Source: a virus. From it: a stretch of DNA of 5,718 bases. Below are positions 1-5,718 of the stretch, piece by piece (positions within the stretch are counted from its first letter, which is position 1; the number at the start of each line of letters is the position of its first letter). The DNA is taken from the IMG/VR virus record IMGVR_UViG_3300045988_001066, positions 1 through 5,718 of that record; one strand, given 5' to 3'. Under the pieces are notes generated by a model. It saw only the letters and a list, made by a program, of their open reading frames with translations. It was not told the DNA's origin and made no database searches. Position numbers and translations under genes: made by a program.

Positions 1-55
1 AGCGTTCTTGCAATTTCGGTTTTGCCTTCCGCCATCCATTCTTGAGACAGTGTTG
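1..55. repeat. Terminal direct repeat, copy 1 (identical to 5664..5718); signature of a circular genome assembled past its junction
   Basis: agcgttcttgcaatttcggttttgccttccgccatccattcttgagacagtgttg occurs at both window ends, 55/55 identical, offset 5663 nt. It lies inside the VP1 frame, which stays open across the join. Confidence 0.97.
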
Positions 56-1583
56 GTACGGCTTCGTAGTTGTCTGCATAGTGCCAGAAGTCCAGTGTGC
101 CTGTTGCATTACTTCTCATGAGGCCGCTTACGCGGTTTGGCTTCATTCTGTAATCAGCCCATGCCTCCTGGTAGCCGAACGTCTCTTCATCAGTTGCCGT
201 GCCGGTTAGCATGATTTCTTTTTTCTTTACAGGCTGCTCACCTAAGTTTGCGAATTGGGGCACATAGTAGTCCAGCCTGTCTTTTCTGCTCCAGAATCTT
301 TCAAGCCCCTGCTGGTACGTTCTGCTGTGGCGTACGCACAACACACCGATTACGAATCCGTGCTCCTCAAAGCTTTTCGTGAAGGAACTTTCGTTGATAG
401 GCGTTACGGACACTGCGCCGGTTTCGCCAATAGGCGTATCGTTTTCAGTCTGCTGCCCGCTTGTCTGTACAATTTGGTTCATTCCGACTCTGTAGCGTCC
501 ACCGCCGAGATATTCCGGAATCTGTACCGTTTTGTCGCTGATGGTTACATCCCACAGTGCCTGTACCTGTTCGCGGTAGCGGCTTCCGCCTCTTGCCATT
601 GCCTCATAGTACTGCTGCACTGCAATTGCGTTGCGTAGTTCGTTAATGGTTGTTGCTGTGACCGCTGCAAGGTCTGCGTATACATAGCCACTTCCGATTT
701 CTCCATTTTTTCTGTCTGTTCCATCGTACAATAATTGCTTTTTTCTGCTTACGGGATTAGTTGTGTAATTTAAACCTCCCGCTGCGTTTGACGCCTGTGT
801 TTCTCCTAAAACAAATTCCAGGGTACCATAGTCCATTTCATATCCGTGGGAACTTCTTAGTGCTACTGGTGCGTTTCCTGTCATTGGAATTGTGACTTCT
901 GGTCCGCGCTGCGGATAAGGCAGACAGCTTGAGAAGTAATCGTGAAAACGATTGACAGGAAGGCATTGGCCTCCCTTGTACGCTTCTTTGAGAATTGTTT
1001 CGATATCTGCATTTTTTCCGCTGTCGCTGTAGTTAACTTCATCATCATTTTTTACCAATGTTGCCGGGTTTTCTACGTTTTGATCTCTGAAATATTCGTT
1101 CCAGATCAAAACGTATGCTCTGATAGGCAATGCATTGATACTGGTTCTATTTTCGGGTGTCTTGATGCTTTTTGCTGGTATTCCCATATAGTCTAGTATC
1201 GATTCTTCGAATGGGATTTCCATGTTTTTTTCGTTTTCTAGTAAGATTTGTGGTACACTGTACGTTTTGCTTGGCATCCATGCTGTATTGTCTGCTTCTC
1301 CCATGAACGGTTTGAAGTTGTCCCACAGGATACGATTTGGACAATAGAAGTAGTAGAGGTCGAGGAATGCATCGTCCATCACCGGATACTTCGGTGTGGA
1401 CATGCGGATTATCGCGCTGGTGTCTATTTGGAATGTGTCTCCCGGCAGTACTTCGTCTACAAAGAACGGAATGAGCTTGCCGCTGTCGAACGTGGTTAGG
1501 ATTGTCTGGTCACGGTTGAATCGTGTTCTGCTTGTGTGCAATTGCGGTACGTTCAGAAAGTGTTTTTCGTTGTTTCTATTCAT
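1..1583 (-). CDS. VP1: Major capsid protein VP1 (phiX174 F-like capsid family), first 527 codons; continues over the circular junction into 5663..5561 (561 aa in total)
   Basis: Manual reverse-complement translation from ATG 1583..1581 has no stop down to base 1. It begins MNRNNEKHFLNVPQLHTSRTRFNRDQTILTTFDSGKLIPFFVDEVLPGDTF. Blocks I recognise as microvirus capsid hallmarks: LPIRAYVLIWNEYFRD, NRFHDYFSSCLPYPQRG, TINELRNAIAVQQYYEAMARGGSRY, EHGFVIGVLCVRH...YQQG, DYYVPQFANLGEQPV, FGYQEAWADYRMKPNRVSG. The ATG overlaps the VP3 stop (ATGA). Confidence 0.95.
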   Translation of the reverse strand, partial: MNRNNEKHFLNVPQLHTSRTRFNRDQTILTTFDSGKLIPFFVDEVLPGDTFQIDTSAIIRMSTPKYPVMDDAFLDLYYFYCPNRILWDNFKPFMGEADNTAWMPSKTYSVPQILLENEKNMEIPFEESILDYMGIPAKSIKTPENRTSINALPIRAYVLIWNEYFRDQNVENPATLVKNDDEVNYSDSGKNADIETILKEAYKGGQCLPVNRFHDYFSSCLPYPQRGPEVTIPMTGNAPVALRSSHGYEMDYGTLEFVLGETQASNAAGGLNYTTNPVSRKKQLLYDGTDRKNGEIGSGYVYADLAAVTATTINELRNAIAVQQYYEAMARGGSRYREQVQALWDVTISDKTVQIPEYLGGGRYRVGMNQIVQTSGQQTENDTPIGETGAVSVTPINESSFTKSFEEHGFVIGVLCVRHSRTYQQGLERFWSRKDRLDYYVPQFANLGEQPVKKKEIMLTGTATDEETFGYQEAWADYRMKPNRVSGLMRSNATGTLDFWHYADNYEAVPTLSQEWMAEGKTEIART

Positions 1584-1978
1584 TCTGCCGTTTCACTCCG
1601 TTCTTCTGATTTTTCTTCTTGTGCTTTGCTCTGTTCTTCCAGCTCTTTGAGCTTCATTGCGTTGGCTTGCGCCGTTGCAATCATCCGGTGGTATTCGTGA
1701 ATGTTCTGCGGCCATTCTGTCACGTCCATTTCTACGCCATCCATAGCGCCTTGCGACAGGTTTTTCAGGAATTCCGGGTCGAAACTTGCCTTCCGGACAA
1801 TGTTTTTGATGTCGCATTCGTCTGCGTAGCTTTCAATTTCCTGCTGGATGTCGATTGGTTCGGTCTCTTTCAGCTCTTCCTGGCCTTTTTCGTCCTTTGT
1901 CCAGACGTACTGTCTTCGTAGTTTTTCGCCTGAATTTGAAAAGAAGGGCTCTCGCCCTTCCTCGTATCGTTTATTCAT
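1580..1978 (-). CDS. VP3: Internal scaffolding protein VP3-like (132 aa)
   Basis: ATG 1978..1976 is preceded by GGGAGGG 8 nt upstream. The protein is acidic and helical (MNKRYEEGREPFF...KELEEQSKAQEEKSEERSETAE). It sits directly upstream of VP1 and is translationally coupled to it. Assignment rests on size, charge and position as in gokushoviruses rather than on a sharp motif. The track start at 2026 is a TTG inside the preceding ORF. Confidence 0.72.
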   Translation of the reverse strand: MNKRYEEGREPFFSNSGEKLRRQYVWTKDEKGQEELKETEPIDIQQEIESYADECDIKNIVRKASFDPEFLKNLSQGAMDGVEMDVTEWPQNIHEYHRMIATAQANAMKLKELEEQSKAQEEKSEERSETAE

Positions 1979-2210
1979 TCGGCTTGCCCTCCCACACTTT
2001 TTCCTTGTCGTTCGTGAACGTTCCAAGCTCGTCCTCGAACGTTGCCAGCTTGAAGCCGGTGTAGTCCTGCGGACTCTGCCCGATGAAGGTCGTCTTATCC
2101 TTTTCCATTACGTTGCACATGCGTGCAAAGGTTCCGTTGTTTTTGCTTTCGCCTACCCATGCGTAGCACTTTGCTACGTTGTCGTAGATGCCATAGTACA
2201 GATGTTCCAT
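1971..2210 (-). CDS. Small protein (79 aa), possibly the gokushovirus VP5-type nonstructural protein; function unknown
   Basis: The ATG at 2210 has AAAGGAAAG just upstream. The ORF fills the gap between the basic protein and VP3 exactly, and its stop overlaps the VP3 start (AATGAATAA). The N-terminus LYYGIYDNVAKCYAWVGESKNNGTFARMC recalls the xYDxxA....N...A.R motif I associate with small conserved microvirus proteins. That is recollection, not a search result. Confidence 0.6.
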   Translation of the reverse strand: MEHLYYGIYDNVAKCYAWVGESKNNGTFARMCNVMEKDKTTFIGQSPQDYTGFKLATFEDELGTFTNDKEKVWEGKPNE

Positions 2211-2226
2211 TGTTCTTTCCTTTCTC

Positions 2227-2349
2227 TTACAGCCGGATACCGCCGCGCATGGGCTTTTGGCTGAGGTTAATCGTTTTGGTCTTTCGTGCTGTCACGTTAA
2301 ACATTCGGCGGTCTTTTGTGCCGCTCATCTTCTTACGATGCTGTGCCAT
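2227..2349 (-). CDS. Small highly basic protein (40 aa), putative DNA-binding/packaging protein (phiX174 J / chlamydiaphage ORF8 analogue)
   Basis: Found by hand (below the track size cutoff). ATG 2349..2347 lies 7 nt after AAGGGAG. Sequence: MAQHRKKMSGTKDRRMFNVTARKTKTINLSQKPMRGGIRL, stop TAA 2229..2227. About a third of residues are K/R/H, there are no acidic residues except one D, and the C-terminus is RGGIRL. Confidence 0.7.
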   Translation of the reverse strand: MAQHRKKMSGTKDRRMFNVTARKTKTINLSQKPMRGGIRL

Positions 2350-2560
2350 TTTCGTACTCCCTTCTCATTAGTTCCATTTCGATTGCGTTTGCAAAACTTT
2401 TCATCTGCCAGATTTCATCCAGCAGTTTTTTTGCATCGTCGATACTTGAGACTTTTCTTAGCATTTTATAGTTGCCGTCAATCTCTTTGTATTTTCGATT
2501 GAGCAATTCTTCCAATGCGTCTGTGGTGCTGTCCCTGACGCTCCAACTTGTTCTTGTCAT
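2333..2560 (-). CDS. Hypothetical protein (75 aa), predicted helical, no TM segment
   Basis: The ATG at 2560 lies 5 nt after a consensus AAGGAG. It is packed 2 nt after the preceding ORF's stop and overlaps the next gene by 17 nt. There is no competing frame. Confidence 0.62.
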   Translation of the reverse strand: MTRTSWSVRDSTTDALEELLNRKYKEIDGNYKMLRKVSSIDDAKKLLDEIWQMKSFANAIEMELMRREYENGTAS

Positions 2561-2562
2561 TT

Positions 2563-2685
2563 TTACTCCTTTTCGTTTTCGTTGATGCTGTCATGCAGTG
2601 CATGATAGATTTCGTCAAGCTTTTCCAAGATCTGCATCATGAGACGAATTGCCTGCTTGACGTCCTTGATGGAAATAAGTGCCAT
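2563..2685 (-). CDS. Hypothetical small protein (40 aa), heptad-like amphipathic helix
   Basis: Found by hand. ATG 2685..2683 lies 6 nt after AAGGGGG and 1 nt after the M15 stop. Sequence: MALISIKDVKQAIRLMMQILEKLDEIYHALHDSINENEKE, TAA 2565..2563. It exactly fills the gap between two supported genes. Confidence 0.5.
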   Translation of the reverse strand: MALISIKDVKQAIRLMMQILEKLDEIYHALHDSINENEKE

Positions 2686-2686
2686 G

Positions 2687-3079
2687 TTATACCCCCTTTC
2701 TGTAGGCTTTTGTACGTGTGTCAATGTGTACCCATGTGTTGTACACGATAATGCCGCAGCTTTCCGGAATGATTTTGTTCAGTTTGTTGGCAATTTCTTT
2801 TGCGGTCATGCCTTTAATTTGGATGTCTGCTGCCATTCCTCTCATGTGGTATGAGTACTTCGCACCGCCTACTTCTTTATTCCTTGTCGGTGTTCTGTAT
2901 CCGCTGTTTATGTATACTGGCTTTCCGACTTGGTTTCTTAGGATGTCTAGAATAGATACTAGATAGTCATCGATGAATACGACTTGCGAACCATCTTTGC
3001 ACGCAAATTCTCGCACTTTAAAGTGCTGACCTATTTTTTCGTTTGCGTCTGTGTCCATGATATAACATCGGATAGCCAT
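2687..3079 (-). CDS. Zinc cell-wall peptidase, M15 family (Peptidase_M15_3 / VanY-like; 130 aa)
   Basis: Motifs: FKVREFACKDG, NSGYRTPTRNKEVGGAKYSYHMRGMAADI (SxHxxGxAxD) and WVHIDTR (HxD), the His/Asp/His zinc triad layout of M15 peptidases. I prefer the ATG at 3079, 6 nt after GAGAGGTG. The track's 3088 start is the GTG inside that SD. No signal peptide or TM segment. Confidence 0.9.
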   Translation of the reverse strand: MAIRCYIMDTDANEKIGQHFKVREFACKDGSQVVFIDDYLVSILDILRNQVGKPVYINSGYRTPTRNKEVGGAKYSYHMRGMAADIQIKGMTAKEIANKLNKIIPESCGIIVYNTWVHIDTRTKAYRKGV

Positions 3080-3103
3080 GTTGTTCACCTCTCTTCATTT
3101 CGT

Positions 3104-3132
3104 ATTTTACTTTTTTTTTAATCGCTTGTCAA
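3104..3132 (-). promoter_or_regulatory. Sigma70-type promoter driving the gene array (-35 TTGACA 3132..3127, 17-nt spacer, -10 TAAAAT 3109..3104)
   Basis: The minus strand reads attcaaaacaaaaaacagTTGACAagcgattaaaaaaaaagTAAAATacgaaatgaagagaggtgaacaacATG. The -35 is perfect, the spacer optimal and the -10 matches 5/6. An A-rich UP-like tract lies upstream and the first gene about 25 nt downstream. Confidence 0.72.
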
Positions 3133-3150
3133 CTGTTTTTTGTTTTGAAT

Positions 3151-3222
3151 GGCGCTTTAGCGCCTTGCCGTATGGAGCGCAGCGGAATGCGGCTTAATCC
3201 ATTCCTTTTTAGCGCTGTGCGC
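3151..3222. other. Cluster of short GC-rich inverted repeats upstream of the promoter
   Basis: GGCGC-ttta-GCGCC (3151..3164). GGAATG-10 nt-CATTCC (3184..3205) followed by TTTTT on the plus strand. Flanking GCGCAGC (3177..3183) / GCTGtgCGC (3214..3222) can pair with a 2-nt bulge. Confidence 0.4.
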
Positions 3223-3272
3223 GTTTATGCCGCTTTATTATATAACTTGTTGTAGGAGTAGTAGTAGGTACT

Positions 3273-3445
3273 GTTGAAAAGTTGAAAGTAGTAAAAATTA
3301 CTCGTTATCACGTGATAATTAAGAAATATTATCAGTTGAAAAAATTGTTGAAAAATTGTTGAAATGTTGAATGTTCGTCATTATGACTAATTTTATTGTG
3401 CACTTTTATGTTGAAAACCTGTTGAAAGTGTTGAAACTGTTGAAA
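3273..3445 (+). repeat. Iteron-like array: ten direct copies of GTTGAA(A/T), mostly TGTTGAAA, in three clusters
   Basis: Copies start at 3273 and 3281; at 3335, 3347, 3358 and 3366 (the last is GTTGAAT); and at 3410, 3421, 3430 and 3439. All are in one orientation, with spacing of 8 to 12 nt within clusters. Each copy ends in an A-tract. Confidence 0.9.
3305..3334. promoter_or_regulatory. Operator-like palindromes built from TGATAA(T) half-sites
   Basis: TTATCAcgTGATAA is a perfect 14-bp palindrome (3305..3318). It shares its right half with TGATAAT-8 nt-ATTATCA (3313..3334). The site lies between iteron clusters 1 and 2. Confidence 0.45.
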
Positions 3446-3452
3446 ACTAATT

Positions 3453-3499
3453 TACGCGCATGTGCGCGTGCGCGTTTCGCGCGCGTGCGCATGTGCGTA
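3453..3499. repeat. Imperfect 22-bp palindrome made of strictly alternating purine-pyrimidine sequence (cruciform / Z-DNA-prone / RNA hairpin)
   Basis: taCGCGCATGTGCGCGTGCGCG-ttt-CGCGCGCGTGCGCATGTGCGta. Pairing i+j=6952 gives 18 Watson-Crick pairs plus 4 G.T pairs (3458/3494, 3463/3489, 3466/3486, 3469/3483) on the plus strand. Purines and pyrimidines alternate without a break over 3453..3475 and 3478..3500. Confidence 0.85.
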
Positions 3500-3508
3500 C
3501 TAGCGGCA

Positions 3509-3524
3509 GCCCCATGATTGGGGC
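3509..3524. other. Small hairpin GCCCCA-tgat-TGGGGC
   Basis: A 6-bp inverted repeat with a 4-nt loop, between the GC palindrome and the plus-strand terminator. Confidence 0.35.
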
Positions 3525-3531
3525 GCGACGC

Positions 3532-3565
3532 AAGGGGTTGACTTTTAAGTCAACCCCTTTTATTT
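3532..3565 (+). terminator. Intrinsic (rho-independent) terminator oriented on the plus strand, antisense to all genes
   Basis: AAGGGGTTGACTT-tt-AAGTCAACCCCTT is a perfect inverted repeat (3532..3559). On the plus strand it runs straight into TTTTATTT. On the minus strand the same stem is followed by GCGTCGCG, with no U-tract. Both arms carry the GTTGA core of the iterons. Confidence 0.6.
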
Positions 3566-3602
3566 ACTGACTAGGCTGATACATGGAGTCTTTAAACTAT
3601 TA

Positions 3603-3636
3603 TAGCCCAGTACCTTACTTGATAGGTACTGGGCTA
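3603..3636 (-). terminator. 13-bp perfect hairpin 10 nt after the VP4 stop: candidate VP4 terminator and/or replication-origin hairpin
   Basis: tAGCCCAGTACCT-tacttgat-AGGTACTGGGCTa. On the minus strand it is followed by an A/T-rich but only weakly U-rich tail (TAATAGTTTAAAG). Confidence 0.45.
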
Positions 3637-3646
3637 GGTGACACCG

Positions 3647-4666
3647 TTAGAGTGTCCCACTCTTCTTCATTTGCTTTTTGATCACTCTTTCTTTTGTCTT
3701 GCATTGTTCTGCAAAGTCTGTATTTTCATATTTTAGCCGGTTTTCTGCTATGGCTGCTGCCTGTCTGCTTTGTTTAATTCTCCACAATCTTTGTGGGTTT
3801 TCGGCTTCCATCATTTTTTCATAATAACGTGGAATTTGCGCTTTCTTTCCGTTTGTACATTGGATGTATCCTTGTCTCCATATTTCTTCTTTGTGTTCTT
3901 GGTAATAGTGGTCTCCTAGTCCGGGTTTTAAGCTCATGCACGCGAATGGCTTTTGTTGACCTAACTCGTAGTATTGGTTTGCTTTCTTTCCGTCTATCTC
4001 GTACATTTTTTTTGTTACGTATCCTGCAACATATCTATATGTCTCTGGTACTGCTTGTGCTATCTGTATTTGACCCATGCCCCATAGGTCTGCTAGCCAT
4101 TGGCTTGTGAAGTATCCGTTGTGCTGTATCTTGTACAGGTGTTTCAGGTCTGTTGGTTGCCATCCATATAGTATCATGTGGTAATGTGGCCTTGCTGTCT
4201 GTTCTCCATACTCTCCTGCCACAAAATAGCGTAATTTGCCCCTGTAAGCCTTCCTAAGGCGTTTTAGAAATTTTTGAATGTCAGTATACAGTAATGTTTG
4301 TACGCTCTCAGGAGTCTTCTTTCCTGGCTTCCAGACGTATTGCACTTTCCTCATGATTTCGCCTGTGTTTATGATCATTCCTGGTACATGGTTATCATCG
4401 TATGTTAGCGTGATAAACCATACTTCTTCTTTGGGATAATCTCGTGCTTCTAATTCTATTCGTGTTGTCCAGTCTTCTCTTTGTCTTATTCTGCATCCGA
4501 TGCACTGCCCGCATGGTATTAACATGGCATCTTTTCTGTACATCAAATCTTCATATTTTAGCTGTTTTCCCGCTAACTGAGAAAAGCGGGAGAGTGAATA
4601 CACCCTCCCGCTAATGTCTTTGTCGTTAGGGTTGTACAGCCTTATTAATGGCTTGTAACAACTCAT
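3647..4666 (-). CDS. VP4: Rolling-circle replication initiation protein VP4 (HUH endonuclease superfamily, 339 aa)
   Basis: N-terminal cysteine cluster PCGQCIGCRIRQ, motif 1 FITLTYD, motif 2 ARPHYHMILYG, catalytic-Tyr motif 3 YVAGYVTKK. The ATG overlaps the VP2 stop (ATGA at 4666..4663). Confidence 0.95.
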   Translation of the reverse strand: MSCYKPLIRLYNPNDKDISGRVYSLSRFSQLAGKQLKYEDLMYRKDAMLIPCGQCIGCRIRQREDWTTRIELEARDYPKEEVWFITLTYDDNHVPGMIINTGEIMRKVQYVWKPGKKTPESVQTLLYTDIQKFLKRLRKAYRGKLRYFVAGEYGEQTARPHYHMILYGWQPTDLKHLYKIQHNGYFTSQWLADLWGMGQIQIAQAVPETYRYVAGYVTKKMYEIDGKKANQYYELGQQKPFACMSLKPGLGDHYYQEHKEEIWRQGYIQCTNGKKAQIPRYYEKMMEAENPQRLWRIKQSRQAAAIAENRLKYENTDFAEQCKTKERVIKKQMKKSGTL

Positions 4667-5520
4667 CTTAGGTAATCACCCGGCTTTCTTTTTTCCCCGT
4701 AGGATCCTGTTTTGTTCTGTGGTGCTTGATAGTTGCTTTTTCTGTCGTTCTTTTTTGGTACGTTTTTGTCAATCGCTTTGCTTGTGTCGTCTCCGATTTT
4801 TGTTAGTGCTTTTTGTAACCCGTATGGGCTCATGTGTGTGCTGCTGAGCATTTGCTGCCAGCTTTGTGCTGCATTGTACCAGTCACTTTTGCTCCAACTT
4901 GTGCTTTCATATGCGTTAGGCACAAATCCTCCGCTTCGGCTTACTCCTAGTGCACTGCTGCTTGCAAGTCCCATGCTTGCCCCGCTGATCGTTCCCGCGC
5001 TTCCGCCCGGTGTGCTTGCTCCACCGTTTGAGAATGCTAGAATCGGGTTAAGCCCCGCTTTTTTCATATCTTCTACGGCTCTTTGATATGCTGTGCTGCT
5101 CATGTGCTCTTGCCATTCACGGTTTGCTTGTGCTTCTGCGCTGTTGTAGTTCATTGCTACGCTGTTCTCGATGTGGTTGTATACGCCTTGCATGATTGCT
5201 TGTAGCGTGTTATAACCCATCTGTTTAAGCATACTTTGACTGTTGTATTTGCCCTGCATGGCTGCTTCTTGCCCTTGGTATGCGTATGCCTGCTTGAGCC
5301 AGTCATTGACCTGTTGCACGTTGGTGCCTGATTGGCTTCCGCTTTCGGAGTGTCCACCGCCTTCTTGTGTGCTTCCTCCGCTGCTTTGGCTGTTGCCTGT
5401 CTGTCCCCATCCGCCTAATGCTCCTGCGATTTGCTTTCCAGCATTCGCAAATGTTCCAACTGTGTTTGCAACGTTTCCGGCTATGTTGAGCGCTGTTAAC
5501 AGTCCTGATAATCCTGCCAT
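4663..5520 (-). CDS. VP2: DNA pilot / minor capsid protein VP2 (285 aa)
   Basis: The N-terminal third is Gly/Ser/Ala-rich (MAGLSGLLTALNIAGNVANTVG...GGSTQEGGGHSESGSQSG). The conserved-looking core is SSTAYQRAVEDMKKAGLNPILAF, which I recognise from gokushovirus VP2 proteins. The gene sits directly downstream of VP1. Confidence 0.88.
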   Translation of the reverse strand: MAGLSGLLTALNIAGNVANTVGTFANAGKQIAGALGGWGQTGNSQSSGGSTQEGGGHSESGSQSGTNVQQVNDWLKQAYAYQGQEAAMQGKYNSQSMLKQMGYNTLQAIMQGVYNHIENSVAMNYNSAEAQANREWQEHMSSTAYQRAVEDMKKAGLNPILAFSNGGASTPGGSAGTISGASMGLASSSALGVSRSGGFVPNAYESTSWSKSDWYNAAQSWQQMLSSTHMSPYGLQKALTKIGDDTSKAIDKNVPKKNDRKSNYQAPQNKTGSYGEKRKPGDYLR

Positions 5521-5522
5521 TT

Positions 5523-5550
5523 AAAAAATAGCCCGGGTTTTGCCCGGGCT
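5523..5550 (-). terminator. Intrinsic terminator/attenuator hairpin between VP1 and VP2
   Basis: The minus strand reads AGCCCGGG-caaaa-CCCGGGCT (5550..5530) followed by ATTTTTT (5529..5523). The hairpin starts 10 nt after the VP1 stop. Confidence 0.7.
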
Positions 5551-5551
5551 T

Positions 5552-5558
5552 CCTCCTT
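5552..5558 (-). promoter_or_regulatory. Consensus Shine-Dalgarno AAGGAGG separated from the VP2 ATG by the terminator hairpin
   Basis: The minus strand reads TAAgaAAGGAGGa[hairpin]attttttaaATG. The SD is 31 nt from the ATG in linear sequence and about 10 nt if the 21-nt hairpin is closed. Confidence 0.5.
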
Positions 5559-5560
5559 TC

Positions 5561-5718
5561 TTACAGTTTGTACAAGCCCGGTACACTGTACAAGGGCATA
5601 CAACGTGTGGTCTTGTTTGCTACGCGGATTGCGCCAAAGAATTGGTCTTCTTTCTGTTCAATGAGCGTTCTTGCAATTTCGGTTTTGCCTTCCGCCATCC
5701 ATTCTTGAGACAGTGTTG
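5561..5718 (-). CDS. VP1: Major capsid protein VP1, C-terminal end (unique part 5561..5663; 5664..5718 duplicates 1..55)
   Basis: The frame carried over from base 1 reads ...TLSQEWMAEGKTEIARTLIEQKEDQFFGAIRVANKTTRCMPLYSVPGLYKL then TAA at 5563..5561. 1583 + 103 nt = 1686 nt = 561 codons plus stop. Confidence 0.93.
   Translation of the reverse strand, partial: TLSQEWMAEGKTEIARTLIEQKEDQFFGAIRVANKTTRCMPLYSVPGLYKL
5664..5718. repeat. Terminal direct repeat, copy 2 (identical to 1..55)
   Basis: Same 55-mer as 1..55; see copy 1. Confidence 0.97.

Follow-up and report, generated by a model that had tools for sequence, protein, structure and literature searches.

An M15_3 peptidase fixed in a clade of gut gokushoviruses, a probable lysis enzyme encoded next to no recognisable holin

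Eleven human-associated microvirus genomes, five of them gokushoviruses, were shown by Roux et al. (2012, PMC3394797) to encode peptidases of the Peptidase_M15_3 family. The five gokushovirus proteins group with Faecalibacterium sequences; the authors favoured acquisition by horizontal transfer and suggested that the proteins act as endolysins (PMC3394797). In the account of Kirchberger et al. (2022, PMC9239249), the accessory genes that microviruses usually carry in connection with lysis code for peptidases, with a proposed endolysin role, and a peptidase region has recombined between distant microviruses. In most Occultatumvirinae, Zhang et al. (2024, PMC11499846) detected M15 metallopeptidases, for which they too proposed an endolysin role. 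A peptidoglycan hydrolase of another family, Gp7 of Ebor, has been verified biochemically and traces of it were detected in virions (2025, PMC11980548). In the literature that we searched we found neither a biochemical study of a microviral M15 enzyme nor an account of how such an enzyme leaves the cytoplasm. A preliminary description of the locus studied here had stated that no M15-like protein of this kind was known to have been characterised, which is roughly fair for the microviral M15 enzymes themselves but passes over Ebor Gp7, the enzyme of another family verified in 2025 (PMC11980548). The peptidase gene described below is not new: it is one more representative of a family known from microviruses since 2012.

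Genome organisation and predicted transcription

The window, by which we mean the whole stretch of DNA that was analysed, is 5,718 nt long (positions 1 to 5,718 of IMG/VR record IMGVR_UViG_3300045988_001066). Sequence comparison showed its first and last 55 bases to be identical, and it is therefore a complete circular gokushovirus genome of 5,663 nt. The minus strand carries all of its genes, in an order of the gokushovirus type, with gene assignments that rest on Pfam and PHROG matches (Phage_ORF5, Chlamy_scaf, REP domain, pilot protein and PHROG 10695). The nearest GenBank DNA records are human and pig gut gokushoviruses, at 76–82% identity over at most 74% of the window, and the best of them matches at 82% identity across 74%. 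An Rfam scan of the window gave no significant match. The features are as follows.

3104-3132, minus strand: predicted sigma-70-type promoter, TTGACA-17 nt-TAAAAT (consensus match)
3085-3093, minus strand: Shine-Dalgarno sequence GAGAGGTGA of the peptidase gene (read from the sequence)
2687-3079, minus strand: peptidase M15_3 (M15A-type), 130 aa, 14.8 kDa, pI 9.4 (Pfam, PHROG 894, Foldseek)
2563-2685, minus strand: gene of a 40-aa acidic helical peptide (MALISIKDVKQAI...) (conservation, alignment)
2333-2560, minus strand: 75-aa hydrophilic helical protein (orf75), predicted to be co-transcribed downstream (conservation)
2227-2349, minus strand: 40-aa arginine-rich protein, pI 12 (PHROG 10695, E=3e-11)
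1971-2210, minus strand: VP5
1580-2026, minus strand: VP3
Spanning the window ends, minus strand: VP1, 561 aa
5530-5550, minus strand: intrinsic-terminator-like hairpin and T-run, just past the VP1 stop codon
4663-5520, minus strand: VP2
3647-4666, minus strand: VP4
3089-3646: intergenic region, 558 nt

The preliminary description had placed the peptidase gene first behind the only strong promoter. Indeed, the best sigma-70-type match of the window, TTGACA-17-TAAAAT (3132-3104), a prediction made by consensus matching, agrees with the consensus at 11 of 12 positions, and its -10 element ends 24 nt ahead of the peptidase ATG. Of 77 relatives, 38 have a match of at least 10 of 12 positions upstream of the ATG, for the most part similarly spaced from it, and in five of these the match is 12 of 12. 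At the other end, the hairpin past VP1 (5550-5530) has an 8-bp stem with seven G-C pairs that is followed by ATTTTTT, and is likely to mark the end of a peptidase-to-VP1 operon. The predicted main transcript would begin with the peptidase gene, continue over the small genes, VP5 and VP3, and end with VP1, which implies that the peptidase is produced at the same time as the capsid proteins and not earlier. Microviruses are not known to switch between early and late transcription, and endolysins in the cytoplasm do no harm before they are released. Made from the start of infection, the enzyme had been thought to occupy a position odd for a lysis enzyme; we do not share this view, since the predicted operon is shared with the genes of VP5, VP3 and VP1 as far as the terminator at 5550-5530, and also for the two reasons just given.

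Strong Shine-Dalgarno sequences also precede the 40-aa peptide gene, orf75, the arginine-rich gene, VP5, VP1 and VP4. The 40-aa peptide gene begins 1 nt past the peptidase stop and has its own Shine-Dalgarno sequence, AAGGGGG; it is present in all 81 loci selected by M15 and in 69 of 69 complete-size genomes selected by VP1, with a dN/dS of 0.13. We rejected the peptide as a translationally coupled chaperone or partner specific to the peptidase, because it also occurs in a sister clade without M15 (see below). The 75-aa protein (65 of 69 genomes, dN/dS 0.20) gave no match in Pfam and PHROG searches. The arginine-rich 40-aa protein, present in 69 of 69 genomes, is probably a DNA-condensing protein.

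Identity, distribution and origin of the peptidase

The peptidase ORF extends on the minus strand from an ATG at 3079-3077 to a stop codon at 2689-2687 (130 codons), and its Shine-Dalgarno sequence GAGAGGTGA (3093-3085) lies 6 nt upstream of the ATG. The ORF tool reports a 133-aa form with a GTG start, a codon which falls within this Shine-Dalgarno sequence. The M15 zinc-peptidase identity proposed in the preliminary description was borne out: the protein matches Peptidase_M15_3 (Pfam PF08291) at 81.9 bits versus a cut-off of 23.2 (E=4.5e-23) over the full model (positions 2–108 of 108), as well as PHROG 894, 'endolysin' (E=6e-43). Identity as the MepK equivalog was rejected because the MepK match, the only one from NCBIfam, is at 45 bits under the cut-off of 185. 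The metal triad that had been put forward, H78, D85 and H118 (130-aa numbering), is invariant across 49 aligned sequences that are 39–90% identical to the window protein, and so are F20, E24, F25, C27, D29, R62, T63, N67, W116, D120 and R122. H78 and D85 form the H-x6-D zinc-ligand motif (H78-x6-D85) and H118, within WVHID, is the C-terminal histidine ligand. By sequence comparison H78 and D85 align with H154 and D161 of 1LBU, the sole solved structure that is related to the peptidase by sequence.

Structure prediction, which had been suggested as a check, points the same way. A first AlphaFold model based on close homologs alone (pLDDT 70) had weak fold matches, to Hedgehog N-terminal domains (TM 0.47), and was replaced by a second model built on a more diverse alignment (pLDDT 80.6, pTM 0.76). 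The top PDB match of the second model in Foldseek is 1LBU (probability 1.00, rmsd 2.6 Å, 28% identity over 95 columns); Hedgehog N-terminal domains come next, ahead of LysECD7, VanXYc, MepA, ChiX, VanY, LdcB and the T5 and RB49 endolysins. Predicted viral M15 peptidases in BFVD match the model at a TM of 0.85. The predicted fold is thus of the Hedgehog / DD-peptidase (LAS) type. The dN/dS of the peptidase gene (∼ 0.21) is similar to those of VP3 and VP1, and the gene is under purifying selection.

The peptidase has 142 relatives in IMG/VR; the 80 of these that were examined are 68–95% identical, and nearly all lie on contigs of 5.5–6.1 kb. More than 1,300 homologs at E<1e-5 were found in a collection of 5.8 billion proteins, and among the best 120 none is less than 82% identical, with many located on contigs of ∼ 5.7 kb. 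The commonest gene order, seen at 53 of 81 loci, is VP4-M15-peptide-orf75-Arg-rich-VP5-VP3-VP1-VP2. A survey of the gene within the VP1 clade, as the preliminary description had proposed, found the peptidase in 69 of 69 complete-size genomes picked by VP1 similarity (69–83% identity). The peptidase is a core gene, fixed in this VP1 clade. The impression that M15 genes are sporadic in Microviridae does not survive this count, nor the published surveys (PMC3394797, PMC9239249) and the 'peptidase M15' annotations of GenBank relatives at 60–86% identity.

More distant gut gokushoviruses (KT264798, KT264799, MG945135, MG945157 and MG945391; VP1 ∼ 46% identical) form a sister group that keeps the 40-aa peptide, the arginine-rich protein, VP5 and VP3. 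Neither the peptidase nor a transmembrane (TM) ORF was found in these five genomes. Since they do without the gene, lysis in the wider group cannot depend strictly on the peptidase. That the sister phages manage without it would also suit a role outside lysis (wall remodelling or superinfection exclusion, for instance) or a passenger gene in decay. We regard these readings as highly improbable, given that the gene is carried by all 69 clade genomes, evolves at a dN/dS of 0.21 with its catalytic residues invariant and stands behind a strong predicted promoter and Shine-Dalgarno sequence; a genome of 5.7 kb is, moreover, unlikely to retain 393 nt of useless gene. In a sample chosen by similarity to the window, the pairwise identities of M15 correlate weakly with those of VP1, VP2 and VP4 (Spearman rho 0.12–0.23), compared with 0.65–0.71 among the core genes themselves, which suggests that related phages swap the peptidase module by recombination.

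Outside the microviruses, the peptidase is closest to single-domain endolysins of ∼ 137 aa from Faecalibacterium phages and related prophages. The gene of the FP_Toutatis endolysin (137 aa, 45.7% identity) is directly followed by those of two TM proteins (Kyte-Doolittle maxima 2.59 and 1.91), and in two prophage contexts the M15 homolog lies past the tail genes with a Holin_SPP1 family protein two genes downstream. Judged by its sequence relatives, the peptidase descends from, or shares its origin with, single-domain endolysins of gut-Firmicutes tailed phages and prophages. Because these homologs adjoin holin-like proteins, the microvirus lineage would hold a Firmicutes-type cassette endolysin minus the holin. 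We know of no cultured member of this gut phage group. The strong Shine-Dalgarno sequences in front of most genes, the promoter of TTGACA/TATAAT type and the source of the gene may together point to a Firmicutes-like host, with Faecalibacterium-like Firmicutes as the lead. Roux et al. (2012, PMC3394797) also speculated on a Firmicutes-like host. A host search in the genome collection returned only one match, at 40% identity, in a Bacteriovoracaceae MAG, which is too distant to inform on the host.

We conclude that the peptidase is probably an active LAS-type (M15A / Peptidase_M15_3) zinc enzyme that cuts peptidoglycan peptides and that it most likely serves as the lysis enzyme (endolysin) of the phage. 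Among the three functions offered by the preliminary description (endolysin, virion-delivered entry enzyme or wall-remodelling factor) the evidence favours the lysis enzyme. Such a role does not follow from the family alone, since M15A domains occur within large virion-associated proteins of tailed phages, namely tail and baseplate proteins. On that precedent the peptidase could be an entry enzyme, of which a few packaged copies open the wall locally during DNA delivery; its predicted co-transcription with the structural genes would fit, as would the occurrence of Ebor Gp7 in virions (PMC11980548). However, the amount in Ebor virions is just a trace (PMC11980548), and the closest non-microviral relatives of our peptidase are free-standing lysis-cassette enzymes, not structural modules. 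The 130-aa protein is itself free-standing, with no fusion to a structural protein, and the sister clade, with similar VP1 and VP2, enters cells without it. An entry role is in our judgement very unlikely.

Export signals and membrane partners

Hydrophobicity was scanned in ORFs of at least 25 aa with canonical start codons, and segments with a Kyte-Doolittle mean of at least 1.6 in a 19-residue window were taken as TM-like; a scan of this kind could miss an atypical membrane-active peptide. We found no signal peptide, SAR domain or TM segment in the peptidase, in line with the preliminary description. Its N-terminus (MAIRCYIMDTDANEKIGQ) is charged, and its Kyte-Doolittle maximum is 1.07, at residues 33–51 of the 130-aa protein (36–54 of the 133-aa ORF). 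An in-frame upstream extension is not possible because the ORF opens just three codons before the ATG. By both the scan and its N-terminus, the peptidase does not resemble a secreted or SAR endolysin.

The lack of a holin partner, which had been noted for the window, extends to the whole clade: no conserved TM-like ORF was found on the coding strand of 81 related genomes, and hence no holin-endolysin cassette. For the ORFs neighbouring the peptidase, the claim that none has a hydrophobic helix stands (Kyte-Doolittle maximum at most 0.92), but it does not stand for the embedded ORFs, as a 55-aa ORF within VP1 (881-1048) reaches a borderline 1.74 and is the sole coding-strand ORF of the window above the threshold. 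This ORF is present in 3 of the 81 relatives and is for this reason most likely a chance ORF; we rejected it as an E-like lysis gene. It was the sole candidate for an overprinted membrane ORF of the phiX174 E type, and no conserved ORF of that type was found in the 81 genomes of the clade.

A further hydrophobic ORF, antisense to the peptidase gene (2718-2966, plus strand, 82 aa, Kyte-Doolittle 2.30), was rejected as a hidden holin. ORFs of the non-coding strand all look hydrophobic because that strand is T-rich. Across 109 genomes the antisense open stretches opposite the peptidase are not longer than in synonymous-codon shuffles, with a median fraction of 0.41–0.57 of the shuffles at least as long as what is observed; only the window stands out mildly, in that 2 of 100 shuffles reach its antisense length in one of the three frames. 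A search for plus-strand promoter-like sites on the transcribing side of the 2718-2966 ORF found none.

As a lysis enzyme, the peptidase would accumulate in the cytoplasm alongside the capsid proteins and would degrade the wall once the membrane has been breached by a factor that is not recognisable from sequence. This factor would probably be common to the peptidase-less sister gokushoviruses, which still must lyse. We speculate that it may be a small protein lacking TM segments, the hydrophobic, Gly/Ala-rich N-terminal part of VP2 or a function supplied by the host. The peptidase would then be an acquired booster or finisher of lysis and not a self-sufficient lysis system.

The second of these candidates can be taken further: the pilot protein VP2 would itself open a hidden lesion in the membrane, its Gly/Ala-rich N-terminus serving late in infection as a de facto holin, and the enzyme would escape through this lesion. 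The pilot protein H of phiX174 forms a membrane-spanning tube. In six related genomes (five without M15, one with) the VP2 N-terminus is the top hydrophobic segment of the coding strand (Kyte-Doolittle 1.36–1.57), and in the window, at 1.10, it is second only to the non-conserved 55-aa ORF inside VP1. However, all these values are under the usual TM threshold of 1.6, and VP2 is downstream of the terminator-like site and so probably made at lower levels. We consider a holin function of VP2 to be unlikely.

Alternatively, the peptidase may need no exit. Cytoplasmic cleavage of precursor stem peptides (UDP-MurNAc-pentapeptide / lipid II) would starve transpeptidation, so that the growing cell lyses, and would place the peptidase, as an enzyme, alongside single-gene lysis proteins such as phiX174 E and Qbeta A2. 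Such holin-free lysis would agree with the lack of an export signal and of a membrane partner in ∼ 110 genomes. 1LBU, the sole solved structure that is related by both sequence and fold, was named muramoyl-pentapeptide carboxypeptidase by its depositors, and the fold matches include VanXYc and VanY, which act on precursors. E. coli ldcA mutants lyse through the build-up of tetrapeptide precursors. The microviral enzymes are also without a 7-residue loop beside the WVH motif that is present in the tailed-phage homologs. The deletion of this loop is, however, no evidence of an altered substrate, and the tailed-phage homologs, at 44–46% identity, adjoin holins, which implies that these enzymes accumulate harmlessly in the cytoplasm until the holin fires. 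Precursor cleavage is thus a minority possibility, and we think it quite unlikely.

It is rather unlikely that the clade lyses by an endolysin-type enzyme without any dedicated membrane-permeabilising protein, be it through precursor action or through VP2 doubling as a holin. If this were true, either form of holin-less lysis would be a strategy not described for any phage, and it would also imply a gokushovirus that infects a Firmicutes-type host, a type of host which has so far yielded no gokushovirus isolate.

Comparison with known systems

The lysis protein E of phiX174 is a membrane protein, encoded by an overprinted gene, that inhibits MraY; it does not attack the wall enzymatically. The clade described here resembles phiX174 in that a microvirus would lyse without a holin-endolysin pair; it differs in that no conserved E-like embedded TM ORF is present. 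The bacterial enzyme 1LBU, the zinc D-Ala-D-Ala carboxypeptidase of Streptomyces albus G, which we take to be a member of MEROPS M15A, shares with the modelled peptidase the fold of the catalytic domain, the H-x6-D motif and the conserved arginine and asparagine, but it is a secreted protein of 213 aa with an additional N-terminal domain.

Ebor Gp7 is likewise an accessory wall hydrolase of a microvirus, according to its authors the first experimentally verified enzyme of its kind from an ssDNA phage (PMC11980548). In contrast to the peptidase, its HHpred match is 6SSC and not M15, and Ebor belongs to the 'Tainavirinae' lineage with an alphaproteobacterial host (PMC11980548). Ebor also encodes a predicted 45-aa membrane protein, Gp1 (PMC11980548).

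Closer still are the endolysins of Faecalibacterium phages (FP_Toutatis AUV56799.1, Lelie) and of gut prophages, which are 44–46% identical over their full length, consist of a single domain of ∼ 135 aa and have the same invariant residues. In these phages and prophages the endolysin gene is followed by holin-like TM proteins (including Holin_SPP1), whereas the microvirus is without any, and their enzymes have the 7-residue loop before the WVH motif that the microviral enzymes lack. The nearest counterparts are the M15_3 genes of gut Gokushovirinae in GenBank, which belong to the same family, have the same size and the same position between VP4 and VP5, and are 60–89% identical (for example KX513876, with ARQ16041.1 'peptidase M15', KX513868 and KX513877, and the MG945xxx records annotated 'similar to peptidase'). 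They have the same affinity to Faecalibacterium sequences, and we see no essential difference between them and the window.

Gokushoviruses are abundant in the human gut, and the peptidase gene in itself adds nothing new to what has been described for them. Its setting offers a clean test case for gokushovirus lysis: a probable endolysin that is fixed in every genome of the clade and stripped of the holin that it has beside it in tailed phages, next to a sister clade that has no endolysin at all.

The TTCAAC array and its orientation

Between VP4 and the gene for the M15_3 peptidase lies an intergenic region (window 3089-3646) that carries a repeat array and several GC-rich elements:

3236-3447, TTCAAC array segment
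~3150-3165, GGCGCTAAAGCGCC
~3450-3500, GCGCACGCGCGC...GCGCGT cluster
3532-3559, 12-bp stem

The coding strand has ten TTCAAC copies packed into 172 nt (3273-3444), and the remainder of the window has one; none of 200 shuffles reached 11 copies. The coding-strand array reads GTTGAA rather than TTCAAC in 84 of 107 related genomes. Alignment of the window with related microvirus genomes (L-numbers) showed that a segment of ∼ 212 nt bearing the array is inverted in the window, L008 and L053 versus L001, L002, L006, L060 and L070, while the flanks are collinear on both sides (84–94% identity in the same alignment). GC-rich repeats of the ACGCGC/GCGCGT type border the inverted segment. The array could be an iteron-like origin, or it could have a regulatory role and be polymorphic in orientation.

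Multiple GC-rich palindromes or hairpins were also seen in the intergenic region, at 3448-3565 and 3150-3165. These are candidate ssDNA structures that would prime the complementary strand, or candidate terminators. Positions 3139-3436 retain 84–88% identity in GenBank genomes that are divergent elsewhere.

Genome form and unusually large relatives

A direct repeat of 55 nt is present at both ends of the window (1-55 and 5664-5718). The window is therefore a circular assembly with a true genome length of 5,663 nt, and VP1, the capsid gene, spans the junction formed by the window ends.

Two of the related records are larger. L032 (IMGVR_UViG_3300045988_005607) is unusually large at 6683 nt and has an additional 603-aa ORF (96-1907), which is absent from the other genomes compared. 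The 8781-nt contig L042 / L088 (IMGVR_UViG_3300045988_086966) combines microvirus genes with ∼ 3 kb of additional sequence, which bears several hydrophobic ORFs. Chimeric assembly could account for this contig, as could an integrated or concatenated state.

The VP2 N-terminus and a conserved acidic peptide

Two further protein features were located:

4663-5520, VP2 (DNA-pilot protein), whose N-terminal 40 residues are Gly/Ala-rich and moderately hydrophobic (MAGLSGLLTALNIAGNVANTVGTFANAGKQIAGALGGWG)
2563-2685, minus strand, acidic helical peptide of 40 aa (MALISIKDVKQAIRLMMQILEKLDEIYHALHD...)

The N-terminal 40 residues of VP2 display small-xxx-small spacing. In the six related genomes checked, the VP2 N-terminus is the hydrophobicity peak of the coding strand (Kyte-Doolittle ≤ 1.57); its value in the window is 1.10.

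The acidic peptide is very highly conserved (dN/dS 0.13) and is encoded by every genome of the peptidase-carrying clade; it also occurs in gokushoviruses of a clade with just 46% identity in VP1. It gave no family match, and almost all GenBank records leave its gene unannotated. The peptide probably belongs to the core small proteins of gokushoviruses and has been missed by annotators.

Follow-up and report, generated by a model that had tools for sequence, protein, structure and literature searches.

The basal unwinding system (BUS) of bacterial chromosome origins, made up of DnaA-boxes #6/#7, DnaA-trios and an AT-rich region, is located in the dnaA-dnaN spacer, incC/oriC2 (Richardson et al. 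2016/2019; Pelliciari et al. 2021; PMC6669920, PMC8287927). Its definition asks for one DnaA box (up to 2 mismatches), a co-oriented neighbour 0-3 bp away (up to 4 mismatches), and three or more consecutive NAN trios (consensus 3'-GAT-5') on the proper side and strand, separated by a spacer not exceeding 16 bp; this geometry is specific to origin unwinding in bacteria (PMC8287927). The BUS of B. subtilis reads 3'-AATAGGTGT TTAGGTGT CCGG GATGAT...-5', which reversed gives TAGTAG..GGCC TGTGGATT TGTGGATAA. The gap between trios and boxes is GGCC in B. subtilis and GTGC in S. aureus, and the C. difficile trio, taken as its reverse complement, is TAGTAGTAATAGTAGTAGGTG.

Microviridae replicate, according to the textbook account, with a phage HUH nickase and host elongation factors. 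To our knowledge, neither theta-type nor DnaA-dependent replication has ever been reported for this family, and a look through the literature for iterons, DnaA boxes, DnaA-trios and oriC-like elements, whether in Microviridae or in other phages, brought up nothing relevant. A first-pass annotation of the DNA described here, made from its sequence, had regarded an array of direct repeats as a layout new to Microviridae, and on this point it holds, no description having been found in the literature.

The stretch analysed (the window, 5,718 nt) is a circular gokushovirus genome of ~5.66 kb with all genes on the minus strand. VP4, the sole initiator encoded, is a HUH rolling-circle endonuclease (Pfam REP_ORF2-G2P, PF23343), and the repeats lie 200 nt from it, between VP4 and a peptidase gene. 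GTTGAAA occurs nine times in the window, exclusively on the + strand (3273, 3281, 3335, 3347, 3358, 3410, 3421, 3430 and 3439), while shuffled windows contain 0.91 copies on average and 4 at most (nine or more in 0 of 200 shuffles); a tenth copy, GTTGAAT, is found at 3366 on the same strand. The start-to-start distances are 8 in the first cluster, 12, 11 and 8 in the second, and 11, 9 and 9 in the third. The earlier count of nine GTTGAAA and one GTTGAAT, all co-oriented within 3273-3445 where chance predicts 0.9 copies, is thereby confirmed together with its within-cluster spacing of 8-12 nt, and Tandem Repeats Finder and a separate repeat search recover identical arrays. The repeat unit is one base longer on its 5' side than GTTGAAA and forms the 9-mer TGTTGAAAA. 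The array makes up no more than the 3' two-thirds of a conserved module of ~215 nt, which starts near 3234 and sits at the GC minimum of the genome (interval 3201-3400, 29.5%). The module and the inverted repeat around it comprise the following features:

3218-3224, no strand assigned: left arm of an inverted repeat, TGCGCGT, whose partner is ACGCGCA at 3454-3460.
3234-3246, + strand: AT-rich tract TTTATTATATAAC, on the side of the trios away from the boxes, the position of the DUE in the BUS.
3245-3252, + strand: phage-specific block ACTTGTTG, with the AT tract on one side and the consensus trios on the other.
3253-3267, + strand: five putative DnaA-trios, TAG GAG TAG TAG TAG, consensus 5'-TAG-3' (= 3'-GAT-5').
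3268-3271, + strand: 4-nt gap GTAC from the trios to the proximal box, equivalent to the 'GC-cluster/gap region' of the BUS.
3272-3288, + strand: putative BUS box pair, proximal TGTTGAAA(A) and distal AGTTGAAAG, co-oriented and 8 nt apart start to start (copies 1 and 2 of the first-pass annotation).
3289-3333, + strand: spacer 1, with a small palindrome, TTATCACGTGATAA, at 3305-3318.
3334-3373, + strand: putative DnaA-box cluster 2, AGTTGAAAA, TGTTGAAAA, TGTTGAAAT and TGTTGAATG, spaced by 12, 11 and 8 (copies 3-6).
3374-3408, + strand: spacer 2, with a small hairpin/palindrome, CGTCATTATGAC, at 3376-3387 and a conserved TTGTGCA(A)C at 3396-3403.
3409-3446, + strand: putative DnaA-box cluster 3, TGTTGAAAA, TGTTGAAAG, TGTTGAAAC and TGTTGAAAA, spaced by 11, 9 and 9 (copies 7-10).
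3454-3460, no strand assigned: right arm of the inverted repeat, ACGCGCA, an inversion endpoint and also the edge of a GC-rich palindrome.

Set against the BUS, the first box, TGTTGAAAA at 3272-3280, differs from TGTGGATAA by 2 mismatches and from TGTGNAWAA by 1, and shows 0 mismatches to the box type dominant in the matching Clostridia origins. The second, AGTTGAAAG at 3280-3288, starts 8 nt further on and carries 4 mismatches, or 3 with position 7 taken as W. Five trios (3253-3267) precede a gap of 4 nt, for a spacer of 12 nt counted as 8-mer box plus gap, as in B. subtilis, and their orientation agrees with Table S1 of PMC8287927. In this DoriC-derived table, TGTTGAAAA figures among the species-specific DnaA boxes and 3'-AAAAGTTGT-5' appears at least 47 times, any column counted (PMC8287927). 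The strict pattern TAGTAGTAG-N4-box-box is found once in the window against 0.00 expected from shuffles. The phage box pair has the orientation and 8-nt spacing of the B. subtilis pair TGTGGATT/TGTGGATAA, to which it aligns without gaps. The repeats are very probably DnaA boxes within an oriC-like BUS module, an identity in which we have high confidence. Since the element lies outside any dnaA/dnaN context, at a microvirus locus between VP4 and the peptidase gene rather than on a chromosome, it is an oriC-like element and not an oriC.

The boxes are identified through their BUS geometry and through comparison with real oriCs rather than by a generic scan: with at most 1 mismatch to TTWTNCACA the window is not enriched (10 matches vs 12.2 expected), and only 4 of the 10 copies comply with this rule. 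The departure of TGTTGAAAA from the consensus is the change of C6 to A in TTATCCACA, which falls within the usually well-conserved CACA half.

To look for counterparts in bacteria, the phage-derived pattern GTAGTAG-N3-9-TGTTGAW-N1-3-GTTGAWA was run against bacterial contigs. At least 120 contigs matched, mostly Clostridia among the matches listed, and with a scan seeded by a BUS-shaped pattern these give a partial taxonomic picture. In 97 of the 120 matches listed, dnaA and/or dnaN adjoin the match; both genes are detectable in 66 of them, with the match inside the dnaA-dnaN spacer in 63 of the 66 and the canonical order dnaN<-(AT, trios, boxes)<-dnaA likewise in 63 of the 66. DnaA and DnaN were detected with approximate query sequences, and loci L223 and L157 were confirmed by Pfam. 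Box density reaches 21.9 per kb in the dnaA-dnaN spacers of the matches listed against 1.8 per kb in the flanks. Moreover, a profile of 140 phage modules aligns to oriCs over positions ~30-220 of its 230 (E down to 7.6e-17), its top matches being gut Clostridia, Oscillospiraceae, Ruminococcus and Ruthenibacterium MAGs, and the 1372 phage boxes, 9.3 to a genome, yield a matrix (T G T T>G G A A A N) nearly identical to that of the bacterial dnaA-dnaN spacers.

The phage module and the bacterial dnaA-dnaN origin share the order AT-rich stretch (in the phage a candidate unwinding region), trios 5'-TAG-3', 4-nt gap and co-oriented boxes 8 nt apart, as well as extra box clusters on the same side; with Oscillospiraceae and Ruminococcus origins, which appear to be its best match, the module also shares the box type TGTTGAAAA. 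Its length of ~215 nt compares with a median of 289 nt for the bacterial spacer. The phage element differs in residing in a 5.7-kb single-stranded DNA genome, outside dnaA-dnaN, and in lacking the second half of the origin, upstream of dnaA, where a box region is normally required too for origin function in B. subtilis and C. difficile. Further differences are its short AT-rich tract, the additional conserved ACTTGTTG block, and boxes that are nearly all co-oriented (0.25 opposite-strand boxes per module).

The AT-rich tract is no longer than ~13 nt before GC-rich DNA takes over; in 127 related modules, A+T averages 73% over the 25 nt that precede the trios. Aligned with bacterial oriCs, the tract falls on their AT-rich side, the one nearer to dnaN. 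Columns of the ACTTGTTG block are 90-99% conserved in the alignment of 140 modules, and the bacterial oriCs compared hold no counterpart of it; its TTG TTG keeps the 3-nt register and breaks the NAN trio rule. Of 147 modules that a pattern taken from the opposite end had picked out, 128 contain TAGTAGTAG, and the trios align without gaps to the oriC trios of Oscillospiraceae, Ruminococcus and B. subtilis. A 4-nt gap follows in 98 of 127 phage modules (GGGC or GGAC in the bacterial matches), and the first pair is spaced by 8 nt in 101 of 140 modules and by 9 nt in 31. Spacer 1 varies in sequence among clades and is conserved in length, the box-to-box distance being 53-54 or 44-45 nt in relatives and 54 nt here (3281 to 3335); bacterial oriCs carry a spacer of similar length at this place. 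Cluster 2 is, with the trios, the most conserved part of the 140-module alignment, and equally tight head-to-tail box clusters exist in bacterial oriCs (e.g., L215, L223, L269). Judging by its letters, TTGTGCA(A)C in spacer 2 may be a degenerate inverted box. Neither strand of the module folds in excess of shuffled controls (z 0.01 and -0.48).

A search for the array in related microviruses, proposed in the first-pass annotation as a check, finds it conserved: the module is kept in more than 190 gut gokushovirus genomes whose VP4 clades range from 36 to 100% identity. The box matrix remains unchanged across VP4 clades of >80%, 45-60% and <45% identity, and trios, 4-nt gap, 8-nt pair and AT tract are conserved at least as well as the boxes across clades with 36-55% protein identity. 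Relatives carry consensus boxes at equivalent positions, including TGTGGAAAA, and clade B has perfect TGTGGATAA. A distant 4.7-kb microvirus lineage (VP1 35% and VP4 29% identity) displays (TAG)6-GCAT-TGTGGAAATGTGGAAA followed by five perfect TGTGGATAA. The module lies on the VP4 strand in 101 genomes and on the opposite strand in 42, and relatives differ in how far it lies from VP4 and from the candidate nick hairpin and in which way it points relative to them. Two further hits, L030 and L121, matched the patterns by chance inside genes on large contigs and were set aside.

We propose that the boxes of TGTTGAAAA (= TTTTCAACA) type and the 40 nt upstream of them form a compact mimic of the dnaA-dnaN origin of gut Clostridia, which suggests that the phage employs the origin machinery of its host. 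From the anatomy, geometry and conservation of the module and its equivalence to oriCs we infer that DnaA would bind, unwind the DNA and permit helicase loading, to the benefit of the phage; the module would most likely serve to open the double-stranded replicative form by means of DnaA and to load helicase onto it. Once the incoming single strand had been converted to this form, host DnaA-ATP would occupy the boxes, and oligomers growing out of the proximal pair along the trios would melt these together with the AT-rich region. The Firmicutes loaders DnaD/DnaB/DnaI would then bring the replicative helicase and primase to the melted region, so that the replicative form could be replicated or primed by the host initiation machinery without need of a VP4 nick; titration of DnaA would be an unavoidable by-product. 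Such an origin works on duplex DNA, so that either direction with respect to the genes would serve, which would explain the inversions, and free orientation along with the lack of unusual folding fits an element of duplex DNA. What weighs against it is that the predicted DnaA target TGTTGAAAA departs from the consensus in the CACA half, that the generic rule gives no enrichment, that the half upstream of dnaA is missing, that the AT-rich tract is short, that the ACTTGTTG block is foreign to the bacterial origins, that DnaA-dependent replication is not known from Microviridae and that VP4 rolling-circle replication is clearly retained. The full statement, a mimic of the host oriC including the DnaA-dependent mechanism, is one that we favour with restrained confidence.

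If the mimic is real, these Microviridae would also tap the chromosomal initiation of their hosts as a second replication system, of which no report was found for the family. The module recurs in hundreds of gut gokushovirus genomes and again in another microvirus lineage that is only very distantly related, and it offers a concrete candidate cis element for gokushovirus replication. It could serve as a host predictor as well, pointing to Oscillospiraceae/Ruminococcus for this clade, whose hosts have not been cultured. It would also provide an independent test of the BUS model, in that a virus under strong size constraint retains exactly trios, gap and box pair. A bolder and rather doubtful extension is that the replicative form behaves as a DnaA-dependent minichromosome whose replication, and perhaps inheritance, would keep pace with the host cell cycle as in an oriC plasmid. 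If true, a single-stranded DNA phage of 'lytic type' would gain a carrier state resembling that of a plasmid and requiring no integration, a possible route to stable gut persistence of very small phages, and the origin of the 4.7-kb lineage would report hosts with consensus boxes.

Among the alternatives, the one that survives best is that the boxes bind host DnaA for a purpose other than starting replication, either as a sponge, with ~10 boxes per multicopy replicative form titrating DnaA and stopping initiation of the host chromosome, or as a switch, with DnaA acting as a transcription factor that ties phage expression to the replication state of the host. All evidence for DnaA-box identity applies to it, including the 9.3 boxes per genome; titration is expected anyway as a side effect, and next to the module lies a promoter (TTGACA-17-TAAAAT, 3132-3104, gene strand) that serves the downstream gene block. 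DnaA-titrating loci such as E. coli datA and the DnaA-box clusters of B. subtilis similarly recruit DnaA outside oriC, but they are devoid of trios and DUE. A sponge needs nothing beyond boxes, yet the AT tract, the trios, the box pair at 8 nt and the gap of exactly 4 nt are equally or better conserved, the very distant microvirus lineage bears the same features, and their geometry is specific to origin unwinding in bacteria. We thus consider a sponge or switch fairly unlikely. Masai & Arai reportedly described a DnaA-dependent 'ABC primosome' A-site on single-stranded DNA, a precedent for DnaA aiding the replication of a single-stranded replicon; the A-site box, however, lies in a hairpin stem, a fold that the phage module lacks.

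HUH enzymes cut single-stranded DNA. DnaA could assist a rolling-circle origin by opening the duplex and exposing a single-stranded nick site to VP4, in which case AACTTGTTG would be the candidate cleavage substrate and module orientation would set the displaced and packaged strand. The phage-specific AACTTG at 3244-3249 resembles the phiX174 nick core CAACTTG^ATA, the ACTTGTTG block is strongly conserved in phages and missing from bacterial oriCs, and the entire module flips as one cassette. A better nick candidate is nevertheless the hairpin at 3603-3636, which exposes ACTTGATA in its loop and whose stems co-vary among relatives, and the C of ACTTG is not constant (AATTTG or AAGTTG in some relatives). 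Fourfold-site composition shows no clear difference between genomes of opposite module orientation, so that an AACTTG nick setting packaging polarity was rejected and this reading is kept only as a quite improbable rival; a small whole-genome C/T shift is mostly explained by the flip of the G-rich module.

The nearest defensible form of the idea in the first-pass annotation is that the repeats are VP4-binding iterons of a rolling-circle origin, comparable to the pMV158 'bind' locus or to geminivirus iterons. Rolling-circle origins typically carry direct repeats close to a hairpin (PMC1851628), and as in pMV158 (nic/bind), geminiviruses and circoviruses, a HUH initiator gene is close by (200 nt) and the repeats lie a few hundred nt from a candidate nick hairpin. 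In such origins, though, the repeat co-varies with its Rep, whereas the phage repeats are identical to boxes of host oriCs: one matrix is common to all VP4 clades (36-100% identity) and to bacterial chromosomes, whose origins contain identical repeats and trios without VP4, and neither distance nor orientation relative to VP4 and the hairpin is fixed. Constancy of the motif across VP4 clades 36-55% identical argues against VP4 as the binding partner. The repeats are unlikely to be VP4 sites, and we regard this kind of origin as very improbable.

The annotation had more specifically read the locus as an iteron-controlled replicon with an inverted repeat copy at 3532-3559 beside the initiator gene. 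Its notion of initiator sites survives, very probably as sites in an origin-like element, as does its alternative of host factor binding sites, very probably in the form of DnaA boxes; the iteron layout is abandoned. Iteron theta replicons (pPS10, R6K, RK2, F, P1 oriR) resemble the module in having clustered initiator-binding direct repeats beside an AT-rich region, and several also employ DnaA boxes as helpers. Their iterons, however, measure 17-22 bp and are served by a plasmid-encoded winged-helix Rep, whereas the phage unit is a 9-bp DnaA-box variant repeated at 8-12 bp and its initiator would be host DnaA; VP4 is a HUH endonuclease and not an iteron-binding Rep of the RepA, pi or TrfA type. 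The stem at 3532-3559 exists as a perfect 13-bp inverted repeat, AAGGGGTTGACTT/AAGTCAACCCCTT, 3' of VP4. It is not a partner of the repeats because its core reads GTTGAC instead of GTTGAA, it has the score of an intrinsic terminator on the + strand and it is present in only 6-7 of 155 array-carrying relatives (missing in about 95%); it does not correspond either to the inverted half-iterons at a rep promoter that underlie iteron autoregulation.

Taken together, an iteron theta replicon, a structured non-coding RNA or hairpin-type single-strand origin, TTGAAA promoter-like decoys and a packaging signal are scarcely credible: a TATAAT-like box precedes the module and the + strand terminator follows it in the window, and TTGAAA is similar to a -35 hexamer, but there is no Rfam match near the array, folding is like that of shuffled controls, no ORF is conserved, the terminator is confined to those few relatives, unit length and initiator type are unlike those of iteron plasmids, PLSDB returned no match, and each of these readings leaves the match to bacterial oriCs unexplained. 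A small protein was rejected as well, the + strand ORF at 3371-3517 being broken up in relatives. Comparison of gene-sense intergenic regions (window, L007, L022 and L052) shows that TGCGCGT/ACGCGCA bracket a segment inverted relative to most relatives.

The window spans one whole circular genome of a gokushovirus (Microviridae): its exact 55-nt terminal redundancy (positions 1-55 equal 5664-5718) implies a 5663-nt circle with the cut point inside VP1. The minus strand carries all recognisable genes:

VP1, minus strand, wraps around the window ends
VP3, 1580-2026, minus strand, Chlamy_scaf domain
VP5, 1971-2210, minus strand
M15 peptidase, 2687-3088, minus strand
VP4, 3647-4666, minus strand, REP_ORF2-G2P domain, HUH rolling-circle initiator
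VP2, 4663-5520, minus strand

The single long non-coding region (3089-3646) holds the module considered here (about 3233-3447, plus strand), whose repeats are, judging from sequence, very probably DnaA boxes within an oriC-like basal unwinding system (BUS). The heptamer GTTGAAA occurs nine times at 3273-3445, on the plus strand only, while shuffled controls averaged 0.91 copies and none of 200 attained nine. With GTTGAAT at 3366 as the tenth copy, the three clusters of co-oriented repeats described in the first-pass annotation are borne out, as is their internal spacing of 8-12 nt (8 in cluster 1; 12, 11 and 8 in cluster 2; 11, 9 and 9 in cluster 3). Two IMG/VR pattern scans, one per module end, yielded 150 complete or partial microvirus genomes; in the 147 with the 3' pattern, the module accompanies VP4 proteins of >80%, 45-60% and <45% identity to that of the window (clades A, B and C). 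Among these relatives the repeat unit is a 9-mer, T-G-T-(T>G)-G-A-A-A-N (1372 boxes, 9.3 per genome). Variant boxes at equivalent positions include TGTGGAAAA and, in clade B, TGTGGATAA, which is the consensus DnaA box TTATCCACA in reverse complement. A generic TTWTNCACA scan of the window showed no enrichment.

A 3-nt-periodic block abuts the first repeat pair on its 5' side in every module; in the window it reads TTG TTG TAG GAG TAG TAG TAG and is preceded by an AT-rich tract. At the sequence level, this succession of periodic block and box pair, with the AT-rich tract as a candidate unwinding region, is the anatomy of the bacterial BUS. In Table S1 of Pelliciari et al. 2021 (PMC8287927), the B. 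subtilis BUS is written 3'-AATAGGTGT TTAGGTGT CCGG GATGATAATGAAGATGAT AAAAAATAT-5' or, turned 5' to 3', TATAAAAAA, TAGTAGAAGTAATAGTAG, GGCC, TGTGGATT, TGTGGATAA; window 3238-3288 reads TATTATATAAC TTGTTG, TAGGAGTAGTAGTAG, GTAC, TGTTGAAA, AGTTGAAAG. Order, strand relationship, 4-nt gap and 8-nt box-to-box spacing are all equal. The module conforms to the published BUS search rules (a first box with up to 2 mismatches and a second with up to 4, three or more NAN trios; PMC8287927) with a spacer of 12, and a strict BUS pattern occurs once in the window versus 0.00 times in shuffles. The C. difficile trio, reverse-complemented, is TAGTAGTAATAGTAGTAGGTG (PMC7561715), and the same Table S1 includes 3'-AAAAGTTGT-5' (= TGTTGAAAA) among the species-specific DnaA boxes from DoriC, a string that the table contains at least 47 times, any column counted.

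Bacterial genomes, one per species, were scanned with the phage-derived, BUS-shaped pattern GTAGTAG-N3-9-TGTTGAW-N1-3-GTTGAWA, giving at least 120 matches versus about 20 estimated for uniform base composition. Among the matches listed, Clostridium, Oscillospiraceae, Ruminococcus, Lachnospiraceae and other Clostridia predominate; dnaA and/or dnaN flank the match in 97 of 120 loci, 63 of the 66 two-gene loci show the canonical order (dnaN beyond the AT-rich tract, dnaA beyond the boxes), and no microvirus genes are present. Likewise among the matches listed, the dnaA-dnaN spacer has a median of 289 nt, with 21.9 boxes per kb inside it versus 1.8 outside. DnaA and the beta-clamp were verified by Pfam in two bacterial loci. 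A profile HMM (length 230) built from 140 phage modules aligned over about 30-220 of its positions to bacterial origins, with E-values down to 7.6e-17, the best matches being gut MAGs labelled Clostridia, Ruminococcus, Oscillospiraceae, Eubacteriales and Ruthenibacterium; near-full-length alignment holds for all three phage clades. The bacterial origins continue with a spacer of about 50 nt and tight head-to-tail TGTTGAAA box clusters resembling phage clusters 2 and 3. Aligning the window with two further phages, four oriCs and the B. subtilis BUS (eight sequences in all) required no gaps across trios, gap and boxes, and the box matrices of phages and bacteria differ very little. This origin similarity suggests a tentative host assignment for the phages.

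Region 3233-3447 is conserved (70-82% identity) in 46 GenBank records of gokushoviruses from the gut of humans, pigs, monkeys, dogs, mink and raccoons, none of which annotates it, and the module is better conserved than the surrounding proteins. TAGTAGTAG was found in 128 of 147 modules, the 4-nt trio-to-box gap in 98 of 127 and a first-pair box spacing of 8-9 nt in 132 of 140. The trio columns rank among the best conserved of the module alignment, and the 25 nt upstream of the trios average 73% A+T. The module coincides with the GC minimum of the genome, and folding either strand revealed no special single-strand structure. Of 143 genomes, 101 carry the module on the VP4 strand and 42, the window among them, on the opposite one. 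Nearly all of clade C has the opposite arrangement and all of clade B the same-strand one, and clade A is divided (57 same, 6 opposite), which implies at least two inversion events. In the window and three other clade A loci (L001, L022, L052), the flanks are as in relatives and the module is flipped, with inversion endpoints at a short inverted repeat, TGCGCGT (3218-3224) and ACGCGCA (3454-3460). Consequently, the module is a self-contained cassette that would operate in both orientations.

A T-type pattern was found in 77 IMG/VR contigs, nearly all 5-6 kb microviruses, and VP1 or VP4 is present in 32 of 43 T-type loci beyond those already collected. The canonical G-type pattern (59 contigs) extends to a 4.7-kb microvirus lineage (L299, L301, L323, L330) with VP1 and VP4 only 35% and 29% identical to those of the window. 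Its module comprises an AT-rich tract, (TAG)6, GCAT, TGTGGAAA TGTGGAAA and five perfect TGTGGATAA boxes, the core also being written (TAG)6-GCAT-TGTGGAAATGTGGAAA plus five TGTGGATAA. Equal architecture with consensus DnaA boxes in so distant a microvirus independently supports the identification of the window's repeats as DnaA boxes. The element type (DnaA BUS, oriC) is already known; the literature searched contained no report for Microviridae or phages of iterons, DnaA boxes, DnaA-trios or oriC-like elements, and its presence as a conserved cassette in the genomes of single-stranded DNA phages is apparently new.

What the module does is a separate matter. From its anatomy, the origin match, the conserved unwinding parts, the GC minimum, the free orientation and the lack of a special fold, we infer, with slightly better than even confidence, DnaA-driven opening and helicase loading on the replicative form. 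Host DnaA-ATP would bind the boxes on the double-stranded replicative form and extend from the proximal pair onto the trios, melting 3234-3267; host helicase and primase would be loaded next, and the host's initiation machinery would replicate or prime the replicative form independently of VP4. The window's AT-rich tract is short, and Firmicute origins usually also need a second half, upstream of dnaA. The main rival, DnaA titration or DnaA-responsive regulation, accounts for the boxes but leaves the conserved trios, gap and AT tract unexplained, and we regard it as unlikely. Still less probable is a hybrid in which DnaA opens the region and the phage-specific AACTTG is thereby exposed as a nick site for VP4, since no compositional difference separates the two module orientations and hairpin 3603-3636 is a better nick-site candidate. 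VP4-binding iterons are very improbable because the motif shows no covariation with VP4 and is common to bacterial chromosomes.

The inverted partner that the first-pass annotation ascribed to the repeats, the stem at 3532-3559, is real, but it has a GTTGAC core, forms a strong intrinsic-terminator-like hairpin oriented for plus-strand transcription, antisense to VP4, and is kept in just 6-7 of 155 related genomes. It is not part of the repeat array. The terminator-like hairpin 3532-3566 was seen only in the window and six related loci (L014, L022, L037, L043, L088, L113).

Directly 3' of the VP4 stop, the hairpin at 3603-3636 (TAGCCCAGTACCT-TACTTGAT-AGGTACTGGGCTA) carries in its loop, on the plus strand, ACTTGATA, identical to the phiX174/pC194 nick-site core CTTG^ATA. 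Of 155 relatives, 64 have a perfect hairpin of at least 8 bp with CTTGAT in the loop, and no fewer than five unrelated stem sequences occur (covariation). By sequence the hairpin is a candidate VP4 nick site, though located on the antisense strand of the genes. On the gene-sense (minus) strand, fourfold-degenerate sites are very A-rich and T-poor in the window and all relatives (A about 0.51, T about 0.12), making the antisense strand the T-rich one. The T-rich antisense strand and the CTTGAT-type loop together bear on which strand is packaged by these phages. One IMG/VR contig (L026, 10.9 kb) has two differing VP4 genes (93% and 31% identity to that of the window), which explains its aberrant fourfold-site composition; most probably two microviruses were co-assembled or the assembly is chimeric.

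Between VP4 and the module lies a near-perfect GC-rich palindrome (3455-3497, CGCGCATGTGCGCGTGCGCG-TTTC-GCGCGCGTGCGCATGTGCG), with a like palindrome at the equivalent place in most clade A and B relatives and none in L052. It may be a single-strand origin or, because inversion endpoints lie at its edge, a recombination hotspot. On the other side, between the module and the peptidase-block promoter, a conserved non-coding block (3140-3232) with short GC hairpins (GGCGCTTTAGCGCC, AGCGCTGTGCGCG) is found in most clade A relatives, always to one side of the downstream genes and independently of module orientation.

BUS-like sites (trios, gap, box pair, then TGTGGATAA clusters) were also observed on many larger viral contigs in IMG/VR, of 10-160 kb (L278, L288, L290, L295, L296, L308, L316, L317, L321, L324, L326, L331, L332 and others), dnaA and dnaN being missing from the stretch examined. 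Modules of the oriC-like kind may also be common among double-stranded DNA phages or phage-plasmids, with contamination by host DNA as an alternative source. A further viral contig of 16 kb in IMG/VR (L138), whose examined part is without microvirus, dnaA or dnaN genes, carries a dense TGTTGAAAA box array at its end (about 10900-11300).

Follow-up and report, generated by a model that had tools for sequence, protein, structure and literature searches.

The hairpin at positions 3532-3559 of the window (the whole 5,718-nt stretch analyzed here, a circular gokushovirus of ~5,663 nt) is real rather than a chance site, and it is more likely to be an element folded in single-stranded DNA (ssDNA) than the end of an antisense RNA. 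We tentatively regard it as an optional module of a hairpin-dense zone (3453-3559), which would form an ssDNA structure 5' of the replication origin on the probable packaged + strand. As the earlier note had stated, all genes lie on one strand: the - strand carries every gene of the window, and the + strand is without a gene. Taken in isolation, the terminator-like site is ordinary; its importance lies in the shared origin-like element that it exposes.

We analyzed the anatomy of the site on both strands. On the + strand, a perfect 12-bp palindromic hairpin, AAGGGGTTGACT-TTTA-AGTCAACCCCTT, is followed by TTATTTAC (3532-3567). The sequence and coordinates are exactly as previously described, with arms AAGGGGTTGACTT (3532-3544) and AAGTCAACCCCTT (3547-3559) that are 100% complementary. 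The segment 3532-3559 folds into a stem of 12 bp, 6 of them G-C, capped by a 4-nt loop (RNA dG of -19.0 kcal/mol, + strand), while on the gene strand the same palindrome reaches -19.6 kcal/mol and is followed by GCGTCGCG, confirming that no U-tract is present there. The stem-loop geometry of an intrinsic terminator, here a 12-bp stem followed by TTTTATTT, was thus found on the + strand only. When we searched for a perfect stem of at least 10 bp with at least 5 T in 8 nt, one site was found in the genome (+ strand), compared to none in 300 dinucleotide-preserving shuffles. A looser terminator scan of the window returned 7 sites versus 7.8 expected, i.e., the chance level, so the significance comes from the long perfect palindrome and not from the T-run. 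Since the + strand consists of 37% T, for which the calculated chance of at least 5 T in any given 8-nt window is ~13%, it is no surprise that one hairpin in four should have a T-run behind it.

The hairpin lies within a structured region. Upstream on the + strand is a GC-rich imperfect palindrome of ~21-22 bp with GCGCGTGC-like units (3453-3499), whose four G.T(U) wobbles become A.C mismatches on the gene strand, followed by a small hairpin, GCCCCA-TGAT-TGGGGC (3509-3524), which in relatives always stands alongside the large hairpin. Both elements, as well as the TGTTGAAA repeats, are present as the earlier note had reported. A search with the small-hairpin pattern GCCCCANGANTGGGGC was abandoned, the probe being too unspecific and matching unrelated phages. 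In relatives, 40 distinct versions of the GC palindrome contained 152 G.T versus 35 A.C on the anti-gene strand, and its pairs covary. Downstream, a conserved unstructured spacer, CTGACTAGGCTGATACATGGAGTCTTTAAACTATT (3568-3602, + strand), separates the hairpin cluster from the origin-like hairpin. The fold of 3407-3570 (164 nt) reached -82.8 kcal/mol on the + strand (z = -10) and -64.8 kcal/mol on the - strand, and this asymmetry persisted with DNA parameters (-63.7 versus -56.7 kcal/mol; z = -10.6). Likewise, the region between the VP4 stop codon and the iteron cassette described below folded better on the + strand in 59/61 relatives. Coding windows too folded better on the + strand, by 3.4 ± 7.1 kcal/mol per 205 nt, and the G.T asymmetry may be a simple effect of the G+T-rich composition of this strand; part of the + strand preference is a consequence of composition. 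Compensatory changes were seen in all stems of the region and are equally compatible with a DNA or an RNA fold. An open reading frame on the + strand (3371-3517, 48 aa) was rejected as a gene; it had no Pfam match, and the two elements that it crosses, the iteron cassette and the GC palindrome, are found rearranged in most relatives. The + strand frame from the ATG at 3365, checked by eye, meets a stop after 7 codons.

We then compared the hairpin across relatives. It is carried by only 12 distinct relatives and is absent from most, and therefore cannot be essential. Of these 12 hairpins, 11 differ from that of the window by no more than one loop base or by one compensated stem pair; one variant shows a compensatory T-A to C-G change, and the loop varies from 3 to 4 nt. 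Six of the 12 hairpins have a T-run as their tail, and the remaining six have TGAATCAC. Two relatives (L298 and L088) carry a second allele with a compensated stem in which the T-run is kept (TTTTTATTC), and another (L064) has a different hairpin, AGGGGGTAGGCC...GGCCTACCCCCT, followed by ATTTTG on the same strand. Overall, a terminator-like site of any kind was found on the + strand of the region in only 6/61 relatives.

The iteron clusters of the earlier note correspond to a conserved cassette, which we call SEG (3231-3447), composed of TATATAACTTGTTGTAGGAGTAGTAGTAGG, ~12 TGTTGAAA repeats and the dyad TTCGTCATTATGAC. Compared to most relatives, the window has SEG inverted with respect to its genes and origin, and the SEG iterons have the opposite orientation relative to the hairpins in 55/61 relatives. 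Two candidate nick sites, AACTTGTTG within SEG and a pMV158-like TACTACGAC on its complement, were dropped because the cassette flips relative to everything else and because the origin-like hairpin loop matches a known motif better. We also considered whether the T-run acts as an insulator for a SEG promoter, present only where SEG points at VP4. This idea fitted the first 9 relatives and was then refuted: L298 and L088 have the T-run with SEG in the other orientation, and three relatives (L001, L029 and L031) share the window's SEG orientation but have no hairpin.

The element that gives this region its context lies 44 nt downstream of the 3532-3559 hairpin on the same + strand. It is an origin-like hairpin (3603-3636), TAGCCCAGTACC-TTACTTGATA-GGTACTGGGCTA, followed by GGTGA (to 3641), with a candidate rolling-circle nick site CTTG|ATA, where | marks the nick (candidate nick-site sequences TTACTTGATAGG and TAGCCCAGTACCTTACTTGATAGGTACTGGGCTAGGTGA, + strand). 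Among the listed versions from 61 relatives, the loop TTACTTGATA is identical in all but one, and the stem covaries from C-G to A-T. The hairpin is also conserved well beyond these relatives. Chp2 has a homologous hairpin, stem-tcTACTTGATc-stem-AGGTGA, on its gene strand, and an IMG/VR scan for TACTTGAT-N12-AGGTGA returned at least 120 contigs, with microvirus-sized matches showing many different self-complementary stems. The cleavage decamer of phiX174 gene A is CAACTTG|ATA, and the loop, which contains the heptamer CTTGATA, matches 8/10 of its bases; CTTGATA also occurs in TTCTTATCTTGATAATAAGG, a pC194-type origin that works with RepH (PMC7072734). Matches to the nick motif with up to 2 mismatches numbered 5 in the window versus 5.5 expected, which alone is not significant; the motif carries weight because of its position and family-wide conservation, and not because of the short match itself. 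Together, these results make the stem-loop with loop TACTTGAT and flank AGGTGA, common to gokushoviruses, the best candidate for their replication origin as judged from sequence. A search of a library of papers for a described gokushovirus origin, this stem-loop or the virion-strand polarity found none.

On the gene strand, the same hairpin directly follows the stop codon of VP4 and probably doubles as the VP4 terminator. A T-rich tail follows it on this strand in roughly 25/61 relatives; in the window, the T-tail is weak (TAATAGTTT). VP4 (3647-4666, - strand) is a rolling-circle replication initiator (HUH Rep; Pfam PF23343, REP_ORF2-G2P family, E = 2.6e-18) and is the protein that would be expected to recognize the origin-like hairpin. 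Of the 233 IMG/VR relatives that were confirmed, the best 80 have a VP4 at least 90% identical to it.

Since it bears the family-wide origin-like CTTG|ATA hairpin, the + strand is probably the viral strand. The premise of the earlier note, that the terminator-like hairpin points against a one-strand genome, is therefore probably inverted. To assess how the motif strand relates to the gene strand, we located VP1 and VP4 by tblastn: among the matches listed, both shared the strand of the motif in 35 distinct loci, one of them Chp2, and lay opposite the motif in 34 distinct loci. The latter group comprises only two independent clades, namely the window's clade and an unrelated environmental clade (L114, L151, L167 and L192). 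In roughly half of the distinct motif-bearing genomes listed, every gene lies opposite the motif. The composition of synonymous sites tracked the strand of the motif and not that of the genes. Among the matches listed, gene-strand fourfold sites averaged T 0.39 and A 0.22 when the motif was on the gene strand (T>A in 28/39), and A 0.47 and T 0.15 when it was opposite the genes (A>T in 34/38); the 4 exceptions are likely to be microvirus-sized chance matches without VP1 or VP4 (L096, L138, L140 and L174). Third codon positions of VP4, VP2 and the M15 peptidase in the window had A at 0.37-0.46 and T at 0.10-0.15, compared to T at 0.40-0.45 in Chp2. The packaged strand of ssDNA phages is known to favor NNT codons (PMC3278643). 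In parsimony-polarized substitutions of 80 VP4 genes, G>A exceeded C>T and C>A exceeded G>T on the gene strand; for the + strand, this excess corresponds to C>T and G>T changes.

Structure, too, was distributed according to the motif. Among the matches listed, the 150 nt 5' of the motif, on the motif strand, were more than 1 sd stabler than the genome mean in 26/39 genomes with the motif on the gene strand and in 31/38 with the motif opposite the genes, but the 150 nt 3' of the motif were so in only 7/39 and 5/38, respectively. The stems of the origin hairpin had 11 G.T versus 18 A.C in the former group, i.e., no G.T excess, and 16 versus 5 in the latter. The cultured phage phiMH2K was considered as an example of reversed polarity and rejected. 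Its A-rich gene-strand composition fits, but its anti-gene strand lacks the motif; composition alone is therefore not decisive.

An origin hairpin on the strand complementary to every gene means that the virion would carry the antisense strand. We consider it evenly balanced whether the window's abundant gut clade, together with one or more unrelated environmental clades, indeed consists of negative-sense microviruses of this kind, with the origin hairpin opposite every gene and an antisense virion. If so, the hairpins would belong to a complementary-strand origin on the + strand, and the orientation of the genes with respect to the origin would have switched two or more times within the Gokushovirinae. 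Confirmation would overturn the textbook view of the Microviridae as uniformly positive-sense and would account for the unusual, A-rich codon usage seen in gut gokushoviruses; it would also have consequences for the design of primers, probes and strand-specific virome data for a phage group that is among the commonest in the human and pig gut. The virion DNA of anelloviruses is complementary to all their mRNAs, a polarity unlike that described for the positive-sense Microviridae. Were the window's + strand packaged, the Anelloviridae, Geminiviridae and Circoviridae, which are negative-sense or ambisense, would offer an analogy of polarity only, with no homology implied. A single complementary-strand ORF was the only one seen by Roux et al. 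(2012), who called it "highly unusual" (PMC3394797).

Under our preferred reading, VP4 would nick the + strand in the loop TTACTTG|ATA, and the + strand would then be displaced and packaged, so that virions of this clade would carry the complement of all genes. Being immediately 5' of the nick, the hairpins would be displaced last and could fold in single-stranded + DNA, where they may help to start complementary-strand synthesis, possibly through priming, or assist origin function, in the manner of the single-strand origins of ssDNA phages and rolling-circle plasmids. The T-run would be a lineage-specific trait, acquired as the strand drifts towards T; in double-stranded DNA it might, as a side effect, end stray + transcription, but it would define no RNA gene.

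Such an arrangement resembles known systems in some respects and differs in others. The single-strand (lagging-strand) origins of rolling-circle plasmids (sso; ssoA and ssoU) and the complementary-strand origins of M13, G4 and phiX174 (primosome assembly site) are likewise non-coding clusters of imperfect hairpins of ~100-150 nt; those origins work in a single strand, as the window's cluster may. Plasmid sso are placed just upstream of the dso, and if the origin assignment is right, the window's cluster occupies the corresponding place, at a distance of 44-150 nt on the 5' side of the CTTG|ATA hairpin. The position of sso is flexible, although they are orientation-specific, and the ssoA, of ~160 nt, forms a folded structure at which RNA polymerase does the priming (PMC5703833); intergenic hairpins of microviruses were earlier proposed to serve as complementary-strand origins (PMC9865509). 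Unlike in the ssoA and M13 origins, however, the 12-bp stem is too short for both promoter-like boxes, with a -35-like TTGACT only and no -10, and the module is optional among close relatives; an sso-like role here is putative. A BLASTN search of 3140-3646 against 72,556 plasmids yielded chance-level matches only, with no similarity to plasmid origins or sso. As for the origin itself, the loop TTACTTGATA shares CTTGATA with the CTTG|ATA origins of phiX174 and pC194/pUB110, and a homologous HUH Rep is encoded. In phiX174, the site is part of gene A, is carried by the coding strand and is not in a hairpin loop, whereas the candidate cleavage site in the window sits in the loop of a covarying hairpin that is non-coding and opposite all genes.

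Two other explanations of the hairpin were considered. As a perfect 13-bp dyad in double-stranded DNA, it could be bound, like an operator, by a dimeric protein of the host or the phage on the replicative form, for instance with a part in regulation or in the work of the origin. The two arms are perfectly symmetric, the primary sequence is nearly invariant where the neighboring GC palindrome varies freely, and the site lies in a control region near the origin-like hairpin. However, the analysis yielded no candidate for the binding protein, the loop varies in length, the module is optional, and its sole variant changes both arms in a way that keeps pairing; because that change also keeps dyad symmetry, it does not discriminate. 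We consider protein binding quite unlikely. It is more improbable still that the palindrome acts in a read-through VP4 mRNA, where it would either stabilize the 3' end as a stem-loop or back up the VP4 terminator as a second barrier. It folds equally well on the gene strand, the VP4 stop codon is only 88 nt upstream of it, and the weak T-tail after the VP4 hairpin makes read-through plausible, but the neighboring long hairpin is clearly worse on that strand owing to its A.C mismatches and most relatives lack the module.

The remaining explanation, a genuine intrinsic terminator that ends a small non-coding + RNA, or an insulator that halts + transcription from the iteron cassette before it enters VP4 in antisense, is unlikely in our judgment, although the geometry is that of the textbook. 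Like Rho-independent terminators, the hairpin has a GC-rich perfect stem (12 bp, -19 kcal/mol), a tetraloop and a 3' U-run (UUUUAUUU); it faces the terminator-like hairpin behind VP4 on the gene strand, as at the ends of convergent units; and the G.U wobbles of the long hairpin upstream favor the + strand. The T-run kept in the second allele and the ATTTTG behind the unrelated hairpin of L064 also speak for this explanation. Unlike such terminators, it has no promoter or gene upstream on the same strand, its U-run is not conserved, and the strand bearing the U-run is here probably the template-independent viral strand. Although the promoter hexamers named in the earlier note occur at their positions on the + strand, none passes a 9-of-12 scan. 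The sole + strand match in the region, TTATCA-16-TATTAT (3305-3332, 9/12), is specific to the window and absent from its three closest relatives. For comparison, the best sigma-70-type promoter of the genome, TTGACA-17-TAAAAT (11/12), lies on the - strand at 3104-3132 upstream of the M15 peptidase gene; relatives also have a similar TTGACA promoter.

The putative RNA fares no better than its promoter. A search of the whole window against Rfam 15 (E up to 10) returned only sub-threshold microRNA-like matches to the GC palindrome (22 bits versus a gathering score of 90). The RNA would overlap no gene and would therefore be antisense to nothing, and most of its body would be the iteron cassette, which points the other way in nearly all relatives. 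Moreover, T-runs are expected on a strand of this composition, half of the hairpin-bearing relatives lack the T-run, and most relatives have no hairpin or other terminator-like site on the + strand. The earlier note had proposed an antisense RNA with its own promoter and terminator and had itself named loss of the terminator asymmetry in relatives as evidence against it; because this asymmetry is not conserved, the proposal fails by that measure. The anatomy that it described stands, and its fallback, an ssDNA element resembling a complementary-strand origin, fits the evidence better than an RNA. An exact copy of the hairpin was found in none of 185,579 bacterial species genomes, giving no clue to the host, which may be a member of the Clostridiales, perhaps Faecalibacterium (suggested in PMC3394797). 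Degenerate AAGGGGnTGAC...GTCAnCCCCTT hairpins, by contrast, occur commonly across bacteria, and ~75% are flanked on one or both sides by a run of T or A; this degenerate pattern is a generic terminator-like shape.

Bases 1-55 recur at 5664-5718, so the genome is circular and of about 5,663 nt, and 100% of the recognisable genes in the window lie on the - strand. These are an M15_3 peptidase (3088-2687; a probable endolysin, with its true start likely at the ATG at 3079), a VP5-like ORF, the VP3 scaffold (2026-1580), VP1 (1583 to 1, then 5663 to 5561), VP2 (5520-4663) and VP4/Rep (4666-3647). The best promoter, a near-consensus TTGACA-17-TAAAAT on the - strand (3132-3104), lies 5' of the peptidase gene, which is the first gene downstream of this main promoter, and a strong - strand terminator (5550-5530) was found 3' of VP1 and upstream of VP2. 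The nearest public relatives are gut gokushoviruses from faeces of human, pig and monkey; 233 VP4 relatives were confirmed in IMG/VR, the best 80 of the 233 being at least 90% identical. Gut gokushovirus peptidase genes of the M15_3 type have been tied to Faecalibacterium and other Clostridiales (Roux et al. 2012, PMC3394797), a hint of a Gram-positive host. Some IMG/VR contigs in this clade span about 1.5-2 genome lengths (L012, 10,711 nt; L021, 10,917 nt; L034, 8,781 nt, the last without a cassette match) and may be concatemers or assembly artefacts.

The sole long non-coding region, 3089-3646, contains the terminator-like hairpin (3532-3559, + strand). It lies at the position given in the earlier note. 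Its 13-nt arms are 100% complementary and are followed by TTATTTAC on the + strand and by GCGTCGCG on the - strand; when folded they form 12 bp closed by a tetraloop, with a dG of -19 kcal/mol. The long G.U-containing GC palindrome (3453-3499), the small hairpin (3509-3524) and the TGTTGAAA repeats were likewise confirmed. The genome has a single perfect stem of at least 10 bp with a T-run, and none of 300 dinucleotide shuffles had one; a looser scan returned seven terminator-like sites in the genome versus 7.8 by chance. Because the + strand is 37% T, the improbable element is the palindrome, not the T-run. Taken as a terminator, the site would be unremarkable.

The proposal that the hairpin ends a structured antisense RNA of some 145 nt was not supported. 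The promoter hexamers quoted for it fell below the scan threshold, and the sole + strand promoter match (3305-3332) lies in a segment that is wholly different in the three closest relatives. A perfect palindrome, TTATCACGTGATAA (3305-3318), overlaps this match in the central, variable part of the iteron cassette; it occurs in the window only and not in L005, L006 or L007. An RNA family search of the window found no family. The exact 28-mer was present in nine IMG/VR contigs and, variants included, the hairpin in 12 distinct genomes, most relatives having none. A T-rich tail follows it in six of these 12, reading TTATT[TC]AC or TTGTCCAC in the window, L005, L006 and L007 and TTTATTCAC in L298 and L088; in the remaining six the tail is TGAATCAC. 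By the criterion that the earlier note had set, the terminator asymmetry is not conserved: among 61 complete intergenic regions, a terminator-like site was found on the + strand in six and on the gene strand in 30, there mostly as a post-VP4 hairpin followed by TTTGTCGTCT or similar.

Beside it, 44 nt 3' of the terminator-like hairpin, the + strand carries a 13-bp hairpin (3603-3636) whose stem covaries, C-G to A-T, among 61 relatives, and whose loop, TTACTTGATA, is identical, with a single exception, among the versions listed from them. Chlamydia phage Chp2 has the same design on its gene strand in the VP3-ORF8 gap (2896-2945; AGCGTATAACAG-tcTACTTGATc-TGTTATACGCT-AGGTGA), and SpV4 has ACTTGAT-N11-AGGTGA, again on the gene strand. 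When IMG/VR was scanned with the pattern TACTTGAT-N12-AGGTGA, at least 120 matches were obtained; in the microvirus-sized contigs listed, the 12 Ns and the pre-loop bases form many different, self-complementary stems. Such stem diversity around a constant loop points to recognition by way of the loop. This loop carries CTTGATA and agrees at eight of ten positions with CAACTTG|ATA, the decamer cleaved by the phiX174 gene A protein. The pC194-type origin that is paired with RepH also includes the heptamer CTTGATA (PMC7072734). VP4 belongs to the REP_ORF2-G2P family of HUH Reps (PF23343), which makes the family-wide hairpin at 3603-3641, with loop TACTTGAT and 3' AGGTGA, the best candidate for a rolling-circle origin in gokushoviruses; no description of it was found in the literature searched. 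In about 25 of 61 relatives the post-VP4 hairpin has a T-rich tail on the gene strand, so that the origin hairpin probably serves as the terminator of VP4 too.

We then considered the terminator-like hairpin in relation to this motif. Among the matches listed, and read on the motif strand, the 150-nt stretch 5' of the motif exceeded the background stability of its genome by more than 1 sd in 26 of 39 genomes with the motif on the gene strand and in 31 of 38 with it opposite; the 150-nt stretch 3' of it did so in just 7 of the 39 and 5 of the 38. The window's cluster at 3453-3559 is this structured 5' zone. The + strand folded better than the - strand over 3407-3570 with RNA parameters (-82.8 vs -64.8 kcal/mol), over 3440-3650 with DNA parameters (-63.7 vs -56.7 kcal/mol) and in 59 of 61 relatives; coding windows showed a smaller bias to the + strand (-3.4 ± 7.1 kcal/mol), so composition contributes to this advantage. 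Forty distinct versions of this palindrome had, on the + strand, 152 transition mismatches of the G.T type versus 35 of the A.C type. Almost every relative has about four G.T wobbles on one strand and the palindrome is never perfect; the wobbles may block cruciform extrusion in duplex DNA or mark the folding strand. The palindrome and its homologues contain GCGCGTGC-like direct units, which enrich both arms in G and T.

Rolling-circle plasmids place the single-strand origin (sso) a short way 5' of the nick site, in the strand that is displaced, and the window's cluster would occupy the corresponding place relative to the putative nick. What PMC5703833 confirms for plasmid ssos is no more than orientation specificity and a flexible position. 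For other microviruses, a role of intergenic hairpins as complementary-strand signals has been proposed before (PMC9865509). The structured 5' zone, the + strand folding bias and the sso-like placement lead us to read the hairpin, by analogy, as an optional ssDNA structural module of this zone. The earlier note's observation was confirmed, its headline reading was not supported, and its fallback of a hairpin acting in ssDNA is favoured, with a twist. On this reading the T-run arose on the T-enriching strand from TGAATCAC through some three changes (G>T, A>T and C>T). The hairpin could also halt stray transcription of the + strand in replicative-form DNA, which the data do not require.

Three other readings explain fewer observations than an ssDNA module. 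The stem and T-run would suit a true small RNA or an insulator terminator, which the subthreshold promoters and the unconserved tail make unlikely; a T-run tracking the orientation of the upstream cassette, as an insulator might, was suggested by the first nine relatives, broken by L298 and L088, and also contradicted by three genomes that share the window's cassette orientation and have no hairpin. A protein-binding palindrome acting in duplex DNA would fit the perfect arms, and we consider it slightly less likely still. The least likely is a 3' stem of gene-strand mRNA.

What makes the site interesting is the adjacent origin-like hairpin, together with a genome whose polarity as a whole is likely reversed. 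Among the matches listed, tblastn assigned VP1 and VP4 to the strand of the motif at 35 distinct loci and to the opposite one at 34; seven motif-bearing loci were classed as not microviruses. The opposite group comprises two clades only, the window's entire clade and unrelated 4.2-4.6 kb environmental gokushoviruses (L114, L151, L167, L192), whose VP1 is 41-47% identical to the better-matching query (window or Chp2 VP1). Composition at fourfold-degenerate sites follows the motif strand, not the gene strand. Among the matches listed, gene-strand values were A 0.22 and T 0.39 with the motif on the gene strand (T>A in 28 of 39), versus A 0.47 and T 0.15 with it opposite (A>T in 34 of 38, the four exceptions being likely microvirus-sized chance matches without a VP1/VP4 match). 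A bias towards NNT codons is characteristic of ssDNA phages, and C-to-T pressure acting on the strand that is packaged has been given as its cause (PMC3278643). The window's extreme synonymous skew is the mirror image of this bias and of Chp2 and SpV4: at gene-strand third positions of VP4, VP2 and the M15 peptidase, A is 0.37-0.46 and T is 0.10-0.15, versus a T of 0.40-0.45 in Chp2.

Parsimony-polarised substitutions in 80 VP4 genes had per-base gene-strand rates of G>A above C>T at third (2392 vs 1640) and first positions (837 vs 203), and of C>A far above G>T (713 vs 119); on the + strand this is an excess of C>T and G>T, an asymmetry not independent of composition. The direction expected from transcription-associated damage is opposite to that seen. 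In origin-hairpin stems, G.T exceeded its mismatch counterpart on the motif strand in the opposite group (16 vs 5) and showed no excess in the same-strand group (11 vs 18). The simplest single explanation is that the window's + strand is the nicked, displaced and packaged strand; the negative-sense reading of the genome itself we regard as evenly balanced. The cultured Bdellovibrio phage phiMH2K has a gene strand rich in A and C (A 0.37-0.51 and G 0.08-0.10 at third positions). Its composition is like the window's, but its anti-gene strand lacks the motif; only a weak hairpin, atggatag-ACTTTGAT-ctattcat, was found, on the gene strand near 3903.

The iteron cassette (3231-3447) consists of about 12 TGTTGAAA repeats with a head, TATATAACTTGTTGTAGGAGTAGTAGTAGG, and a dyad, TTCGTCATTATGAC, and is flanked by short GC-rich inverted repeats (AGCGCTGT / ACAGCGCT, CGCGCA). 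It is 75-84% conserved in 59 GenBank gokushoviruses, present in nearly all IMG/VR relatives spanning the region, and inverted relative to the genes and origin hairpin in six of 61 genomes, the window among them. Inverted alleles are 89-94% similar to one another (the window's, 82-83%), and the VP4 genes of their genomes are scattered among those with the common orientation. The inverted alleles cluster by sequence and the host genomes do not, which implies that the cassette has been exchanged by recombination and is an old alternative arrangement spread in this way. Because it works in either orientation, the cassette probably acts in the duplex as protein-binding DNA, and not within a transcript or as a signal in ssDNA; this further weakens the case for the 145-nt RNA. 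Between the cassette and the main promoter lies a small conserved hairpin, GGCGCTTTAGCGCC (3150-3163), whose orientation relative to the genes is constant in all relatives.

Follow-up and report, generated by a model that had tools for sequence, protein, structure and literature searches.

A conserved palindrome in gokushovirus noncoding DNA with pairing selected on the strand opposite the genes

Which strand does a long GC-rich palindrome in the noncoding DNA of a gokushovirus serve, and in what molecule does it fold? The window analysed here is the whole 5,718-nt stretch of IMG/VR record IMGVR_UViG_3300045988_001066, in which bases 1-55 recur as an exact copy at 5664-5718, and we thus read it as a circular genome, about 5663 nt long, whose ends overlap in the record (the junction is spanned by the capsid gene). 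All its long ORFs lie on the - strand, so that the + strand is antisense; in the textbook view of Microviridae the coding strand (here the - strand) is the packaged one. Pfam matches were obtained for the capsid (Phage_F), for VP4 as a rolling-circle Rep (REP_ORF2-G2P) and for a peptidase M15, and the closest GenBank records are gut gokushoviruses of human and pig (76-88% nucleotide identity). The coding strand is A-rich over the whole window (A 37% vs T 18%) and more so at the four-fold degenerate sites of VP4 (A 53% vs T 13%), a skew opposite to that of the T-rich phiX174 virion strand. Gokushoviruses are among the most abundant ssDNA phages of the human gut; we know of no defined origin, priming site or regulatory RNA in them, and to our knowledge their replication is almost unknown. 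The sole large noncoding region (3089-3646) reaches from the VP4 stop codon (3647) to a strong predicted sigma-70-type promoter on the - strand (TTGACA-17-TAAAAT, 3104-3132), which would serve the operon of peptidase M15 and structural genes and has an equivalent in relatives.

Within this region the palindrome occupies 3453-3499 (left arm 3453-3474, TTT loop 3475-3477, right arm 3478-3499) and the sequence bears out how the first-pass annotation had described it: two 23-nt runs of alternating purines and pyrimidines (3453-3475 and 3478-3500) and a 22-bp stem, which on the + strand comprises 18 Watson-Crick pairs and four G.T pairs (3458.3494, 3463.3489, 3466.3486, 3469.3483) as its only departures from Watson-Crick pairing. 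Shuffling the genome 300 times with dinucleotides preserved gave longest alternating runs of 13.4 nt on average and never above 23. The palindrome (68% GC) had been placed in an otherwise AT-rich region, which is accurate for the upstream side (3233-3452, 26% GC) but not for the downstream side (3500-3646, 48% GC). Folding of the + strand, as DNA and as RNA, returns exactly the 22-bp hairpin (DNA -24.5 kcal/mol, z -3.64, with none of 200 shuffles as good; RNA -41.7 kcal/mol, z -5.14), and the proposed comparison of both strands comes out in its favour in either chemistry, the - strand reaching only -17.5 kcal/mol as DNA (z -0.66, 47 of 200 shuffles as good) and -27.7 kcal/mol as RNA (z -2.07). 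The placement of all four G.T pairs on one strand had been given a chance of about 1/8, a figure that ignores the 2:1 excess of CA over TG steps on the coding strand; because of this excess the asymmetry is not significant within the window alone, and it becomes so only across relatives.

The relatives compared were 80 loci whose VP4 is at least 90% identical, together with over 110 other microvirus contigs gathered through a shared noncoding motif; the combined set extends down to 37% VP4 identity. Homologous GC-rich alternating palindromes were found at 135 loci (78 distinct sequences) in clades of 45-100% VP4 identity, with stems of 18-28 bp and loops of 3-4 nt; a few lineages have arms that repeat each other exactly in direct orientation. 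The outer ends of the stems do not alternate and differ from clade to clade, yet remain complementary (TATAG/CTATA, AATGCA/TGCATT, ATACAGGC/GCCTGTAT, ACCG/CGGT), which marks a true dyad rather than a mere CG repeat. Relatives without the element had been named as a ground for doubting it, and there are such relatives: L023 and L081 lack the palindrome, as do several clades at 46-49% VP4 identity and nearly all of the 38% clade, and in L029 it is half-deleted. It is therefore not essential; where present, however, it keeps its pairing on the antisense strand. A scan of viral contigs with the palindrome core returned mostly chance matches in GC-rich phages and one further microvirus, the smaller and GC-richer L276 (a 4509-nt contig), in which a similar CG palindrome (CGCGCGCGCGCGCGCG-AAA-CGCGCACGCACACGCG, about 4465-4500) has the same CA-on-coding-strand asymmetry and apparently lies within the C-terminal coding region of the Rep gene (an Arg/Ala/Thr-rich tail).

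The strand preference emerges from the 18-bp core of the 78 distinct homologues. Read on the coding strand, it holds 1090 Watson-Crick, 301 A.C, 5 G.T and 2 other pairs, so that standard pairs make up 78% on this strand vs about 99% on the antisense strand; a coding-strand T stands opposite A 94 times and opposite G 5 times, while a coding-strand A is set against C 301 times. One such mismatch, with the A at position 6 of the right arm on the coding strand, is kept in 62 of the 78 sequences. The antisense fold is the stabler one in 76 of the 78, both as RNA (mean -38.7 vs -27.2 kcal/mol) and as DNA. In an antisense alignment of 62 sequences 99.1% of the cells are paired, vs 95.4 +/- 0.3% in shuffles (0 of 500 as high), and changes on both sides of the pair have occurred at 9 of the 18 core pairs. 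Together with the covarying outer stems, these double changes answer the suggestion that covariation be sought in relatives, and the earlier surmise that the functional fold belongs to the + strand (as RNA, or as DNA complementary to the coding strand) is strongly supported by the pairing in these comparisons of 62-78 distinct homologues.

A palindrome of this composition could nevertheless look structured for trivial reasons. A (CG)n tract is self-complementary, hence the high pairing baseline in the shuffles, and registers slid by two positions are still 90-94% paired; moreover, the coding strand is A-biased (53% at four-fold sites), such that mutation bias acting on a functionless low-complexity tract might shape the rest. 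Mutation bias and selection were set apart by parsimony counts on a VP4 tree of 67 taxa (a tree that recombination can distort), used in place of the presence or absence of polymorphism at four-fold sites, which is saturated. At neutral four-fold sites G->A and C->T changes on the coding strand amount to 8.7 and 5.3 events per site (ratio 1.65), whereas in the palindrome core they fall to 4.1 and 1.0, i.e. two-fold and five-fold below neutral. Counted as pairs on the coding strand, 55 changes lead from Watson-Crick to A.C and 4 from Watson-Crick to G.T, 23 return from A.C to Watson-Crick and 13 are compensated (Watson-Crick to Watson-Crick). The 55:4 ratio lies far beyond the neutral expectation of about 1.3-1.65:1 and thus demonstrates, within this comparison of homologues, selection that keeps the antisense strand paired: substitutions that would create A.C in the antisense helix are strongly removed, and those giving G.T are only mildly disfavoured. 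The asymmetry tracks the gene strand, regardless of where the neighbouring sequence module described below lies and which way it points. With position, arm lengths and the 3-4 nt loop conserved over 45-100% VP4 identity, non-CG outer stems that covary and an asymmetry of substitution far past the neutral ratio, we find it scarcely credible that the palindrome has no function.

The same counts bear on the duplex itself, as a Z-DNA tract and/or a cruciform in the supercoiled replicative form, where it would serve as a sink for supercoils, as a barrier or as a dyad-symmetric site for a binding protein. Tracts of d(CG)n and d(CA)n form Z-DNA, and palindromes such as pT181 IR-II form cruciforms, in supercoiled DNA; the element is akin to both in its two 23-nt runs of CG and CA/TG steps, its near-perfect dyad and its 3-nt spacer (3-4 nt among relatives), and alternation is strict in 1396 of the 1398 core pairs across relatives (2 exceptions), some lineages even having arms that are exact direct repeats. 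As a statement on composition the earlier suggestion of Z-DNA stands, then, but as a reason for conservation it does not, nor does the cruciform. Both models are strand-symmetric: they assign the same energetics to G->A and C->T, predict no strand preference and would leave the ratio at about 1.3-1.65:1 instead of the 55 and 4 changes counted. The element also departs from such tracts in its covarying stem ends, which do not alternate. The asymmetry might be a side effect, for instance of selection against a strong virion-strand hairpin, although the five-fold drop of C->T on the coding strand does not follow from a mere weakening of the coding-strand hairpin. An explanation at the duplex level is thus, to our judgement, distinctly unlikely.

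A hairpin serving the packaged coding strand would be the conventional expectation. The phiX174 primosome assembly site, the G4 origin, the M13 minus origin and plasmid ssoA act on the packaged (+) strand, and the palindrome resembles these origin hairpins of ssDNA replicons in being GC-rich, intergenic and placed beside the replication gene of a small circular ssDNA replicon. A complementary-strand origin role is indeed expected of the intergenic GC-rich hairpins of Microviridae (PMC9865509). The coding strand of the window still folds (-17.5 kcal/mol as DNA), and purine-rich coding-strand loops among the homologues include the GCGAAGC type. Selection on a coding-strand hairpin (be it of the phiX174, G4 or plasmid single-strand origin kind), however, predicts the opposite asymmetry. 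The coding-strand DNA fold is no better than those of shuffled sequences, each stem carries 2-6 persistent A.C mismatches while G.T, the milder mismatch there, is almost absent, many relatives miss the element, and pairing is maintained on the other strand (78% on the coding strand vs about 99%). We regard a classical complementary-strand origin as very unlikely. Were the non-coding strand instead the single-stranded, packaged one, with the hairpin as its complementary-strand origin, selection for antisense pairing as DNA would be explained, and the T-richness of the antisense strand (53% T at four-fold sites, by complement) would be like that of the phiX174 virion strand. Such an arrangement goes against the established positive-sense genome of Microviridae (as in the ICTV description), and the skew follows gene orientation in all clades, for which codon usage accounts equally well; we hold it to be highly improbable.

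The surroundings on the + strand point to another kind of molecule. Directly after the palindrome, at 3503-3531, folding reveals a second hairpin (GCG..CAGCCCC-loop-GGGGCG..CGC) of near-invariant sequence across clades, its motif CAGCCCC...GGGGCG...ACGCAAGGGG being unchanged in 13 sequences from clades of 38-100% VP4 identity. It is followed by a predicted intrinsic terminator at 3532-3567, with a 12-bp stem (GGGGTTGAC.../...GTCAACCCC, 3532-3559) and a T-run (TTTTATTT) to 3567; this is the terminator that had been reported 33 nt downstream of the palindrome, and its stem covaries in relatives (GGGGCTGAC, GGGGGTAGGCC, GGGGAAGAC, GGGTCTCCCGT, GGGGCCGCAAA), with the T-rich tail on the antisense side. 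The 123-nt unit of three hairpins folds to -79.5 kcal/mol (z -9.7). The proposed link between palindrome and terminator is upheld, since palindrome, second hairpin and terminator recur as a unit in this antisense order in 22 of 113 distinct contexts, including clades at 45% VP4 identity (L111, L153, L115) and one at 38% (L176), where the unit sits in a different place of the noncoding region. The palindrome is thus a real, conserved and strand-specific structural element, and the description that suits it best is that of the first hairpin in an antisense unit of three. The palindrome as an intrinsic terminator in its own right was rejected, for no T-run comes after its stem (the + strand continues with CTAGCGGCAG); on the - strand only a truncated, 7-bp terminator-like version with the tail AAATTAGTTT was flagged, and the tails after the palindrome in relatives are not consistently T-rich.

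We reason that the palindrome is a conserved accessory hairpin on the strand opposite the genes, and that an antisense non-coding RNA stem-loop is the most likely form of it, an explanation that we put first yet advance tentatively, at somewhat less than even confidence. We rank it first because a terminator in antisense orientation would have no purpose unless RNA polymerase moved in that direction. We stress that the existence of the element, its conservation, the selection for its antisense pairing and the second hairpin and terminator on the same strand are direct findings, while its transcription and its role as RNA are what we infer from the arrangement of these parts. The palindrome would form the 5' stem-loop of a short non-coding RNA transcribed antisense to the genes, or of read-through transcripts of that polarity; such RNA would run through the noncoding region in the direction of the 3' end of rep (VP4) and stop at the + strand terminator (3532-3567). 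G.U pairs being cheap in RNA, coding-strand G-to-A changes would be tolerated, and changes that place A.C in the antisense helix would be removed or compensated. The stem-loop may stabilise or insulate the antisense transcript, or may take part in replication control beside the origin-like module.

This reading has its own difficulties. A cis-antisense small RNA should have a conserved antisense structure with compensatory and G.U-tolerant changes, which is what the homologues display, and a same-strand terminator downstream, which the window has; the terminator is nonetheless missing in about 80% of the palindrome-bearing contexts (113 distinct). No conserved -35/-10 antisense promoter was found beside the palindrome in 104 contexts (best score at most 9/12), an exact TATAAT occurring in 34 of them and the window offering a single + strand promoter candidate upstream (a 9/12 match, 3305-3332). 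Rfam searches, run with gathering as well as permissive thresholds, yielded no family for the hairpin, the sole matches being microRNA-like and due to chance. These points, and the dispensability of the element, count against an antisense RNA. The closest known likenesses are lambda OOP RNA, ColE1 RNA I and R1 CopA, short cis-antisense RNAs of phages and plasmids that end at an intrinsic terminator; they share with the unit compact stable hairpins opposite genes, a hairpin and U-run at the end, a place beside a replication gene or origin region, and a tolerance of G.U pairs. They differ in that here no promoter was found, in that the gokushovirus unit ends before the VP4 coding region and so has no evident target overlap, and in that the long alternating-CG helix has no counterpart among them. 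We know of no such antisense RNA in Microviridae. In some relatives (L013, 4234-4261, and L023) an extra antisense-oriented terminator (ACCATTTTCG...CGAAAATGGT and a T-run) lies between the main promoter and the neighbouring module, which suggests that these phages actively contain antisense transcription in their noncoding region.

That neighbouring module, 215 bp in length (3233-3448, + strand), shows the strongest conservation of all noncoding DNA in these phages, with occurrences in over 50 GenBank records and over 110 IMG/VR contigs, and is retained where the Rep proteins are only 37-96% identical (e.g., L002 601-819, L003 601-813, L005). It consists of an AT-rich start, TAG trios, a box and about 12 direct GTTGAAA repeats: AACTTGTTG-TAG-GAG-TAG-TAG-TAG spans 3244-3267 (the three consecutive TAG at 3259-3267), and after the spacer GTAC comes the box TGTTGAAAA (3272-3280). 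The module start TAACTTGTTGTAGnnGTAGTAGTAG is invariant, and the roughly 12 direct repeats that follow read GTTGAAA or GTGGAAA. Among 162 modules, 157 carry at least three TAG (range (TAG)3-6), 127 have the 4-nt spacer, and TGTGGAAAA serves as the proximal box 59 times, TGTTGAAAA 30 times; boxes with at most one mismatch from TGTGNAWAA number about 4.9 per module in one orientation and 0.4 in the other. The window module contains no perfect DnaA box, and the repeat consensus TGTTGAAA is two mismatches away from TGTGGATAA.

The basal unwinding system of bacterial oriC is made of DnaA boxes, a GC spacer, DnaA-trios (3'-GAT-5') and AT-rich DNA (PMC8287927, PMC7561715, PMC8235120). Its published criteria (PMC8287927) allow up to 2 mismatches in the DnaA box and up to 16 bp of spacer, and ask for three or more NAN trios, ideally 3'-GAT-5', with AT-rich DNA beyond them. 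The module agrees with this description throughout, relative polarity included (polarity was compared with the E. coli oriC sequence and with the C. difficile trio string): order, spacing and polarity match on one strand, from AT-rich DNA through (TAG)3-6 and the 4-nt spacer to TGTGGAAAA/TGTTGAAAA and co-oriented boxes. It differs from a bacterial oriC in sitting in a 5.7-kb rolling-circle phage, and its DnaA sites are putative, for which reason we treat the apparent resemblance to a DnaA-trio/DnaA-box unwinding element as a lead. A literature search found no paper linking Microviridae with DnaA boxes or trios, and another on gokushovirus noncoding elements, origins and nick sites found nothing relevant beyond generic statements on intergenic hairpins. 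A scan of bacterial genomes for the module gave chance matches in coding repeats and one co-binned phage contig, and pointed to no host.

The orientation of the module relative to the genes is variable, being forward in 82 and reverse in 27 of 109 contigs (the window, L001, L004, L016, L019, L021, L023 and the whole clade at about 38% VP4 identity are reverse). Its flanks do not turn with it: the palindrome on one side and, on the other, a short GC-rich element (AGCGCTGTGCGC, or GCGCACAGCGCT on the coding strand; 3210-3221, + strand, in the window) keep their orientation, and the latter is found at the module boundary in forward- and reverse-module genomes alike. Both flanks are GCGC-rich and self-complementary, features that could serve inversion or an exchange of the cassette. 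A variable hairpin slot of the window module holds a perfect 14-bp palindrome (TTATCACGTGATAA, 3305-3318, + strand), whose place is taken in relatives by other small hairpins (e.g., TTTAACGC-TAAA-GCGTAAA); the TTATCACGTGATAA version recurs in the distant L100. Two other interpretations of module sequences were discarded. AACTTG at the module start is not supported as a phiX174-like nick site, by which the orientation of the module would determine the packaged strand, given that composition skew and palindrome asymmetry follow the genes, not the module, and that a hairpin after VP4 with a covarying stem and conserved loop is the better origin candidate. A small protein from the + strand ORF 3371-3517 was dismissed as well, its C-terminal part being wholly different in forward- and reverse-module genomes and the repeats extending outside the ORF.

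If the module does open, the antisense strand might fold as DNA rather than as RNA, the main rival of the RNA stem-loop, which we consider possible but doubtful. DnaA on the coding (trio) strand would leave the antisense strand free to fold, A.C mismatches would keep the coding-strand arms open, and the hairpin would stabilise the bubble or mark a site of helicase or primase loading; in a variant, the antisense strand would be the lagging-strand template of a fork leaving the module. Such a hairpin needs no promoter, and it sits well with the architecture and orientation of the module (which fit the described basal unwinding system), with the greater stability of the antisense DNA fold in 76 of 78 homologues and with the geometry of most relatives, where the palindrome lies 5-60 nt past the AT-rich end of the DnaA-trio/box-like element and the trio strand is the coding one (in every forward-type genome, 50-120 nt separate it from the module start downstream). 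However, it is the genes, not the module, that the asymmetry follows: the window lineage has an inverted module whose far end adjoins the palindrome, and in L176 the palindrome is on the trio side, yet its asymmetry is opposite relative to the module. A whole clade keeps the module without any palindrome, the DnaA sites are putative, and the antisense terminator is left unexplained.

Antisense RNA hairpins and origin-associated hairpins are both known kinds of element, and neither has been described in this phage family. A more inclusive proposal, and in our estimate a rather unlikely one, joins the two: a portable oriC-like cassette (AT-rich DNA, DnaA-trios and an array of DnaA boxes), usable in either orientation, would recruit host DnaA, and the adjoining antisense three-hairpin unit would be a small antisense RNA gene or a hairpin of the strand that DnaA leaves free. 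If true, a rolling-circle microvirus would depend on unwinding driven by the host initiator and on an antisense structured element, neither of which has been described for Microviridae. Whichever molecule folds, the evolution of the hairpin marks the non-coding strand as functional, which is unexpected for a phage thought to expose its coding strand only. Palindrome and module bear on whether antisense RNAs are made, which strand is packaged and whether host DnaA takes part in microvirus replication, and the element offers a concrete handle on gokushovirus replication that can be tested by mutation. Synthetic genomes have already been used to revive gokushoviruses (PMC7062461).

Lysogenic gokushoviruses are known to carry dif/XerCD recombination sites (PMC7062461), and the palindrome is likewise a partly palindromic noncoding gokushovirus motif, in whose right arm GTGCGCAT resembles the XerC arm GGTGCGCATAA of the dif consensus. 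It was nevertheless rejected as a dif site: with 22-nt arms, a 3-nt spacer and no distinct XerD-like arm, it differs from the 11 + 6 + 11 bp layout of dif, in which XerC and XerD arms surround a 6-8 bp spacer. The antisense motif GCGCGTG resembles a Lactococcus-type Chi site, but any CG/TG tract contains it.

The hairpin directly 3' of the VP4/Rep stop codon (13 bp, 3603-3636, - strand) has a conserved loop, CTATCAAGTAAGG on the coding strand, that stays unchanged while the stem covaries between clades. A covarying stem with a conserved loop is typical of the origins of HUH Reps, and the hairpin may be the rolling-circle nick site as well as a terminator; in relatives, a T-rich stretch comes after its counterparts on the coding strand, and that of L005 is terminator-like. 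In a distant clade the loop of the post-VP4 hairpin is ATAGACAAG[G/T]AAG, and the hairpin lies upstream of VP4. A second copy of the loop motif (CTATCAA[A/G]TAG, coding strand) occurs about 45 nt downstream of the hairpin, directly before the palindrome, in many forward-type genomes (L005, L002, L003 and L021 are among the genomes that have it) and is absent from the window. Elsewhere in the window, a - strand hairpin (AGCCCGGG...CCCGGGCT, then ATTTTTT; 5530-5550) sits after the capsid stop (5561) and ahead of the VP2 start (5520); it has the look of an internal attenuating terminator and gave a weak Rfam match to Trp_leader. In L026 (8781 nt) several hundred bases of unrelated AT-rich sequence occupy the usual place of palindrome and module, and the contigs L012 and L073 (about 10.9 kb), being about twice the genome length, may be dimers or mis-assemblies.
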